Positions 1 to 60,165 of a DNA stretch of 60,165 nt are shown one piece after another. The position numbers were made by a program, and so were the translations under genes. Source of the stretch: Escherichia phage vB_Eco_SLUR76. The stretch is taken from sequence record LR025195.1. The stretch is one strand, 5' to 3'. The stretch's first letter is position 1. Each line of letters starts with the position of its first letter. Below the pieces are notes generated by a model. That model worked only from the letters and a program-made list of their open reading frames with translations, was not told the DNA's origin and ran no database searches.

Positions 1-127
1 AGCAGGAGGAAGAGAAAGATATGAAACATGCAAAAGCTGCCACGCAGGTTTCTGAAATCAAAATTGAAGAGCCAAAAGCTGCCGCGCCAAAACAGGATGC
101 AAAAGCTGCTCGCTGTGATTTCAAAAA
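1..127. repeat. Terminal overlap: bases 1..127 are identical to 60039..60165 (circular closure or terminal redundancy)
   Basis: Direct comparison of the first and last 127 bases of the window shows them to be identical. Confidence 0.9.
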
Positions 128-311
128 TGGCGCTCGCAAGCCTCTGAAAGGAAAAACCGCCGAAGTGTGGGCAATGGGCGACAAACTTTTAGCCGAACTG
201 GGCCGCACGCCGGAGCTGAAAGAAATGAAAGCGGCAATGCCTTCTTACAACGGGACAACGGTCGCCATTCAGTTTTATGCTTGGAGAAAGTTCCACGGAC
301 TGGACGCATAA
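1..311 (+). CDS. Hypothetical protein, 3' part of a junction-spanning CDS (59735..60038 joined to 1..311, about 204 aa)
   Basis: The ORF at 59735 reads in frame through the repeated end into 21..311; stop TAA at 309..311. Confidence 0.5.
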   Translation, partial: QEEEKDMKHAKAATQVSEIKIEEPKAAAPKQDAKAARCDFKNGARKPLKGKTAEVWAMGDKLLAELGRTPELKEMKAAMPSYNGTTVAIQFYAWRKFHGLDA

Positions 312-349
312 TCTATAACCACATCAACCAACGGGCTTTCTGCGGGAGC

Positions 350-685
350 CTATTTAAGATAAAGATTCTCAATCATGTCGTTCTTCGGGTCGTTAATATA
401 CTTCCCGAAGACAGCTTTCTTACCCTGCGCCCCGTTAAACATTTCGTATATAATACGCGCCCGTAAGACTTTACGGTTTTCCCCACCGCAAATTGGAGCA
501 ACACTAATCTTAGCTTGCAGATGTGCAGCGCATATATCCTTAGCCTCATCACCTTTAGATATGCCATATTTTTTAAAAGACTTCTTCCAGAATAGTTCTC
601 CGTCGCGGTATTCAAAATACCTATTCCAATTAGGTTCCTTCTTCCACCAGTGCTTTTCATAATCCCATTCAAGACTCATAGTCAT
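350..685 (-). CDS. HNH-AP2 endonuclease-like protein, degenerate and truncated paralog of 53272..53763
   Basis: N-terminus RDGELFWKKS and RARIIYEMFNG align with DGKLFWKTS and RHRIVWEMHNG of the intact HNH gene, but the IDHINH histidines and the AP2 region are missing. Confidence 0.45.
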   Translation of the reverse strand: MTMSLEWDYEKHWWKKEPNWNRYFEYRDGELFWKKSFKKYGISKGDEAKDICAAHLQAKISVAPICGGENRKVLRARIIYEMFNGAQGKKAVFGKYINDPKNDMIENLYLK

Positions 686-1059
686 TCCTCTTGATGATTT
701 AATTTGCGCGCGCTACGTAAGACAGCCTCCTTAGACTTGTTATTGCGGGAGCAGCTACCCGTGTTACCGGACCGCTGCAATAACTCCTCTCTGCCTTAAC
801 GCAGATTATAGCTTGATATACCTTCCGATCACAACAGTTCAATAAATTTCCCTCAAAAGCACTTGACTTCTCATTTTTGATCTGCATCCGTTCAGGTTTA
901 TTAAAATTTATAGAGTTTATATTGTGAAGTATAAACAATCACATAATACCAATAGGTACTATATACAATAATAATAAATCCTTATTTTATATATATTTAT
1001 AGTTATTATTAATATTAGTTTAATTAGGTTTATTTTAGTTAGTTGACTGAAAGTTTATA

Positions 1060-1356
1060 AGTTTATAGGGGTATACACCAAATTTTTTAGAATCATAGTA
1101 TAGGGAGTAGGGTATAGGTATTTGCCATTGTTATACCCTAGTACCCCTATCTTTAGTTTTTCTGCGGGGGCGCAAGGGGTAAACTAAAACTATAAATTTA
1201 GAAAGCTACATAGGGAGGGTATTTTATAGGGTGTTTATAGGGTTACCCTATACGAACCCTGTATTGCACCCTATACCTATTGTTTTACAATAACTCTTGC
1301 AATTTAATAGGGAGGGTCTTACCATAGGGTTAAGGCAATACCCTATCGGAGGCTAT
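1060..1356. repeat. AT-rich non-coding region with at least 12 copies of a TAGGG / CCCTA motif in both orientations (candidate origin or regulatory array)
   Basis: Repeated tataggg, atagggag, tagggt and their complements accctat, ccctatac, seen directly, with no plausible ORF. Confidence 0.6.
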
Positions 1357-2139
1357 ATGAATACAGAGCTGACTAACAATAACGCGGTGGCGGAGGAACA
1401 GCCAACCAGCACTCACTCCAATGTGGTTAAGGATTTGTGCTTCGCAGCCTGGGTCGTGCAAGCGTGTTCCCGTATTCGCGGAAAGGTGACTAAAGAGCAG
1501 GCTCTTAAGATGGTTGAGGATTATTTTGATAGTGCACAAGATGTGACGCCTAAAGTTAAACACGGAAAAGCTGCTGCAAAAAAAGAAAACCCTGAGCGTG
1601 ATAAGTTTATGGCATGGGTGCGCGAACAAATAAAGGAAAAAGAAAACCGTGAACTTACAACTAAAGAAGTTGCAAAGTTCCGCGGCAAGTTTGACTACTA
1701 CAAACGGTTTGGACCACAAGCGCCATATGAGAATGCTTTTAAGGTTTGCCAAACAAAGGATAAAAATAATGAGTCTGCGTTTAAAGTTTGGCTTGCCAAG
1801 AATGAGCGTGCGAAGGGTGAGCAGTTAACGGAAAAAGAAATCACATCTCTTAAAAATAGATGGTATTCGCGGCCGGATAAAAACGTGGAACCCTCAATTT
1901 GGGATAATCGTGGACGTTGGCCTGTTTGCAAGCTCAAGGCATATGGCAACGCCGCTACGGGCATAGAGGTTGCACTAGCTGGTGGAAACTTTTTTCCATG
2001 GCAAGCATTTCATGACATCACGAAGGCTCAGCAACGCCTTGGACAATTGGACGAATGGATGATAAATCTACGGGAAGGTCGCACTCCTGAAGAGGTATAT
2101 GAATGCGTTATGGAGTACGCAAACTTTGCCGCGCAATAA
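1357..2139 (+). CDS. Hypothetical protein
   Basis: Long ORF; ATG at 1357 preceded by RBS atcggagg. Confidence 0.6.
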   Translation: MNTELTNNNAVAEEQPTSTHSNVVKDLCFAAWVVQACSRIRGKVTKEQALKMVEDYFDSAQDVTPKVKHGKAAAKKENPERDKFMAWVREQIKEKENRELTTKEVAKFRGKFDYYKRFGPQAPYENAFKVCQTKDKNNESAFKVWLAKNERAKGEQLTEKEITSLKNRWYSRPDKNVEPSIWDNRGRWPVCKLKAYGNAATGIEVALAGGNFFPWQAFHDITKAQQRLGQLDEWMINLREGRTPEEVYECVMEYANFAAQ

Positions 2140-2200
2140 TGCAAATTTGGTTGCAATGGCTCCTCTTATCTGTGTATAGTGTGCGGACAAAGGAGGAGCT

Positions 2201-2404
2201 ATGACTGCACAAGACGAGTTTGATGCTAAATATATAACCACATCAGAGATTGAAGCCCGTTTCGGGGTTAGTCGTTATAAGTTGTGCCGCAATCGAGATA
2301 TACTTCCTGGAGCTGTTCGTATCGCTAACGTATTTGTATACGTGCGCGAAATTGCTGAGCCAGCACTTATAGCAATGCAAGGCGATAAGCGTCGGAGGTC
2401 ATGA
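2201..2404 (+). CDS. Small hypothetical protein, possible AlpA-like HTH DNA-binding protein
   Basis: RBS aaaggagg; sequence TSEIEARFGVSRYKL resembles a helix-turn-helix. Confidence 0.4.
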   Translation: MTAQDEFDAKYITTSEIEARFGVSRYKLCRNRDILPGAVRIANVFVYVREIAEPALIAMQGDKRRRS

Positions 2405-2616
2405 TGGTACTTAGTGAAGTTGGACAAAATAAGCTTCGGGAGCAGGGATGGTTCATTGGGCATTATATGCATTACCGCACAGCTTATATTATGGTTGCAG
2501 GGACTATTATTTACCTTGGACATTATGAGAGCTATCTGGATGCAGAGAAAGTGATCAACGAGACTAAGAAGCACTTATTTGCTGCTATCGGTTGTGCAAT
2601 GGTTAGTTCTCAGTAA
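2401..2616 (+). CDS. Hypothetical protein
   Basis: ORF with overlapping start ATGATG after RBS ggagg. Confidence 0.5.
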   Translation: MMVLSEVGQNKLREQGWFIGHYMHYRTAYIMVAGTIIYLGHYESYLDAEKVINETKKHLFAAIGCAMVSSQ

Positions 2617-2627
2617 AAGGATAAGTC

Positions 2628-4970
2628 ATGGAACTGTTTCCCGCTGAAATTAAAGCTTTCCCACAATGGGCGGTCGCCGATGCGGACAAAAAGCCGCTGG
2701 TATGGGATAGCGATATTGGACGTTTGATGGCGGCGGACGTTACCGATCCGGATATGCTTATGACGTTTGAAGCTGCCAAAGGTTGCGCCGCTCATTTCAA
2801 TAAACCTTATATTGGATTCGTGCTTACTGCACAAGACCCGTTCACCTGCATCGACCTGGATGTGAAGAACGCAACCAATGAACCTGATCCCAAGAAACAC
2901 ACGACGCCAGAGCAGTTGCGCCGCTTCGAACAGATCATGACTGCGTTCGATACTTACACCGAAGTAAGTCGCTCAGGCCTGGGTGTCCACCTGTGGTTAA
3001 GAGGTAACATCGGTAAAGGTCGTCGACGTGATGGTGTCGAGGTTTATAGTCAGGAGCGTTTTATTATCTGCACGGGCAATCCTGTCTACAACAAACCAGT
3101 TGCAGAACGTGATCATTACCTTACTATGCTTGTGAATGAAATTGATCTTCAGCGCAAGACATATGAAATTGAACTGGTAGAAAAAGATCCGGTAGAAGAT
3201 GATGCAACTATTCATCAGCGCGCACTTGAAGCAGATAACGGCGATAAGTATGCGCGGTTATTCAATGGTGAATGGGTTGAAATGGGTTTCCCTTCCCAGT
3301 CTGAAGCAGATCTTGCCCTTATTTCTATGTATGCATTCTACACGGAAAGTAATGAGCAATGTCGTCGTCTGTTCCGTTATAGCGCACTGGGCAAACGTGA
3401 GAAGGCTAATAAGAACAATGTTCATATTGACCGTTGCTTGCGCATGTGTCGCGGTCGCATGGAGCGTGAGCGCATTGCCCAGGAAAACGTAGCGGCGCTG
3501 GCGCGGGATTATGCTGCCCGTATGCAAGCGGCACACAGTGCAATGCAGCAGGTAGCGGAAATGCCCGTAACTGTTGAAACAACACAGGGGCAGACAGTAG
3601 TTGCAGAAAGTACATCTATTGATGCAACCGCTATTGACTGGCCGCCGGGACTTGCTGGGGAGCTTGCGAAGTACATCTACAAAGCATCCGTCCGACCAGT
3701 GAAAGAAATTTCTATTGTGACAGCACTAGGATTTATGGCTGGTGTATGCGGGAAGGTTTGGCAGATTCCACAATCGGGTCTTAATGGATATTTCGTCCTT
3801 ATTGCTCGTTCTGGTGTTGGTAAAGAAACGTTGAACAGTGGGCTATCTAATATAGTTAGCCAGCTTCAGGAACCGTTTCCGCAGATTCATAGCTTTGTAT
3901 CCTTTGACCGATGCGCTTCCGGCTCCGCACTGCGTAAATCTTTTGCGGACAAACAATCTTTTATCAACTTGAACGGTGAGTTTGGTAAGATTATTAAAGC
4001 AATGGCTACGGCGCCAGCAGGTTCACCGATGCAAAGCTTCAAGAACGACCTTACCGATGTTTATCAAAAGTCCGGTCAGATGTCTATTGTCGGTGGTATG
4101 TCTTATTCTGATAAGGCTAATAATACGGAAGCTCAACAAGGTGTGGCCTATAGCATCATGGGCGAAACGACACCGGATACGTTCTTTGAAGCATTAACCC
4201 GTGAAATGATGGAGGATGGTTTCTTATCCCGTTTCCATGTTGTCCGCTATGAAGGGGATCGACCGCCTTTAAACAAGAACCAGCAGACTACAATGGATCA
4301 GCATTTGCGGGATATGGTGTGTCATCTTGTTAACCACACCTTAGTCGCAATGGCAAAGCATCAAAGTATTGAAGTGCAGTTTAGCCCGGATGCGGAAGCA
4401 TTATGCGATCAGTTTAACGATGAATGTGACCGTAATATTAACGCAACCAAAGACGAAGCGATCCGTCAGCCGTGGAACCGTGCGCACCTGAAGGTGTTAC
4501 GTCTATCCGCCCTGTTAGCTGTGGGAGAAAACTGGATCAATCCGGTTGTGCAGACCTATCATGTTCAATGGGCCTTGGACTTTGTGCGTCATGGACAGGA
4601 TATCATTATGAAGGAATGGCATAGTGGGGGTATTGGTACTAATGACGAAGCTCGTATCCGTACTATGTGCCAGGTTTGTGTCAATTATCTAACTAAAGAT
4701 TGGGTGAAAGTTAAACGTGTAGATCTGCGTAAGGAAGGAATTATCACGAGGGGTGATATTACTACTCGTCTTGCAAGTAAGTCCGCGTTTAAAAACTATC
4801 ACCACGGATTGTCCGCAGCAATTGAGTCTACGATCAAGGAGATGGTTGCTATGGGTGCTCTTGTTCCGGTAACACGGGAGGAGACTATCAAACTGGGATT
4901 CACTGGCGCAGCTTGGCGCATTACGCAAGATGTTGAAGGTATTATAGCAAACTTAGGAGAAGAGGAATAA
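2628..4970 (+). CDS. Primase-polymerase (archaeo-eukaryotic primase fold) with C-terminal P-loop/helicase-like domain
   Basis: AEP motifs CIDLDV (DxD), SGLGVHLW (SGxGxH), ERFIICTG; later P-loop-like ARSGVGKET; 780 aa. Confidence 0.6.
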   Translation: MELFPAEIKAFPQWAVADADKKPLVWDSDIGRLMAADVTDPDMLMTFEAAKGCAAHFNKPYIGFVLTAQDPFTCIDLDVKNATNEPDPKKHTTPEQLRRFEQIMTAFDTYTEVSRSGLGVHLWLRGNIGKGRRRDGVEVYSQERFIICTGNPVYNKPVAERDHYLTMLVNEIDLQRKTYEIELVEKDPVEDDATIHQRALEADNGDKYARLFNGEWVEMGFPSQSEADLALISMYAFYTESNEQCRRLFRYSALGKREKANKNNVHIDRCLRMCRGRMERERIAQENVAALARDYAARMQAAHSAMQQVAEMPVTVETTQGQTVVAESTSIDATAIDWPPGLAGELAKYIYKASVRPVKEISIVTALGFMAGVCGKVWQIPQSGLNGYFVLIARSGVGKETLNSGLSNIVSQLQEPFPQIHSFVSFDRCASGSALRKSFADKQSFINLNGEFGKIIKAMATAPAGSPMQSFKNDLTDVYQKSGQMSIVGGMSYSDKANNTEAQQGVAYSIMGETTPDTFFEALTREMMEDGFLSRFHVVRYEGDRPPLNKNQQTTMDQHLRDMVCHLVNHTLVAMAKHQSIEVQFSPDAEALCDQFNDECDRNINATKDEAIRQPWNRAHLKVLRLSALLAVGENWINPVVQTYHVQWALDFVRHGQDIIMKEWHSGGIGTNDEARIRTMCQVCVNYLTKDWVKVKRVDLRKEGIITRGDITTRLASKSAFKNYHHGLSAAIESTIKEMVAMGALVPVTREETIKLGFTGAAWRITQDVEGIIANLGEEE

Positions 4971-4996
4971 ATAAAGGGCCGAAAGGCCCTTTATTG
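4971..4996. terminator. Bidirectional rho-independent terminator
   Basis: Perfect hairpin aaagggcc-gaaa-ggcccttt flanked by an A-run and a T-run, between convergent genes. Confidence 0.7.
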
Positions 4997-5221
4997 TTAG
5001 TTAAGGTAGTAATCATCGACGTCGTACCTTGCCATAATTTCGGATGCTTCCGCCGCACTTTCCGCTTCTTCATAAGCTTTCTCAGCGTCATCATAAGTAC
5101 CGTAATACATCCAACCTTCACCCATTGGACGGATGTATGCTTCAAATTTACCAGTACGCGGGTGACGTACAACTTTATAATCCGCGCCCATTGTGCTATA
5201 TACTTTATTCAGCATGACCAT
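4997..5221 (-). CDS. Hypothetical protein
   Basis: ORF with RBS cggagga 8 nt upstream of ATG on the minus strand. Confidence 0.6.
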   Translation of the reverse strand: MVMLNKVYSTMGADYKVVRHPRTGKFEAYIRPMGEGWMYYGTYDDAEKAYEEAESAAEASEIMARYDVDDYYLN

Positions 5222-5379
5222 TTTGTAATCCTCCGCTCTGTTTATGAGTTAATAGTACAGCTAGACGGATCAGAGGTAAAGGCAAATCGTGCTATTTTAT
5301 AGATGCATTTCAAGTCTAAAGTTGTTGCACACATCGCAAGTCCTGTTATACTTACAGCATAAAGTTAACGGAGGGAACA

Positions 5380-5457
5380 ATGTTCGAGCTTTTAAAATTA
5401 TTTGCGGGTGCTATTTTCGTAGCTGGTTATTTCTGGTTTATGTATATTCTGTGAGGT
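5380..5457 (+). CDS. Small hydrophobic peptide (25 aa)
   Basis: Strong RBS acggaggg then ATG; MFELLKLFAGAIFVAGYFWFMYIL; not in the ORF track because it is under 60 aa. Confidence 0.3.
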
Positions 5458-5462
5458 GTAAG

Positions 5463-5660
5463 ATGTCTCAACAATTATTCAATATTGCTTTACAAGCAAT
5501 AATAGATACCGCAAAGCAGGCTTATATTGAAGGTTATAATCAGTGCTTAATTAGTGCTGCTTATTCACCTGAAGAACCTTCACAAATCGAGGAAGACTGG
5601 CAAAACTCTTCTGTAAAAGCTGCCTGCGACAGAATGATTCAAAACTTAAGGAGTAACTAA
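5463..5660 (+). CDS. Hypothetical protein
   Basis: ATG at 5463 after tgaggtgtaag; in-frame part of track ORF 5289..5660. Confidence 0.5.
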   Translation: MSQQLFNIALQAIIDTAKQAYIEGYNQCLISAAYSPEEPSQIEEDWQNSSVKAACDRMIQNLRSN

Positions 5661-5986
5661 TGAAAGATAACGTTCTAAGATTATTTGCTTATGGTTTAGC
5701 AAGTAAATTTGGCTTCGGTGATGGTGATATTCTCGAATATTTTTGTGAAGACAATGATATTGATTTACAAGGACGAGATGAACATGACGTTTTAATTAAA
5801 CTGGTAAGGACTTATCTTTTGCCGCTTATCCCTCATGTTCAAGTATATGAGATTGGAAGTTTACATAATCCAATTCGTTGCGAGGAACAATTCGTAGAAG
5901 AGCTTAAAGATAGCAAAATATACGTTGATGTAAGTATTGATCAACTTGTACAATGTATCAACGAAACAGAAAAGGCGGACTGGTGA
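5660..5986 (+). CDS. Hypothetical protein
   Basis: RBS aaggag then ATG. Confidence 0.55.
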   Translation: MKDNVLRLFAYGLASKFGFGDGDILEYFCEDNDIDLQGRDEHDVLIKLVRTYLLPLIPHVQVYEIGSLHNPIRCEEQFVEELKDSKIYVDVSIDQLVQCINETEKADW

Positions 5987-6300
5987 TGGGAATTGTAAAC
6001 ACTATCTGTGAAGCAATTTATGCGGAGCTGATCCGTATTGAAACTAATCTGCATAAAGAAGGACGAAAAGAAATTAAAAGAATTCTTGTTGATTTCCCAA
6101 CGGCAATGGATATTCGAAGAGATGGGCATTTATACTATTGGGGCAATGAATACATCGATGAATGTGACGGAGGGCATCGTATCCACATGGCTATTATGAA
6201 TTACCCTATTGTTCCAACCGATCAAGTAACAGGTTTTGAGTTGATGTTAAATGATGGTACTTTAGCACCAAAAGCGGCAAAGGGAACCGCGCAAAATTGA
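5986..6300 (+). CDS. Hypothetical protein
   Basis: TGATG stop-start overlap with the upstream gene. Confidence 0.55.
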   Translation: MGIVNTICEAIYAELIRIETNLHKEGRKEIKRILVDFPTAMDIRRDGHLYYWGNEYIDECDGGHRIHMAIMNYPIVPTDQVTGFELMLNDGTLAPKAAKGTAQN

Positions 6301-6611
6301 AGCTTGCCATTCAAGACTGCATCCTTTAAGATAACCACAGTTAACGAGGTTTAACAATTTAACAACATTAACTTAGTGAACGATGCTTAACTCAAGCCCT
6401 TGAAAGCGGTAGCTGTACCTCCTTACAGCAACTACTTTCGCTGGGCTTCCTGGAGCGGACAGGGTAAACCCGCAACTTACTGAACGATGTAAACGATGTT
6501 TAACGCGACGGCGCCAGATGTACCAAACCGTCACCGGCCTTTGGCGAGGCTGTACAAGTAGGCCAGGATAGACGAAGACGGCAGTCAAAGTAAGCTATCC
6601 GACAATCAAGA

Positions 6612-6645
6612 GAGCCCAGGAATCCTTATGCCTGGGCTTTTTTGT
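6612..6645 (+). terminator. Rho-independent terminator
   Basis: Hairpin agcccagg...cctgggct followed by tttttt. Confidence 0.7.
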
Positions 6646-6717
6646 TCCTTGAGATCAACAGAACTTCAATATAAAATTCTTTATGAAGTGTTTTACATTA
6701 AAGTTATGGAGACAGAC

Positions 6718-7185
6718 ATGGCAGTAAATATTCGCGCTAAAGGTCAACGCGGTGAGCGGGAAGTATGTGATTTCTTTAATGCAATTTATGCCGAAATTTA
6801 CGCAGAGCTGGGGATGCAGTTACCGGAAAAACCTATTGCTCAGCGTAACCAGAATCAAAGTGCGGTCGGTGGTTGCGACATTAGCAATACATGCCACCAT
6901 GCAGTTGAAGTAAAAAACCATGCTACGCCACAAGTAAACACATGGTGGAAGCAGACTGTTCAATCTGCTAAAGAGCTTGGCAGATATCCAGTTCTGATGT
7001 ATAAAATAGAACGTAAAGGATGGAAGGTTGTTCTACCACTTAATCCGGTTGTCTTCAGTAATGGTGAATGGCAGTGGTATGAAGTTAAAGATTCCATCCG
7101 CGCGGAAATTAGTCTTGATGACTACCGCATTATTTTTAAAGCGCACGCGAAACAATGGTTAATTGATCGCGGCTCAATCCAATAA
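6718..7185 (+). CDS. Holliday-junction resolvase-like PD-(D/E)xK nuclease (Hjc-like)
   Basis: KGQRGEREV and GCDIS...AVEVK resemble the archaeal Hjc motifs GxxE, D and ExK. Confidence 0.55.
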   Translation: MAVNIRAKGQRGEREVCDFFNAIYAEIYAELGMQLPEKPIAQRNQNQSAVGGCDISNTCHHAVEVKNHATPQVNTWWKQTVQSAKELGRYPVLMYKIERKGWKVVLPLNPVVFSNGEWQWYEVKDSIRAEISLDDYRIIFKAHAKQWLIDRGSIQ

Positions 7186-7194
7186 GGTGAAATT

Positions 7195-7851
7195 ATGACT
7201 GACGTATTAAATAACATGCACACTATTTCTATGACTAATTCTAGCATAACTGCTACATCCTTTGCGCCAACTCTTCTCGGGGTAAAACGCTTAACAGACA
7301 CCGCAATCCTGCCATCGTTTGCCAGTGCTGGGGCAGCTTGCTTTGACCTGCACGCGGACCTTAAGAGTGAAGAAGGTTGTGAACAAATCATTTTCTCTTA
7401 TGAACACATATTCCGCACAGGGTTGGCGTTTGATATTCCTGAAGGTTACGCGCTTATGGTCTATTCCCGTAGCGGACACGGATTCAAAAACGACGTGCGT
7501 CTGGCAAACTGCGTGGGCGTCATTGATAGCGACTACACTGGGGAACTTAAGGTTAAGATTACTATTGATAACGATGGTAGTTTTACTGTCAATCATGGTG
7601 ATCGCATTGCGCAAGCTATGCTTATTAAGCTGCCCAGCGTGCAACTGGTAGAAGTGGACGAGCTTAAGAGCACTGAGCGCGGTGCTAATGGCTTTGGGTC
7701 CACTGGTACGGGCGAACTTAAAAAGGGTAACGGCAAAGGGTGGAAACTTGGAGACGAGCAGTCCAACAACTTTGTACCTGCGACTGATGTGGTTACATCT
7801 GAGGAAGAAGTGTCTTTGCATCCAATTATGACTTCCCGCTATTTGAAATAG
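7195..7851 (+). CDS. dut: dUTP diphosphatase (dUTPase)
   Basis: dUTPase motifs RSGHGFKN, GVIDSDYTGE, GDRIAQ and RGANGFGSTG. Confidence 0.85.
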   Translation: MTDVLNNMHTISMTNSSITATSFAPTLLGVKRLTDTAILPSFASAGAACFDLHADLKSEEGCEQIIFSYEHIFRTGLAFDIPEGYALMVYSRSGHGFKNDVRLANCVGVIDSDYTGELKVKITIDNDGSFTVNHGDRIAQAMLIKLPSVQLVEVDELKSTERGANGFGSTGTGELKKGNGKGWKLGDEQSNNFVPATDVVTSEEEVSLHPIMTSRYLK

Positions 7852-8092
7852 GCTATTTATGGGTAAACGGAAGAAAAAGTTATCAAAGCAAGTAATATCT
7901 GACATGGAACCCTATATACCTTGTCCGATACCTGAAGCGTATAAGCCTTCACCATTAATGGAGGATGCCGAATGGAGGAAGGTTGCTAGATTACTAATCC
8001 GTTTAAAAAGATTAATTGATACAGATTGAGTCTTGCCCTGTCACATGGATGTGCTATTATACATACATCGAAACACAACAGAGGATAGAAAA

Positions 8093-8503
8093 ATGTTCGA
8101 CGCAGATAAAGCAGTACAAGCAACCGAAGCAGATGTTATTGAGTGGTATAAAACCAAAGCAGAATTACAAAAGCTTCAAGCTCGCGAGCGAGCACTACGC
8201 GAAAAGATTATTAAGTCCTATTTCCCTGCTCCATCAGAAGGGACTAATAAAGTTGAAATTACTGGCGGGGTTATGAAAATGACACACAAGATTGATCGCA
8301 AGATTGATCTTCCAAGCCTTAACGGAATCCTGGGCGATCTGATTAAAGTTGGTGTTAACGTTGATCAGCTTGTGGAAAATAAACCTGTGTTGAAAGTTGC
8401 GGCTTGGCGTAAACTTACAGCGGAGCAAGCCGCAGTCTTTAACCAGTGCGTTGAATCGAAAGTTGGTTCCGCGTCTCTGGAAATTGTGCCGGATAAAGCC
8501 TAA
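8093..8503 (+). CDS. Hypothetical protein
   Basis: ATG at 8093 with RBS gaggatag. Confidence 0.55.
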   Translation: MFDADKAVQATEADVIEWYKTKAELQKLQARERALREKIIKSYFPAPSEGTNKVEITGGVMKMTHKIDRKIDLPSLNGILGDLIKVGVNVDQLVENKPVLKVAAWRKLTAEQAAVFNQCVESKVGSASLEIVPDKA

Positions 8504-8544
8504 CCACATTAACGGGCGGTCAATCCGCCCAAGAGGAAACTAAA

Positions 8545-9336
8545 ATGCGTAAAGAATTTCAGAAAGCTTATCATGCTCTGTTAAAAGGCGTTGTAACTGT
8601 CAAAGTTAAGTTTGAAGCAGGTGGTCGTCTTTATACCTACCGTGCTCTGGAAAGTGACGAATTGCAGCCGGGCGATACAGTTGTTATTCAATATAACGGC
8701 AAGTTCTTTACTACGGAAGTAGTAGAAGTAGATCAGTATCCGGACTTCAGCAAGGATGTTGAATATAAATGGATTGTGTGCAAAGTAGACGAAGAGCGCT
8801 ATGCTCACTTCCTGGAACAGGAACACATGTTCGAACAACAGATGTTGGCTTTGTCCGCAAACAAAGAAGCAGAAGCAACCAAGAAAGAACTGATCGAGTT
8901 GTACGGTGAAGAAAACGTCGGTTATTTGGCAGGCATTGCCCAGGGCAAAGTGACGGTTCCAACATTGAATGACGTTATTGAAACTATGCTACACAACTTT
9001 GCGGATGGTGCAGATCTTAACGGTAGTGTTGTTGAGTTTAAAACCGGACCTTATAATGGTGAAGCTGTACAACGTCAGAAAGATTTGTATGTACAGGTGC
9101 TTGGGCGCGGTTTACGCAAGATGGAAGGTCCGCGTCTGGACTGGGAAAGCCGTTACAACAAGCACATCGCTAAGATGCATAATCTGAACGGTTTTACATG
9201 GCGTGATTTTATGGCACCGGGCGCAAGTAAAGAGAGCGACGAAGACGTAGAATCTGCTAAAATCTTGTTTGATCGTTTCAAGCGTAAGCAGTATCCGATC
9301 GAGCAATATATCGAAGAGTTCAAAGACAAACTGTAA
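8545..9336 (+). CDS. Hypothetical protein
   Basis: 263-aa ORF with RBS agaggaaa. Confidence 0.6.
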   Translation: MRKEFQKAYHALLKGVVTVKVKFEAGGRLYTYRALESDELQPGDTVVIQYNGKFFTTEVVEVDQYPDFSKDVEYKWIVCKVDEERYAHFLEQEHMFEQQMLALSANKEAEATKKELIELYGEENVGYLAGIAQGKVTVPTLNDVIETMLHNFADGADLNGSVVEFKTGPYNGEAVQRQKDLYVQVLGRGLRKMEGPRLDWESRYNKHIAKMHNLNGFTWRDFMAPGASKESDEDVESAKILFDRFKRKQYPIEQYIEEFKDKL

Positions 9337-9347
9337 ACGGGGGAATA

Positions 9348-9578
9348 ATGGCTGTAAGAAAGATCAAAGCGACCGATGCGCTACCTGGAATGATTTACCG
9401 TGACTTTTACGGTAACGAAATGAAAGTAGAAAGTATCTGTCATTACGAGCAGGATAATACGATAGCCCTTACCTTTGCTTTCGGGCGTCCAGGAGACGGG
9501 TTTCGACTAACCTTCCAGAATGAGGAAGAGATCGAGATTGTTATTCCGGAAGCACCGGAAGAATCCATTCCTGCATAA
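9348..9578 (+). CDS. Hypothetical protein
   Basis: ORF with RBS gggggaa. Confidence 0.5.
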   Translation: MAVRKIKATDALPGMIYRDFYGNEMKVESICHYEQDNTIALTFAFGRPGDGFRLTFQNEEEIEIVIPEAPEESIPA

Positions 9579-9582
9579 CTAT

Positions 9583-9608
9583 AAGGGGTCAACAGACCCC
9601 TTTTTATT
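9583..9608 (+). terminator. Rho-independent terminator
   Basis: Hairpin aaggggtc-aaca-gacccctt followed by ttttatt. Confidence 0.7.
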
Positions 9609-9619
9609 AAGGATAAACA

Positions 9620-10273
9620 ATGAGAGTAACAATTATATCTGATGCAAGTTTTTGTCCAAATACAAAAGCTGCGGGATACGGTGGATGGGTAGTGTGCAAC
9701 CGTGGAAATAACGCTAACGGTGGACCGTTACGCGGAGCTCCTGATAATAATGCAGCTGAAACAATGGCAATCTGTAATGTTATTTGGGAGGGAATGAAGG
9801 CTAAATTAATCCATCCGGGCGATCATTTAATTGTGCAAACAGATTGTTCAACAGCTATTAAAGTGTATAAAGAAGCAAGCTGGAAAAGTGAACAGGAAGG
9901 TGTAGCTTTCAAATGGTTGAACGATCAATTGCGTAAATATAATCTAACTATTGAGTTCCGCCACGTTAAAGGTCATACGAGCACGCAAGACCAACGTAGT
10001 AAAGCACAAAGATTCTGCGATGAACGTGCGCGTTCTGCTATGCGATTGGAAAGAAGCAAAATCCGTTTGCAGGAATGCAAAGAGCTTATTTCCGAAGCAA
10101 AGAAAAAGGAAAATAGACCTAAAAAGGGCAGCGGACATTTACGTCGCAATACTCGTATGAAAGAGAAAGCTCAAAAAGCTGCAACCGTTTGGCGGCGTTC
10201 TATGGGTAAAGGTATGGGCGTAAATTCAATTACAACTCGCTCAGACTGGTCAGACTTTGACTATGAAATGTAA
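9620..10273 (+). CDS. RNase H-like protein with lysine-rich C-terminus
   Basis: RNase H-type acidic residues in the pattern ISDASF...GYGGW, ETMAI and QTDCS. Confidence 0.5.
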   Translation: MRVTIISDASFCPNTKAAGYGGWVVCNRGNNANGGPLRGAPDNNAAETMAICNVIWEGMKAKLIHPGDHLIVQTDCSTAIKVYKEASWKSEQEGVAFKWLNDQLRKYNLTIEFRHVKGHTSTQDQRSKAQRFCDERARSAMRLERSKIRLQECKELISEAKKKENRPKKGSGHLRRNTRMKEKAQKAATVWRRSMGKGMGVNSITTRSDWSDFDYEM

Positions 10274-10282
10274 GGAGGGTAT

Positions 10283-11197
10283 ATGGCATTCAAGCCACAT
10301 TTAGCGACTGACGCGGTTGAAAAAAAGATTAAGTTTCCGTGCTGTATACTGCCTAAAATCGACGGTGTGCGCGGTTTAAATCCGGACGGGCAGATAGTAG
10401 GGCGAAGCTTAAAGCTGTTTAAAAACCGCCATACAAGCGCAATTTTCAGCGGTCCCCAGTACATGGGCTATGACGGTGAACTTGCAGCAGGGTTGGAAAC
10501 AGATCCAGACCTGTGTCGTAAAACAACCAGTGCGGTAAATACAATTGAAGGTGAACCGTTGCTAATATGGCACATCTTTGATCTGTGTGCGGAAAGTGTA
10601 GCAGAGCTGGGGTATGAAGCTCGCTACAACATGATGAAAGACTTTATAACCACACAGCACGCGAAGGGTGAATTGTTCGACCTGAAAGTGGTAGAGATGC
10701 ATGTGGTTAAGTCTTTACAAGAGCTGCTCTACTGGGAAAACATCTGGCTTGATATGGGTTATGAAGGTATTATTATCCGTGATCCTGACAAGCCTTATAA
10801 ACATGGGCGCGGCACAGTTCGTGAAGGTGGATACCTTCGTATTAAACGCTTTATTCAGGAAGACGCTATCGTCCTTGATATTATTGAGGGTGAAACTAAT
10901 CTTAATGAAGCTACTGTTAACGAGCTGGGAAGGACTACACGATCTTCACATCAGGAAAATAAAGTTCCTAACGGTATGATCGGGACGTTGGTTTGTAAAG
11001 ACGTTAAGACGGGCAATACAATCAACGTTAGTCCTGGTAAACTAACGCAAGAGGATAAGATTTATTATTGGAATAACCCTGACAAAATTAAAGGTCGGAC
11101 TATTTCATATAAACACTTCCCTCATGGCGTGAAAGATAAACCGCGTTTTGCAAACTTTATGCATTTCCGCGATGAAAGTGATCAGGCTTTAGATTAA
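10283..11197 (+). CDS. ATP-dependent DNA ligase
   Basis: Nucleotidyltransferase motif I KIDGVRG, motif III DGEL, motif IV EGIIIR, motif V LRIKR; RBS aaggaggg. Confidence 0.8.
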   Translation: MAFKPHLATDAVEKKIKFPCCILPKIDGVRGLNPDGQIVGRSLKLFKNRHTSAIFSGPQYMGYDGELAAGLETDPDLCRKTTSAVNTIEGEPLLIWHIFDLCAESVAELGYEARYNMMKDFITTQHAKGELFDLKVVEMHVVKSLQELLYWENIWLDMGYEGIIIRDPDKPYKHGRGTVREGGYLRIKRFIQEDAIVLDIIEGETNLNEATVNELGRTTRSSHQENKVPNGMIGTLVCKDVKTGNTINVSPGKLTQEDKIYYWNNPDKIKGRTISYKHFPHGVKDKPRFANFMHFRDESDQALD

Positions 11198-11262
11198 AAA
11201 GTAATTGAGGGTTCAAAGTATATTACGTTACAATGAGCGCGAACTTAAAAGAGAGGCGTTAA

Positions 11263-11991
11263 ATGGCCATTGAAATTAAAATGTCTTCACAAGTTGTGCA
11301 GGACACAGGTGTTAAAATTCTGGTTTACGGTGAAGCAGGTATGGGTAAAACCAGCCTTGTAGCCACACTACCTAAACCAATTTTAATCAGCGCAGAATCC
11401 GGTCTGTTGTCTATTGCAGCGGAAAACCTTAACCGTGTTTATGGTAACATGGGTTTGCCCATCGTTTACGATATTCCGGTAATTGAAGTGAAATGTCTGG
11501 AAGACGTTGAAGCGGCTTATCAGTGGTGCGTAACTCCAGCTAACCAGCAGTATTTCGATTCTATTGCGCTTGACAGCTTGAGCGAAATTGCTGAACAATG
11601 TTTAAACAACGCGAAAAAGGGAACGAAAGATCCTCGTCAAGCTTATGGTACTTTGCTTGAAAAGATGCAAGATCTGATCCGTAAATTTCGCGATATTCCT
11701 GGCAAACATGTTTATATGTCTGCTAAAATGGGCAAAGACAAAGATGAAGTCTCCGGTGTTACCGCGTATGCTCCATCTATGCCTGGATCCAAATTGGGGC
11801 AAATGCTCCCTTACTTCTTCGACGAAGTATTTCGTCTGAATGTAAATAAGGATCAGCAAGGTAACTCGTATCGTTACTTGCAAACTCAACCGGACTTTAA
11901 TACAATCGCTAAGGATCGTTCGGGACGTTTAGATGCGGTTGAAGTCCCACACTTAGGTTCTGTTATCAACAAAATGAAAGGTATTAACTAA
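11263..11991 (+). CDS. RecA-like ATPase (Sak4-like recombination ATPase)
   Basis: Walker A GEAGMGKTS; about 240 aa, typical of phage Sak4-type ATPases. Confidence 0.6.
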   Translation: MAIEIKMSSQVVQDTGVKILVYGEAGMGKTSLVATLPKPILISAESGLLSIAAENLNRVYGNMGLPIVYDIPVIEVKCLEDVEAAYQWCVTPANQQYFDSIALDSLSEIAEQCLNNAKKGTKDPRQAYGTLLEKMQDLIRKFRDIPGKHVYMSAKMGKDKDEVSGVTAYAPSMPGSKLGQMLPYFFDEVFRLNVNKDQQGNSYRYLQTQPDFNTIAKDRSGRLDAVEVPHLGSVINKMKGIN

Positions 11992-12878
11992 TGACTATGC
12001 CAACTAATTTCCACTTTGACGCGAGCAGCTATCAAGCACCTTCTTACGGCGCATTGCCGAAAGGTTGGTATAAAGCAGTAATTGAAGCATCTGAATTTAA
12101 ACCGACCAAAAATGGCGGTATGGCGATCCAGGTAACGTTTAGCATCATTGATGGTTTTGCTAAAGGTCGTAAAATCTTTGCTCGTTACAACGTTATCAAC
12201 GACAACGAAGATACTGTGCGTATTGCATACGAACAACTGGGCGCGCTTTCCCATGCGGTTGGCGTAATTCGCTGGGATACTCCTGCTCAACTGCATAACA
12301 TTCCGCTGAACCTGCGTCTGAAAGTTCGTTCTCAGGAAGGTTATGAAGACAGCAACGAGCCTAACGGTTATGCTAACATCAACGATCCGGTTAAGTATGC
12401 AGAAAAAGAAGCAGGTGCTCCAGCAATGGGTGCTCAAGCGGCAGTAGCTAACCCGTTCGGTGCAGGTGCGCCAGCACAGCAGCCAGCTTTCCCGGGCGCA
12501 GCACCTCAGCAACCAGCAGCTAACCCGTTTGCACAGCAACAGCAAGCGCCTGTACAGCAGCAAGCTCCGGTGCAGCAACAGCAGCCAGTTCAGCAGCCTG
12601 TGCAGCAGCAACCAGCACCACAGCAGGGCGCAGCAGCACAACCGTGGCAGAATGCCGCACCGCAGCCGTGGGATAATCCTGCTCAAAACGCAGCACCACA
12701 GCAGCCAGTGCAGCAAGCTCCGGTACAGCAGCCAGTAGCACCGGATGCAGCCCAGCAGCCGTGGGCGCAGCAGGTAGCACAGCCGGGTCAGGCAGCAGCG
12801 CCTCAGCAGCAAGCTCAGCCGCAGCAGCAAGCTGAACCGCATCCAGCACAAGCAGCAGTCCCGCCGTGGCAGCAGTAA
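11991..12878 (+). CDS. Putative ssDNA-binding protein (DUF669-like) with Q/P/A-rich low-complexity C-terminal tail
   Basis: Position next to the Sak4-like ATPase; C-terminal 150 aa are QQQAPVQQ repeats. Confidence 0.45.
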   Translation: MTMPTNFHFDASSYQAPSYGALPKGWYKAVIEASEFKPTKNGGMAIQVTFSIIDGFAKGRKIFARYNVINDNEDTVRIAYEQLGALSHAVGVIRWDTPAQLHNIPLNLRLKVRSQEGYEDSNEPNGYANINDPVKYAEKEAGAPAMGAQAAVANPFGAGAPAQQPAFPGAAPQQPAANPFAQQQQAPVQQQAPVQQQQPVQQPVQQQPAPQQGAAAQPWQNAAPQPWDNPAQNAAPQQPVQQAPVQQPVAPDAAQQPWAQQVAQPGQAAAPQQQAQPQQQAEPHPAQAAVPPWQQ

Positions 12879-12903
12879 GATAACCCTCCCTCTGTAGTGT
12901 CCA

Positions 12904-12930
12904 TAAGCCGTCGAAAGACGGCTTATTTTT
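12904..12930 (+). terminator. Rho-independent terminator
   Basis: Hairpin ataagccgtc-gaaa-gacggcttat followed by ttttt. Confidence 0.7.
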
Positions 12931-12943
12931 CTAAGGTATTCCA

Positions 12944-13852
12944 ATGGCTATTTATATTGCAGAAAAAACACTTCAAGCGATCAATGACGGTGTGCAAAAA
13001 GATCAGGGTGGGACTTACCGTAAGTATCTTGGCGTAGTCATCCCCACAATTGAAGACGCTTATCGCCCTGAAAGCGGTAACCGCAGTCACTTAGGCGCTT
13101 CCCTTATTGGGCAGCAATGCGCACGCAAGCTTTTCTATGGATATCGCTGGGCTACACGCAAAGAGTTTGACGGACGCCAGCTTCGACTGTTTAACCGCGG
13201 ACATCTGGAAGAAGCCCGTTTCATTGCTATGCTGCTTGCGGCAGGTATGCAGGTCTACCAGCAGGACGAAAATGGACACCAGTTCCGTATCAGCGAAGCT
13301 GGCGGACACTTTGGCGGTTCCTGCGATGGTGTGGTTATAGGTTGTCCGGACGTGCAGCCTGGGATGCCTGTGCTCACCGAAATGAAGACACATAACGATA
13401 AGTCTTTTAAAAAGCTGAAAGCTAAAGGTGTTAAAGAAGCCAAACCTGAGCACTATGTACAGATGAACGTGTACATGCGAAAACTAGGTCTTGGCGCAGC
13501 GTTATATCTTGCTGTAAACAAGAATGACGATGAAGTTTACGCAGAAATTATTCCGTTTGATCCTGTTACCGCGGACATGTATATTGATCGTGGTGTGCAG
13601 ATTGCTATTGCTACAGATATTCCGGACCGCGCATTTAAAGATTCCACTTTCTTCGAATGTAAATGGTGCGATCACTCCTCACTATGCTGGCGTAAAACTA
13701 TGCCGGAAGTAAACTGCCGCACATGTCAATTCCTTGAGCCAAAAGAAGATGGAACATGGTATTGCAATTTCCATTCCGCCGCAGTGGATACGCAAGGGCA
13801 GAAAGTTGGTTGTCAAAACTATCAAGTAGCTAATTATTACGGGAAAGATTGA
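12944..13852 (+). CDS. Cas4/RecB-like PD-(D/E)xK exonuclease with Cys cluster
   Basis: CDGVV and TEMKT (D / ExK), N-terminal Cys plus C-terminal CKWCDHSSLC. Confidence 0.65.
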   Translation: MAIYIAEKTLQAINDGVQKDQGGTYRKYLGVVIPTIEDAYRPESGNRSHLGASLIGQQCARKLFYGYRWATRKEFDGRQLRLFNRGHLEEARFIAMLLAAGMQVYQQDENGHQFRISEAGGHFGGSCDGVVIGCPDVQPGMPVLTEMKTHNDKSFKKLKAKGVKEAKPEHYVQMNVYMRKLGLGAALYLAVNKNDDEVYAEIIPFDPVTADMYIDRGVQIAIATDIPDRAFKDSTFFECKWCDHSSLCWRKTMPEVNCRTCQFLEPKEDGTWYCNFHSAAVDTQGQKVGCQNYQVANYYGKD

Positions 13853-13853
13853 T

Positions 13854-15830
13854 ATGCAACTCCGCGATTATCAACAGGAAGCAGTTTATAGCGTATTCCG
13901 CTATTTTGATGCTGAAAAGGGTAACGCGGGGAACCCTTTGATCCTGTTACCAACAGGGACAGGAAAATCGCTCGTTATCGCGGGGTTCCTCGATCTGCTT
14001 TACAAATGGTATCCAAACCAGCGCGTAATGATGTTAACTCACGTCAAAGAGTTAATTGCACAAAACTATGATAAATTAATGAAAGTCTGGCCCGAAGCGC
14101 CAGCAGGTATTTACAGCGCGGGTTTGAAGCGTAAAGAAGTCTACAATCTTATTACCTTTGCAGGGATTGCGTCCGTTGCTAAGCATCCGAAAAAGTTCGG
14201 CAAAGTTGATCTTATTTTTGTGGATGAAGCACACCTTATTAGTCCGCGTGATGCAACAATGTATAAGAAGTTCTTTGCAGCGTTGCGTGAAGTTAACCCG
14301 TATTTAAAAATCATCGGTCTTACCGCTACACCTTATCGACTGGGGTATGGTTCAATTGTTAAGGAAAACGAAGACGATGATGCGTTATTTGATAAGGTAA
14401 CGTTCGATGCAACTACTCCGGAAGCCTTCAACTGGTTCCTGGAGCAAGGTTATCTTCTTCCGGTTGTGCCAAAGCGTACTAAGATGGAACTGGACCTCAA
14501 CGGGGTAGGTAAACGCGGCGGTGAGTTTATCCAGAGTGAGCTGCAAAGTGCGGTAAACCGCGATGACGCAACACTCCGCGCACTTGAGGAAGCAATTGAA
14601 TGTGGTGAAGACCGTCAAAGCTGGCTTATATTTTGTTCTGGTATTGAACACGCTAAAGACGCCTGCGATATGCTGAACGATATGGGTATTAGCTGTGGAT
14701 GTATTCACTCTAAGCTTGATGCAAAAGAACGTGACGAGATTATTGAAAAGTTCAAGCGCGGTGAATTTCGTGCATTAACTAACAATAACGTCTTAACCAC
14801 AGGTTTTGATCATCCAATGCTTGACCTGATCATCATGCTCCGCCCTACTGCGTCGGCGGTGCTATGGGTTCAGATGCTGGGTCGCGGTACGCGTCCGGTA
14901 TACGCGGAGGGCTTTGATCTTTCCACGCAGGAGGGGCGCTTACAAGCTATTGCGGCAAGCCCTAAGCAGAACTGCCTTGTACTGGATTTCAGCGGTAATA
15001 CGCGCCGTTTGGGCCCTATTAACGACCCTGTTAAACCCAAGCGCCCGGGCGAAAAAGGTGCTGGTACTGCTCCGGTTAAAGAATGCGATGTATGTGGGTC
15101 GTATAATCATGCATCCGCTCGCTATTGCGGTGGCTTCGCACCAATCCCAATGGACAGCGTCACACAGGAACAAGTTCAACAATTATATCTGAAAGGATTT
15201 AGGCTACGCGGGACGGATTACGTTAAAGAAGGCTTTTGCGGTCATGAGTTTAAGTTCCAGACCAAACTCAAGAAAGCTGCAAGTACGGAAGCCCTGATCA
15301 AGCAGGATATTCCAGTAGTTGAAGACTTCAAAGTTACGCATGTTACTTATGCAAAGCATACTAAACGCAATGACAGCTCTAAACCTCCAACAATGAAGGT
15401 GACTTATTATTGCGGTAGTAAAATATTCAGTGAATGGGTAGCTCTGCTTCATGGGGACTGGGCAGGTCGTAAAGCTGTCGCATGGTGGAAGAAAAGGACA
15501 CATTTACCTTTACCACAAACTATTGAAGAAGCTCTTGATGTTGCTGCAATGCTTAAAACACCAAAATACATCAAAGTTCATACCAATAAGAAATGGCCTG
15601 AGATATTGAACTATGATTATGATGGTACTTGTTTCGGTAAGTTTGAAGCTCCACAGGACGACGAAGCAATTCAGGTTAAAGTATACGGTCAGGATGGAAC
15701 AACGGAAGGTCCAAGCTATAACGATGATGTAAGCTGGGACGATATTGTTTCGCAGAATACGCAAGGTATAACGGTGAACAATGTGGTTAACCCTGTACAA
15801 GTAGATGATCCTGATTACGTTCCGTTCTAA
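13854..15830 (+). CDS. Superfamily 2 DNA helicase (DEAH-type) with C-terminal zinc ribbon
   Basis: Walker A PTGTGKS, Walker B FVDEAH, helicase C motifs, CDVCGSYN...YCGG. Confidence 0.8.
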   Translation: MQLRDYQQEAVYSVFRYFDAEKGNAGNPLILLPTGTGKSLVIAGFLDLLYKWYPNQRVMMLTHVKELIAQNYDKLMKVWPEAPAGIYSAGLKRKEVYNLITFAGIASVAKHPKKFGKVDLIFVDEAHLISPRDATMYKKFFAALREVNPYLKIIGLTATPYRLGYGSIVKENEDDDALFDKVTFDATTPEAFNWFLEQGYLLPVVPKRTKMELDLNGVGKRGGEFIQSELQSAVNRDDATLRALEEAIECGEDRQSWLIFCSGIEHAKDACDMLNDMGISCGCIHSKLDAKERDEIIEKFKRGEFRALTNNNVLTTGFDHPMLDLIIMLRPTASAVLWVQMLGRGTRPVYAEGFDLSTQEGRLQAIAASPKQNCLVLDFSGNTRRLGPINDPVKPKRPGEKGAGTAPVKECDVCGSYNHASARYCGGFAPIPMDSVTQEQVQQLYLKGFRLRGTDYVKEGFCGHEFKFQTKLKKAASTEALIKQDIPVVEDFKVTHVTYAKHTKRNDSSKPPTMKVTYYCGSKIFSEWVALLHGDWAGRKAVAWWKKRTHLPLPQTIEEALDVAAMLKTPKYIKVHTNKKWPEILNYDYDGTCFGKFEAPQDDEAIQVKVYGQDGTTEGPSYNDDVSWDDIVSQNTQGITVNNVVNPVQVDDPDYVPF

Positions 15831-15845
15831 TTGACTTCAACATCT

Positions 15846-15868
15846 AATGCCCCTACTATTGGGGCATT
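15846..15868 (+). terminator. Rho-independent terminator
   Basis: Hairpin aatgcccc...ggggcatt with a T-rich tail. Confidence 0.55.
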
Positions 15869-15889
15869 ACTTATTTATAGGGGATTGCA

Positions 15890-16384
15890 ATGTACGTCCT
15901 AATTGATACAGATAAATTTGAACTCTTGGCAAAACATCCCAATTGGTTGACACTACACCAACTTGGAATTATCTGTTGCCCGGAGTCAACACTGGTAACA
16001 CCAGTAAACGATTTAAAAGATCTTGAAGATGTTGATCTTCAAATGCTTTATATTAACCTGACAGAAAACTTAGGAGCTGCACCATATGAACGGGAAATCG
16101 TTGAGCGCATTTTGTCTGATTACTTTACGCAACTTCCAGAAACAATCCTGGATCACACCCAAATTAGCGCACAAGCCGAATTCTGTGTGGAATATGATAT
16201 CCAGGGCTTTTGCTCGCCTCAACTTGGGCAATACGTACCGTCAATGGATGAAGGACTTTGGAAACCTGCCCGTGTCAAATACGATGCTGAACGGGAGGGT
16301 GGTATTATTTCCGGTGCCAGGGTCATTTGTGAGCAACCCGCATTGCAAGCAGCATGGACACCGGGCAGAGGTGCGAAGAGCTAA
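15890..16384 (+). CDS. Hypothetical protein
   Basis: 164-aa ORF. Confidence 0.55.
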   Translation: MYVLIDTDKFELLAKHPNWLTLHQLGIICCPESTLVTPVNDLKDLEDVDLQMLYINLTENLGAAPYEREIVERILSDYFTQLPETILDHTQISAQAEFCVEYDIQGFCSPQLGQYVPSMDEGLWKPARVKYDAEREGGIISGARVICEQPALQAAWTPGRGAKS

Positions 16385-16511
16385 TAAGTTCTAACCCTGA
16401 TCAAAAATATTTTTAAAAATGTTTATGTAAGGGGTTGCGTGTCACAAAATCCTTTGGTACATTTAACCCCGTTGGTAACAAACGAACCCATAATAATTCG
16501 GAGTGAAGAAA

Positions 16512-17315
16512 ATGAGTAATATTGAAGATAAGAAAGCCGCTGCTGCCGCAGCCGCTGCTGCCGCTGCAAAATCTGCTAAGACTGCAAAGAAAGAAGCTAC
16601 TGCTAACGACGCAGAAGCTAAAAAAGCCGCTGCCGCTGAAGCTGCACGCGTAGCAAAAGAGAAAAAAGAAGCAGAGAAAAAAGCTGCCGCTGAAAAGAAA
16701 CAAGCTGAAATTCGTATTGAAGCGGAAAATAAATTTACCGCTCTTTCCCAGGCAGTTGAAACCGTGAAGTTTGCTTTATCCGGTATTACCGATGAAAGCA
16801 CTGTTGAACAGATTACGGAAGCAGAATCTAAGGGTTCCGAACAGCTGAAGCATTTAAAGAATGCTCTGAAAGAGCTGAAAGCAGTTGTTAAAAAATCCAA
16901 AGGTGAAGATCTGTCCGGTGCAGTAACTGCTGCTCAGAGCATGGTCGACGAACTGGATTCGTCTATCAAAGGCTTCAAAGACAAGATCCGCGCTGCTAAA
17001 CAGGCTGAAAAGGCTGCTGAAAAAGCCCGCGAAAAAGCTGAACGTGAAAAAGCGAAAGAAGCGAACCGTATGCCTGAACAGAATGGTGTTCGTCGTCCGC
17101 AACCGGAAACTTCCTGCGGTCGTGCCTGGGCTCTGATGGATCAGATTAGCGCTACGCTGGGTCAGCCTGCTCCGATCTCTTATGTTCTGAATCTGGCTGG
17201 TCGCCACGGTCTGAACGAAGATACTGTTAAAACTCAGTATGCGCGTTGGAAGAAGTTTAATGGTGTGACTGGTCGCGTACCTATGCCAGTACCGGAAGCC
17301 CTGAACGGCTTGTAA
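16512..17315 (+). CDS. Lys/Ala/Glu-rich histone-H1-like protein with structured C-terminal domain
   Basis: RBS ggag; the N-terminal 170 aa are low-complexity KAAAEKK repeats. Confidence 0.55.
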   Translation: MSNIEDKKAAAAAAAAAAAKSAKTAKKEATANDAEAKKAAAAEAARVAKEKKEAEKKAAAEKKQAEIRIEAENKFTALSQAVETVKFALSGITDESTVEQITEAESKGSEQLKHLKNALKELKAVVKKSKGEDLSGAVTAAQSMVDELDSSIKGFKDKIRAAKQAEKAAEKAREKAEREKAKEANRMPEQNGVRRPQPETSCGRAWALMDQISATLGQPAPISYVLNLAGRHGLNEDTVKTQYARWKKFNGVTGRVPMPVPEALNGL

Positions 17316-17340
17316 TATCAAAACATATCACGTTATAATG

Positions 17341-17369
17341 AAAGCGCCCAATGAGGCGCTTTCTTTTTC
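17341..17369 (+). terminator. Rho-independent terminator
   Basis: Hairpin aaagcgcc-caatga-ggcgcttt followed by ctttttc. Confidence 0.7.
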
Positions 17370-17384
17370 ACTAGAGGATTTAAG

Positions 17385-18092
17385 ATGAATATTAATCAAC
17401 AAGCTCCCGAGTCCCGTTCTAAAGAAAACGATATGTATTTAGACGTGCATTCGGTATTCTCTACCATTCAGGGTGAAGGTCCATTCTGCGGCCAACCTGC
17501 TGTATTTGTGCGTCTTGCTGGGTGTAATCTGCAATGCCCTGGCTGTGATACCGATTATACTGTTGGTCGTAGTCTTTATCATATTGTCGATATTATGCGT
17601 TTAATCGAAAGCCGTAAGCTGGAATCAGGTAATAGCACCTCACTTGTGGTTATCACTGGGGGTGAACCGTTCCGTCAGCAAATTAACCCGTTTATTGAAC
17701 AACTGTTATCGCGCGGCTATTTGGTGCAAATTGAAACTAATGGGTCTATGCCTTTACCTAAGAACTTTTCCCAGTTACCTATAATTGTATGTAGTCCCAA
17801 GACCTCAAAGATTCATCCTTCTGTGCTGCGCCGCGCTAATGCATTTAAATATGTACTTAAAGCGTGCTGTGTAAACGTGGAAGATGGTTTACCTCTTCAA
17901 GCATTAGATCATCAAGCTACGCCATTTATCGCTAGACCTCCGAAGGGTTTCAAGGGTAAGATATATTTACAGCCAATGGACGAGCAGGATGAAGACCTTA
18001 ACCACAGTAATATCCAAGCCGTTGTCCAAAGCTGTATGAAACACGGTTACACGTTGCAGCTTCAGGTTCACAAATATATCGGAGTGGAATAA
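17385..18092 (+). CDS. queE: 7-carboxy-7-deazaguanine synthase QueE (radical SAM)
   Basis: Radical-SAM cysteine motif CNLQCPGC and QGEGPF; QueE length. Confidence 0.8.
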   Translation: MNINQQAPESRSKENDMYLDVHSVFSTIQGEGPFCGQPAVFVRLAGCNLQCPGCDTDYTVGRSLYHIVDIMRLIESRKLESGNSTSLVVITGGEPFRQQINPFIEQLLSRGYLVQIETNGSMPLPKNFSQLPIIVCSPKTSKIHPSVLRRANAFKYVLKACCVNVEDGLPLQALDHQATPFIARPPKGFKGKIYLQPMDEQDEDLNHSNIQAVVQSCMKHGYTLQLQVHKYIGVE

Positions 18093-18346
18093 TGCGTGTG
18101 CTAAGCCAGGTTGTGCATACTAAAGATGTTAATTTTTGTGGTGTCACTTTAACCGTTCCAAGTCGAGTTGATTATCTGGCATCCGACAAGGATGGGAAGG
18201 TTTGGGGATATGAAGCAATTCCTCCAGAACTTAGCCATCGCTTTGATAGATGGTTGCCCGCAGATCCGGAAGCTTACGAGTACGATGAAATAGCTGATGT
18301 AGATCTTGAAGGCTTAGACTGGACTCAAACATTAACGGAGGTTTAA
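18092..18346 (+). CDS. Hypothetical protein (inside the deazaguanine island)
   Basis: Translationally coupled ORF between queE and queC. Confidence 0.5.
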   Translation: MRVLSQVVHTKDVNFCGVTLTVPSRVDYLASDKDGKVWGYEAIPPELSHRFDRWLPADPEAYEYDEIADVDLEGLDWTQTLTEV

Positions 18347-18559
18347 ATGATCACTTTGGAAGAAGCGAAACAGCATCAGGAAATGATCACTGAACTGGTA
18401 GAAAAACTTAATTCTTCAATTGCCCACGCTACTATGCAGGGCGTGCATGTAGAATTAGATATTAATTACGTTAGCACAATTGGAGCGCGCAATCACCCAA
18501 TTGTAATGTCTAACGTAACAATTAACCCTTGTGATATTAAAGGTGAAGTAAATGAATAA
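18347..18559 (+). CDS. Hypothetical protein (inside the deazaguanine island)
   Basis: Coupled ORF; overlaps the queC start. Confidence 0.5.
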   Translation: MITLEEAKQHQEMITELVEKLNSSIAHATMQGVHVELDINYVSTIGARNHPIVMSNVTINPCDIKGEVNE

Positions 18560-19259
18560 ATTAGATAAACTGGTATTCCCTGTAAAAAATCATAACTCCG
18601 CCGTTGTCGTCCTGTCTGGCGGCCAGGACAGCGTGACCTGTTTGGGTCTTGCACTTAATAACTATGATAAGGTCTACGCTATTGGTTTTGCATACGGTCA
18701 ACGTCATAACATTGAGCTGGCTTGTGCTAATCAAATTTGTAAAGAGCACGATGTCCCGTTTGTTGTCTTTGAATTACCTGCTTTGAAACAAATTGGCAAT
18801 AGCGCTTTAATCGGGAACGAAGGTGATGTTAACGAACATCACGAACAGCACAACAACCTTCCGGCAAGCTTTGTGCCCAACCGTAATGCTCTTTTCCTGA
18901 CTACCGCGCACGCCTACGCGCAGAAGGTTGGCGCGCGATATGTGGTTACGGGCGTCTGTGAAACGGACTATAGCGGTTATCCGGATTGCCGCCAGCAGTT
19001 TGTAGATTTGCTTGAAGCTACGTTAAACGTTGGATATGAAACAGATATCCATTTTGTTACTCCGCTTATGCGTTTAAACAAAGCGGAAACGTTTGAGCTG
19101 GCGGATAAGGTTGGTTTCTTAACCACAGTAATTGAGCAGTCCCATACGTGCTATAATGGCGTCCGTCGTACTCTGCATGACTGGGGATACGGTTGCGGGG
19201 AATGTCCAGCGTGTAAACTTCGTGCTAAAGGGTACAGCGAATTTATTAGCAAAGCTTGA
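18552..19259 (+). CDS. queC: 7-cyano-7-deazaguanine (preQ0) synthase QueC
   Basis: PP-loop SGGQDS and C-terminal zinc-binding cysteines CYNG...CGECPAC. Confidence 0.85.
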   Translation: MNKLDKLVFPVKNHNSAVVVLSGGQDSVTCLGLALNNYDKVYAIGFAYGQRHNIELACANQICKEHDVPFVVFELPALKQIGNSALIGNEGDVNEHHEQHNNLPASFVPNRNALFLTTAHAYAQKVGARYVVTGVCETDYSGYPDCRQQFVDLLEATLNVGYETDIHFVTPLMRLNKAETFELADKVGFLTTVIEQSHTCYNGVRRTLHDWGYGCGECPACKLRAKGYSEFISKA

Positions 19260-19379
19260 TCTTACCGCGAAAACCGCACCGCTAGCACATTGTTTAGGGT
19301 GCGGTAACCCAACTATACTACTAAAGATTTTAAACCCAACAACCAGCGAATAACGCTGTTAAAACTGGAGAACAAAAGT

Positions 19380-19859
19380 ATGAAATTTATCGTTGCTTAT
19401 CTGGCTGCAATTACATTCGTAAACCTGGGCTTTTCCTACCTTCCGATGCTTAATACGCCACTTGGCGTAGTCCCCATGATGGCTTTCTTTGTAGGCATTA
19501 TCTTTGTTCTGCGTGATTACGCACAGCGTAACGCTGGCAAAGGCGTCATCCCTGCAATGATTGTTGGTTGCATCCTTAGCTGGGTGTTCGGTAATCCTGC
19601 GGTTGTAGTTGCATCCGTTGCGTCTTTTGCGCTTAGTGAGTTTGCGGACTATGTAGTATACACGGTCACCAAGAAGCCTTTCCATCAACGAGTATTTATC
19701 AGCTCTTTGGTAGCTGTACCAATTGACTCCATTGTGTTCTTAAGTATTATAGGTATTGTTAATCCGGGATCGATGGTAGCAATGAGCTTAAGTAAGTTCA
19801 CAGCGTCTGCTATCCTTTGGGTTGTTTACGAAGTTCATTCACGTACAGCGAGAGCGTAA
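19380..19859 (+). CDS. Small polytopic membrane protein, YhhQ/DUF165-like queuosine-precursor transporter candidate
   Basis: Four or more predicted TM helices; VLRDYAQRNAGKG and FALSEFADYVVY resemble conserved YhhQ segments; sits within the que cluster. Confidence 0.4.
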   Translation: MKFIVAYLAAITFVNLGFSYLPMLNTPLGVVPMMAFFVGIIFVLRDYAQRNAGKGVIPAMIVGCILSWVFGNPAVVVASVASFALSEFADYVVYTVTKKPFHQRVFISSLVAVPIDSIVFLSIIGIVNPGSMVAMSLSKFTASAILWVVYEVHSRTARA

Positions 19860-19861
19860 AA

Positions 19862-20452
19862 ATGAAAGATAATTTGAATAAAATTTGGCACCAACACGAC
19901 GGTAAAGGAATGCCTATTTTTCTTCGTAATGAGAAGTTTGAAGTTCGTTTGCGCAACGGCACACACGTTAAGAATCTATTACATGGATGGGATTGGGCTA
20001 TGGAAGGGCGTTCAGCTATGGATGAAAATAGCCCTTATAAAGTTCAAGATATTATAGCCTGGCGCTATATCGTTGCGGATGATTACGTCAAACAGGCTAG
20101 CGAAAACACTCGCTCCGGATTGTACAATCAACCTTCTTCTGGAATAAGCATAAGTAATACATTTAATGGTGCGGTTTTTACGAAATACGAACCGTCTAAA
20201 ATTCCCATGAATAAATATCAGAAAGTTATTTATGGTAAAGATCAAAATGGGAATGTTGTAAAATGCATCGTGGACGTGTATGATGTCTTGGAAGCTTGGA
20301 AGACAACTAACCCAGCTTTACAACATTTGATTAAAAAGGCGTTGCAGCCTGGCGAACGCGGTCATAAGCATGTGGTAGAAGATTTGAAAGACATTATTGC
20401 GTCGGCGCAGCGTGCGTTAGAAATTGAACAGTCTAAAGAGGTATTAAAATGA
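19862..20452 (+). CDS. Hypothetical protein (inside the deazaguanine island)
   Basis: 197-aa ORF coupled between the transporter-like gene and queD; no recognisable motif. Confidence 0.55.
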   Translation: MKDNLNKIWHQHDGKGMPIFLRNEKFEVRLRNGTHVKNLLHGWDWAMEGRSAMDENSPYKVQDIIAWRYIVADDYVKQASENTRSGLYNQPSSGISISNTFNGAVFTKYEPSKIPMNKYQKVIYGKDQNGNVVKCIVDVYDVLEAWKTTNPALQHLIKKALQPGERGHKHVVEDLKDIIASAQRALEIEQSKEVLK

Positions 20453-20985
20453 GTTATACAGTAATTCGTTCACATGAAATTTGCGCTGGACATCGTGTTG
20501 TAGGGCATGAAAGCAAGTGTCGTCACCTTCACGGTCACAACTATAAGTTTCACTTTAAGGTTGCGCCGAAAGAAACAGTTAAAGAAGTACCAATTGAAAT
20601 GGGCGGAGGTCTTGTCAACGTCGAAGTAAAAGAGCGCGCTAAGCTGGACCATGTGGGCCGAGTTATCGACTTTAGTGTGGTTAAAACTACGCTCTGCCAG
20701 TGGCTGGAAGATAATTGGGATCATAAGTTCCTGCATTGGAATCGTGATAATTTGATTGACGCTTTGAAAATTGCAGCAAGTCGCCCGAGTTGTCCTCTGG
20801 AACATGAAGACCATGAGCATTTCTTAAGCTCATTGGTAGCTTTACCATTCAACCCAACTGCGGAAAACTTAGCTGCATATATGGTTGACGTGATTGGTCC
20901 GCAACTGCTTGACGAACATGGTGTTCAACTTGTAGAATGCACCATCGAAGAAACTTCGAAATGTCACGTAAACTATAGCCTGTAA
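20449..20985 (+). CDS. queD: 6-carboxy-5,6,7,8-tetrahydropterin synthase QueD
   Basis: QueD/PTPS motifs CAGHR and HGHNY; ATGA start-stop overlap. Confidence 0.85.
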
Positions 20986-20986
20986 T

Positions 20987-21625
20987 ATGACCACATTAAC
21001 AAGGAAACTGCAAACCATGCCAAAATTTACTATTGATAACGAAGGTACTCAATTCCGTATTGCTCGCGCGGTGCATACTTTACTAACTCAGATTGAAGAT
21101 TGCATTGAATTACGTCCAGGATTAGCAGAGACTCCAGACCGTGTCGCTAAAGCTTATGCTACATGGTTTAGCGGTTACGATGTAGATATCGCTGGTCTGT
21201 TTAAAACCTTTGAGGATGGGGCGGAAAACACCAATGAAATGGTCATTGTCCGTGATATCCCTGTATATAGTCATTGTGAGCATCACATGGCTCCTATCAT
21301 CGGTCATGCTGTCGTGGGTTATGTCCCCAATGGGAAGATCGTTGGGCTTAGTAAGCTGTCTCGCGTTGTGGATGCTTTTAGTCGTCGACTGCAAGTTCAG
21401 GAACGTCTTACTAACCAGATTGCAGACGCTATTCAGGAGCATTTAAACCCGAAAGCTGTATGTGTTTATATTGACGCCAAGCATATGTGCATGGAGTCAC
21501 GCGGTGTTAAGCAGGTATGCGGCAGCTCTACTATTACTAAAGCATTCCGTGGGGCTACCGCTAACCGTGGAGATGGAACAATTGGTGCTGTTTGGCGCCG
21601 GGAGTTCCTTGAAGCTTGTAAATAA
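20987..21625 (+). CDS. folE: GTP cyclohydrolase I FolE
   Basis: FolE signature SHCEHH, GLSKLSR and RLQVQERLT. Confidence 0.9.
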
Positions 21626-21643
21626 TAGATAGCTTTACAGATC

Positions 21644-21680
21644 AAGCCCATATCGGTCATAATACTGGTATGGGCTTTTT
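21644..21680 (+). terminator. Rho-independent terminator
   Basis: Hairpin agcccata...tatgggct followed by ttttt. Confidence 0.6.
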
Positions 21681-21696
21681 AGTCATTGGGGGAAAT

Positions 21697-21903
21697 ATGT
21701 CAAGACAATTAATTTTAGAAGCTGCATTCTACAAGCTTAAAGCAGGTACTGCGGATGCTTGCTCTGCAATACAGAATGATGCGCCTACAAATGTCTTAAA
21801 GCAGCAGCTTATTAACGCTAAACATCAAGCGGACGAAGCATTTAATAATGCATGGCGCACCTTAGAACTAATTGATCAGTTTGGAGGACCATTCCAAAAA
21901 TGA
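21697..21903 (+). CDS. Hypothetical protein
   Basis: ATG after RBS gggggaaat; the upstream ATG of the track ORF lies inside the terminator hairpin. Confidence 0.45.
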   Translation: MSRQLILEAAFYKLKAGTADACSAIQNDAPTNVLKQQLINAKHQADEAFNNAWRTLELIDQFGGPFQK

Positions 21904-22820
21904 ACGTTTTTATGGCAGCAGTTTACACAAACGGATATATGCCTGGCCAGCAGCGTTATGAAAAGCTGTCTGAGCATGAGAAAAATATCACGCGCAATCT
22001 GCCCCATATTTTGGAATCATACCACTACGTTGGACGTCAAAAGTATGTTGATCAGATGCGTGCGGACGGGGCTAAAGTGTTTCTCGACTCCGGTGCATTC
22101 TCCGCGCACTCTTTGGGTGCTCACATTGATATTGTCGAATACTGCGAATACATTAAGCGCAACAAAGACATCCTTCGCGTAGAAGATGGCGCAGTAATGG
22201 CGTCAGTGCTCGATGGCATCGGTGATCCGTTGCAAACCTACCGTAACCAGCTTGAAATGGAAGCACGCGGAGCTAAACCGTTACCTTGCTTTCACTTTGG
22301 TGAAGACTTCCGCTATCTTGAATACTACATGAAGAACTACGAATATATCACCATTGGAGGCATGGTAGGGCGTTCCACAGACACGCTTAAAACTTGGCTT
22401 GACCGCATGTGGGACAAATATATTTGCGATGGTAGCGGACGTGCTAAGATTAAGCTTCATGCGTTTGGTATTACGTCAACAACCATTATGGAGCGTTATC
22501 CGTGGTATAGCTGTGACTCATCCTCCTGGATTCAAGCGGCAGCGTTTGGAAGTGTGGTTACCCCTCCGTGGGGACCAATGCGCGTATCAGATAAGTCACC
22601 GGACCGCCATCATTTTGGTAAGCATGTTTCAACATTAACTGAAATTGAACAAGACGCTGTCCTTAAATACCTTGAGCAAAACGGTTTCACTTACGAACGT
22701 TTATCAACAATCTATGAATCACGTGCTGCCTTCAACTTATGGGCGTATGGTGTAATTGCTGCAAACATTAACGCCACCCATGACGGCACATTCCGTGATC
22801 GTGTGATGGAGTTGTTCTGA
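21900..22820 (+). CDS. dpdA: DpdA-like 7-deazaguanine DNA transglycosylase (tRNA-guanine transglycosylase superfamily)
   Basis: TGT-like motif FLDSGAF; located immediately downstream of folE, queD, queC and queE. Confidence 0.6.
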   Translation: MNVFMAAVYTNGYMPGQQRYEKLSEHEKNITRNLPHILESYHYVGRQKYVDQMRADGAKVFLDSGAFSAHSLGAHIDIVEYCEYIKRNKDILRVEDGAVMASVLDGIGDPLQTYRNQLEMEARGAKPLPCFHFGEDFRYLEYYMKNYEYITIGGMVGRSTDTLKTWLDRMWDKYICDGSGRAKIKLHAFGITSTTIMERYPWYSCDSSSWIQAAAFGSVVTPPWGPMRVSDKSPDRHHFGKHVSTLTEIEQDAVLKYLEQNGFTYERLSTIYESRAAFNLWAYGVIAANINATHDGTFRDRVMELF

Positions 22821-23047
22821 TGGCTAACTTAAGAAGACCAAAAGGTAGACGTAAATATACTCACACAGGCGTAAGAATTAATTATTACGGTGAAAACAGA
22901 GTAGTATTTCTCCACAAGACACCTAAGCAGTGGCAGGATCCGTCAGGCACATGGTTTAATGCACAAGGAAAACAAATGGGGCTTTATGGATACCCTCCAA
23001 CCTGTGAATTAGATTTAACCACAATTAGAGCAATCGAGGACCGCTAA
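22820..23047 (+). CDS. Hypothetical protein
   Basis: TGATG-coupled small ORF. Confidence 0.5.
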   Translation: MANLRRPKGRRKYTHTGVRINYYGENRVVFLHKTPKQWQDPSGTWFNAQGKQMGLYGYPPTCELDLTTIRAIEDR

Positions 23048-24000
23048 TGTTAGACGCTCTTAAATTTGTTCAAGGCTCCGTCGCTAAAAAGGAACTGGTA
23101 GAAGGGCTTACCAGCTTTCTTATCCGTGATGGACAGGTACAGGGCTTTAACGGTGTTATTGCACTGGGTAGCCCTATTGAGCTGGATATTGATTGCAAGC
23201 CCGAAGCTGGACCTATGATTAAAGCTATTTCAAACTGTGACGAAACCGTACAGTTAACAATGATGGCTAACGGTAAACTTAATATCAAGTCCGGACCATT
23301 TCGTGTTGCTATACGCTGCATTGACAAGGAAACGCCTCACGTATTCCCGGAAGGGGAGTTATACGAAATAGACGGTGCTCGCTTCGTACACGGTGTGAAG
23401 TCCGTTGCTCCGTTTGTAGGCTCAGATGCATCCCGCCCGTGGGCTTGCGGTATTCTGATTAATAACGGTAGCTTGTTTGCTACAAATAACGTCACCATTG
23501 CCGAATATTGGTTTGGTAATCAATTCCCTATTGACTGCATAATACCGTCTGTTGCTATTAAAGAAATACTGCGCATTAAAGCTAACCCGACACATATTCA
23601 GGTTAGCAAGAACAATGTGACGTTTCATTATCCGGAAGGTCGCTGGTTGCGAACACAGCTTATTGATGCGGAGTGGCCTGATATACGTCGTATTTTAAAT
23701 GTTCAATGCAATGCACATCCTGTTGATCCAGGTCTTTTTGAGGGTTTGCATAAAATTAAACCTTTTGCAGAAGATCGTCCTCGCGTATATATTGAAAACG
23801 GTCTAGCGCGTACCCATTATGACGATGCGGAAGGTGCAAGCTTCGTATTACAGGACCGCACAATAACGGGAGTGTACAATATTGACGTCCTGTTATTACT
23901 CGAAAATGTGGTTAAGACTGCGGACTTTAGTTTATATCCGCAACCTTGCGCATTCTTTGGGGAAAATCTTCGCGGTGTGTTAATTGGAGAACGTGTCTAA
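23047..24000 (+). CDS. Hypothetical protein (possible polymerase accessory or modification-associated protein)
   Basis: 317-aa ORF coupled TAATG to the upstream gene and ending on the polymerase start. Confidence 0.55.
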   Translation: MLDALKFVQGSVAKKELVEGLTSFLIRDGQVQGFNGVIALGSPIELDIDCKPEAGPMIKAISNCDETVQLTMMANGKLNIKSGPFRVAIRCIDKETPHVFPEGELYEIDGARFVHGVKSVAPFVGSDASRPWACGILINNGSLFATNNVTIAEYWFGNQFPIDCIIPSVAIKEILRIKANPTHIQVSKNNVTFHYPEGRWLRTQLIDAEWPDIRRILNVQCNAHPVDPGLFEGLHKIKPFAEDRPRVYIENGLARTHYDDAEGASFVLQDRTITGVYNIDVLLLLENVVKTADFSLYPQPCAFFGENLRGVLIGERV

Positions 24001-25985
24001 TGCGGACAGATGCTATTGGTTTCTTTTGGCAGGACTTACCGCCTGAGCCAAAAGCAAAGAAAGAAAAAGTTAAACGTTTACCGCCGGAGCGCACTTGGGA
24101 GCGCCCGGATTATTTGCCTAACCTTGAGGAAGCGCGGAACTTCCAATACAACCTGTATACACAGGATGAACTTATTCAAGCATGGATTAACCGCGAACCG
24201 CTTGTATACGATATCGAATGTTATCCAAACTATTTCTTAATTGCATTTCGCGGAGTACGAACTAAGAAAGTTGTCTACTTCGAGATGTATCACGGTTGTA
24301 GTTTGAATTGCTTGCTACTTAACTGGGTAATGACAAACTTCCTTATCGTGAGCTTTAACGGTAATGGGTACGATATGTCCATTGCTACGCTTGCGCTTAA
24401 CGGCTGCTCTAATGCTCAGCTTAAAGACGCAACTGATAAAATAATCGTTGAAGACTGGCGTCCTTCGGATGTATTGAAGAGTTACCGTCTCAAGCGTATG
24501 CAGAACGTTAACCACATCGATATTATGGAAGTGCTGCCTGGGTCCGGTGGTTTGAAACAATATGGCGGACGTGTACATACTCGTCGTATGCAGGATTTAC
24601 CGTTCAAGCCCAATACAATGTTGACGCAAGACCAGATGCTTATTGTGCGCTGGTACTGTATTAACGACCTTGTACAGACGGAAGAATGTTTTATTGCATT
24701 ACAAGAGCCTATTCACTTGCGTGAAATTATGTCGCAAGAGTACGGTGTGGACCTGCGTTCACGCTCCGATGCACAGATTGCAGAAGACGTGATTAAGCAC
24801 GAAATTCAAGCGTTAACGGGCGTGCGCCCACAGCGTCCGCAAGTTTATCCTGGAACAAAGTATGCATACAACATACCGGACTTTATTCGTTTTCAAACAC
24901 CTTTGATGAATAGTGTTCTGGATATTGTTCGGGACTGTCGCTTTATTGTTAGCGATAACGGTGGTGTCAGCTTACCTCCAGCATTAACAGGTCTTGAGAT
25001 CAAGATTGCAGACGGTGTCTACCGTATGGGTATTGGTGGTTTACATAGCTCCGAAGAGTGCGCTGGCCACGGTAAAGAGCCTGGTATCAAAAAGCGGGAC
25101 ATTGACGTAACGTCTTATTATCCTTCAATCATTCTTAATCAGGGCTTATATCCAGAACAGTTGGGACCAGCGTTCCTTCGTGTTTATAAGAGTATTGTAG
25201 ATCGTCGTATTGCAGCTAAGCACTCAGGGGATAAGAACACAGCCAACACGCTGAAGATCGTTATCAACGGATCGTTCGGTAAGTTGGGGTCCATGTGGTC
25301 TGTACTGTACGCGCCCCAATTATTGATACAAGTTACATTAACCGGACAGCTTTCACTGTTGATGCTTATTGAAGCGTTTGAGCTGAACGGTGTTAAAGTA
25401 ATTTCAGCCAACACGGATGGTATTGTGGTCAAGTATCCGGACCATATGCAGGACTTCGTTGATAATATGATCAAGTGGTGGGAATCCGTAACAGGTTTTG
25501 AAATGGAATCCAACTACTATGACAAGCTGTACAGTGCTAACGTCAATAACTATGTTGCCGTAAAAGAACCTGACGAGGAAGGAAATGTTGAAATTAAACG
25601 TAAAGGCTGGTTCGCAAAGACAGGTCTTCAAAAGAACTGTACTGGTGAGATCATTATGGAAGCTGTATGCGAATGTTTGGCCCACGGTACGCCTGTTTCT
25701 CGTACTATACGCAATTGCAACGATATTAGAAAATTCATTATCCTACGTGCGGTAAAAGGCGGCGCGGTATGGAATGGCGAATTTTTGGGTAAGGTTGTAC
25801 GCTGGTACTTAAGCACTAATGAAGAAACACCTGAAATAATCTATGCTAACACGGGCAACCGTGTAGCTGGTAGCGCGGGAGGTGTTCCGATCATGACGCT
25901 ACCGGATAAAGTGCCGGACGACATAGATTATGATGCTTATATAGCTAAAGCAGAGAAGTATCTCGAAGACATGGGATACGCCTAA
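24000..25985 (+). CDS. DNA polymerase with 3'-5' exonuclease domain, family-B-type motifs
   Basis: Exo I YDIE; Pol motif A DVTSYYPSII; motif B KIVINGSFGKLG; motif C ANTDGIVV. Confidence 0.75.
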   Translation: MRTDAIGFFWQDLPPEPKAKKEKVKRLPPERTWERPDYLPNLEEARNFQYNLYTQDELIQAWINREPLVYDIECYPNYFLIAFRGVRTKKVVYFEMYHGCSLNCLLLNWVMTNFLIVSFNGNGYDMSIATLALNGCSNAQLKDATDKIIVEDWRPSDVLKSYRLKRMQNVNHIDIMEVLPGSGGLKQYGGRVHTRRMQDLPFKPNTMLTQDQMLIVRWYCINDLVQTEECFIALQEPIHLREIMSQEYGVDLRSRSDAQIAEDVIKHEIQALTGVRPQRPQVYPGTKYAYNIPDFIRFQTPLMNSVLDIVRDCRFIVSDNGGVSLPPALTGLEIKIADGVYRMGIGGLHSSEECAGHGKEPGIKKRDIDVTSYYPSIILNQGLYPEQLGPAFLRVYKSIVDRRIAAKHSGDKNTANTLKIVINGSFGKLGSMWSVLYAPQLLIQVTLTGQLSLLMLIEAFELNGVKVISANTDGIVVKYPDHMQDFVDNMIKWWESVTGFEMESNYYDKLYSANVNNYVAVKEPDEEGNVEIKRKGWFAKTGLQKNCTGEIIMEAVCECLAHGTPVSRTIRNCNDIRKFIILRAVKGGAVWNGEFLGKVVRWYLSTNEETPEIIYANTGNRVAGSAGGVPIMTLPDKVPDDIDYDAYIAKAEKYLEDMGYA

Positions 25986-25994
25986 ATTCTACTT

Positions 25995-26018
25995 GCAGAC
26001 CCTTCGCGGGTCTGTTTT
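25995..26018 (+). terminator. Rho-independent terminator
   Basis: Hairpin gcagaccc-ttcg-cgggtctg followed by tttt. Confidence 0.65.
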
Positions 26019-26049
26019 AATATATGCATACAACAAGAGGAGATACAAA

Positions 26050-26334
26050 ATGAGCTTAGTAGACGATTACAATAAAGGTAAAATCGACGCGGTAGAACTT
26101 AACCGTCAGCTTAATAAACAAAATGAAGAACGCAAACAAGGTAAGTACCTTACAATGATTGTTGCGCTTATCTTCACTCTTATTGGTGGATGTGTTTACG
26201 GCTACATTAACCACACTGTTGAAGTCGGCAACGAATGTCGCGCTAAATATCCAATTCACGTTGGTGTAACTCCACAGGAAGACATTGATGCGCTTCTGGA
26301 ACTTCAAGCCTTATGTCGTAAAGGGAAAGCATAA
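26050..26334 (+). CDS. Small membrane protein
   Basis: RBS agaggaga; one TM segment LTMIVALIFTLIGGCVYGYI. Confidence 0.5.
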   Translation: MSLVDDYNKGKIDAVELNRQLNKQNEERKQGKYLTMIVALIFTLIGGCVYGYINHTVEVGNECRAKYPIHVGVTPQEDIDALLELQALCRKGKA

Positions 26335-26627
26335 TGAAACGTTTATTACTCGTAACTTTGCTGATAGCGCCTGGTGTCCAAGCTGTGGATTTAAAAGATG
26401 CAGCAAAGAAACTATGCCAAGACCATCCTATTAAGTTACAATGTGAAGAGCTTGTATCCAGCATGTTAACCCATTCTTACGTGATGGGACAAACGCAGCT
26501 TGGATGTGAGTTAGGTATTATTGATGCGTGCAAAGCAGCGCGTACCAATAAACATTTTGAAAAGAACGCACGTTGGCTGGAGCAGCGCATTAGAACCCTT
26601 GATCATATGGGTACTTTTGGGGGCTAG
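26334..26627 (+). CDS. Secreted Cys-containing small protein
   Basis: Signal peptide MKRLLLVTLLIAPGVQA. Confidence 0.5.
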   Translation: MKRLLLVTLLIAPGVQAVDLKDAAKKLCQDHPIKLQCEELVSSMLTHSYVMGQTQLGCELGIIDACKAARTNKHFEKNARWLEQRIRTLDHMGTFGG

Positions 26628-26659
26628 CCGCGTGTAAAACCTTAAAGGGGTACATTAGC

Positions 26660-26866
26660 ATGGCTGGTAAAGAAAAGAGCGTAGCAAGCGATTTAGGTGT
26701 GGATGTAGCAAGTCGCGAACCGTGGCAACATGGTGACAAACCAGTAGTTTACATTCACGTCTATTACTGGAATAATATGACCGCGGAGCAACAAGAAGCG
26801 TTAAAAGTTTTAGCCGACGTTATTGTTGTTCCTGATGAACCATCACCGGAAACACCGGAAGCGTAA
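26660..26866 (+). CDS. Hypothetical protein
   Basis: ORF with RBS aaagggg. Confidence 0.5.
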   Translation: MAGKEKSVASDLGVDVASREPWQHGDKPVVYIHVYYWNNMTAEQQEALKVLADVIVVPDEPSPETPEA

Positions 26867-26872
26867 TAAAAT

Positions 26873-26898
26873 AATACCCGCGTTCGCGCGGGTATTTA
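26873..26898 (+). terminator. Rho-independent terminator
   Basis: Hairpin aatacccgcg-ttcg-cgcgggtatt followed by t. Confidence 0.6.
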
Positions 26899-26908
26899 AG
26901 GAGTGAGC

Positions 26909-27097
26909 ATGGCTAGAGCTGCAAAAGGTTATCGACAGACTTTTAAATTGATAGGCGGACCGTGGGACGGACAAAAGGTGCAACTATATAGCACCGGAAC
27001 GCTGGAGTTTTCAGTGAAAAGCTTCGATCCACGTCCAGGGCGCTATGTACCAGCGGGAAATAATTATAATCTGATTTGGGAGTTTACCGATGTATGA
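26909..27097 (+). CDS. Hypothetical protein
   Basis: RBS aaggagtgagc then ATG. Confidence 0.45.
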   Translation: MARAAKGYRQTFKLIGGPWDGQKVQLYSTGTLEFSVKSFDPRPGRYVPAGNNYNLIWEFTDV

Positions 27098-27296
27098 ATA
27101 TGTGGTTATGTATTTTGTAATTGGTGCAGTTATTGCAGCAATGACTTATTTCTTTTGTTGGAATAACTATGATTATGCGCTAGCCCATAAGAAACGTTGG
27201 GAGAAGATTGTAAGTCTTCTATGTATACTCGCTTGCTGGCCAGTCACTATTATTGCGACTGCGTATGATCAATACATGTACAGGAGACGCAAATGA
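27090..27296 (+). CDS. Small membrane protein
   Basis: Two hydrophobic segments; overlaps neighbouring genes. Confidence 0.5.
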   Translation: MYEYVVMYFVIGAVIAAMTYFFCWNNYDYALAHKKRWEKIVSLLCILACWPVTIIATAYDQYMYRRRK

Positions 27297-27574
27297 TGGA
27301 ATATCTATTAGTTGTCGTTTCGCTATTTCTAATCATTGTTGTTATAATGACCGGAGATAGTAATGAGAAGGGCTTTACAGCAATGAGCAGGGCGTTATTA
27401 CGCGCCCTTGCTGTAGCACTGCTTGGGACCAGCTTTGCTATGGCGTTTGGGATTGTAGACATCCCTAGCACCTATTATGGCTTTGTTAAAGTTCAACACC
27501 AACTCACTTATGCTACCGTCGTCGGATTGGGTGCTGTAACACTTGCAATCCTGTCAGCTTTTCATAAGCGTTAA
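27293..27574 (+). CDS. Small membrane protein
   Basis: RBS caggaga; three hydrophobic segments. Confidence 0.5.
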   Translation: MMEYLLVVVSLFLIIVVIMTGDSNEKGFTAMSRALLRALAVALLGTSFAMAFGIVDIPSTYYGFVKVQHQLTYATVVGLGAVTLAILSAFHKR

Positions 27575-27576
27575 AG

Positions 27577-27603
27577 AAAGGGGCGTTTGCCCCTTTTCTC
27601 TTC
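27577..27603. terminator. Bidirectional terminator at the convergence of + and - transcription units
   Basis: Hairpin aaaggggc-gttt-gccccttt with A/T runs on both sides. Confidence 0.7.
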
Positions 27604-27807
27604 TTAGAATATACGAAAGAAAGCACCGTATGGGTATACGCCAAAAGTATTGAAAACAGGCGGTGCAAAAGCATTCACAAACACAGGAGTTGGCGCTACT
27701 GGTTGAAAAGTTTTGCAATTACACGCTGCTTGAGCCAATTGCCCCTGAAGTATACCTGCTTGTGTTGCAGGACTGCCTAGACAGCAACGGTTAGTATTAC
27801 CACACAT
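27604..27807 (-). CDS. Small Cys-rich protein
   Basis: RBS aaggagg 7 nt before ATG; 8 Cys in 67 aa. Confidence 0.5.
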   Translation of the reverse strand: MCGNTNRCCLGSPATQAGILQGQLAQAACNCKTFQPVAPTPVFVNAFAPPVFNTFGVYPYGAFFRIF

Positions 27808-27818
27808 AGTAGACCTCC

Positions 27819-28103
27819 TTAAAGGTCGCTTTCGTTATCCTGCTTGGAACTGGGCTTTTCAGCTTCAATCATCCCAAGTACCGCAATAACTTTAACAGCA
27901 ATACGCTGAGCTAGACTGATTTGCTGCTGGGTTAATTTTCCGGTCGAAACCACAGTCATTAACCCGCTTAAGTTTCCAAGAGACTTAAAATCGCTGAATG
28001 CAGATTTCATAATTGTAAGTTGATCATGACCTTCGTCTGCTATAACATGAGCACGAATAGAAAGTCCTTCAACGACTTTATCAATACCTTCATTCTTCGT
28101 CAT
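27819..28103 (-). CDS. Hypothetical protein
   Basis: RBS aggtga before ATG. Confidence 0.5.
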   Translation of the reverse strand: MTKNEGIDKVVEGLSIRAHVIADEGHDQLTIMKSAFSDFKSLGNLSGLMTVVSTGKLTQQQISLAQRIAVKVIAVLGMIEAEKPSSKQDNESDL

Positions 28104-28620
28104 TTGGTTTCACCTTCTGCTCCGGTTTCTGAGGGACCGTTTGAGCGGTCTTTGGTTGCAGCACTTCCTGATCAATCATGGGTGGCCACGGGCTAATATG
28201 CTCGCGTGCTTCTACAGGCTGCTCCGGTTGCATACCAAGAAACTTACTAATAAAATCCCCTGCGAAGTCTGTGCCATCGCTGACGTAAACATGCATACGA
28301 TCAAGATCTGATTGACTAATGGAGTTTGGAGCAATTGTAATCTTGAACTGGTGGAAGCCGACATACATCACATTCACGGGTCGTTCGATAGTGCCCGGCG
28401 TAGGCGGTATCACTCCCATAATCCAACAGTAATGAACCCTTCCATCACCCATAGGTTCACATCCAGCATTAAGCCAGCTCACCTTCTGGTGTGGGAACAT
28501 GGTAGTTGAATCGGTAGCGTCCCGACGTAACGTCCAATCAACACCGCCCATGTTGATGGAGTTTTTCGGTTTCATCCCGTTGAACTGGGTTACGCCCATT
28601 CCTGCGTTTACGTTTTGCAT
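28090..28620 (-). CDS. Hypothetical protein
   Basis: RBS aggaag before ATG. Confidence 0.55.
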   Translation of the reverse strand: MQNVNAGMGVTQFNGMKPKNSINMGGVDWTLRRDATDSTTMFPHQKVSWLNAGCEPMGDGRVHYCWIMGVIPPTPGTIERPVNVMYVGFHQFKITIAPNSISQSDLDRMHVYVSDGTDFAGDFISKFLGMQPEQPVEAREHISPWPPMIDQEVLQPKTAQTVPQKPEQKVKPNDEE

Positions 28621-28635
28621 GTCGGCTTCCTATTC

Positions 28636-29004
28636 TTACATATCTTTCATTTTTTGAAGAGCACAAGTACAAGCTGCGGCAAGATCGGTCAACTCTTTCA
28701 TGATCCCTGCGCGGTCGCCTTCTTTCTTACACTCCATTAATTCGCGGTATTCCATTTCAACAATGGACATCATACCGCCGGGCTTGTCGTGGTACGCCGC
28801 CCACGTATGCGGAGGTTCTTCCATCCGGTCAAGAACATTTGACATAGCTGCCATATGTTCATGATCTCGAGCATAAGAGTGAGCATGTTTATATTCCTCT
28901 TTCTCATGTTCATGGTGGTGCTCACCTACGCTAATGCGAGGTAAAGCAACCTTAGGCAATTTGACCCGTGGCATTCCCATCGTTGCAATTTTAATGTGGC
29001 TCAT
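28636..29004 (-). CDS. His-rich hypothetical protein (possible MazG-like or metal-binding)
   Basis: RBS agaggtag; N-terminal HHHEHEKEEYKHAH. Confidence 0.5.
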   Translation of the reverse strand: MSHIKIATMGMPRVKLPKVALPRISVGEHHHEHEKEEYKHAHSYARDHEHMAAMSNVLDRMEEPPHTWAAYHDKPGGMMSIVEMEYRELMECKKEGDRAGIMKELTDLAAACTCALQKMKDM

Positions 29005-29075
29005 GATACTACCTCTGTTAAAAGCGCCCCAAGCGGAGGAGCGAAAGGCGCTTTAGTTTAACCACACTTCAGCGA

Positions 29076-29783
29076 TTAGCAGCAGCCAGTCGGAGGAGTT
29101 GGAGGAGTTGGCAGTTTAAAGTTAACTAACTGCTCAACCTGATTGATTTTACAGGTAAGGCCAGCCGTCTGCGCCAACTGAGAGTTTGCAAAGCGAGCTT
29201 CCTGCAACTGGGACTTCAGGTCACAGATCAGAACAGCTTGCGCTTGTGCGTGCTGATCGCGCAGGAGAGCACGAGTAGCTTCTGCTTGACGCTCGATGTT
29301 TAGGTTGGTTTCGCAGCAACACTTCTGAGCTTCTAACTGAGCCTGGAAAGAACGGGTAATGTTAGCCGCTTCGTTGCTACACAGAGCCGCGAGCACTTGG
29401 CTGGTGCCGCCCTGGATCTGCGTGTTCAGACCAGCAAAGCCCTGAACGGAAGCGAGTAGGTTTTGAGTGTTCTGCTGAGTAATACCGTTATAGGTAGAAG
29501 CAGCGGAGCGCTCAACAGTCAGGTTAGTACCGTTCTGCCCCTGAATGGTCTGAAGAGTACCGTTGTTGATAGCTTGCAGAATTGCGTTGGTGTCAACAGA
29601 AGCTTGCACTTCCACCGGGCCAGCGAAGTTACCGCGACCACCCCAACCACCATTGCCGCCCCAACCATTACCGATCCAGGAACCAATTAAGCCACCGATC
29701 GCGCCACCGATACCAGCCGCACCAGCTTCACCACCGAAACCGTCGCCACCGAGATTAGTAGGTAAAAGAGTCATGTCAGACAT
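29076..29783 (-). CDS. Glycine-zipper / coiled-coil protein ending in Cys-Cys
   Basis: RBS ggagat; GGAIGGLIGSWIGNGWGGNGGWGG then Q/N-rich coiled coil and terminal GCC. Confidence 0.5.
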   Translation of the reverse strand: MSDMTLLPTNLGGDGFGGEAGAAGIGGAIGGLIGSWIGNGWGGNGGWGGRGNFAGPVEVQASVDTNAILQAINNGTLQTIQGQNGTNLTVERSAASTYNGITQQNTQNLLASVQGFAGLNTQIQGGTSQVLAALCSNEAANITRSFQAQLEAQKCCCETNLNIERQAEATRALLRDQHAQAQAVLICDLKSQLQEARFANSQLAQTAGLTCKINQVEQLVNFKLPTPPTPPTGCC

Positions 29784-29955
29784 AGGAAAATCTCCATATA
29801 TGGATTTGTTAAGCGGATGTAACCAACTGGTTACGAAGTAAAGCATACCCCTTAACATGCTTTTTACAATGATCCAAATGTAAAGATTTTGTAAATTAGG
29901 ATTGACAGTCAATAAAAAGCGCGCCCCGAAGACGCGCTGAGGAAGTTAGATGTGG

Positions 29956-32856
29956 TTATGGTAGTGATTCTTTATTAACAAGCGTCGCAACTAACTTTTT
30001 GAGTTCCTCAACTTCAGTTTCAAGTTTTGTAATGCGGTCATCTGCTTCACGACAAACCTGAACCAGAAGACCGGTTACCGCGGAGTAGTCGACGCTAAGG
30101 TAACGTTTACCAAAATCCAAGGTTATATCATTACCTTCTACGTCCTGACCATCCATATATTCATGCTTTGTGAAACTGCTAACAGCTTCAGGTAGTGCTT
30201 CCATAACTTCCTGAGCAATTACACCAGCATAAGGTAGACCGTTCTCCTTAAGTGTATATGTATAACCATTCATTTTCCGAATTGCTTCAGTAGCTGAACT
30301 TATTACCTGTATGTTATCTTTTAAGTCTCTATCGGATGACTGATTAACTGTAACACAGTTAACAGCACCATTTACTTGAAGTTGTAGGCTGTTATCCGGA
30401 TTCTGTTGACCATAAAAAATCCAAGTATCCGATGCATCCGTGTCGGGGTTTTTTACTTTACATTCAATAACTGTCGGTCTATCGGAGTTACCCCAAGTAT
30501 ACAGTTCAATATTCTTAGCAGAATTTCCGCCAGTTAATATGCGCGTAATTCTACCACCATTAACCACAGATAAATTATTTGTTAATAATCTATTGTTAAA
30601 TGTATTTGGCTGTGTCCATATATTTTCAATATCCAAAGCTGCTAACTGATGCCAGGGTGAATCAGTTTTCGATGCTTGTGGATTATCGGAGAGTAGGAAA
30701 CGGTAGTACATTTTACCATCCGCACCAATCCACGCTTGACCAATCCTTGATGTAGCATAGCATGATTGGAACCCTGCCCCATATGTAGGAACCCATGAAG
30801 GATTTGTTGATCCATCGCTAATAAAGCAATCGCGACCGTCCAGAGGTGTATTGGCTCCAAAAGATGAAGTAAGTAGCTTCAACCATTCGCCATTTGTACT
30901 AGCTTCGATTGTTCTAATAAAAGCATTGTTCCTACGACCTGCTATTTGAAATGCGTAGTTTCCGCTAAAACCTACATGTACACCACCATAAACAACATTT
31001 GTAGAATGTTCAGGACCGTTAACGCCTCCAGCAATCCCGTAGAATTTATTCACGGTATTGATTTGACCGTTCCAATCGGATCCAGTTGCTGATAACAATC
31101 CATTTGGGGAACTAAATGTTCCATCCAGATTAAAGTTAAAAAATTGATGTCTGGCAGCAGATGACATATCACGCACAACAATCTGTCCATTGCTATCTCC
31201 TGCGCGAAGTTCTGTCTGATCCAATGTTATATTTTTTTCAGCATTTGTTCTTCTGCTTATAAAAGATCTACCTTCAGTAGAATCGCTATACCCTATAAAT
31301 CCCTGTGTTGCTTGTATTTTTCCAAGTAATGTGAAACTAGGAATTGACGCAATAAAAGAATCACCTGTAGACAGATTATTTGTTAGTGCAAAGTTTTGTG
31401 AACTTCCTTGTCTAAATGGAGAATTGCTATAGAATCCACTACCACCACCTTCAAAGTTAAGGATGTTTGTAACGTTATTCTCCGTGTCACCTTCAGTTGG
31501 AGCGGACACTCCAAACTTAAAACGAACACCATTAGTACCTAAAACATAGTCTTCAATTGGTACTATGACATTTGCCTTGTAACCAACTTGAATCCTAATT
31601 GGAAAAGCTTTTTTGTGGATATAAAAAGCTATATGATTGCTATAATCCTTTTTAGAACCTTTGACGCAAAGTATTCCAACTTCTTTTGGATCATAAGTTG
31701 CTAGATAACCAAAAGCAGCATCTTTCAAATCTGACCAACCGCCACAACGAATGTATCCAAAGAACGAACTATTATTCATCGGATCGTTTGCTGGTGCACT
31801 TTTAGTGACAATATCAACAGGGCATAGCATGTTCCCATACCCGTTCATATTACCTGTATAGATTATAATAGGATAATATTTTTCATCCTCTGACCCTTCC
31901 GGGGCGTTGATGGTTATGATGTTTGACAAACCACCTTCCGGGATTTGGAGATTGGTCTTAGCGTCTGCTATTGTTAAAGCTCCAGTCCCACCTCTATTGA
32001 CAGGTAAAGGAAGATATCTACTACCAGAGACGTCAAATGCGCCCCAACTTATATTATTTTCAACTATAATTTTTGCATTACGATTTGGAGAGTATAAAGC
32101 TGTCTCTGTGCTTGCTTGCGCTAATCTGTCTACTTGACTATAAAGAACACCTTTCCACCATACAGTTCCAGTTTGAGCGGTCCATTTGTAGCTATAAACA
32201 GTTCCTGTCACATCACCTATAAACAAGCCAATAAAGCCCGGGCTTCCGTCCATAGGGGAAATAAAGCCACCTAGAACGTTATCACTATTAGCAATGCCCG
32301 GATACCCGACGGTTGAACTTCTAAGTATTCTTAAAAAACCCAGGAAGCTAGAAGGATTAACAGTAATATCTGCGACATGTCTTGCGCTGCTAGTTAAGCC
32401 GATAGATGCCTTCATGCCATTAGCGGTGTCTTCTGCCTTTTTAGCAGCAGCTTCTGCTTTAACTCTCTCCTGCTCGGATTTAGTAGCAGAAGTAGATGAA
32501 GCGTTCTTAGCTGTTTCGGCTTGTGAAACTAAATCTCTAACCTGTGCAATAACTTCCGGAGTTAATTCTTCCGGGGCCCATGTGGTTAAATAGTTATTCA
32601 GCGTACCTTCTTTACTGTCCGCGTAAATAGCAATTTCACCAGCTTTATAAGGCTCGCTACCTTGAGGCCCAATAATAACCTTGTAATAGCCTGTCTGGAC
32701 GGTGATGTCATAAGTTCCGGTTGCACTTGTTTTAAAGATAGCTTCGCTGCTGGATAATACGGTAAGACTGTTTCCTTTAGCTAAAAGCGCAACTGTAGCG
32801 TTGATAATTGGTTTGCCCAGTCCATCACGCAAAGTACCATATAAACGAGTTGCCAT
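29956..32856 (-). CDS. Long tail fiber protein with C-terminal S74-type intramolecular chaperone domain
   Basis: 966 aa; C-terminus SDRDLKDNI...GVIAQEV...LSVDYSAVTGLL matches the autoproteolytic chaperone domain of tail fibers; RBS gggaga. Confidence 0.8.
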   Translation of the reverse strand: MATRLYGTLRDGLGKPIINATVALLAKGNSLTVLSSSEAIFKTSATGTYDITVQTGYYKVIIGPQGSEPYKAGEIAIYADSKEGTLNNYLTTWAPEELTPEVIAQVRDLVSQAETAKNASSTSATKSEQERVKAEAAAKKAEDTANGMKASIGLTSSARHVADITVNPSSFLGFLRILRSSTVGYPGIANSDNVLGGFISPMDGSPGFIGLFIGDVTGTVYSYKWTAQTGTVWWKGVLYSQVDRLAQASTETALYSPNRNAKIIVENNISWGAFDVSGSRYLPLPVNRGGTGALTIADAKTNLQIPEGGLSNIITINAPEGSEDEKYYPIIIYTGNMNGYGNMLCPVDIVTKSAPANDPMNNSSFFGYIRCGGWSDLKDAAFGYLATYDPKEVGILCVKGSKKDYSNHIAFYIHKKAFPIRIQVGYKANVIVPIEDYVLGTNGVRFKFGVSAPTEGDTENNVTNILNFEGGGSGFYSNSPFRQGSSQNFALTNNLSTGDSFIASIPSFTLLGKIQATQGFIGYSDSTEGRSFISRRTNAEKNITLDQTELRAGDSNGQIVVRDMSSAARHQFFNFNLDGTFSSPNGLLSATGSDWNGQINTVNKFYGIAGGVNGPEHSTNVVYGGVHVGFSGNYAFQIAGRRNNAFIRTIEASTNGEWLKLLTSSFGANTPLDGRDCFISDGSTNPSWVPTYGAGFQSCYATSRIGQAWIGADGKMYYRFLLSDNPQASKTDSPWHQLAALDIENIWTQPNTFNNRLLTNNLSVVNGGRITRILTGGNSAKNIELYTWGNSDRPTVIECKVKNPDTDASDTWIFYGQQNPDNSLQLQVNGAVNCVTVNQSSDRDLKDNIQVISSATEAIRKMNGYTYTLKENGLPYAGVIAQEVMEALPEAVSSFTKHEYMDGQDVEGNDITLDFGKRYLSVDYSAVTGLLVQVCREADDRITKLETEVEELKKLVATLVNKESLP

Positions 32857-32938
32857 AATATCTCCCACATTTATTTGACTTACTCAACACAACAAGTATA
32901 TTAAAATTGAACCTTGACAACAACACAAAGGAGTCCCG

Positions 32939-33172
32939 ATGAAACACGCTCTAATTATGCTGGCATTATGTTTGTCCCTTACTGCATGTGGTAATGGTTT
33001 AAATACTGGTAAACCTAATTCCGGTGTCGTTCCAAAACCTTTGGATCGCGATGGTAACGGTTCTTTAATTTATGATACCGAAAAGCTTCCAATGACTGGG
33101 CAATGGTGTCATGAAATTGATCACGAATACCGACGAATTGGCTCACCTTCAAACTGTGTGATTGATTATTGA
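32939..33172 (+). CDS. Small outer-membrane lipoprotein, Llp/Cor-like superinfection-exclusion candidate
   Basis: Signal peptide with lipobox LTAC; 77 aa; opposite strand, wedged between receptor-binding tail genes. Confidence 0.55.
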   Translation: MKHALIMLALCLSLTACGNGLNTGKPNSGVVPKPLDRDGNGSLIYDTEKLPMTGQWCHEIDHEYRRIGSPSNCVIDY

Positions 33173-33174
33173 AA

Positions 33175-33203
33175 ATTAACCCCTCGTTTGAGGGGTTAAT
33201 TAT
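33175..33203. terminator. Bidirectional terminator
   Basis: Hairpin aattaacccctc-gttt-gaggggttaatt. Confidence 0.7.
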
Positions 33204-33206
33204 TTA

Positions 33207-36200
33207 TTACGACCAACTACCAGTTCCGCGAGTCATTAATATTACAGATGGGCGCAAGTAGCTCCCATAGACGTTCGTATACTCCTCCTTAACGCTTATT
33301 GTTACGCTCGACGCTGTCTTTCCTTTCACTGCTAAAGGTATGGTTACATCCATGGCAGGACCATTAGCAGCTCGCTCAATCCTCCTTGTAATTGATGTCC
33401 CCCCTATGTTAGCAGTCACAATTATACGACTTGCCTGATTTGATGTATATGCGGTTAAACTATAACTTAATAGCAACACAAAGTCTTTAGATAATGTTGA
33501 ACCAGATGAGTCTTTGAAAGTTTTTGTCCAGGTTCTTGAACTTGTAGTTTGTGTGTTTGGTATTGCAGACTCAGCAATGACACACATATTCGCAACATCA
33601 CCCACAAAACTGGTGGCTTCCACAGTACCCTTGAATTTACCGCTTGTTGCGTTCACTGTACCTGTGAAAGATCCGTTGCTAGCGTATACAGTACCTCTTA
33701 TCGTTACGTTGTTAAACTGAGCGCTACCATTCTTGTTAATCATCCAACCCGCGCTATTGTTAGCGTAGTTTGTTGACTGAATTTGGTTTGCTATCTTAGC
33801 ACTGTCGATAGTACCATTTTCAATAAATGTAGCCTTCATAAACACTTGACCGTTTTTAACGGCAAATGCTAATTCAGCGGCGCTGTTTGTCGGGTTATAG
33901 ATAGCAAAGTTGTTAGCACTTACCATAAAGTAAGACTGAACAGCGCCACCGGAACCCTCCATACCTAGCTGGATACCAGCGACGTATTTTTGTCCTTTAC
34001 TATCAACCTGTACCTTAGCGCCCCATTGAGCGTTAACATTACCTTCCAGATCTACAACTGCTTTACTTGTCTCCTGCACGGTCGCGCTAACCGTTTCAAT
34101 AGTCTTACCTTGAGTGTCAATCAACTTACCCTGTGCGTCGATAAGCTGTCCTTGTTCGTTAATGGTAACGCCCTGATCCTGAACAACACCGTCCAAAGTA
34201 ATAACGCTTTGTTGAACATTGCTAACGCTTTGACTTAAACGCTGTTCAGTTTCTACTACAGTTTGGCTAAGCTGAGTAACTCCATCTTTAACACCTGTGA
34301 TTTCAGTAGTGAGCTCTTTATAAGTCTCCGTCTTCTTGAATTCAGAATCAATTTGTGGCATCAAATCTGTAGCTGTTGTAAAGCACAATGCAGCTACTTC
34401 TACAAATGCAGATGATCCGAAAGCGTTAATGGTGCGGACATACCAGTAATAAGTGTGGTCATTCTTCAAACCTTCCGAAGTCCAGGTTGTGCCCATGCCT
34501 TTACGAGTTGCTTCACGCTCAACAACGTCTGTAGACACAGATGACAATCTTGTTTCACCGGAAGTCCAGAAATCATACTGCGTGCTAACGTTTGCAAGGT
34601 CCGCAGATTTAGGGATTAGGCTTATAGCAAAGTAACCCTGTTGTACTTCAATAGATGTTGGTGGCGGCGGAGCCTGAATATTAAATTCCAGATACGCTTC
34701 AGGCGATATTGCCCCGCTATAAGCTACCGCTTGAACATGCGCTGTATACGCGCCCCGCAGCAACCCAGTAACGCGAACGTTTTGGCCAGGGACTTGTGCG
34801 GTCCAAACCGTTGTACCTCCCTGTCGCACGGCTACGCGGTTATATGCTACCTGCCCAATATTGCTCCACGTTAAAACACCCTGCACAACATCGCTAATCT
34901 GCAATACCTGATACTGAAGGTTTTGCGGTTGAGCAATAGCACCAGACGGAAGGTCTACCAGATCCGGGCGCTCCATTGGCTTACCAATAGCGTCGTCCCA
35001 CATTTCCAGGAAGTCTTGACGAAGGACAAGATTAATCCCACCTTTAGGATCGAATGACCATTTAGTAACGCGCATCTCAACGTTTTTCATTCCGATATTT
35101 GAAATGGTTACGTTGACATACATGCCCGGGCGGAATTTATACCCCTTCATGTTACACGGCACTTCAATTGTTCGACCAACACGCTTACGACGTAAAATAA
35201 TATTAGCAAGACGTTGAGCTTGATATTCACTTGTAACAAAGCGGAAATCCATGTCTTGCGTTATTTCACCGCCATCTTTTTCCACCCATTCCTTAACCAC
35301 AACTGGAGGAAAATCTGCTTCAGCGTATGTTTGCTTCGGGTCGACGAATGTACCTGTAATGGTATTGGTACGCTCTTTATAAGACGTCTCAGGGATTATT
35401 TTGATATCCCCAGCAATGCAGCTTTCATCCAAAGTCATGGTGGCTGGGCCGTAATAAGCACCAACTAACAGACCATGCTTGCCGCCAATATAGGTTAGTT
35501 CCCCACCGCAAGCTTCAAGCATAGCATCAAGAATCTTGGCAGGTGCTTCGTCCACTTCAAACTCACCGTTAATGCGATAGCGTCTTTCCGTAGTGCTATC
35601 TGCGTTAGTAACAAACTCATCGCAGATGTTAGCAGCTTCCTTGAATTGGTCCCAGTTAATATTCTCGTCCTTTCGCTTTAAATACGTGCGGAAATAATCA
35701 AGAATAACAAGAGCAGCGTTATCGCTAAAGACAGTTTGACCGGAACGTGGGTCATAAACTCTACGTCCCTTTTTCAACACCTTGACGTTTGGCAAACCGG
35801 ATGGGAATTTTTCAGCATCAAACTTTAAGCTTAAACGTAGCCATGCAATACCCTTGCCAATCATATCCTCCTTCCAGGAAGGACAATGTTTTAACATGAA
35901 TGGGTCAACAGTCTGACGGTCGTTATGAAACTCCCAAGTAGCGTTTTCACCAAACCAATCAATTCCGTCATCACCCAACCAAATCGTTTCAATACCTTCC
36001 AATTTATGACTGGCAAGAACGACAACAAGATGCATCCATTCACCTTCATCTTGATCTCCAGCTTCTTCCTCCGCAAATGCTAATAGTCCGGACGCTACAG
36101 TCGTGCCATATACAACAGAACGTGACGCTGTAGCTGCACGCAGAACCTGTTTACGCTCTTGCTGCCCCTTGTAAGCATCAAAGTTCATATTTGGTGCCTT

Positions 36201-36329
36201 AGTTAAAAGAGCACCTGCCGCGGTTGCAGCAATACCGATAACGAGAGCGGTAGTAGCCGAAATAATACTAGCCGCAGCAGCAGCCGACGCACCTAAAGCT
36301 ATTGCTGCTCCAATTATTGCTGGTGGCAT
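33207..36329 (-). CDS. Tail tip / central fiber protein (lambda J-like host specificity protein)
   Basis: 1040 aa; position after the tape measure and minor tail genes; RBS ggaggg before ATG (the track start is an upstream TTG). Confidence 0.75.
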   Translation of the reverse strand: MPPAIIGAAIALGASAAAAASIISATTALVIGIAATAAGALLTKAPNMNFDAYKGQQERKQVLRAATASRSVVYGTTVASGLLAFAEEEAGDQDEGEWMHLVVVLASHKLEGIETIWLGDDGIDWFGENATWEFHNDRQTVDPFMLKHCPSWKEDMIGKGIAWLRLSLKFDAEKFPSGLPNVKVLKKGRRVYDPRSGQTVFSDNAALVILDYFRTYLKRKDENINWDQFKEAANICDEFVTNADSTTERRYRINGEFEVDEAPAKILDAMLEACGGELTYIGGKHGLLVGAYYGPATMTLDESCIAGDIKIIPETSYKERTNTITGTFVDPKQTYAEADFPPVVVKEWVEKDGGEITQDMDFRFVTSEYQAQRLANIILRRKRVGRTIEVPCNMKGYKFRPGMYVNVTISNIGMKNVEMRVTKWSFDPKGGINLVLRQDFLEMWDDAIGKPMERPDLVDLPSGAIAQPQNLQYQVLQISDVVQGVLTWSNIGQVAYNRVAVRQGGTTVWTAQVPGQNVRVTGLLRGAYTAHVQAVAYSGAISPEAYLEFNIQAPPPPTSIEVQQGYFAISLIPKSADLANVSTQYDFWTSGETRLSSVSTDVVEREATRKGMGTTWTSEGLKNDHTYYWYVRTINAFGSSAFVEVAALCFTTATDLMPQIDSEFKKTETYKELTTEITGVKDGVTQLSQTVVETEQRLSQSVSNVQQSVITLDGVVQDQGVTINEQGQLIDAQGKLIDTQGKTIETVSATVQETSKAVVDLEGNVNAQWGAKVQVDSKGQKYVAGIQLGMEGSGGAVQSYFMVSANNFAIYNPTNSAAELAFAVKNGQVFMKATFIENGTIDSAKIANQIQSTNYANNSAGWMINKNGSAQFNNVTIRGTVYASNGSFTGTVNATSGKFKGTVEATSFVGDVANMCVIAESAIPNTQTTSSRTWTKTFKDSSGSTLSKDFVLLLSYSLTAYTSNQASRIIVTANIGGTSITRRIERAANGPAMDVTIPLAVKGKTASSVTISVKEEYTNVYGSYLRPSVILMTRGTGSWS

Positions 36330-36745
36330 TAGACCCTCCAAATATCCGTAATTTTGATCTTATTAAGCGGGAATGTTTCCACACCGTTCGGACCCATAGC
36401 CCATACATATCCAGTCCATAATATGCCAGCAGTTAAGCCCAATGCTCCCTCAAATGTAACCACATCGCCTCTTTGCGCATAGTTCTTGTCAACTCGTTCG
36501 CTGAGGTAAGTATCCAATAACAATGGAAGGTAAGCGGTTCCAACTCTTTCAATAGTGAACTTTTTACTTCCAAGCTCGGTACTATATTTTCCAGCAACTT
36601 GTTCGTAGATATTTGTGCCGTATTGCGCATCAACACATTTAGCCGCGAAGGTGCAGCAATCATTTTCACCCCAAGAAAAAGGAGTCGATGACAACTCCTT
36701 TACTGTGGTTAATAAACGTGTCTGCCAGCCCGGCAACTTACTCAT
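36329..36745 (-). CDS. Minor tail / tail assembly protein
   Basis: Start ATG overlaps the upstream stop (ATGAGTAA); tail-module position. Confidence 0.5.
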   Translation of the reverse strand: MSKLPGWQTRLLTTVKELSSTPFSWGENDCCTFAAKCVDAQYGTNIYEQVAGKYSTELGSKKFTIERVGTAYLPLLLDTYLSERVDKNYAQRGDVVTFEGALGLTAGILWTGYVWAMGPNGVETFPLNKIKITDIWRV

Positions 36746-37322
36746 AGGAGAACCCTGGCGCATCTTTCTTACTCCCCCAAAAGATTGAACGTTCAGCCAT
36801 TTGTGCAATGTATCTAAAGAAACGGTCGCCTGGATATAAACGCTGTTGACTTTCATCTGTATAGCGATCCGGTAAACCTTGTGACCAACGCTCAAACACG
36901 TTGGAAATAACATAACTCAAGGCATTCTGTTGACCTGCTTGTAATGCGGTGTCTGTAATAAAACCTTCAAATAAAATATTAGCAGCAATGACATTACCTT
37001 GATCGTTCATCACTGCAATATAGCAAACAACATTACGCCCGATAACTTCTTCGTTTAATGTCTCCCCAACAAGACTCATGTCCAGACCGCTAAGCGCCAT
37101 GGACATTGTGCTGGAGCTAGTGCTGTTTTCCTCAGTCACTGACCCAACGTCCCCAAGAGTACCAACGCCAAGGAAAGTTTGACCATTAATAACAACAACC
37201 CCTGTCCCAGTATGCACACGCGTTACACCAGAAGGAAAGTCAATTTCCGCAGCAAGCACCAGACTAACGTTCGGCTGCTCCATTGCGTTGAGAAGCGTAT
37301 CGCTGAAAGGACTGAATAGCAT
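36738..37322 (-). CDS. Minor tail protein
   Basis: TAATG coupling; tail-module position. Confidence 0.55.
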   Translation of the reverse strand: MLFSPFSDTLLNAMEQPNVSLVLAAEIDFPSGVTRVHTGTGVVVINGQTFLGVGTLGDVGSVTEENSTSSSTMSMALSGLDMSLVGETLNEEVIGRNVVCYIAVMNDQGNVIAANILFEGFITDTALQAGQQNALSYVISNVFERWSQGLPDRYTDESQQRLYPGDRFFRYIAQMAERSIFWGSKKDAPGFSYE

Positions 37323-37906
37323 TAGAACGCCTCCGAGAATTTTAGAGTGAATGAATTATTAAAAGCTGGCTGACGCTTAACCCCGTTAGTATTTTCCGCT
37401 AACCGGAAAGCCCCTTGTGGCTTTTGAGTTTCGATTTTAGCCCCATTCGGTGGAATAGTCCTTAGCATCGGGGCGATATTTAATATCACGTTGCCAGAAG
37501 AATCGCTCCAAGCATCCTCGGTTATTAATTTTAATTCATTGTTTACTGCGATGTAATCCCCTTCCCATAAAACCTTTCTATTAGGTGTCCAACCTTTAGT
37601 TGATAAAGTTGTCCCCGTATTGTTTGCACCGTTAACCACAGGTGATCCAATCGGTGCACGTCCCCAACGACCAAAATCCTGGAGCATGATTCGACCAGCT
37701 TTACCATCAAGCTTAGCTAATGTTGATTCAAGCTTTCTGGATTGCCAGTCATTTAAATTACTAAATGTCAACGTTGCTTCCCATCGTGATCCAGGATAGG
37801 ACACAGTTTGGGAAGCCCCATTGAAGGGGCTTGTAAATTCTACAGAGTTTGAAACTAGATACCATTCCATCTCAGACGGTCTAATTTCTTCGGGCCAAGT
37901 GAGCAT
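37322..37906 (-). CDS. Minor tail protein (distal tail candidate)
   Basis: Immediately downstream of the tape measure gene. Confidence 0.55.
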   Translation of the reverse strand: MLTWPEEIRPSEMEWYLVSNSVEFTSPFNGASQTVSYPGSRWEATLTFSNLNDWQSRKLESTLAKLDGKAGRIMLQDFGRWGRAPIGSPVVNGANNTGTTLSTKGWTPNRKVLWEGDYIAVNNELKLITEDAWSDSSGNVILNIAPMLRTIPPNGAKIETQKPQGAFRLAENTNGVKRQPAFNNSFTLKFSEAF

Positions 37907-37909
37907 ATA

Positions 37910-40900
37910 TTACCCCATTGCAGTTCTACGAATTGTTCCTCGGGATGCAAAGTCATTGAGAACTTTATTATATCCCTGCTCAGCGCCATCACGGGCCGCT
38001 TTTTGCATGGCTTGTGTGAGTGCTGCATCGCCATTCCCTTGCACCGTGATATACTGAACAATGCTAACACCACCGGACATATTCACGCCACCTTGTTGTG
38101 AAGCTTGGCTATCCAGGAAGCGATTTAACTTGTCATTAGACGGAGCATTAAGTACACGTTCACCCTTATCCAGCAGCCATGTACCTTCACGCGGAACGTT
38201 ATCAATACCGTCGTGAGCCATACCAGCGATCGCTAAGCCACCCACAGTAGCAGCGGACGCATAACCCATAGTTTTCACTATAGCTGCCATTGTTGCACCC
38301 ATCGTAGCACCTCCTTGCTGTGTACCCCATGCAAGCGCCGCAGATGCTGCCGTTTCCGTGTTGGCAAGGATTGATGGGATTTGCATTGCTTTCTGTGCTG
38401 CAAACATAGCTTTATAAAAGAAGTTCTGCTGGCTTACAGCCTGTGACAGGCCATCCATTATAATGCTTAAGGATTCCTGAGAAAAAGATATCATTCGGTT
38501 CATAAGAACTTTATCCAGATTTTCTCTTTCCATACTTGCTTTCTTCAGGACTTGCGTCTTTGCATCTTCGTAGAGCTTATAATGCTCAAGATCATCCGCT
38601 TGTTGATCCCTGTGAAGCTTCATAATCTTTTCTTGCATCTCGTATTCAATTTGCGCGTAGTCTGTCATACCTTCATCTAACAGACCCTGAGCAAACTTAC
38701 GATTCTTCTTACGCTCGTCCAGTTTCTTTTGAGCTTCTTCTGCATCGTAAATTGCAGCAGCAAGACTAACAACTTCTGCTTTTTCCGCAGCCGTTGCGGA
38801 CGCATTTAACTTATTGAGTGCTACAGCTTGCGCTTTAGCTTTAGCGTTTTCCTTAACCCCTGTGGTTACTTCGTTAAGCTTGTTGCGTAAATCGTCAATA
38901 ACTTTGGCGTTCTGTTGATCCGCCTTAATAGCGTCTTCTGTAGCTTTGGTTCGATTTCTCTCCGCTTCTTCAAGATCATAATTCTTGCCGTAAGCTTCCG
39001 CTAGCTCTTGAGCATATTTAACAAGTTCTTTTGCGGACTCGCTTGTTGCTTCAGAGCTAACATCCTGCCCCATAGCTACTTTGCGAATTAGACTTCCGTA
39101 GGTGTCTGCATCTTTGCCCAGAGTTTGATACAGCCCACTAAGGATTGCAGCCTGGCGAGCATTACCAGCACCTTTAACCGTGTTAACGTCAATCTCACGG
39201 TTAACGTCACCTAACTGACCTTTAAAACGATCAAGCACTTTCTCGTCAATAAGCGGACCGGATTTGATATTAAGCACTGCTTTCATATCCGCTGCAAGCT
39301 GACGAGCTAACGGAATTATCTTCTCGATAGCAGGGCTTGTCATTTCTAAGACATTGTTGTAACGGCGTTGAGCTTCTTCAGCACGTTCAGCAGCAAGCTT
39401 GACGTTATCCGTAGCAATCTGTAAATTCTTCTCGGCACTAGCTGTATTACGACCGGACGCAGCGCGACGTTTTAATTGTGCTTCATAGAACTTCTGCGTT
39501 TCCGTTGCAGATTTAAGAGCAGTTTGCTCCCGCTTCATTTGCTCTTCAAGTTCGGGGAGAATTGCGCGAGCTTTAACTGCGTTAGCTGCCAACTGAGCTT
39601 CTGTCATCTGCATCAGTTTATCGCGTACAGTATCAACACTATCCGCAAACTGATTGTTTTCCGCACGACCAGCTTCCAACGATGCTTTATAGGAGTAAAT
39701 CGCACCCGCTGCCAGCATTGCTACACCAACAGGACCGCCAATTAACCCCATAGCACCGCGCAGCACGCTCATTGCTGTAGCTGCCCGGCTTGCGGCTGGT
39801 ACAGTTGCATTAAGTGCAGCATTGAGCGCTTGCCGCGCTTGTACGTCCGCCATAATTGCCGCAGAATGCGCACGGGTAGCGTTAATAAGCGCAAGACGTG
39901 CACCTGCTTCCGCTGCCGTACCTTTAGCAACCGCTAATGACCCGCGAGCAACCTGTAACGCTGCAAGCGAAGCAGCACGATCCGCAGCCGCTTTCTGTGC
40001 AGTAACGCCAATAGAGCTTTGCATCACCGCAGTAGTTGCCGCAGTCTGTGCAGCTTCCATCTGAGATGCTTTTGCAGCAGCTATAGACGCTTTAGTCTTA
40101 GCAAGCATCGCCGTAATGATACGCGCAGTAATCACTGTGGCTAAAGCTGAACCAACTGTTACAACCGTTCCTAAGTTTTCGGACAATGCGACAAACGTCT
40201 GTCCCAATGCAGCAACCGCACCTTGAGTCTTTTGGGATTCACCCATAAACTTAGTCAAGTTGTTTGTTGCAACCGTCCATTGCTGGTTGAACGTTGGCAT
40301 AGTGCGGCTAAATTCTTTATCAATTGTATCCGCAGCACCAGACAACGATTTGATAACCACATCAGCACTCAACTTGCCGCTGTAAGCCATTTCACGCAAT
40401 TGTCCAATGGTAACACCTAACGCATCGGACATGATTTGAGTTAAGCGGGGTGCTTGTTCTGCAACAGAGCGGAATTCATCCCCTCGCAGAACACCGGATG
40501 CCATCGCTTGCGAAAACTGAATAAGGGCAGCGCTTGCTTCATGTGACGTTGCACCGGAAACAATCATCGCTTTGTTAATTGTTTCAGTGATACGTCCAAG
40601 CTCCATACCCGTCATACCAGTATTCTTCATTGCATGCTGAAGACGGGAATATAGAGTTGCAGTTGCTTCCAAGCTTGTACGTGACCGCTGGGCAATATCA
40701 AACACGCGTTGCTGGGCATCCGCAACGGTTTCATTACCCGTACGAGCCAGTTCAAGCTTGTTGGTGAGGATAGTCCAGGAGTCCGATAGCGAAATAACAC
40801 GGTTAATGGTGTCGACGCTAACCAATCCTACAATTGCAGCATCTAAACGACTTGTGACAGTTGCAAGTTCGTTAGATGTGTTAGACAATGTCTTATAGCT

Positions 40901-41026
40901 GGATGTGACACGTTGAGCGGAACGCTCCGCTGTGTCACCTGTACGCGCAAGGTTACGCAGCATGGAGTCCGCTGTGCTAATCCCTTTCGCGTCAACCCTG
41001 ATTACTAGCGAAGCAGTTTCGGCCAT
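37910..41026 (-). CDS. Tail tape measure protein
   Basis: 1038 aa, Ala/Gln-rich helical protein immediately downstream of the G/GT chaperone pair. Confidence 0.85.
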   Translation of the reverse strand: MAETASLVIRVDAKGISTADSMLRNLARTGDTAERSAQRVTSSYKTLSNTSNELATVTSRLDAAIVGLVSVDTINRVISLSDSWTILTNKLELARTGNETVADAQQRVFDIAQRSRTSLEATATLYSRLQHAMKNTGMTGMELGRITETINKAMIVSGATSHEASAALIQFSQAMASGVLRGDEFRSVAEQAPRLTQIMSDALGVTIGQLREMAYSGKLSADVVIKSLSGAADTIDKEFSRTMPTFNQQWTVATNNLTKFMGESQKTQGAVAALGQTFVALSENLGTVVTVGSALATVITARIITAMLAKTKASIAAAKASQMEAAQTAATTAVMQSSIGVTAQKAAADRAASLAALQVARGSLAVAKGTAAEAGARLALINATRAHSAAIMADVQARQALNAALNATVPAASRAATAMSVLRGAMGLIGGPVGVAMLAAGAIYSYKASLEAGRAENNQFADSVDTVRDKLMQMTEAQLAANAVKARAILPELEEQMKREQTALKSATETQKFYEAQLKRRAASGRNTASAEKNLQIATDNVKLAAERAEEAQRRYNNVLEMTSPAIEKIIPLARQLAADMKAVLNIKSGPLIDEKVLDRFKGQLGDVNREIDVNTVKGAGNARQAAILSGLYQTLGKDADTYGSLIRKVAMGQDVSSEATSESAKELVKYAQELAEAYGKNYDLEEAERNRTKATEDAIKADQQNAKVIDDLRNKLNEVTTGVKENAKAKAQAVALNKLNASATAAEKAEVVSLAAAIYDAEEAQKKLDERKKNRKFAQGLLDEGMTDYAQIEYEMQEKIMKLHRDQQADDLEHYKLYEDAKTQVLKKASMERENLDKVLMNRMISFSQESLSIIMDGLSQAVSQQNFFYKAMFAAQKAMQIPSILANTETAASAALAWGTQQGGATMGATMAAIVKTMGYASAATVGGLAIAGMAHDGIDNVPREGTWLLDKGERVLNAPSNDKLNRFLDSQASQQGGVNMSGGVSIVQYITVQGNGDAALTQAMQKAARDGAEQGYNKVLNDFASRGTIRRTAMG

Positions 41027-41433
41027 TACCTTCTCCTTTTCCTTCTACCTTTATTCAGATTCTGCATTTGACTTTCCATGAGTTTAGCATTTTGTTCAGC
41101 TTCAGACACGCGCTTTTCAAGCCATAGCTGTCGCAGTATTTCGCATTCGTACGGTTGAAGATGTAAGCCCATTGTTACCTGATAGCTGTGCAATTCTGTA
41201 TAACTAAAATCCCCTCCAGTGTAAATGTCATCAAATAAAGTAGACAGGTATTCAAAGCAGATCGGTATTTCCTTTTCCCGATATTCTTTAAGCTTAGGTG
41301 GCGTCTTACCAGACTGTTCCTCAACCTTTTGCAGTTGCGATAATAAAGAAGATCCCCCGCCGGGGACTTTGCTATTTAGTTCCCATTGGAGGATCTTCTT
41401 ATCAATTAACTGTCTGCGCGCTTTTAGAAAAAA
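41026..41433 (-). CDS. Frameshift extension of the tail assembly chaperone (GT-like product = 41831..41427 joined by a -1 slip to ..41026)
   Basis: Slippery heptamer T_TTT_TTC (minus strand; + strand 41427..41433) two codons before the G stop; the -1 frame stays open for 133 codons and stops on TAA overlapping the tape measure ATG. Confidence 0.6.
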   Translation of the reverse strand, partial: FFLKARRQLIDKKILQWELNSKVPGGGSSLLSQLQKVEEQSGKTPPKLKEYREKEIPICFEYLSTLFDDIYTGGDFSYTELHSYQVTMGLHLQPYECEILRQLWLEKRVSEAEQNAKLMESQMQNLNKGRRKRRR

Positions 41434-41831
41434 TTACTATCTTTGGCGGCAAATACGTTAAGATCTTCTCGAACAGTTGGGTTCTCCGTTAAGAACTCAA
41501 ACACGTTGTCAACAGTCGGTGGCTCGTCAAAAGTCCAACCTGCTACAAGGTTACACAGTGAACGGGTAAGGATATCTTCCTTCATAGCATCCGTTACTTC
41601 ACCGTCTTTACCCTGCATAAGAGCCAACAGTTGACGCTGTGCTTTCAGTTCAGCATCACGGTACTCTGTGCAGTAGCGGCTACGAATGTAGAGTTTTTCG
41701 CCAGTGTCGCCTACACCAGGAATAACCACATTCATTGGCTTAGTGTTTGCCGGGTCGTTAGCCCGGCTCACAGTTTTAAAATCACGGAAGCTTTTAGCTA
41801 CTACAACTTTGGCTTTTTTGGTGTCGGTCAT
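41424..41831 (-). CDS. Tail assembly chaperone (lambda G-like)
   Basis: 135-aa ORF directly upstream of the tape measure gene with a slippery site at its 3' end. Confidence 0.7.
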   Translation of the reverse strand: MTDTKKAKVVVAKSFRDFKTVSRANDPANTKPMNVVIPGVGDTGEKLYIRSRYCTEYRDAELKAQRQLLALMQGKDGEVTDAMKEDILTRSLCNLVAGWTFDEPPTVDNVFEFLTENPTVREDLNVFAAKDSNFF

Positions 41832-41840
41832 TTCTTATCC

Positions 41841-42764
41841 TTAGGCTCCCGCTACAACGCGGGTAATTTTGATGGAACTTGCGGTTGTTGGGTCCAGCAA
41901 TCCGCGGTAGCCCATATTAAGCATGATATCCCCTTCGCCGTCAATAGGACGTGGAGCTTCAGTGAACTTCACGCGAGGGATTTCCACAGTGTATTTTTGT
42001 TCCGGATTGCTTGGGTCAATCAGATCAAACTTGATTGAAGTTTCCACTTCATCCAGATACTTCATACGCAGCTTGTTATCCAGGAAGTACACGTTAGCTG
42101 TACCAGTTACCGCACGACGACCAGCGGACGGTTCAATGGAGAACTTAGAACCAACAACAAAGCGTGGCGCAATATCGTTTTCAACGGTAAGACCGATTTC
42201 CGTAATAACGCTGATTTCTTCGTTGTTTTCCAGCAAGCGACCGGAGAAACCATCCATCGGTGACGTAGTTGTACGGTCTTTGATAGTTGCACCAGATGGA
42301 AGCGATTCCGCAATTTCCATCGAGCGCCCAACAATACCGAATTCCACTGTGGTCATGTTTTCCGCAGACAATGAGAAAGTCATGCTATTAACTTCGCAAC
42401 CGCGATAAATTGTATATTTACCTGACGGTAGATCTGCGTTATAGTCTACGAAAGTAAATGACTGACGGATAATACCGCCTTTAAGGACGTTGTCTTGCCA
42501 CTCCCCACGAAGTGCAGCAGCAATAAGATCATCGAAGGTGCCGAAGGACATTTCGCCCGTTACTGTACCTTCAACACTGCGAGCACCGAGGCGGAAGTCC
42601 GCAGTTTCAGCGTCATCGCGCAGTTCTTCAGATTCCAGCGTTGCAATATTAATGTCCAGACCGGAGCTGGTCACACGGAACGGAGTAAACTTCGCACTCG
42701 CTGGCGTAGTGTTGCTTACATCTTCTTTGACGTAGTAACACGAATAACGTGAACCTGTAGCCAT
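41841..42764 (-). CDS. Major tail (tube) protein
   Basis: 307 aa, immediately upstream of the chaperone-tape measure genes. Confidence 0.65.
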   Translation of the reverse strand: MATGSRYSCYYVKEDVSNTTPASAKFTPFRVTSSGLDINIATLESEELRDDAETADFRLGARSVEGTVTGEMSFGTFDDLIAAALRGEWQDNVLKGGIIRQSFTFVDYNADLPSGKYTIYRGCEVNSMTFSLSAENMTTVEFGIVGRSMEIAESLPSGATIKDRTTTSPMDGFSGRLLENNEEISVITEIGLTVENDIAPRFVVGSKFSIEPSAGRRAVTGTANVYFLDNKLRMKYLDEVETSIKFDLIDPSNPEQKYTVEIPRVKFTEAPRPIDGEGDIMLNMGYRGLLDPTTASSIKITRVVAGA

Positions 42765-42778
42765 ATTTAGATCCTCTC

Positions 42779-43228
42779 TTACCTCGGCTCACGAGCCGAC
42801 CAATAGATTGTGATAAAGTTAACGTCCCAGTTATCTTCAACCCCGCCTTTGGTAAAATCGTTCAGCGAAGTTTGTCCACCTTGCGAAAAGTCTAAACTGA
42901 CAATCCGTAACGTGTGGTCATCCGGGCACGGGATACGCAAGCCCAGTTTAAACTTTTTCCGAATAGAATCCAAGATTTGATTCTGCTTAGACGTTCCAGT
43001 GTTTAAAGGGCTATATACTGTGATTTGGTAGAAGCCTGGAATTTCATTCAGACCGTTATCACCTAGCGTTGCAGCGTAAGTGGAAGCGGGAGCATTGATT
43101 GCCTTTAACCACATCTGGTTGGCTTTAGGTGTCAACTTCTTATTCTTCCACGCTATACCAATCTCCGGTCCAACTGCTTCGCGTAGCATCTTATTAAATG
43201 CATCATTAATGAAATCGTATTCAAGCAT
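42779..43228 (-). CDS. Tail terminator / tail completion protein
   Basis: Position between the neck genes and the major tail gene. Confidence 0.45.
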   Translation of the reverse strand: MLEYDFINDAFNKMLREAVGPEIGIAWKNKKLTPKANQMWLKAINAPASTYAATLGDNGLNEIPGFYQITVYSPLNTGTSKQNQILDSIRKKFKLGLRIPCPDDHTLRIVSLDFSQGGQTSLNDFTKGGVEDNWDVNFITIYWSAREPR

Positions 43229-43635
43229 TATAGTTTTCCTTCTGCTATAGCTTGACGTATCAACATTGGAAGCTTCGCTACGTTAATACGAACCATACCG
43301 TTCGGGGCTTGCTGCGACCAACCTAAGAACTCCAGTTTGCCAGCATATGGTGTCAGGTTGCTAAAATAGAAAGTCCAGTCTTTATCATTAGGTAGTTGGC
43401 GTGCGACAACTCGGGCTTCAGCTTTAGCCATCTCTCCAGTAGGATCGAGGCGGATAGTTTCCGTTGCATACGGCGCACCAATGGATGACCGCCAACCACC
43501 TTTTGTGCGTCCGGTCTTAACAGGAGTATCCTGTATCACGTTCTCTGTGAACTTGACAACGACTTTTTTGGCCTGCTCGCTTGTCTGAACAAGTACCTTC
43601 TGACTTGCACGTCGAATATCCGCCCCGAATCCCAT
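43228..43635 (-). CDS. Neck protein (HK97 gp10-like)
   Basis: Size and position; GRTKGGWRSS resembles the gp10-family motif. Confidence 0.45.
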   Translation of the reverse strand: MGFGADIRRASQKVLVQTSEQAKKVVVKFTENVIQDTPVKTGRTKGGWRSSIGAPYATETIRLDPTGEMAKAEARVVARQLPNDKDWTFYFSNLTPYAGKLEFLGWSQQAPNGMVRINVAKLPMLIRQAIAEGKL

Positions 43636-44015
43636 TATCGCGTCACCTTAAAAGTGTAAAGAACAGAAACGTTAGCTGGTCGTGTATCAACAAACTCATT
43701 TATTGTCCACACTTCCAGCTCCCCATCCGGTGACACACGCTCAATGCGTGCAGTCATTGCTTTATCGCGAGTCAATGGAGGTGTCATTGGGTAAGTCAAC
43801 ACTTTCAGTTCACCAGCAGAAACAAGACTGCCGCCAATCATCTTTTCCTTCGGTGAAAGGAAAGCTCCAATGAATGGGTATCGTTTTTCAACGCTCGGAT
43901 CGTCCCATTCATCTTGACCTTCCCCTTGCTCCATAACAACAAGGGTACAGTTAACACCAGCATCGTTGATCATTTGCTTTGCAGCTTCAACTAGCTGCTC
44001 GTAAGGAAAGCTCAT
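43635..44015 (-). CDS. Head-tail adaptor / head closure protein
   Basis: Size and position in the neck module. Confidence 0.45.
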   Translation of the reverse strand: MSFPYEQLVEAAKQMINDAGVNCTLVVMEQGEGQDEWDDPSVEKRYPFIGAFLSPKEKMIGGSLVSAGELKVLTYPMTPPLTRDKAMTARIERVSPDGELEVWTINEFVDTRPANVSVLYTFKVTR

Positions 44016-44018
44016 AAA

Positions 44019-44525
44019 TCACCGTATCAATCTATTACCCATTTGATAACCCAGCAAAGGTGATAAAAACGTCATAGCTTTATCATATGTTTTTGCTGGA
44101 CCTGACTGTGCTGTGCTACCAGTTGCGTATTCAATCTCAAGACCTTCTACTTTAGTTCTTTTGACTGCATATGCAGTAGTTTTCCCATTAAGAGGACCGC
44201 CAGTAGCTGAGTCCGCTGTAAGCTGGCAAACAGCGTTTATAAGCGCCTTTGGTAAGGGGCTTTGGGGTAGCTCGAACCCATCCACAAACACCCCGTAGCG
44301 TGGCCAATTTAGCGGTTGCTGTGGGTCAATTTTATAACCTTTAAAGCGTTGGCTGTACCCTTCCACAAAATCCATAGCGTCAAAGATCTTTGTCTTTAGA
44401 TCTTCGTCTTCACTTGGAAGTACAATACCTCGCATTGCTGCATACATGCGGACTTGTTCAATGGTGACATAACTGTTGGCGTCCGGTACACCAGTACCAT
44501 CTTCAACTATCAGTGGAATCTCCAT
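44019..44525 (-). CDS. Head-tail connector protein (gp6-like)
   Basis: Size and position in the neck module. Confidence 0.45.
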   Translation of the reverse strand: MEIPLIVEDGTGVPDANSYVTIEQVRMYAAMRGIVLPSEDEDLKTKIFDAMDFVEGYSQRFKGYKIDPQQPLNWPRYGVFVDGFELPQSPLPKALINAVCQLTADSATGGPLNGKTTAYAVKRTKVEGLEIEYATGSTAQSGPAKTYDKAMTFLSPLLGYQMGNRLIR

Positions 44526-44663
44526 CTTTCTTCCTCATTGCGATGGTTGTAGGGATAAGCGGCGGGAGCTCTTCTTCAGGAACAGAAACGGCGTCTTCTT
44601 GACGCCGTTTTCTATTACGTCGGAGGAGCCACAACACATATTGTCTATGGCTCATTTCCATGG

Positions 44664-45317
44664 TTAACCTCGACGCATCATATTACGTGCAACCATACGG
44701 GCGACCGGATCGTCAATAGGGTTCTGGAAGCGATGGTCAGAAAGCATGTCTTCCGGTTTACGTTTTTTCTGCGCTTCAAGATACATCTGAGTTGCAGTAA
44801 GACCGGACTTAGGACGACGACGCTCCTGCTCAACGATAATCTTATCCAGATCCGCTTGAACGTCTGCGATAGCGAGCTCCAACGCGTGCTTAGTGTGGGC
44901 AATCTCTTTAACCACATTGCTAAGCTTTTCGCGCTTCGCTTTGAGTTCTTCATCGGTTAAGCTGGAAGCGTCACCGATTTTTTCCGGCTCCAGAATAGCA
45001 CGCAGTGCTTCGCTAATCTTAACTTCGATTTGCATCGTTGCAACCGCGACTTTCTTTTGTTCTTCATGAGCTTTCTCCTGTTTAACTGCTTCATGTAAAA
45101 CTGGATCAGCAGATTTAACGGGTTCCACAGGCTCAGGCTCTTCCAGCACGCGGTTGTCGCGGGTGAATAGAGGGGCAGCAGTTGTAATATCGTCGCGGGT
45201 TAAAGACGGGTTAGCGGTAGCGAAACGCAAAGCATCCACTTTAGGTAGACCGTCGCTAGTCCAATGATTCGGGTTATCCGGATCAAGTTCTAACAATGCT
45301 TCAATTAATGTCTTCAT
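44664..45317 (-). CDS. Hypothetical structural-module protein (acidic, coiled-coil)
   Basis: ORF in the head module. Confidence 0.5.
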   Translation of the reverse strand: MKTLIEALLELDPDNPNHWTSDGLPKVDALRFATANPSLTRDDITTAAPLFTRDNRVLEEPEPVEPVKSADPVLHEAVKQEKAHEEQKKVAVATMQIEVKISEALRAILEPEKIGDASSLTDEELKAKREKLSNVVKEIAHTKHALELAIADVQADLDKIIVEQERRRPKSGLTATQMYLEAQKKRKPEDMLSDHRFQNPIDDPVARMVARNMMRRG

Positions 45318-45333
45318 TGTTTAATCCTTATTT

Positions 45334-45657
45334 TTAGGTCACATTAATAACACATGTACCAGTAACACTATCCTTTGCCTTGGACGTTACTGTCAAGTTT
45401 GAAGTACCACTGCTTGCGGTTGTGGTTACGGTAATTGTACCGTCCCCGTTGTCTTTAATTGTAGCAGAGGAACCGTCAACTGACGCGCTATACGCTTTGT
45501 TTGTAGTTCCGCCTGGGACAAAGTTTATTTTAACAGTAACCGTTTTTACTTCTGAAGTTGTGGTGTCAATCGTAGCAGGATCGAGAGTAATCGAAATTGG
45601 CTCCACCTGCAACGATTTTTCCATCAAGTCATGTCGCTCATAACGTTGATAACGCAT
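45334..45657 (-). CDS. Ig-like domain protein (head decoration candidate)
   Basis: Thr/Ser-rich beta-strand sequence TITVTTTASSGTSNLTVTSKA typical of Big2 folds. Confidence 0.5.
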   Translation of the reverse strand: MRYQRYERHDLMEKSLQVEPISITLDPATIDTTTSEVKTVTVKINFVPGGTTNKAYSASVDGSSATIKDNGDGTITVTTTASSGTSNLTVTSKAKDSVTGTCVINVT

Positions 45658-45660
45658 GGT

Positions 45661-45692
45661 TGTTCTCCTAAAAAAGAGGGGACATAAGATGT
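45661..45692 (-). terminator. Terminator or attenuator downstream of the major capsid gene
   Basis: Hairpin ggggacat...atgtcccc followed on the minus strand by ctctttttt. Confidence 0.55.
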
Positions 45693-45727
45693 CCCCAAAA
45701 TACTACAGCGCGGCGTTGAGTGAAGCC

Positions 45728-46789
45728 TTAGGAACCCTGATACTCACGAGTGATCAGGCGTGCAACTTTAAGCTGCTTGCGCTCAGGGAACGCACGACGC
45801 CAGGAATCTTCATGGGCCAGGTTGTTAGTGGTAGCAGCGTTAGACGGACCACCTTTGGCAGTTTGAGAAGCTGCCCAAGCATGACCAACTGGATGCAGAA
45901 TCCATTCAACACGGTTGTGAAGAACTTCTTCACCAGCGCCTTGGTTAGCGGCTTCGTCACGAACCACGGCGGTCGGAACTTTCGGTGAACCAGCACCCAT
46001 TGCAGTAGCGCCCGGGCCGAACAGCCAGCTTTCAAAGATACCAGTAGACGGATCGTGCGGCATGGAGTCGTCTTCAATAATACGCAGACCCTGATAATAC
46101 TCAAACTGAGTTTCACCGCGAGCATCCGGAATGAAGTCGATCAGGTTCAACTGACGCATACGGTTACGAACGGTAGAGTGTACCATAATCATGGTCAGAC
46201 CGCGAGCAGCATCACCCATCGTTGCAGTTGCGTTGATGAAGTTAGACGCGGTAAAGTTGGTCTGGTTATTCGTAAAGGACTCGCCGGAAATGTCGAAAGT
46301 CAAATCGTCGTTATGAGATTTCTTCGCATTAGCAAATACACCTTTCCAGGTTGCGATGTATGCAGCTTGCAGACGGCGAACCCACCACGCAGACACGCGG
46401 TTACCGATAGCGGTCATTGGGTCGTTACCGATCAAAGCTGATACCAGATCCGCAGAACCCCAGGATTTTGAACGACTCATACGAACCTGAACTTCAGATC
46501 CGGTAGTGATGTTAGACGGTTTGGATGGATTGCCTTTATCAACTGCGATATCTTCGTCTTCATCTTTCAGGTCGTTATAGAACGGCTCGTTAAAAGTCAG
46601 ACCTGCACCAGCAAGGTTAGCAGATAAACGCTCGTCCATTACAACCGCACCGGATTGAATCAGAGCAGAAAGTTCAGCGGTCTGCGTCTGCACATAACCA
46701 GTGAAGATCTCAGGGACAATGACATCCGTCAAACGAGTTAGGTCAGTTTCACCACGACCAAATGGCAGAATAATTTTAGATTTAGACAT
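45728..46789 (-). CDS. Major capsid protein (HK97 fold)
   Basis: 353 aa; RBS ggaga; position after the scaffold gene. Confidence 0.8.
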   Translation of the reverse strand: MSKSKIILPFGRGETDLTRLTDVIVPEIFTGYVQTQTAELSALIQSGAVVMDERLSANLAGAGLTFNEPFYNDLKDEDEDIAVDKGNPSKPSNITTGSEVQVRMSRSKSWGSADLVSALIGNDPMTAIGNRVSAWWVRRLQAAYIATWKGVFANAKKSHNDDLTFDISGESFTNNQTNFTASNFINATATMGDAARGLTMIMVHSTVRNRMRQLNLIDFIPDARGETQFEYYQGLRIIEDDSMPHDPSTGIFESWLFGPGATAMGAGSPKVPTAVVRDEAANQGAGEEVLHNRVEWILHPVGHAWAASQTAKGGPSNAATTNNLAHEDSWRRAFPERKQLKVARLITREYQGS

Positions 46790-46911
46790 ACTTGTCTCCA
46801 GGAAAAGGATTGATTTGTTTACTGTTGGTAGCCTTTCCCCGTGGAAGGCTGTTTAGGAACCCGTGTCCCTGATGTGTTGAAACTTAACATCAGGGACGTC
46901 GGGATGTCAAC

Positions 46912-47784
46912 TTATTTCTTAGCAGGACGTACAGGCTTCAGCGGATCTACGCCATTCTTTTCAGCTAAGCGTTTAGCTAAAGATTGATTAGTTTTCCAGA
47001 GATTCATCTGCTTAGAGATGTTCCAACCGTCGTGACTGTATGGGTCTTCACCGTGATGACCGCCAGCGCCCGGACCAGATGCACCGCCGCCAGCAGAACC
47101 TTCAACCCAGTGAGGACGTTTCGGGAGGATCTCGTTAAGCCAATCCGCCGGGGTTAGGTATGGAGTTACACCCGCCCCATCTTTCGTAACCACATTGCCG
47201 TTCTCGTCGACGGTCATTTGCAACTGTGCATAAGTCACCGCATCTTCGATAGCAGACGGACGCAGCTTAGCACCGGATGCAGCGGCAATAACTGCGTCTT
47301 TAATTTTCGCTTTAGTTTCGCGAGTGCGGTAGCCTTCAATTTCCTGCTTAACGGAATCGCGTTCAGCTGCTACAGTTTGCAATTGACGCTCAAGCGGAGC
47401 AAGACGGGCTTTAACCATCTTTTCGATGTCTTCCGGAGTACCTTTACCGTTAGCGGCAGCTTCCAGTTGAGGGATACGATCAAGGTCCGCAAGGACTTCT
47501 TCAACCGGACGCCCAAGTGCGCTAATCTGTTGCTTCACCTGACGATGGTCGTTACGTTCTTTTGCCAATGCACTTTCCAGACGACGAACGCTATCAGCAG
47601 GGGCTACACCTTTAACTTTTGCAAGAACGTATTTACCGCCCTGCTCTGCGTAAAGAGTTGCAAACTCTGCCGGGATCTCTTCCGCAGATGCATATTCGTA
47701 TTCCAGTTCCACATCACCTTCACCGCGAGCGCGTGGATTAATTAAAGCCATACCAACACTAATAGCTACAGAACTCTTTTTCAT
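46912..47784 (-). CDS. Head scaffolding protein
   Basis: Charged helical 290-aa protein between portal and capsid genes; RBS ggaga. Confidence 0.55.
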   Translation of the reverse strand: MKKSSVAISVGMALINPRARGEGDVELEYEYASAEEIPAEFATLYAEQGGKYVLAKVKGVAPADSVRRLESALAKERNDHRQVKQQISALGRPVEEVLADLDRIPQLEAAANGKGTPEDIEKMVKARLAPLERQLQTVAAERDSVKQEIEGYRTRETKAKIKDAVIAAASGAKLRPSAIEDAVTYAQLQMTVDENGNVVTKDGAGVTPYLTPADWLNEILPKRPHWVEGSAGGGASGPGAGGHHGEDPYSHDGWNISKQMNLWKTNQSLAKRLAEKNGVDPLKPVRPAKK

Positions 47785-47879
47785 TTCTTATCTCCGTTGT
47801 CACCCGTGTGACGTTTCTGGAGCTGAGCCGTCCCAGCCCCGTGTTCGTTAATATAAACCAATCAACTTGGAAGTTGCAA

Positions 47880-49376
47880 CTATTCTTTATCGGAAGCGTC
47901 GTCTTCCTTAGGATCTTTGCTTACTTGCTGCTCTGCGTTTAAATCAGCTTTAGCATCATCGGGCAGAGGCCACTTCTTAAGCTCTTCTTCAAGAATTGCC
48001 ATTTCTTCTTCAAAGCTTAGTGTGGTTAAGCCCTGATCAACAAGCCAGCCATGAATAGACTGCAAGCTAATCGGAGCCTTAAGGTTGCGTGCAGTAATAA
48101 TTTGAACAAAGTCCTGACCGTTAAACATGCTCTTGGTAAATTCAAGATTAGGCTTGACCACAACTTTCTCGGGATCAGCACCCATCCACTTAGCGCAAAC
48201 CTTCAGCAAGTTCTCCAAACCAGCCGCACCAGTATACGCAATTCGAATCAAACTAGCTGTACGCGCAGCAATACGCGTTTTCATAGCTTCGCCTGATTCC
48301 TGCGTACTCTTGGTATTGTTTACCATTTGCCCGGCTTTAATTTGGGCTTCCTGCTTATCCGCTGCCAGTGCGAGACGTTGCTCGGACAAACCGTCACCGC
48401 TAACACCTACATATTTAGCGTCACCTCCCTGAGAAACGTTAATGACTGCACCAGGACCAATACGCTGAGGGGCTTTATCTCCATTTTCCATGGAACCACC
48501 AACAACAACTAAAGTATCCTGACCCTGCATATGCAAGCATTGGCGGTAATCCGCGTCACTTCGGTACATGCTTAGACAAATGTTAGCAAGACCCAACAAT
48601 GGCGGCGCTTCCGGTGCTGGGGTAATATCTGTTGTATTGACAAACTGGAAAGGAATTTCATCCAGCGTATTACCTTTATAATAAGGAGCAATCATTTGCC
48701 CTTCATCATAATTGGTATTGTTAATAAACAGATGTTGGGAGTAGACCGCCCCACCTGCAACTTCATCTGTGTCCATTGGACCTAATTGTAGAACGCGATA
48801 ACGCTTCTCTTCTTTCCAGTCAAACTGATTGACACGTACAGGGCCGCTTTCATCCAGAACAACCATGTTCAAGTTGATATTACCCAATTCATCTTTACCA
48901 TCATCCCAGTTGATAATGGATAAAGCATCATAAACACTAATATAAGGTCTGTTATTTACATCCTCACCTTTAGGCAAGTCCAGCAGCAGCCCCAAACGCC
49001 CATTTTTTAACTGCATTTCATTGATGCGACGTAGCAGAGCAATAATGTCTTCACCGTCCGCAGTACACAGCTCCCGCATGTATTCCATTTCAGGTGGGAG
49101 CTGGATTGTAGGGGGCTTCTGGTGCAGCAGACCTAAATTGTTTGTAACCGCACTTGAATAATCGTCAGGGAAGTTGGCACGCAGACGATAAGCGAGCCAA
49201 CGTTGAAAGCCCAAATCATTAGGATTATTCATCCCATCAATAATCATGGAAGCTAAAGGTGGTAGATATTTAACACCTTCTTCCTTAATTTTATCTTCAC
49301 CCTCATAGCAGTCGTTGCACTTAACCCATGCGTCCTTCCACTTGTCATATAGCGGGTGAGTTGCATCAATACCCAT
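47880..49376 (-). CDS. Portal protein
   Basis: 498 aa, immediately downstream of the terminase large subunit; acidic C-terminus; RBS ggaggg. Confidence 0.75.
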   Translation of the reverse strand: MGIDATHPLYDKWKDAWVKCNDCYEGEDKIKEEGVKYLPPLASMIIDGMNNPNDLGFQRWLAYRLRANFPDDYSSAVTNNLGLLHQKPPTIQLPPEMEYMRELCTADGEDIIALLRRINEMQLKNGRLGLLLDLPKGEDVNNRPYISVYDALSIINWDDGKDELGNINLNMVVLDESGPVRVNQFDWKEEKRYRVLQLGPMDTDEVAGGAVYSQHLFINNTNYDEGQMIAPYYKGNTLDEIPFQFVNTTDITPAPEAPPLLGLANICLSMYRSDADYRQCLHMQGQDTLVVVGGSMENGDKAPQRIGPGAVINVSQGGDAKYVGVSGDGLSEQRLALAADKQEAQIKAGQMVNNTKSTQESGEAMKTRIAARTASLIRIAYTGAAGLENLLKVCAKWMGADPEKVVVKPNLEFTKSMFNGQDFVQIITARNLKAPISLQSIHGWLVDQGLTTLSFEEEMAILEEELKKWPLPDDAKADLNAEQQVSKDPKEDDASDKE

Positions 49377-49387
49377 ATACCCTCCAG

Positions 49388-50947
49388 TTAAATACCGATA
49401 GTTTTGCCAACACCTGTATAAACAGCTTGATCCAGAACCATATAACGAACTTCATCACCCATATGGTCTTCACATTCCGTATCAACGTCGTCCTGATCCA
49501 CTTCATCGCGAGGCAGACTTGGAACCAGCTCAAAGAAATAGTTGCAGTTATCAAAAATGTACATTGCTGGATTCTCGCGCGGACCGGGCAAAGGTTTACC
49601 GTTCGCATCTTCCCGCAGTGCAGCTTTAAGGAACTCACGCATTTTCTGCCAGCCCCGTTTACGTGACCCAGCAGACTTATCACTGCGCTTCCAATGTATA
49701 CCGTCGTATAACTTCCCGTTAAGACGAATTTTCTTCGCCATTGTTGCAGCGGTGGAGTTATTGTTCTCCAGATCCCAAATGGAGTTATCCGCAGGACCAG
49801 GAACTACACGATCGTGTATACCCCAGGCCAATTCCCGCTCCAGTATACCGCTTGCAATTTCTGAGTCCAGCAAATGTAGACCTTCGTTTGTTTTACCGTT
49901 GGTCCCATACCATTCGTTAATCCTAAACAGGTCACCGCGGACCGTGGAGAATGTAGTGCCATCTTCACGCACAACATCCGAACCATCACTAATAGCCCAC
50001 CAACCGACAGAGAACGGTTTTGAAGAACCCCAGTCGAAAGAACGTGTAATCTTCCAACTCGCTGGAATCGGGAATGGTCGTACTTTGTGAACAGTGCTAC
50101 GCCACAGATCATCGAACATACCACCGGATGTAATATCCCAGCTCCCGCCCAACCATGCAGCACGCTTGTTCGGGTCTGTGATAGACATAAGTTCTGCAAT
50201 ATATTTTGGACTTAGGTTTTTGTTTTCACGGTACGAACCAAAGATATGGCATTGCGTCGTAACCACATCTTCGTCTTTCTGCGTCCTCGGGTTAAACACT
50301 CGCGTAGTCTTCCTGAGTATTTTACCCATCGGTGCAGCGTCAATGAAGCGTTTCTTAACCCAGTTATGCCCGGCGCCAAACGGGTTACTGGTGGCAAACA
50401 CTTCCAGAGGAATGTCTGGTAAATATGTGACCGTACCATCTGGATTGATAATTGGGTTATCTTCTGGTAAGAAAGATGAACGGTTACAGGACATCATAGC
50501 TTCAAACAAACGCCCGTCCGGATATTTTGTTAATTCGTTCCATCCGATAAATGGGTATTCGTGACCGTGATAAGACCAGTAATCCTTTTCTTTACAAGCA
50601 ACGCGGAACAGTAGCTCTTCACCTGTAGGCCAAACCCATTTATAATCAGACTTAGAGCTAAGGAATTTAGCCCCGTCTTTAAATTCAGGAAACCAACGCT
50701 GGGATTTAGTTACAAGGTCATCAAGGTTTTTATATTCACGGTCGAATATAATACCCTTCCAAAATTTACCGTACCCTACACCAACATTCTTACGGAAACG
50801 CATAAGCTGGCAGTCCGTTTTTCCAGGACCGCGAGTTCCGTGGTATAGGATAATATCAGCGGGGCAGGATAGAGCGAGTGTCTGTGAACCTGGATGTGGT
50901 TTCCAGACGACTCGCGGCATGTTATCAGGTTGTCGGTTTAGCTCCAT
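49388..50947 (-). CDS. Terminase large subunit
   Basis: Walker A HGTRGPGKT; 519 aa; position before the portal gene. Confidence 0.85.
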   Translation of the reverse strand: MELNRQPDNMPRVVWKPHPGSQTLALSCPADIILYHGTRGPGKTDCQLMRFRKNVGVGYGKFWKGIIFDREYKNLDDLVTKSQRWFPEFKDGAKFLSSKSDYKWVWPTGEELLFRVACKEKDYWSYHGHEYPFIGWNELTKYPDGRLFEAMMSCNRSSFLPEDNPIINPDGTVTYLPDIPLEVFATSNPFGAGHNWVKKRFIDAAPMGKILRKTTRVFNPRTQKDEDVVTTQCHIFGSYRENKNLSPKYIAELMSITDPNKRAAWLGGSWDITSGGMFDDLWRSTVHKVRPFPIPASWKITRSFDWGSSKPFSVGWWAISDGSDVVREDGTTFSTVRGDLFRINEWYGTNGKTNEGLHLLDSEIASGILERELAWGIHDRVVPGPADNSIWDLENNNSTAATMAKKIRLNGKLYDGIHWKRSDKSAGSRKRGWQKMREFLKAALREDANGKPLPGPRENPAMYIFDNCNYFFELVPSLPRDEVDQDDVDTECEDHMGDEVRYMVLDQAVYTGVGKTIGI

Positions 50948-51482
50948 CTTCAGTCTCTTTAACTAGTCGTTGTTGAGACTCGGATGCAGTTTTTTCCCAT
51001 TCGTCAATATTTGCTACAGCAGGGACTATCATTACGCCGCCTCTGTTAGTAACATCAATCTTAGCCTTCTTGGGAGCATCCAAATCATAAATTTGTGCAA
51101 GCTTGCCCAATGCGGCGACTCTAGCAGCTTGAGAAGATCCCGGTCCTGTATAATGAGCTTCACGTTTTAATGCTTCAATGATATGCTGACGCTCAAGGTC
51201 TGCTTCAATGTTAGCTTGCTCAGAAGTACGTTGAACACGGGATCTTTCAATCTCCTTGAGCTTCCATCGAACATAACAGTCCGTGGCAAAGCGTTGGCCA
51301 AGCTCCTGTGCAAACATAGCATTGAACCCGCATCTCATGCAAGCGTTAGTCCAATTGTAGTCGAACATGTACTCAGCAACAACTTTGTCACGTATTGCCA
51401 TCTCTTCAGCGGACAAGCTATTTGCATACTGGATGTAATTCGTCCAGTCACGATCATATTGCTCTTGACTTGCCCCGTTCAT
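50925..51482 (-). CDS. Terminase small subunit (candidate)
   Basis: 185-aa ORF whose 3' end overlaps the terminase large subunit start. Confidence 0.5.
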   Translation of the reverse strand: MNGASQEQYDRDWTNYIQYANSLSAEEMAIRDKVVAEYMFDYNWTNACMRCGFNAMFAQELGQRFATDCYVRWKLKEIERSRVQRTSEQANIEADLERQHIIEALKREAHYTGPGSSQAARVAALGKLAQIYDLDAPKKAKIDVTNRGGVMIVPAVANIDEWEKTASESQQRLVKETEDGAKPTT

Positions 51483-51503
51483 GGAAGCCCCCCTTTCTTA
51501 TTG

Positions 51504-51809
51504 CTATTTAGGCTGAATATAATTGCTTGATCCTACAAAATCAAGCGAAACATTTTCAGCTTCATAGCGTATGATTTCCTTAACCCTCAGTTTACATTCA
51601 GTCAGAGCTGTTTCTGTATCCTGCAAACGTTGGATAATATCCCTCGTATAAACCAAAGGATATTTATCAACTTCCCGACATTCTACCAATAGATGAGCTG
51701 GAAGTTTTATCTTCACTATCTGCGGCGGTGGTGGAGGTTGTATCTCCGTCGAGCAGCCTGCGCAAATCATCAGGAACACGCTCATTAAGATAAGCTTTGA
51801 CGTCGGCAT
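51504..51809 (-). CDS. o-spanin (Rz1-like outer-membrane lipoprotein)
   Basis: Signal peptide plus Cys (MICAGCS), proline run PPPPP; overlaps the i-spanin 3' end in another frame. Confidence 0.65.
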   Translation of the reverse strand: MPTSKLILMSVFLMICAGCSTEIQPPPPPQIVKIKLPAHLLVECREVDKYPLVYTRDIIQRLQDTETALTECKLRVKEIIRYEAENVSLDFVGSSNYIQPK

Positions 51810-52143
51810 TGCTTTTCTCCAGTGCTTTTAATTTGTCCTGAAGCAACCTGTGGTTATGTTGCTCACTTTCAATTGCTGAAGCCAATTTTCGATAAGATTC
51901 AGTATCCTTCTCCCGTTGGGAAGCAAGAAATACAACAGCCTCGCCCAGCTTTGCATTGTCCTGTTCCACAACGGTTAGTCTTTGCTCAGCATGATTTAGA
52001 TTAGTTTTGCTAAGCTCGTTCTGTGACCACAAGTATGCAGCCACCCCGCATAAAAACACAACCGCGCCGATCATCAAATACTCGATAAACAGACGCGGTT
52101 TAGTTTTTATAAAACTGAAGAAGTTATTTAGAATCGTTTTCAT
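51667..52143 (-). CDS. i-spanin (Rz-like)
   Basis: N-terminal TM anchor followed by a coiled-coil periplasmic domain. Confidence 0.65.
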   Translation of the reverse strand: MKTILNNFFSFIKTKPRLFIEYLMIGAVVFLCGVAAYLWSQNELSKTNLNHAEQRLTVVEQDNAKLGEAVVFLASQREKDTESYRKLASAIESEQHNHRLLQDKLKALEKSNADVKAYLNERVPDDLRRLLDGDTTSTTAADSEDKTSSSSIGRMSGS

Positions 52144-52468
52144 GTTTGCAGTCCCCTGAATCGAGTTTGATCCCTGTCCGTGAAGCTATAAGCGACGTTA
52201 GGGCTTTTAGCGTAGCACGTGAACCTGCCCAAGCAAATAGGCCAGCAAGGCCAAAAGCGAACCAAAGGCTGATGTTAAACTCCCTGTAGATCGCATACAT
52301 TATAACGCCAAAGAAAGCGGCGGATAAGCCTTCAAGAAATGCAATGCTTGCCCGTACTTTCTTACCAGCGTCTATTGTACGCATGACATAACCGAGAGCT
52401 CCCCCAATGAGGGAGATAAACGCAAACCCCGCTAGAACTGCCCAATGTTCGTTGGGTGAATTGAACAT
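52124..52468 (-). CDS. Holin (candidate, 3 TM)
   Basis: Three hydrophobic helices with a charged C-terminus; RBS ggaggg; position in the lysis cassette. Confidence 0.55.
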   Translation of the reverse strand: MFNSPNEHWAVLAGFAFISLIGGALGYVMRTIDAGKKVRASIAFLEGLSAAFFGVIMYAIYREFNISLWFAFGLAGLFAWAGSRATLKALTSLIASRTGIKLDSGDCKHENDSK

Positions 52469-52504
52469 GTTCCCTCCAAATAAAAGGGGCTAACGCCCCG
52501 TCAG

Positions 52505-52942
52505 TTAAAGTACCATTGCAATAGCGCGGTTAATTACGTCATCGGTATAGGGCATCATGCCATTTTCATGACGAATGATTGCTTTCACCAATCCTGACAT
52601 AATTGCCTTGTCGAAGACATTAATTGGATCGTTAGGTTGAACACCAATTGCTTTGGCAACAGAGCGAATATACGATTCCGTATCGTTTTCGTTAGGCGGT
52701 GCCCAGCGAGCGATGATTTCACGTACAGTGTCGATGTTTTTCTTACCCACATTGGGTAAGCCTTCACGTTTGGTGTAGTTTGTCAGGATTTTCGCTAGTG
52801 CGCGAATGCCGTAAATCGGTTGCGTGAATTGCGCAAAAGATTTATCGGTTCGCTTATCAACAGGAACCAAGCCCTGCCAATTATCACCCCAGCGAATATT
52901 GCCTGGATTGTTATTACGAATACCACGAGGTTGAAGTGCCAT
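52505..52942 (-). CDS. Putative endolysin (unassigned family)
   Basis: Soluble 145-aa protein with RBS ggaggagg, directly upstream of the holin and spanins; motif NNPGNIRWGD; family not identified. Confidence 0.4.
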   Translation of the reverse strand: MALQPRGIRNNNPGNIRWGDNWQGLVPVDKRTDKSFAQFTQPIYGIRALAKILTNYTKREGLPNVGKKNIDTVREIIARWAPPNENDTESYIRSVAKAIGVQPNDPINVFDKAIMSGLVKAIIRHENGMMPYTDDVINRAIAMVL

Positions 52943-53027
52943 AGATAAAGCCTCCTCCGCTTGATTTAGGCTTGATAATATTAACAGGCTTTGATCAAGA
53001 GGAGCAAGCTGAATTGGATATGACGAA

Positions 53028-53297
53028 TTATCTATTAAGGAATGCCAGAACGCAGGACTTAACGAATAATGAGCCCCCTTCGCCAAGATACTTTTCTGAA
53101 TATACTGAGTAATCGTTAACCCCATCCCAAAAGATAACAAGGCCATTAGTTTGCAGACTATCAATAATCGCAATAGCTACCTCCTCACAATTAGTGAAGA
53201 AAATATCATCGTTCACTTGGACATAGTTATGAAAATCTTTTATCCTCCAGTTTAATTGTGAAGGTAAAACATCAAAAACTCTTACGTTCAGTTCCAT
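53028..53297 (-). CDS. Hypothetical protein
   Basis: ORF between the HNH gene and the lysis cassette; weak RBS. Confidence 0.35.
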   Translation of the reverse strand: MELNVRVFDVLPSQLNWRIKDFHNYVQVNDDIFFTNCEEVAIAIIDSLQTNGLVIFWDGVNDYSVYSEKYLGEGGSLFVKSCVLAFLNR

Positions 53298-53763
53298 GGT
53301 TCTCGTGGTATTCATATACAATCTCAGCATTTTTACGAGCATTGACGGCATCTTCAAAATTAATAAAAGAGCCAAGTCTTACTTGACCGACCTGTGTATT
53401 AATATAAGCTATCCATCTTTTATTCCTTTTGTGATAGCAAACACCAGTAATACCAGACTTATTAAGCTTAGATCTGGTTACGTTCCTATTATTCAATGTA
53501 CTTGTAACTAATCTAAGATTCTCTATCCTATCATCTCCAGGAACGTGATTAATATGATCTATTTGCATATCTTTGGGAATAGGACCATTATGCATTTCCC
53601 ATACTATACGATGCCTTAGATAGAAACTACAACCGCATCGTATTTTGACGTAACCCCTCTTTGTAGCATGACCAGCAAGTGCTCCTGGTATAACTCTACC
53701 ACCTCTAGAAGTTTTCCAGAACAGCTTTCCATCCAAATAAGTGAATATGGAAGACCATTCCAT
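53272..53763 (-). CDS. HNH homing endonuclease with AP2-like DNA-binding domain
   Basis: HNH motif DHINHVPGDDRIENL; C-terminal ITGVCYHKRNKRWIAYI...EDAVNARKNAE resembles an AP2 domain. Confidence 0.75.
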   Translation of the reverse strand: MEWSSIFTYLDGKLFWKTSRGGRVIPGALAGHATKRGYVKIRCGCSFYLRHRIVWEMHNGPIPKDMQIDHINHVPGDDRIENLRLVTSTLNNRNVTRSKLNKSGITGVCYHKRNKRWIAYINTQVGQVRLGSFINFEDAVNARKNAEIVYEYHENHGTERKSF

Positions 53764-53764
53764 T

Positions 53765-54229
53765 TTAAAAAGCCTCAAATGATATTGTATCAACTCCCAG
53801 GAATGCGCATGTGGTGTGTTTAATTGCCAGCTCAATAGCTTCGCTTGCGCTTGCACCAGCGGCTAATGCACCAGCAGCAAACACACAACCGCTACCCTCA
53901 GATCCCCATCCATCCAGCATGGGCTCGCTCAAAGTACCATCATTATAAATAAAATGGCAAGTACCTTCCGGAGTGACAGCAAGACCGCAAGTTTGCCCGT
54001 AATCATCATCTTTACTGTAAAGTTTAATATCAGGGAACTTAACAGGTTCCGCGCTATTAAAATAACGCAACACCTGATCGGTAAATGCTGTCAAACCGCA
54101 CAAGCCCAGTAAAAACCGTCCACGATGTCCATTCACGCTATGAACTTTCTTATAAGCAGTCACAGCTTCCCCGCGCATAACGCCACGGTCCGCAGCTAAT
54201 ACTTTTCCATCAAACGCAATTGTGGTCAT
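53765..54229 (-). CDS. Ntn-hydrolase peptidase, HslV / proteasome beta-subunit-like
   Basis: N-terminus MTTIAFDGKVLAADRG matches the HslV TTI N-terminal nucleophile; GSEGSG glycine loop; RBS aggaaag. Confidence 0.5.
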   Translation of the reverse strand: MTTIAFDGKVLAADRGVMRGEAVTAYKKVHSVNGHRGRFLLGLCGLTAFTDQVLRYFNSAEPVKFPDIKLYSKDDDYGQTCGLAVTPEGTCHFIYNDGTLSEPMLDGWGSEGSGCVFAAGALAAGASASEAIELAIKHTTCAFLGVDTISFEAF

Positions 54230-54411
54230 TTAACTTTCCTTTGGTCTTGGATAATAACAATGCATAAAACAAATAGAATAAGACAGATGCAAAGCCCTGT
54301 ACTTGCAAAGATTCGGATAACCGTGGAAGGTTGTTCGACTACTGTATAGGTATAAAGCCCAGCGAACATCAACGTCGCAAATAAAAACAATCCGGCGTAT
54401 AGTTTGGTCAT
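54226..54411 (-). CDS. Small membrane protein
   Basis: Two TM helices; RBS agagggg. Confidence 0.5.
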   Translation of the reverse strand: MTKLYAGLFLFATLMFAGLYTYTVVEQPSTVIRIFASTGLCICLILFVLCIVIIQDQRKVK

Positions 54412-54473
54412 TGTGTACCCCTCTTATTCGATGGGTACACAATACAATGAAGGGTTATGTGATAGCAAGAAAA

Positions 54474-54896
54474 TTAATAAGGCAGGATTTCAACGTCTTT
54501 GACCCAAGTATGAATGATAAAAGCTCCAGGCTCTTCAGGATCTTGATCCGGACCAACATAGAACTTTTTACCTTCCCATCCTTTAATTGGATCATGCACA
54601 ATAAACTTGTGATCCGTCATATCAATCACAATCTGGTGCAATGCGCCAGGAATATTAAGACTTGGCACCGTGCACAGGAACAAACCTCCCATATGCAAAG
54701 TTTCACGCCCACCACCTTCTGAACAATGATGCCGGACGCCGTTTTTAGTCAAATATTCGCTGATAGTGATTTCCCAGTTGTTATAATAACGACTATGAAA
54801 TTCCTCAATGACCTTCTCAACAGGTTTATTAAGGATCATTGCCAAACACGCAGAAACGCATGTATTCAACGTTGGCTGTTTAACGTGTTTTATCAT
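54474..54896 (-). CDS. Papain-like cysteine peptidase, C39-like
   Basis: QPTLNTCVSACLAMIL resembles the C39 motif Q-x-x-x-x-DCGxACLxM, with downstream His; RBS ggagaa. Confidence 0.45.
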   Translation of the reverse strand: MIKHVKQPTLNTCVSACLAMILNKPVEKVIEEFHSRYYNNWEITISEYLTKNGVRHHCSEGGGRETLHMGGLFLCTVPSLNIPGALHQIVIDMTDHKFIVHDPIKGWEGKKFYVGPDQDPEEPGAFIIHTWVKDVEILPY

Positions 54897-55099
54897 ACAA
54901 GAGGTTCTCCGGTATAGTTACACCAGCAGCGTCGAGCGCGAGCCCAAGCACCCAATAAACCTTTAGGCGTGCTCTTACCCATCGCGTATTTAACGCTAAT
55001 TTCGTCAAATACCTGGGCAGTTCGACGCATAGCATGGTCTTCCGGTAAACCGTCCCGATCCGCACGCTCTATCATTTGTTTAGCTAATGGAGTTTCCAT
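54893..55099 (-). CDS. Hypothetical protein
   Basis: Coupled small ORF. Confidence 0.45.
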   Translation of the reverse strand: METPLAKQMIERADRDGLPEDHAMRRTAQVFDEISVKYAMGKSTPKGLLGAWARARRCWCNYTGEPLV

Positions 55100-55100
55100 C

Positions 55101-55571
55101 TTATGCCTCGTATATGACTTCCGGCTCGTTATTATAAGGACGCAGCAGCAAACGCGCTACCAGCGCCGTACGCTCGCTTAACCCTTGCGGATGTACAAAC
55201 CCAACGAACTGGTAATGACAGCCGCGCAGGTGGTGCAAGCTCTTAGCACAATGACACGCTTCCAAACGCAGTGTCTCACCCGACTGCCATTTAACCACAA
55301 TAGTAGAGCTCGCAGTCATATTGATTTCTACATCACCGATATCAATCTGAAGATATAATAAATCCTCAAGAATATTGCGGACGTAAACGAGGATCTGTGA
55401 TGTGGGCATAACAATAAGCCCGTTCCAGTCTTTCCCGCGCCCCAGTCCACAATAACGCGCAAAATTACAGACTAACTGAGTCTCTGTAACCTGTTTTACT
55501 TCAAACGACTTCTTCAGTTGGCAGTCTTTGGACTCGTCCATTGCATCAACAATAGTTTTAACGTCAGCCAT
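55101..55571 (-). CDS. Hypothetical protein (Cys/His-containing)
   Basis: RBS ggagtaa; CHCAKSLHHLRGCH cluster. Confidence 0.5.
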   Translation of the reverse strand: MADVKTIVDAMDESKDCQLKKSFEVKQVTETQLVCNFARYCGLGRGKDWNGLIVMPTSQILVYVRNILEDLLYLQIDIGDVEINMTASSTIVVKWQSGETLRLEACHCAKSLHHLRGCHYQFVGFVHPQGLSERTALVARLLLRPYNNEPEVIYEA

Positions 55572-55574
55572 TAT

Positions 55575-55967
55575 TTACTCCGCTAAAGTGTAAGGAATAC
55601 CGGATGCTTTAATCCGTCTGTACATATCCATAGTACCAGCTCCGCCAGGAAACACAATAGCGTGATCTGGTTTAGGATCAGTATCCAGCATTAATTGGTT
55701 GCGGTAAGCGCCTGCTTGTGCATTATAAGCACCTTTGGCATTATACCGTATCTTGGTATTTGGTAAGGAAAGATTGTCCCACGGGGCAGGGAATGCTTCT
55801 GTCTTAATACCGTTGCGCTCCGCCCAATGTGCGCAAATCCGGTCAACACCGTCAGCGTCACCGTGGCGAAGTGTGGTTATCCTTCTTTGCATATGCAGCT
55901 TATCCAATTGAGCGTAAATATACTCCACATGCTTAAAATCTCGACCTCCGGTGACGACTAATAGCAT
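55575..55967 (-). CDS. SLOG / DprA-like Rossmann-fold protein (DUF2493-like)
   Basis: LVVTGGRDF...HGDADGVD...VFPGGAGT pattern; RBS ggagaag. Confidence 0.4.
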   Translation of the reverse strand: MLLVVTGGRDFKHVEYIYAQLDKLHMQRRITTLRHGDADGVDRICAHWAERNGIKTEAFPAPWDNLSLPNTKIRYNAKGAYNAQAGAYRNQLMLDTDPKPDHAIVFPGGAGTMDMYRRIKASGIPYTLAE

Positions 55968-56034
55968 TATTTCTTCTCCAATGGTTTCAACATTTCGTCA
56001 ATAAAGCCTTTCCAATATTTGATATTTTCTTCAA

Positions 56035-56304
56035 TCACCATGCTACCTCAGTACGATCGTTATCACGTTGGTCCATGGAAGGATAATATAGCACCGTAAA
56101 ACCAGAATCGGCTAACCATTTAGCGATCTTCATAGTGGTTGGGTCTTGAGTGTCAGGATTGCCAACAGCGCCGTATTTGGTCACCAGTGATACTTTATTG
56201 TATCCCTTTGTAGCAGCTACGCGAATGCTGTCACTGATAAATTCAATATCTTCGCTAATATCCAGCTTATCGCTTAATTCACGAGCTTCTTGAGCAGTAA
56301 TCAT
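56035..56304 (-). CDS. Hypothetical protein
   Basis: RBS aaggaga. Confidence 0.5.
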   Translation of the reverse strand: MITAQEARELSDKLDISEDIEFISDSIRVAATKGYNKVSLVTKYGAVGNPDTQDPTTMKIAKWLADSGFTVLYYPSMDQRDNDRTEVAW

Positions 56305-56504
56305 TTCACAATCTCCTTAAAACGGTTATACAAATCACGATAGAACAAAGGACCATATTTATTACGACGCAGGAAGTCCTTTGCTACAGCTCGAAGTTCC
56401 TTCACCTCTTGTGCTAAAGACATAACCTCCTCATTGCTTGCACAGTCATATTCTGCAAGCTTAGCAACGCGCTCATCGGATAGTCTATCCATTATTATCT
56501 CCAC
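56301..56504 (-). CDS. Hypothetical protein
   Basis: Coupled ORF. Confidence 0.5.
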   Translation of the reverse strand: MEIIMDRLSDERVAKLAEYDCASNEEVMSLAQEVKELRAVAKDFLRRNKYGPLFYRDLYNRFKEIVK

Positions 56505-56719
56505 CTGTTACGGTCATTGCATTTATATTCATACTCAGTAATAACCTGAGGATACATTGACATAACATTACCTTTTGCATCGTAAATATATTGCCAAATG
56601 ATATCCTCACGGCTGTTACCAGTGCGTTGGCAGTTTTGCCGCTCCATTTCTTTAGAGTCTACAATTGCAAATACAACGAAAGCGGCAACTATAACGCCTA
56701 GTATCATGAATATTTTCAT
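56495..56719 (-). CDS. Small membrane protein
   Basis: N-terminal TM helix. Confidence 0.5.
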   Translation of the reverse strand: MKIFMILGVIVAAFVVFAIVDSKEMERQNCQRTGNSREDIIWQYIYDAKGNVMSMYPQVITEYEYKCNDRNRWR

Positions 56720-57018
56720 GGGTTAAGCCTATATTCTTTGATTTCCCTTAGCGTATCGCGCCAGTCCAAACCTTCAAGGTCAACTTCACCGCAGTAGCGC
56801 ACATGCAAACCGTATACGCCAAGCATCCATTGCTTACCAGATTCATAGCAAGAAGGTTTGGCGTCATAACAATGAACTTTACCGTCTGCATCTACAGCGA
56901 TAAAGTTAGCCCAGGGCTCAACAGGGACAGCAGACCCGTAATAGTCTGTAAATACTCGCGTCTCCTTGTTAACAGAAGGGATCGCGTGTCCAGTTTCGTC
57001 CATTCCTAAATACAGCAT
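56716..57018 (-). CDS. Hypothetical protein
   Basis: Coupled ORF. Confidence 0.5.
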   Translation of the reverse strand: MLYLGMDETGHAIPSVNKETRVFTDYYGSAVPVEPWANFIAVDADGKVHCYDAKPSCYESGKQWMLGVYGLHVRYCGEVDLEGLDWRDTLREIKEYRLNP

Positions 57019-57069
57019 AACAACCTCCAGATAATTAAGGGCTCCGTAGAGCCCATTATAGATTGATAA

Positions 57070-57360
57070 TTATACTTCTTCCAGGAAATTGGGACTTACC
57101 AGACCTGTATACGCAACTTCGTAAGTATCGTCTTCGCCATCAAGGTCCACATAACCATCTTTACCGAAGGTGACAATAACTGCATGTGGCCATCTGCCGT
57201 CATGAACACTGTATAAATCGGTAACGACCTTGTTAACTGTCACGATAGCACCTTGCGGAAGGACGTTAAAACAAGCCGCATTATCCGGAGTATACCCAAC
57301 ACCACCAATATCGGTCAGTAAACGATACTCTTTGCCTTCAACAATCTCTTCTACACGCAT
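57070..57360 (-). CDS. Hypothetical protein
   Basis: ORF in the early minus-strand operon. Confidence 0.5.
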   Translation of the reverse strand: MRVEEIVEGKEYRLLTDIGGVGYTPDNAACFNVLPQGAIVTVNKVVTDLYSVHDGRWPHAVIVTFGKDGYVDLDGEDDTYEVAYTGLVSPNFLEEV

Positions 57361-57602
57361 TCTTCTTGCTCCTCTACATATTTAGTGACACATTTTTGAA
57401 AATTAAGAACGATATTTTTCTCTTTTACGGAATGAAATTTAACACGTTCTGGACAGATAATCCAGCCTTCAAAACGTTGAGTAGCGTCATTCCATGCTGC
57501 CCGACCATAATACCCGCGATATGGGCCTAATCGCATTGCATTTACCTCTGTAACCACATTGCTGGAGGTGCTGGGTGCAGCGCTTGCACTGGAGTCGCAC
57601 AT
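57351..57602 (-). CDS. Hypothetical protein
   Basis: ORF in the early minus-strand operon. Confidence 0.5.
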   Translation of the reverse strand: MCDSSASAAPSTSSNVVTEVNAMRLGPYRGYYGRAAWNDATQRFEGWIICPERVKFHSVKEKNIVLNFQKCVTKYVEEQEECV

Positions 57603-57859
57603 AAATACCTCCTCGATGCTCTAAAAACAGGTGTGAACTGATAGAAATTGGTTGCATCCGCTTAAAGATGATAGCTATGGAGCAGCTACAAGACGAATTA
57701 TACGTTGACGACTCAGAATTTACTACCAAAATCCATATATTTAGAAAGGATGAGTGCAATATATTCAAAAAGAAGGTAGGTGGGGTCATGGATGTAGGTG
57801 GATAGGGATGTGACAGGTGAGATTTAGGCAAGGACTTACTATCAGGATAGACAGGGCAC

Positions 57860-58010
57860 GCCCCAGCGATCCAAGTACCTGGAAAAGGATGGGTCGGGTC
57901 GCGCGGCTGGGCCTGCGTGGGTCTGTGTGCGCTGTGCGAGCTGTGCGCGACGCTGTGCGTCTGTTTCGCCCGAGCTAATGCATTACCATTACCTATGTAC
58001 ATTAGCTCGC
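57860..58010. repeat. GC-rich tandem repeats (GCTGTGCG-like units, at least 4 copies) plus 10-bp perfect palindrome cgagctaatg / cattagctcg
   Basis: Seen directly inside a 550-bp non-coding stretch between two minus-strand genes. Confidence 0.6.
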
Positions 58011-58150
58011 TAGCGTGGCGCTGTGTGCGTTATTCAATGTGGTTAATTATTGCATAATAGATAGCACATAGTAACACAGTATACAGTGTCAGTGATAATA
58101 TTATCTTCCAGTGATTCATAGCGACCTCACAGTTTAATATTGAATTGTTA

Positions 58151-58480
58151 TCACTCTTGATTAATGTGAGCTGCAAGCATTGCCGCAGTGGCTAACGCCA
58201 AATAGTGCTTGCGAGCGTCATAGTCCGCTCCAAAACGGTCACGAAGGATATTATTAACCTGTTCAACATTTCGATATTGACCGTTTAAAAATAATCTTTT
58301 TACAGTTTGACAATAAGCAATGTCACTATCAAGCGTGGTTTTATTCTTATAGTTATCTTGTTTAATAAGCTCTGCCACTAAGGCTTTACAGCTATAGGCA
58401 TCTAGCACATAATCCGCAGCTTCACAACTATTGACTGCGAATACACCAGCAAACAAAGCAGCAATCAATAGACGTTTCAT
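58151..58480 (-). CDS. Secreted (signal-peptide) protein
   Basis: MKRLLIAALFAGVFAVNSCEA signal peptide; RBS gggagg. Confidence 0.55.
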   Translation of the reverse strand: MKRLLIAALFAGVFAVNSCEAADYVLDAYSCKALVAELIKQDNYKNKTTLDSDIAYCQTVKRLFLNGQYRNVEQVNNILRDRFGADYDARKHYLALATAAMLAAHINQE

Positions 58481-58481
58481 T

Positions 58482-58619
58482 TTACACCTCCCGCATCGCT
58501 TGATACATAGCGCGACCGAAATCCATTGCGCTGCGCCATCCGTAGGTTTTGTATTGCAGCTTCATTGCTTTAATTAATAACGCGTGCTGTGCGCGTGTAA
58601 GCGCGTATTTGCGTGACAT
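58482..58619 (-). CDS. Small protein (45 aa)
   Basis: RBS gagg then ATG; tightly coupled between flanking genes; not in the ORF track because it is under 60 aa. Confidence 0.4.
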   Translation of the reverse strand: MSRKYALTRAQHALLIKAMKLQYKTYGWRSAMDFGRAMYQAMREV

Positions 58620-58620
58620 A

Positions 58621-58770
58621 TTAAAATACCTCTACCAGTTCAATAATAGCTGCAAAATCGGCGATTCCAAGTTGCATCTCTGCGCGAACGAAACCTTCTG
58701 CATCTGCACGGTTTGGAGCTTTAACGTCTCCAATGTAGTTACCGTAGTACATGACTTTAAACTTTCTCAT
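58621..58770 (-). CDS. Small protein (49 aa), first gene of the minus-strand early operon
   Basis: Strong RBS ggcggaggaaaataaa then ATG. Confidence 0.45.
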   Translation of the reverse strand: MRKFKVMYYGNYIGDVKAPNRADAEGFVRAEMQLGIADFAAIIELVEVF

Positions 58771-58813
58771 TTTATTTTCCTCCGCCTTTCGGCTTTATCT
58801 TTCCTTTGACTAT

Positions 58814-58842
58814 ATAGTACGCCATGGCTTGATCTATGTCTA
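58814..58842 (-). promoter_or_regulatory. Candidate sigma70-type promoter for the minus-strand early operon
   Basis: Minus-strand TAGACA, 17-nt spacer, TACTAT, about 45 nt upstream of the first minus-strand ATG. Confidence 0.3.
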
Positions 58843-59227
58843 GGCCAAACGTGGCATTTATACTGACAAAACACATGTCATTTTATGACATCCCGGTTTG
58901 TTCCTTTTTATGCGCTACAAACATCAAAATTTTACACCCTTATAAATCAATACGTTAGACGCCTATAACGTCCAAATTGATACAAGATTTACCATAAATC
59001 AATAACTTAGCTATTTAACATAATAGACGTTATACGTACTAAGAGTGATGTGCACAAAATCTACATGTTTAGCAAACGTAAGACTTTGCATTTTTAGCGT
59101 AGCGTTACTGCAAAGCTGTAGATGTAATAGTGATCTAAAATAGCACTTTTGGCCTATTCAATATCACGATGCAAGGCTATTATTACTTCAACAAAGCAAT
59201 ACTGCTTAACCACAATAAGGGTTCACA

Positions 59228-59344
59228 ATGCGTAAATACCATCACATTAGTCTTGAGCTCGCTATCGCTCTGTTTGAAAAATACGGCTACGCTGTAGTCT
59301 GCGACGGTGACAGCAAGCGTATTGCCCACAAACAAATTAAGTGA
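59228..59344 (+). CDS. Small protein (38 aa)
   Basis: RBS aaggg then ATG. Confidence 0.3.
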   Translation: MRKYHHISLELAIALFEKYGYAVVCDGDSKRIAHKQIK

Positions 59345-59352
59345 TTTATATC

Positions 59353-59381
59353 TTGCCTAGTTGATCTGACTGGGCAATAAT
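59353..59381 (+). promoter_or_regulatory. Candidate sigma70-type promoter (TTGCCT, 17 nt, AATAAT) overlapping conserved motif TGGGCARTAATAAG
   Basis: Hexamers and spacing seen directly; the motif recurs at 59691..59704 upstream of the next gene. Confidence 0.3.
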
Positions 59382-59412
59382 AAGTCAACTTAAACAAAAC
59401 GAGGATTACATC

Positions 59413-59661
59413 ATGGCTACTTCTATCGTCACCAAATTTTTGGCACCAACCAACACTAAAGGCTCACGCATTGCAGTTAAAGGTTTTGGCAAGCGCAAAG
59501 TCTATAGCTGGGACTATGCTATCGACGTAACTCTTAACCATAAAGCAGCGGTGCAGCAGTTCCTCAAAGCTTTTAACGCGGACAACGACACCGACTATAG
59601 CATCGTTGCTTTCGCAAGCATGGATATCGCAACCGCCGATTTCGTAGCAATCGTGCAATAA
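59413..59661 (+). CDS. Hypothetical protein
   Basis: RBS acgagga then ATG. Confidence 0.55.
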   Translation: MATSIVTKFLAPTNTKGSRIAVKGFGKRKVYSWDYAIDVTLNHKAAVQQFLKAFNADNDTDYSIVAFASMDIATADFVAIVQ

Positions 59662-59734
59662 GTTTTCTTATACACTGCTCATCATTACGGTGGGCAGTAA
59701 TAAGCAAACTAATATTAATGAAAGGAGCTATACC

Positions 59735-60165
59735 ATGTCTAAAGTAACTCACCGCGAACAGGATAAAATGCGCTACACCATGAAAACGAATGCACGCCGT
59801 GCCCTTAAGACCCGTTGGGGTCAGGTTGCACGCGACGCACACGAACAGCTTATCCATCAGGACGAGGTCGGTTTTTACATCGTCGAGAAGGAAGTGCTTC
59901 AGGTGCTGCGCGACCATAAAAAAGCGCAACAGCCGGAGCAGAAAGTACCGGCACCGACCGCCGCGCCAGCTGCCAGCGTCTCGGTACTGCGCCCGATGGT
60001 AAATCCGGAAATCGTCAAAAGCTGCCTCGAAGCTCTGGAGCAGGAGGAAGAGAAAGATATGAAACATGCAAAAGCTGCCACGCAGGTTTCTGAAATCAAA
60101 ATTGAAGAGCCAAAAGCTGCCGCGCCAAAACAGGATGCAAAAGCTGCTCGCTGTGATTTCAAAAA
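59735..60165 (+). CDS. Hypothetical protein, 5' part of the junction-spanning CDS (continues into 1..311)
   Basis: RBS aaaggag then ATG; frame runs through the window end into the repeated start. Confidence 0.55.
   Translation, partial: MSKVTHREQDKMRYTMKTNARRALKTRWGQVARDAHEQLIHQDEVGFYIVEKEVLQVLRDHKKAQQPEQKVPAPTAAPAASVSVLRPMVNPEIVKSCLEALEQEEEKDMKHAKAATQVSEIKIEEPKAAAPKQDAKAARCDFK
60039..60165. repeat. Second copy of the 127-bp terminal overlap
   Basis: Same as 1..127; the reading frame of CDS 59735.. continues into 21..311. Confidence 0.9.

Follow-up and report, generated by a model that had tools for sequence, protein, structure and literature searches.

The question raised by this locus is whether three predicted enzymes encoded side by side on one strand of a phage genome, i.e., an HslV-like viral proteasome homologue (PPH), a C39-like cysteine peptidase and a small SLOG protein, work as one dedicated module or are separate accessory genes. 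The window, that is, the whole 60,165-nt stretch of DNA that was analysed, is a complete phage genome of the genus Seuratvirus (Queuovirinae). The ORFs that a preliminary description had placed on its minus strand were all found there, and all six are annotated CDSs in GenBank LR025198.1, the record of vB_Eco_SLUR26, whose coordinates equal the window coordinates plus 2. The motifs and ribosome-binding sites it had quoted are present as well, with a Shine-Dalgarno-like GGAG, GAGG or AGGA 5' of every described ORF, and several gene junctions of the cluster are ATGA stop/start overlaps. The pN/pS values of the cluster ORFs against relatives are 0.01–0.1; judged from these sequence comparisons, all three enzyme genes are under strong purifying selection.

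The cluster is placed between the divergent intergenic region, with its block of small ORFs, and the lysis genes. It had been assigned to an early operon, which must be considered unproven since the paper on phage 9g labels the whole corresponding arm late (PMC4276943), a label that is itself a prediction. Promoter-like matches are no more common than in shuffled sequence (22 observed versus 22.0) and therefore say nothing on timing, while terminator-like sites show a modest excess (12 versus a shuffled mean of 7.9, sd 2.7). The literature searched gave no expression data for Queuovirinae phages.

After profile and structure searches, all three fold assignments hold, namely HslV-like, C39-like and SLOG. 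Single-sequence searches of the PDB gave nothing useful for any of the three enzymes. For PPH (53765–54229, minus strand, 154 aa), the family profile retrieved its relatives in the PDB where the single sequence had been uninformative. The fold is that of a proteasome-like Ntn (Thr) hydrolase, with HslV and BPH as the nearest solved relatives, and Thr2 would be the nucleophile after removal of Met1. M1-T2, D14, G45, G112 and G114 are invariant, with residues 112–114 reading G112-S-G114, and K28 is present in 14 of the 16 aligned sequences. In the predicted model, a helix at 47–58 leads into a loop and then into the next strands, so that helix H2 is lacking; the only other helices are at 115–123 and 128–137, and the chain ends just after a strand at 146–149. 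Such proteins were catalogued in a 2021 survey, which describes the PPH clade as ~140 aa proteins of phages and prophages without H2 and without S12/H5 (PMC8665760). Our ORF fits the published description of this clade, whose representative is WP_042125023.1. It is not HslV proper: it is ~20 residues shorter, shares ~22% identity, lacks H2 and scores 15.4 bits against Pfam Proteasome, below the gathering cut-off of 22.4, and the phage annotation contains no hslU gene.

In HslV, helix H2 is part of a helix pair on the surface that faces HslU. This bears on the possibility that PPH acts through the host, either by docking on E. coli HslU as a hybrid ATP-dependent protease or by blocking HslUV. 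The fact that no AAA+ partner is encoded beside PPH would agree with such a borrowing, but PPH is without the helix concerned and is spread over phages of many hosts with high-GC genomes, and its next closest relative, BPH, has no known ATPase partner (PMC5777263). We therefore regard a role through HslU as very improbable.

The C39-like protein (54474–54896, minus strand, 140 aa) is predicted to fold like papain, with C39 domains as the nearest match, and its predicted active site is formed by Gln7 (oxyanion hole), Cys13, His87 and Asp102. Against Pfam PF03412 it reaches 13.8 bits, below the cut-off of 22, with the match limited to residues 3–24, and no C39 chain was found when its family profile was compared with the PDB; its fold was assigned through structure prediction. 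It belongs to phrog_4049, a large family of its own whose members come from phages as well as from public genomes and metagenomes; the profile matches 1082 clusters at 50% identity, and the best 150 representatives have a median length of 147.5 aa. A search of all 718 window ORFs for a double-glycine leader (E[LIVMF]xx[LIVMFAT]xG[GAS]) gave a sole match; the ORF concerned has 40 aa, runs antisense to the scaffold gene and is not a credible substrate.

The SLOG protein (55575–55967, minus strand, 130 aa) matches Pfam PF10686 (YAcAr) with an E value of 4.9e-18 (65.2 bits against a cut-off of 28.2) and phrog_289 with 2.7e-23. It contains the motifs TGGR, HGDADGVD, AGAYRNQLM and PGGAGT, and in an alignment of nine phages G7, R9, G36, A38, G40, D42, G86, R89, N90, G111 and T112 are invariant. 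Homologues occur in 787 phage records, and pN/pS is 0.03. The preliminary label "SLOG/DprA-like" stands in its first half; the second half was dropped, since DprA, the nearest solved structure to the profile, is matched marginally (E 0.022, over 42 residues only) and the DprA Pfam domain has no match in the ORF. LOG enzymes carry the motif PGGxGTxxE with a catalytic Glu. Here the sequence reads PGGAGTMDM, with Met at the position of the Glu, which makes ligand binding more likely than a hydrolase activity of the LOG type. Overall, since the catalytic residues are conserved, PPH, the C39-like protein and the SLOG protein are very probably active enzymes.

Among the enzymes lie smaller elements, including the membrane protein and the Cys/His-rich ORF that had been reported before. 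The latter, ORF156 (55101–55571, minus strand), has invariant C41, C106, C108, H114 and H127, and its homologues, 54–99% identical, come only from Seuratvirus-like and STP-SP5-like phage contigs. It was assigned to no family in the Pfam, NCBIfam or PADLOC searches, and its sole PHROG match is phrog_25149; a weak similarity to DpdG (E 0.028) is probably due to chance, and ORF156 was not taken as a DpdG relative. ORF68 (54893–55099, minus strand; phrog_27185) is a small accessory ORF that is variably present among Seuratvirus genomes. It is missing from CAjan, where the C39-like gene stands directly 3' of ORF156, and relatives without it give two-piece alignments. ORF61 (54226–54411, minus strand; phrog_22841, E 4.6e-45) has two hydrophobic segments, in keeping with a two-TM membrane protein, and is identical in CAjan; its stop codon overlaps the start codon of PPH (ATGA). 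A gap of 62 nt separates the C39-like gene from ORF61, and an RNA hairpin is predicted there on the minus strand (54409–54444, MFE -20.1 kcal/mol, z -3.35, with 1 of 200 shuffles folding equally well), which would pair the Shine-Dalgarno sequence and AUG of ORF61. Directly 3' of PPH, an HNH/AP2 homing endonuclease is encoded (53272–53763, minus strand; Pfam HNH_3, E 1e-19). The alignment runs through this segment in only about 5 of 34 related records, and the endonuclease is a variable insertion outside the enzyme set.

Do the three enzymes then belong together? The neighbourhood of C39-like gene and PPH was seen only in Seuratvirus, Nonagvirus and Craquatrovirus, which are collinear siphophages, with SLOG joining it in the first and the last of these alone. 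In a set of 61 non-redundant distant PPH loci, no C39-like gene was found within 7 kb of PPH, and a single locus has a SLOG gene; distant C39-like genes, in turn, have neither PPH nor SLOG adjacent. Elsewhere, C39-like and SLOG genes lie in early or DNA-metabolism regions. In Kuttervirus the C39-like gene separates the genes of the topoisomerase II subunits, and in VP2 a helicase gene lies close to it, whereas SLOG adjoins DnaB and primase genes in Rockstar and SF3 helicase and methylase genes in a Vibrio phage, and is fused to the helicase HelB in ICP1. PPH, the C39-like protein and SLOG do not form a general three-gene module, and the synteny leaves the dedicated module proposed in the preliminary description a weak reading. 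On the other hand, some linkage among them may be real. Between Seuratvirus and Craquatrovirus, the three enzymes are the sole detectably conserved genes of the segment (28–39% identity), and in PSTCR4 their genes follow one another directly, the stop codon of one overlapping the start codon of the next. A link to 7-deazaguanine modification was also considered and rejected by an argument from taxonomy, as homologues of the SLOG and C39-like proteins are widespread outside the Queuovirinae, with mycobacteriophages, Ackermannviridae and Vibrio phages among the groups that have them.

The preliminary description had read the locus as a possible early module for host takeover or anti-defence. On this view, a nucleotide signal of host immunity would be sequestered or sensed by the SLOG protein, as the SLOG domain of Thoeris ThsA binds cADPR isomers, and defence proteins or conjugates of the host, such as ubiquitin-like ones ending in Gly-Gly, would be destroyed or processed by the two peptidases. 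The setting is suggestive, since a position between a small-ORF block and the lysis genes is one that accessory genes typically occupy, conservation is strong for all three genes, and in PSTCR4 the contiguous trio is translationally coupled. In addition, C39-like homologues without PPH or SLOG adjoin methylase, pentapeptide protein, ParB-PAPS-reductase and Mom genes, typical anti-restriction company. PPH itself is gene 50L of Xp10, in a leftward block that also contains the RNAP inhibitor p7 and that we take to be early; in the myophage genera Yokohamavirus and Jedunavirus (PEi21 and KLPPOU148) it sits in a small, moron-like cassette counter-oriented to the tail genes.

Against such a module, however, stand the restriction of the trio to one collinear phage group, the late label of the arm in 9g and the fact that PPH is mainly found within packaging and head operons. 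Searches with the PADLOC defence models and NCBIfam gave no matches except the weak one between ORF156 and DpdG, and in the AntiDefenseFinder paper the words SLOG, protease, peptidase and proteasome were searched for without result. The literature found on the function of phage HslV-like, C39-like and SLOG proteins consists of the 2021 proteasome-homologue survey and incidental mentions, with no functional report, and these proteins go unmentioned in the paper on Seuratvirus comparative genomics and in the one on Vid5. An early host-takeover or anti-defence module is doubtful in our judgement.

The company of PPH in other phages points to a different side of phage biology. We have collected distant loci from IMG/VR by the N-terminal motif MT[TC]IA[WF]D and kept the best 80 of 144 hits; the non-redundant distant loci number 61, and neighbours were taken as same-strand ORFs, with PPH always kept. 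Within four genes of PPH there are 80 same-strand ORFs of at least 400 aa, including 25 portals, ~20 large terminases and 6 coat proteins. A portal lies within four genes in 25 of the 61 loci (41%), a proportion that the motif-based choice of loci may bias, compared with a rough chance rate of ~11% if eight neighbour positions are taken as about 1/9 of a ~70-gene genome. In four loci PPH is 1–3 genes upstream of a P22-like portal, one of them with a confirmed TerL upstream, and the mid-size ORFs downstream of PPH are mostly terS, scaffold, head-morphogenesis, major-head and neck proteins. In SLUR26, JenK1 and PSTCR4, PPH likewise precedes lysis, terS, terL and portal genes in the same orientation. 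The preliminary description had held that the location argues against a role in the capsid; this argument is weak, given how strongly PPH is tied elsewhere to terminase, portal, scaffold and coat genes. The survey of the family gives no function for PPH and no analysis of context beyond "flanked by phage genes" (PMC8665760), and the packaging/head setting of most of our sampled distant loci is a pattern that we have not seen in that description.

It could then be asked whether the morphogenetic protease that seems missing from the phage is PPH, perhaps with help from the C39-like peptidase. PPH would then remove or trim the scaffold, portal, coat or tape-measure protein during assembly and, if true, this would make it a new class of maturation protease for portal-scaffold-coat heads. 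Besides the portal counts, the four P22-like loci, the shared orientation with the packaging genes and the scaffold and head-morphogenesis neighbours, it counts for this idea that, as had been reported before, no prohead protease is evident in the head module: its portal, scaffold (a 290-aa ORF assigned to phrog_206, "head scaffolding protein") and major head protein have no match to a protease family. However, the head module is of the portal-scaffold-coat type, and such heads, as in P22, T7 and SPP1, form with no need of a protease. Nothing is "missing", so that the absence needs no explanation. Moreover, three PPH loci also contain a classical head-maturation protease (phrog_595), which argues that PPH is not simply its replacement; the contexts in Xp10, PEi21 and KLPPOU148 are non-structural; and the C39-like gene was never found in structural modules among the distant loci examined. 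Taken together, we consider this role unlikely. The stronger and joint claim is less likely still, namely that PPH represents a self-compartmentalising protease class expressed with the packaging and head genes, which degrades or trims scaffold, portal or internal proteins in heads without a classical prohead protease, with the C39-like peptidase in the same pathway in Queuovirinae-like phages.

The explanation we prefer, with nearly but not quite even confidence, is that of three independent accessory enzymes: a late, packaging-linked PPH, a C39-like endopeptidase and a nucleotide-binding SLOG protein. They would be independently evolving and catalytically intact, rather than parts of one dedicated machine, and would be carried at the promoter-proximal end of the lysis/packaging/structural arm. 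In PPH, the host methionine aminopeptidase should expose Thr2, and rings enclosing the active sites are probable by analogy with HslV and BPH. Its usual genomic company elsewhere suggests late packaging/head work, in which PPH may act on a phage protein, such as the scaffold, the portal or an internal protein. The C39-like protein would be an endopeptidase of the papain fold that stands alone, with an active site of Gln, Cys, His and Asp. By its structural analogy with double-glycine peptidases, the cut is probably made behind a Gly-Gly-like motif of small residues, in a protein of the phage or of the host. The SLOG protein is predicted most likely to bind a nucleotide or a nucleotide-derived ligand.

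The families concerned are large, as the C39-like one comprises more than 1000 clusters at 50% identity and the SLOG one is present in ~790 phage records, and we found a functional study of neither; for PPH, its packaging/head company offers a concrete, testable hypothesis. Since many Seuratvirus isolates grow on E. coli K-12, including the BASEL phages KurtStettler, SeppeHuegi, WildeMaa and VogelGryff, all three families are open to simple genetics in a standard host.

Compared with known systems, each enzyme belongs to an already catalogued family, and no new kind of system is revealed. The C39-like protein resembles the C39 domains of PCAT/AMS transporters (LahT150, PCAT1, ComA) in its predicted papain-like fold, in its equal size and in having Gln-x5-Cys near the N terminus, followed by His and Asp 15 residues apart. 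Unlike those domains, it is a stand-alone, cytoplasmic protein without an ABC transporter, and the phage genome has no credible gene for a double-glycine leader peptide; it further departs from the C39 family in that the 22 residues around the catalytic Cys are its sole Pfam match, below the cut-off.

The SLOG protein shares with YAcAr (PF10686, formerly DUF2493, of the SMF/DprA-LOG superfamily) a significant full-length Pfam match, a Gly-rich N-terminal loop and the GxAxGxD and PGGxGT motifs. Many phages encode a YAcAr protein that is small and stand-alone and whose annotation often reads "DprA-like" or "GTP-binding domain". Compared with DprA, our ORF is without the extra domains. It differs from other YAcAr proteins by an insertion of ~20 residues (~65–84), which among the nine aligned sequences is shared with Klebsiella phage phi_KPN_H2 only.

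For PPH, the comparison with the published description of its clade detected no difference. Like the clade members, it has a length of ~140–155 aa and a Met-Thr start without propeptide, the equivalents of Thr1, Asp17, Lys33 and Gly47 are T2, D14, K28 and G45, and the H2 and S12/H5 elements are missing. The clade is known from tailed phages and prophages of Proteobacteria, as is the case here.

According to GC skew and annotation, the complete 60,165-bp genome of Escherichia phage vB_Eco_SLUR26 (Seuratvirus, Queuovirinae) is composed of two arms, with the genes for replication and 7-deazaguanine modification on the plus-strand one. The minus-strand arm starts near 59 kb, at a divergent intergenic region, and proceeds through a small-ORF block, the enzyme cluster, an HNH gene with a small ORF, the lysis genes (endolysin, holin and a spanin-like gene), terS, terL, portal, scaffold and major head protein, and then the neck and tail genes. 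The cluster contains six minus-strand ORFs: SLOG, of the YAcAr family (55575–55967), the Cys/His-rich ORF156 (55101–55571), ORF68 (54893–55099), the C39-like putative cysteine peptidase (54474–54896), ORF61 with two hydrophobic segments (54226–54411), and an HslV-like ORF (53765–54229), here called PPH after the published phage proteasome-homolog clade. All six are annotated CDSs in GenBank record LR025198.1 (record coordinates are those of the window plus 2). The ORFs described preliminarily as minus-strand genes with ribosome-binding sites were all located, a Shine-Dalgarno-like sequence precedes every cluster ORF, and several are joined by ATGA stop/start overlaps. DNA identity to ~33 close relatives is 90–98% across the cluster region (megablast), and pN/pS, calculated against the Seuratvirus relative CAjan and one IMG/VR relative, is 0.01–0.1 for the SLOG, C39-like and HslV-like genes. 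Judged at the sequence level, the cluster ORFs are real genes under selection.

ORF68 varies in presence within Seuratvirus; CAjan, Seurat and other genomes are without it and have ORF156 followed directly by the C39-like gene. In ORF156, C41, C106, C108, H114 and H127 are invariant and the stretch LRLEACHCA..LHHLRG is conserved; its homologues are found solely in Seuratvirus-like and STP-SP5-like phage contigs, and its one library match beyond its own PHROG, to DpdG, is weak (E 0.028) and probably due to chance. In the 62-nt gap 3' of the C39-like gene, an RNA hairpin (54409–54444, minus strand; −20.1 kcal/mol, z −3.35) base-pairs the Shine-Dalgarno sequence and AUG of the membrane ORF61. The lack of a following U-tract sets it apart from typical intrinsic terminators; it could limit ORF61 translation or be a processing site. 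Directly downstream of PPH, the HNH/AP2 homing endonuclease gene and the next small ORF (53028–53763, minus strand) align in only ~5 of 34 related genomes, and therefore represent a mobile insertion. Xanthomonas phage Xp10 likewise has an HNH gene directly after PPH (50L/49L), and in phage DSL-LC04 an HNH gene adjoins PPH. The longest endolysin ORF (52505–53173, minus strand) encodes 222 aa from a TTG and the record annotates a 145-aa product; the shorter form is favoured because PHROG similarity begins at residue 69 of the long one. Upstream of the cluster, ~550 nt (57603–58150) are free of gene annotation in the GenBank record, and a 171-aa ORF (57487–58002, minus strand) is possible there; CAjan has small genes annotated at the matching relative position, as compared by position and not by alignment.

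In collinear siphophages of ~57–61 kb, this segment is fluid except for the enzymes, which are its conserved core. In PSTCR4, a Craquatrovirus phage of Providencia, the SLOG, C39-like and PPH genes are directly adjacent with overlapping stop/start codons, and immediately precede lysozyme-holin-terS-terL-portal; their products share just 28–39% identity with those of SLUR26, and no further gene of the segment is detectably in common between the two phages. The PSTCR4 SLOG protein (4968–5483 of locus L011) has a ~50-residue N-terminal extension with a zinc-ribbon-like CxxC...CxxC, which is missing in the Seuratvirus protein. Nonagvirus JenK1 shows the order C39-like, HTH protein, PPH, with no SLOG. 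This intervening Nonagvirus-type gene encodes 114–117 aa with a C-terminal helix-turn-helix-like segment (JenK1, L009 4651–5004; Klebsiella phage vB_Kpn2-P2, L010 4660–5004), and is named 'late transcriptional activator' in one record.

The trio or a pair is clustered in Seuratvirus, Nonagvirus and Craquatrovirus, but the link is gone at larger distances. Scanning IMG/VR by motif and tblastn yielded 78 distant PPH loci, which reduce to 61 non-redundant ones (from the best 80 of 144 matches); a C39-like gene occurs within 7 kb in none of these 61, and a SLOG in one. Neighbours of distant C39-like genes are instead methylases, Mom, ParB-PAPS reductase and a pentapeptide protein, and VP2 has the gene near a helicase; in the Ackermannviridae (Kuttervirus; Salmonella phage allotria, L093 3980–4429), the gene sits between those of the large and medium subunits of DNA topoisomerase II. 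SLOG genes elsewhere occupy replication or early-type regions, and ICP1 has a fusion of the domain with the helicase HelB. The C39-like and YAcAr SLOG families of phages are both large and uncharacterised, and their genes are typically located in early or DNA-metabolism regions. The suggestion that the cluster is an anti-defence or host-takeover module finds no direct support in these analyses, and we consider it unlikely. Our tentative reading, for which we would claim somewhat less than an even chance, is that the lysis/packaging arm carries, at its promoter-proximal end, three independent accessory enzymes that are strongly conserved and apparently catalytically intact.

The cluster had also been called an early operon. 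Our promoter scan gave 22 promoter-like matches versus a shuffled mean of 22.0, and terminator-like sites were in modest excess (12 versus 7.9, sd 2.7), so the scan is uninformative on timing. Terminator-like GC-rich hairpins with T-rich tails were seen at 57039–57054 (minus strand) in the block of small ORFs that precedes the cluster, within a folded stretch of −16.5 kcal/mol (z −2.9), and at 52486–52499 (minus strand) in the 36-nt endolysin/holin gap. The one published interpretation of a relative's arms is a prediction for phage 9g, which labels the whole lysis/structural arm late and assigns the replication arm to the early or middle phase, with divergent promoters and a regulator gene where the late arm begins (PMC4276943). 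As these labels are predicted, 'early operon' is unproven, and expression of the cluster may fall in the middle or late phase.

Genomic context associates PPH with the late, packaging/head phase. We collected 80 large same-strand ORFs lying at most four genes from PPH across the 61 loci (best 80 of 144 matches): 25 carry portal domains (P22-like, SU10, DUF4055, T7-type), ~20 are large terminases, 6 are coat proteins, and just a handful are replication or other proteins. A portal lies at most four genes from PPH in 41% of loci, versus ~11% expected by chance, which is our own rough estimate (8 neighbouring positions/~70 genes). In four loci PPH is 1–3 genes upstream of a P22-like portal, and in one of these a confirmed TerL ORF precedes PPH. 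Downstream mid-size ORFs are mostly terS, scaffold, head-morphogenesis, major-head and neck proteins, and mid-size neighbours include a classical head-maturation protease in three cases. Exceptions are Xp10, where PPH (gene 50L) lies in a leftward block together with the RNAP inhibitor p7, and PEi21 and KLPPOU148, where it is in a small cassette counter-oriented to the surrounding tail genes.

The three fold assignments of the preliminary description hold up. SLOG matches Pfam YAcAr (PF10686; E 4.9e-18) above the gathering score, which backs the SLOG fold; among solved structures DprA is nearest by profile search (E 0.022). Homologues occur in 787 phage records, frequently annotated 'DprA-like' or 'GTP-binding domain', and nine diverse ones share G7, R9, GxAxGxD, AGxxRNxxM and PGGxGT in alignment. 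The LOG family motif is PGGxGTxxE, whereas the SLOG protein of the window is without that Glu.

In the C39-like protein, Q7, C13, H87 and D102 are spaced as is usual for C39 active sites and are kept in 148–151 of 151 sequences (from the 150 best cluster representatives), in agreement with a predicted C39-type fold and chemistry. However, the Pfam C39 match is sub-threshold (22 residues only, E 0.051), and neither an ABC transporter with the gene nor, in a genome-wide scan, a credible double-glycine leader was found, so the protein departs from C39 peptidases in sequence and context. No PDB chain matched by sequence or profile search, and its viral structural neighbours are all uncharacterised. 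The family profile matched 1082 clusters (50% identity; median length 147.5 aa among the 150 best), and members occur in 196 phage records, including Ackermannviridae and Vibrio and Pseudomonas phages.

The HslV-type assignment stands for the fold, but not in the strict sense. PHROG 1040 'peptidase HslV family' is matched at E 5.8e-32, and the profile of a 16-homologue alignment retrieves from PDB HslV chains (E 5e-8), then BPH and proteasome beta subunits; the Pfam Proteasome match is sub-threshold (E 0.015). M1-T2, D14, G45, G112 and G114 are invariant in the 16 homologues (identity down to 31%), and K28 occurs in 14. HslV proper has an H1/H2 helix pair, whereas the structure model shows one helix (47–58) in its place and a chain end without S12/H5. 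By description, this fits the published PPH family of ~140 residues, without H2, from tailed phages and prophages, with no function assigned (PMC8665760). PPH is thus probably a member of a known viral proteasome-homolog family without assigned function.

Consistent with the preliminary description, no protease match was obtained in the head module, i.e., in portal (DUF4055), scaffold (phrog_206) and major head protein (phrog_247); this absence would be compatible with a role for PPH. The portal-scaffold-coat heads of P22 and T7 mature without a protease; since the head module of the window has the same layout, a missing prohead protease needs no explanation.

Follow-up and report, generated by a model that had tools for sequence, protein, structure and literature searches.

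The early minus-strand operon of the Escherichia phage vB_Eco_SLUR76 is interrupted by a 427-nt non-coding element (57603-58029) that is conserved throughout its genus and evolves under purifying selection, and whose exceptional property is a strong excess of C over G in the minus-strand RNA. The order of its parts is tentatively read, at somewhat less than an even chance, as a Rho-dependent terminator that would close a short immediate-early transcription unit and be followed by a restart promoter. A preliminary description of this gap had put forward three candidate roles, namely a packaging (pac/cos) site, a transcriptional boundary with a non-coding RNA, and a recombination hotspot. The boundary is favoured among them, since a stem-loop and a C-rich stretch resembling a Rho site are followed by a conserved putative minus-strand promoter. 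Positions refer throughout to the window, i.e., the whole stretch of 60,165 nt that was analysed (LR025195.1).

Genomic setting and limits of the element

The phage of the window belongs to the Queuovirinae, genus Seuratvirus, and its annotation was taken from the record LR025198.1 (vB_Eco_SLUR26), which is 100% identical to the window (window coordinate = record coordinate - 2). Genes for replication and for the queuosine pathway occupy the plus strand at ~1.3-27.6 kb. The gene string of the minus strand opens at ~58.8 kb with small genes that have no assigned function, passes terS/terL (~51.5-49.4 kb) and reaches the genes for tail and lysis, with all structural genes lying downstream of the element on the same strand. 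The first minus-strand promoter-like site, TAGACA-17-TACTAT, is at 58842-58814, and the gap is located ~0.7 kb downstream of it. The break in the otherwise packed operon is real, as no CDS is annotated in LR025198.1 between 57351..57602(-) and 58151..58480(-).

The whole gap (57603-58150) had been taken to be non-coding, which is right for 57603-58029 and probably wrong for its right end. Indeed, positions 58030..58119 (minus strand) probably encode an unannotated hydrophobic peptide of 29 aa (MNHWKIILSLTLYTVLLCAIYYAIINHIE), with a GAGG 5 nt before the ATG and a reading frame that is intact in phage SA80RD (86/90 nt identical). The non-coding element is therefore delimited at 58029. The TAA of the probable ORF (58032..58030) represents its upstream edge, and in other relatives other genes end at the same TAA. 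On the two sides of the element, the 46-aa upstream protein is restricted to the genus Seuratvirus in homologue searches, while the 83-aa downstream protein is labelled 'Hfq' in the record PQ202980. This label was rejected, as the protein has no sequence match in Pfam or PDB and its AlphaFold model (low confidence, pLDDT 61) has no significant structural neighbour. Searches for tRNA and tmRNA genes returned none, and a literature search yielded nothing published on transcription or promoters in Seuratvirus or on this region, and no report of transcripts, 3' ends or Rho dependence.

A separate observation concerns the 8-mer TAACCACA, which occurs in 47 copies in the genome against 1.8 expected, on both strands and with no preferred direction relative to that of the genes. 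Its copies are kept at orthologous places in distant relatives despite diverged flanks, and two of them bracket the element as an 11-nt inverted repeat.

Conservation and mosaic variation among relatives

Conservation in related genomes had been suggested as a check on the gap, and the element is indeed present in every Seuratvirus examined. At 89-98% identity, the region 57603-58033 occurs in about 30 Seuratvirus genomes as well as in metagenome contigs; more distant homologues, of ~70% identity, come from Salmonella phage STP-SP5, Hafnia phage yong3 and the metagenome contig L043. The latter emerged from a metagenome scan anchored on the 83-aa protein, which gave one new distant homologue, L043, and L044. 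Searches of 5,426 E. coli genomes, of GTDB genomes and of other phage genera did not find the element; an IMG/VR pattern scan returned only close relatives and chance matches, and a genome scan for wider homologues gave nothing beyond chance matches. A host origin of the sequence was rejected on the lack of any match among the 5,426 E. coli genomes.

Between SLUR26 and the three distant homologues, 75-80% of the aligned columns are identical, whereas in neighbouring genes of the same phage pair identity is 38-58% at the third position of codons, and 74/162 four-fold sites are identical. The element thus diverges more slowly than third codon positions, which indicates that it is under purifying selection. 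In particular, the blocks ACTATCAGGATGGAC, AAGTACC, TGGGTCGGGT, GCTGTGC and CTGTGTGC are kept in sequence across lineages that are 25-30% diverged.

Around and within these blocks the region varies by modules. Homology to every relative ends at 58033, the stop codon of the upstream gene, and the upstream genes differ among phages. In a second form, variant B, positions 57858-57975 are replaced by ~256 nt of mostly different, hairpin-rich sequence (SHIN8, GottfriedDienst, SA126VB, ECP2304, Dru_SM1, Skure and others). A homing-endonuclease gene of the HNH type takes the place of 57603-~57790 in WildeMaa, SA80RD, phiG7, Dru_SM1, Skure and SD04. A 31-nt indel also occurs among relatives, and one hairpin is exactly inverted between SHIN8 and Dru_SM1. 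As judged from these sequence comparisons, the region is a mosaic junction, defined by the edge at 58033, the exchange between variants A and B, the HNH alternative, the indel and the inverted hairpin. The proposed recombination hotspot thus survives only in an evolutionary sense, as module swaps at the edges and inside. The mosaic is compatible with a regulatory reading, as a conserved control region amid variable cassettes is a natural place for crossover.

Composition and order of parts

The gap had been described as GC-rich and of a composition unlike that of the genome. As a whole it is not, with 45% GC against 44% in the genome, and the description applies to 57858-57970 only (67%). What sets the element apart is its G/C skew: positions 57736-57835 contain 35 G and 6 C on the plus strand and rank second in the genome, the strongest skew lying within a glycine-rich coding region at 29.6 kb. 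In minus-strand order, the parts of the element are the stop of the upstream gene, a stem-loop, a block with C over G, a C-rich stretch, a putative promoter and a leader.

Right after the stop codon, the end block CGCACACAGCGCC (58010..58029, minus strand) is kept even in distant relatives, and its core GC.CTGTGTGC..TA is nearly invariant in the alignment of SLUR26, slur01, STP-SP5, yong3 and L043. It is followed by a stem-loop (57971..58009, minus strand) that is predicted to be stable, with a stem of 10-12 bp and a loop of 15-19 nt containing two ATTACC words. The stem includes the perfect 10-nt inverted repeat CGAGCTAATG/CATTAGCTCG at 57971-57980 / 58000-58009; a 10-bp palindrome had been reported here and does exist, although its placing at 57980..58018 was wrong. 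A U tract does not follow the stem-loop on either strand, where GGCGAAAC (minus) and CTAGCGTG (plus) are found instead. In STP-SP5, the 10-bp stem differs at four positions of each arm (GAGCTAATGC/..CATTAGCTC vs GAGCTAGCCC/GGGCTAGCTC), and the changes are compensatory. Other hairpins occupy the position in variant B, yong3 and L043, and every lineage has a stem-loop lacking a U tract after the stop codon. The 85-nt segments that contain it have predicted energies of about -18 to -35 kcal/mol across lineages.

The GC-rich block (57858..57970, minus strand, 67% GC) would give an RNA with 39% C and 28% G. It holds GCTGTGCG units (CGCACAGC on the minus strand), a GGATGGGTCGGGTC box and the word AAGTACC. 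Tandem units had been noted in this part, and three exact copies of GCTGTGCG are indeed present within 57931-57959 (57931-38, 57940-47 and 57952-59), with near copies at 57921-29 and 58019-27. The genome contains six exact copies against 2.1 expected, three of the six within 29 nt, and the TRF scores of these repeats are weak (30-39). The block also contains a G-run of the form GGG-N2-GGG-N10-GGG-N7-GGG at 57891-57921.

The C-rich, G-poor stretch of ~120 nt that comes next (57736..57857, minus strand; C 34%, G 8%) is a putative Rho utilisation site on account of its composition and its predicted lack of structure. It contains two conserved boxes, GGTAGGTGGGGT (57775-86) and ACTATCAGGATAGA (57838-51), with a hypervariable spacer between them; read on the minus strand, the boxes kept are CCCGACCCAUCC, UCUAUCCUGAUAGU and ACCCCACCUACC. 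The 8-nt repeats previously seen in the gap also belong here, as two copies of GTAGGTGG (57776-83 and 57794-801). Between the C-rich stretch and the promoter, an inverted repeat ATATATT ... AATATAT (57735..57764) is predicted to fold into a hairpin made only of A and U, and visual inspection of L043 and yong3 showed a similar inverted repeat rich in A/T.

Like every promoter named here, the putative sigma-70 promoter of the minus strand (57697..57725) is a consensus match. It comprises a weak -35, TAGTAA (57725..57720), a 17-nt spacer that contains the half-palindromic operator-like word TTCTGAGTCGTCA (57718..57706), and the -10 TATAAT (57702..57697). In the alignment, STP-SP5 and L043 have TATACT as the -10 and TAG.AA as the -35, and the relatives carrying the HNH gene have an extended -10, TGCTAAAAT, for that gene at the same relative place. 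An overlapping, divergent promoter-like site is found on the plus strand (TTGACG-16-CAAAAT, 57705..57732), with a poorly conserved -10, and is absent from the HNH-carrying relatives.

The element ends with the 5' leader of the 83-aa gene (57603..57696, minus strand), which includes hairpin 2 (57672-57688), hairpin 1 (CATC-CGCTTAAA-GATG, 57655-57670) and a GGAGG ribosome-binding site (57612..57608). Hairpin 2 retains a 5-bp stem in three lineages with all letters different (TAGCT/AGCTA, GTACC/GGTAC and CGCTA/TAGCG). On the plus strand, a 35-nt stretch of this region (57648..57682) has inverted homology to the 5' leader of a glycine-rich late gene (29826..29792; E = 0.002) and forms the longest inverted repeat of the genome. 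The two leaders have a second word in common, AATCCATATAT, at 57730-40 and 29806..29796. The possibility that the element is what remains of a second copy of the glycine-rich gene was rejected, as tblastn and Smith-Waterman scores of the G-rich part were no higher than those of shuffled controls; the 35-nt leader match is the only homology to that gene region that holds.

Coding capacity and RNA structure

A conserved reading frame was not found in the element, as frames are broken among relatives by 1-nt, 31-nt and larger indels and by a run of 13 G. Public records disagree on the presence, strand, frame and length of ORFs in it. The 92-aa ORF of CAjan (AJT60560.1), gp70 of Seurat and small plus-strand ORFs were all rejected as genes, their frames being broken in relatives.

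The element is not a structured RNA either, and structure is supported only for local hairpins. Rfam gave nothing at gathering score and only noise up to E = 10; folding compared with dinucleotide shuffles gave z = +0.60 (plus) and +0.06 (minus), so that neither strand folds better than shuffled sequence; and the RNAalifold covariation term was positive, i.e., a penalty, on both strands, giving no covariation support. Of the suggested transcriptional boundary with a non-coding RNA, the RNA part is thus not supported. A scan for intrinsic terminators found none inside 57603-58029 on either strand; elsewhere in the phage, such terminators follow the genes for the primase, the tail fibre and the 96-aa protein. 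Two further candidates were rejected. A sponge of the CsrB/RsmZ type does not hold as a conserved function, given that GGA shows no enrichment over composition, that copies of GGAT[GA] are lost among relatives, and that both a terminator and an Rfam match are missing. A G-quadruplex at 57891-57921 was discarded because the four-tract run is not conserved.

A candidate Rho-dependent terminator and a putative restart promoter

The first-step criteria of RhoTermPredict ask for 78 nt with C/G > 1 and regularly spaced C (PMC6407284). Scored in this way, 57846..57769 is the best window of the genome for minus-strand RNA: it has 31 C and 6 G (C/G = 5.2), passes the C-N11-13 spacing pattern, and no other untranslated stretch of the phage is as rich in C and poor in G. 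Its ratio far exceeds the threshold of 1 and is higher than nearly all tabulated E. coli predictions, as only 37/4494 validated E. coli predictions reach C/G >= 3 (PMC6407284). Under a stricter filter (C >= 30% and G <= 12% in 80 nt), the C-rich stretch is the sole sense-strand match in the leftward half. Nearly all other matches are antisense to genes, the exceptions being 596-692 and 772-863 on the plus strand, upstream of the rightward operon. A second stretch resembling a Rho site, 5044-5127 (+), was rejected as the antisense of a real minus-strand gene after an intrinsic terminator.

The skew is also a lasting property of the locus. The spacer between the two boxes measures 42-99 nt and exists in 26 distinct versions among 30 loci, all with ~8% C on the plus strand; in WildeMaa, it contains a run of 13 G, which corresponds to poly-C in the minus-strand RNA. 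Strong skew was nonetheless present in 28 of the 30 homologues scanned (best 80-nt window C 25-36, G 3-13), and in 27 of the 30 this window lies just 3' of the same anchor word. Since the skew survives the turnover of the spacer sequence, the constraint appears to act on composition and not on sequence. The C-rich stretch is predicted to be unpaired by RNAalifold and largely open in a single-sequence fold, and it is untranslated, being placed after the stop codon at 58030 and holding no conserved ORF. A minus-strand -10 (TATAAT, TATACT or TGCTAAAAT) follows it in the SLUR26 type, in STP-SP5, in L043 and in the HNH-carrying relatives.

Some features count against this reading. RhoTermPredict demands a pause site, either a GC-rich hairpin or the consensus GGN8YG (PMC6407284); a consensus search found no GGN8YG within 150 nt downstream of the C-rich window, where there are only the A/U-only hairpin and the leader hairpins. 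The conservation of blocks at the level of sequence goes beyond the needs of a plain Rho loading site, and the 28% G of the GC-rich block on the minus strand is atypical of one. The same composition, read on the plus strand, would give a G-rich RNA behind a promoter-like site.

We infer the following course of events from the arrangement of the parts. Transcripts arriving from the right would begin at the early promoter-like site near 58842-58814 and cross two to four small variable genes. Past the last stop codon (58030), the RNA would be untranslated; the stem-loop (58009..57971) would form, and more than 200 nt (~270) of RNA with C over G would be exposed, ending in the C-rich, G-poor 57857..57736. 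The host Rho would load on the C-rich stretch and free RNA polymerase within the next ~100 nt, after which 3' exonucleases would trim the RNA back to the stem-loop, which would then shield the upstream message. The putative sigma-70 promoter TAGTAA-17-TATAAT (57725..57697) would in turn restart transcription, giving the 83-aa gene a leader with two hairpins and GGAGG. In relatives with the homing-endonuclease gene, the restart promoter would be TGCTAAAAT instead.

Comparison with known control elements

The Rho-dependent terminators tR1 and tL1 of phage lambda divide immediate-early from delayed-early genes. The element resembles them in being C-rich and in lying a few hundred nt past an early promoter-like site, after the first small gene(s), between the early unit and the remainder of a long co-oriented gene string. 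However, there is no sequence similarity, and neither boxA/boxB-like nut sites nor an N-like gene were recognised. Moreover, the putative promoter directly after the element means that downstream expression need not depend on antitermination, unlike in lambda.

In T4-type phages, PeSL cassettes (promoter-early plus stem-loop) are proposed to mediate the shuffling of small early genes. The element is likewise a module of stem-loop and putative promoter amid small, highly variable early genes, with edges that are recombination joints. It differs from PeSLs in occurring once per genome and not as a dispersed repeat, in being far longer (427 nt), and in its C-rich stretch, which PeSLs do not have.

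A further likeness in layout is to E. coli itself, where Term-seq showed that Rho-dependent transcripts end just after a stable, protective stem-loop that lacks a U tract, with the Rho site directly downstream (PMC6061677, Dar & Sorek 2018). The element is similarly untranslated and has a stem-loop with no U tract followed by a region of C over G, predicted to be unstructured, of at least ~80 nt. Unlike the E. coli terminators, its C-over-G region is unusually long (~270 nt) and contains sequence-conserved blocks, and the consensus pause element was not found.

Alternative explanations

The element might instead act as DNA, as an array of protein-binding sites in a replication origin (where an R-loop might prime G-rich repeats that adjoin A/T-rich DNA) or in a multi-site operator for a phage regulator. 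Blocks kept in sequence, beyond composition, would suit such an array, as would repeats spaced by about one helical turn (GCTGTGCG at intervals of 9 and 12 nt, with GGGTC, ATTACC and GTAGGTGG twice each) and the adjoining A/T-rich DNA with divergent promoter-like sites. The repeat block is, however, swapped for other sequence in variant B phages, and a spacer varying from 42 to 99 nt would break fixed phasing, both of which argue against phased iterons. DnaA-box-like words are not enriched (one word with two mismatches and one with one mismatch in the region) and a DnaA-box array was rejected, the four-tract run of G-quadruplex type is missing in STP-SP5, yong3 and L043, and the repeats at 900-1350, ahead of the replication genes, are denser and more origin-like. 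We regard a binding array as unlikely.

Slightly less probable again is a plus-strand non-coding or antisense RNA starting from TTGACG-16-CAAAAT (57705-57732). Being G-rich and C-poor, and so Rho-resistant, it would run through the element into the antisense of the first early genes and act as a silencer, an R-loop former or a protein sponge. Its promoter-like site is present, and the word GGAT[GA] occurs six times in 57740-57900 against 1.1 expected, a count reached in 0/2000 shuffles and the densest spot of the genome. This enrichment recalls CsrB-type repeats. Some stem changes, moreover, keep pairing on the plus strand only, as G-U. On the other hand, WildeMaa, SA80RD, phiG7, Dru_SM1 and Skure are viable and retain the core of the element despite a deletion of the promoter-like site, and the -10 of this site decays in STP-SP5 and L043. 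A plus-strand terminator was not found, the RNA folds worse than shuffles (z = +0.6), and no Rfam match to CsrB/CsrC or Rsm appeared up to E = 10. GGA as such is not enriched beyond composition (8 vs 6.8), and the GGAT copies are lost piecemeal in close relatives, a single one being left in L043. A plus-strand function may still exist in those phages that keep the promoter-like site.

The minus-strand C-rich RNA could also go beyond a terminator and act on elongation, by loading a processive antitermination factor or by trapping Rho, so that early transcription runs on. Such a genus-specific, cis-acting RNA, manipulating host Rho or RNA polymerase, is improbable in our estimate. It would set the moment at which transcription moves on from the first early genes to the long co-oriented string ending with the structural genes, and the leader-hairpin loop UUUAAGCG may base-pair in trans with the complementary 5' leader of the late glycine-rich gene (29.8 kb), an RNA-RNA contact that would link early to late expression. 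Position and composition fit this as well as they fit a Rho terminator, the conserved blocks and the hairpin upstream of the C-rich stretch exceed what a plain Rho site needs, and the structural genes all lie downstream on the same strand. Yet a boxA-like word was not seen by eye on the minus strand, there is no conserved two-hairpin fold with covariation, and a known antiterminator gene was not recognised among the neighbours. A promoter directly downstream would, in addition, make read-through needless.

It seems quite improbable that the element is a linker that does little by itself and is conserved as the place where phages exchange the flanking variable cassettes by homologous recombination. 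The mosaic structure described above speaks for it, namely the exact break of homology at 58033 in every relative, the A/B swap at 57857/57976, the HNH gene or promoter segment as alternatives left of ~57790, the 31-nt indel, and the hairpin inverted between SHIN8 and Dru_SM1. However, the element changes more slowly than synonymous sites across lineages ~25-30% diverged, and a strict compositional rule in an otherwise hypervariable spacer is not expected of neutral linker DNA. Exchange of cassettes is, in any case, compatible with a Rho terminator and does not replace it.

Finally, a pac recognition site for a headful terminase is highly improbable: although phased short repeats with a palindrome resemble some pac sites and packaging in Seurat was inferred to be headful from TerL, with no site mapped (PMC4342423), the central block differs between SLUR26 and SHIN8, GottfriedDienst, Skure, Dru_SM1 and SLUR25/63 despite 100% identical terS, and the element lies ~6 kb from terS, although a pac site co-varies with the small terminase gene and is usually located within or beside it, and is less conserved than terS (92-98% vs 98-100%), so that the pac/cos role proposed for the gap can hardly be maintained.

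Implications for Seuratvirus biology

A Rho-dependent terminator followed by a restart promoter is a known and ordinary type of element, while the example described here has no annotation as such, is restricted to a single phage genus and appears wrongly as ORFs in several records. If the reading is true, a boundary between transcription units would be mapped for the first time in Seuratvirus, a genus represented in the BASEL collection and used in work on 7-deazaguanine DNA, and spurious ORF calls would be corrected in many GenBank records. Its value would lie mainly in annotation and in the design of engineered phages, for which the element would offer a natural point of cassette exchange. 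As to the phages themselves, the first two to four variable small genes would form a separate immediate-early unit insulated by the host Rho, thus making the early programme of the phage sensitive to Rho activity.

Complementarity between the element and a late-gene leader

The leader of the conserved non-coding element (57603-58029) shares 35 nt (57648-57682, plus strand) with the 5' leader of a glycine-rich late gene (29826-29792, minus strand); in length, this match exceeds every other inverted repeat of the genome. An 11-mer is also common to both leaders, at 57730-57740 on the plus strand and 29806-29796 on the minus strand. Minus-strand transcription at each of the two loci makes the leader RNAs complementary to each other, and the complementarity covers the GGAG site of the late gene. 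At least 12 nt of it are kept in the Salmonella phage STP-SP5, which carries a distant homologue of the element. The late-gene leader belongs to a cassette (29650-29960, minus strand) that lies downstream of the tail-fibre gene; besides this leader region, the cassette takes in a promoter and the beginning of the gene for the glycine-rich protein (phrog_9288). The same cassette is found at 68-89% identity in T5-like phages (Gostya9, bux, S113 and others) and in Nonagvirus SE1, with compensatory changes in a 5' hairpin.

Variation among relatives and neighbouring reading frames

In relatives L003, L006 (Dru_SM1), L007 (WildeMaa), L015 and L016, the place occupied in the window by 57603 to about 57790 holds a free-standing HNH homing-endonuclease gene, which has its own TGCTAAAAT promoter and takes the place of the promoter and leader segment. 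The presence or absence of this gene is a polymorphism that directly adjoins the conserved core of the element. Variation is also seen within the variant B insert, the mostly different sequence that replaces 57858-57975 in some relatives. Its hairpin reads CAGGCCGTACGAGTTAACGTACAGCCTG in L011 (SHIN8) and exactly the reverse complement in Dru_SM1: this palindromic hairpin differs between the two by a small inversion. In WildeMaa, the variable spacer between the two conserved boxes contains a run of 13 G.

Upstream of the element, an unannotated hydrophobic ORF of 29 amino acids, MNHWKIILSLTLYTVLLCAIYYAIINHIE, is present at 58030-58119 (minus strand) with a GAGG site, and SA80RD likewise carries an intact copy, which differs at three amino acids. 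Directly downstream lies the gene for an 83-aa protein (57351-57602, minus strand), which a single GenBank record (PQ202980) names 'RNA-binding protein Hfq'. The protein has no match among Pfam and PDB sequences, and its AlphaFold model, five strands and a C-terminal helix predicted with low confidence (pLDDT 61), has no significant structural neighbour; the Hfq label is therefore unsupported.

Genome-wide repeats and record ends

The ends of the record (1-127 and 60039-60165) are identical over 127 nt, which looks like an assembler overlap from a circular or permuted assembly, so that the unique genome is 60,038 bp. Across these 60,038 bp, the 8-mer TAACCACA/TGTGGTTA occurs in 47 copies against about 1.8 expected, while the runner-up 8-mer reaches 17. 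Copies are spread at about one per 1.3 kb on both strands, both within and outside coding sequence, and their orientation shows no bias with respect to that of the genes; examples flank the element at 57551-57561 and 58035-58045. A roughly 25-fold excess is likewise present in the partial loci of STP-SP5, Hafnia phage yong3 and metagenome contig L043, where the 8-mer is found at orthologous places despite diverged flanks. It differs from the DnaA box TTATCCACA by one mismatch, and a literature search on it found no paper.

A separate A/T-rich non-coding field at 900-1350, upstream of the replication genes, contains TATAGGGT/ACCCTATA about a dozen times, with both orientations represented. As a candidate origin or multi-operator region, this field is a better one than the element at 57603-58029.
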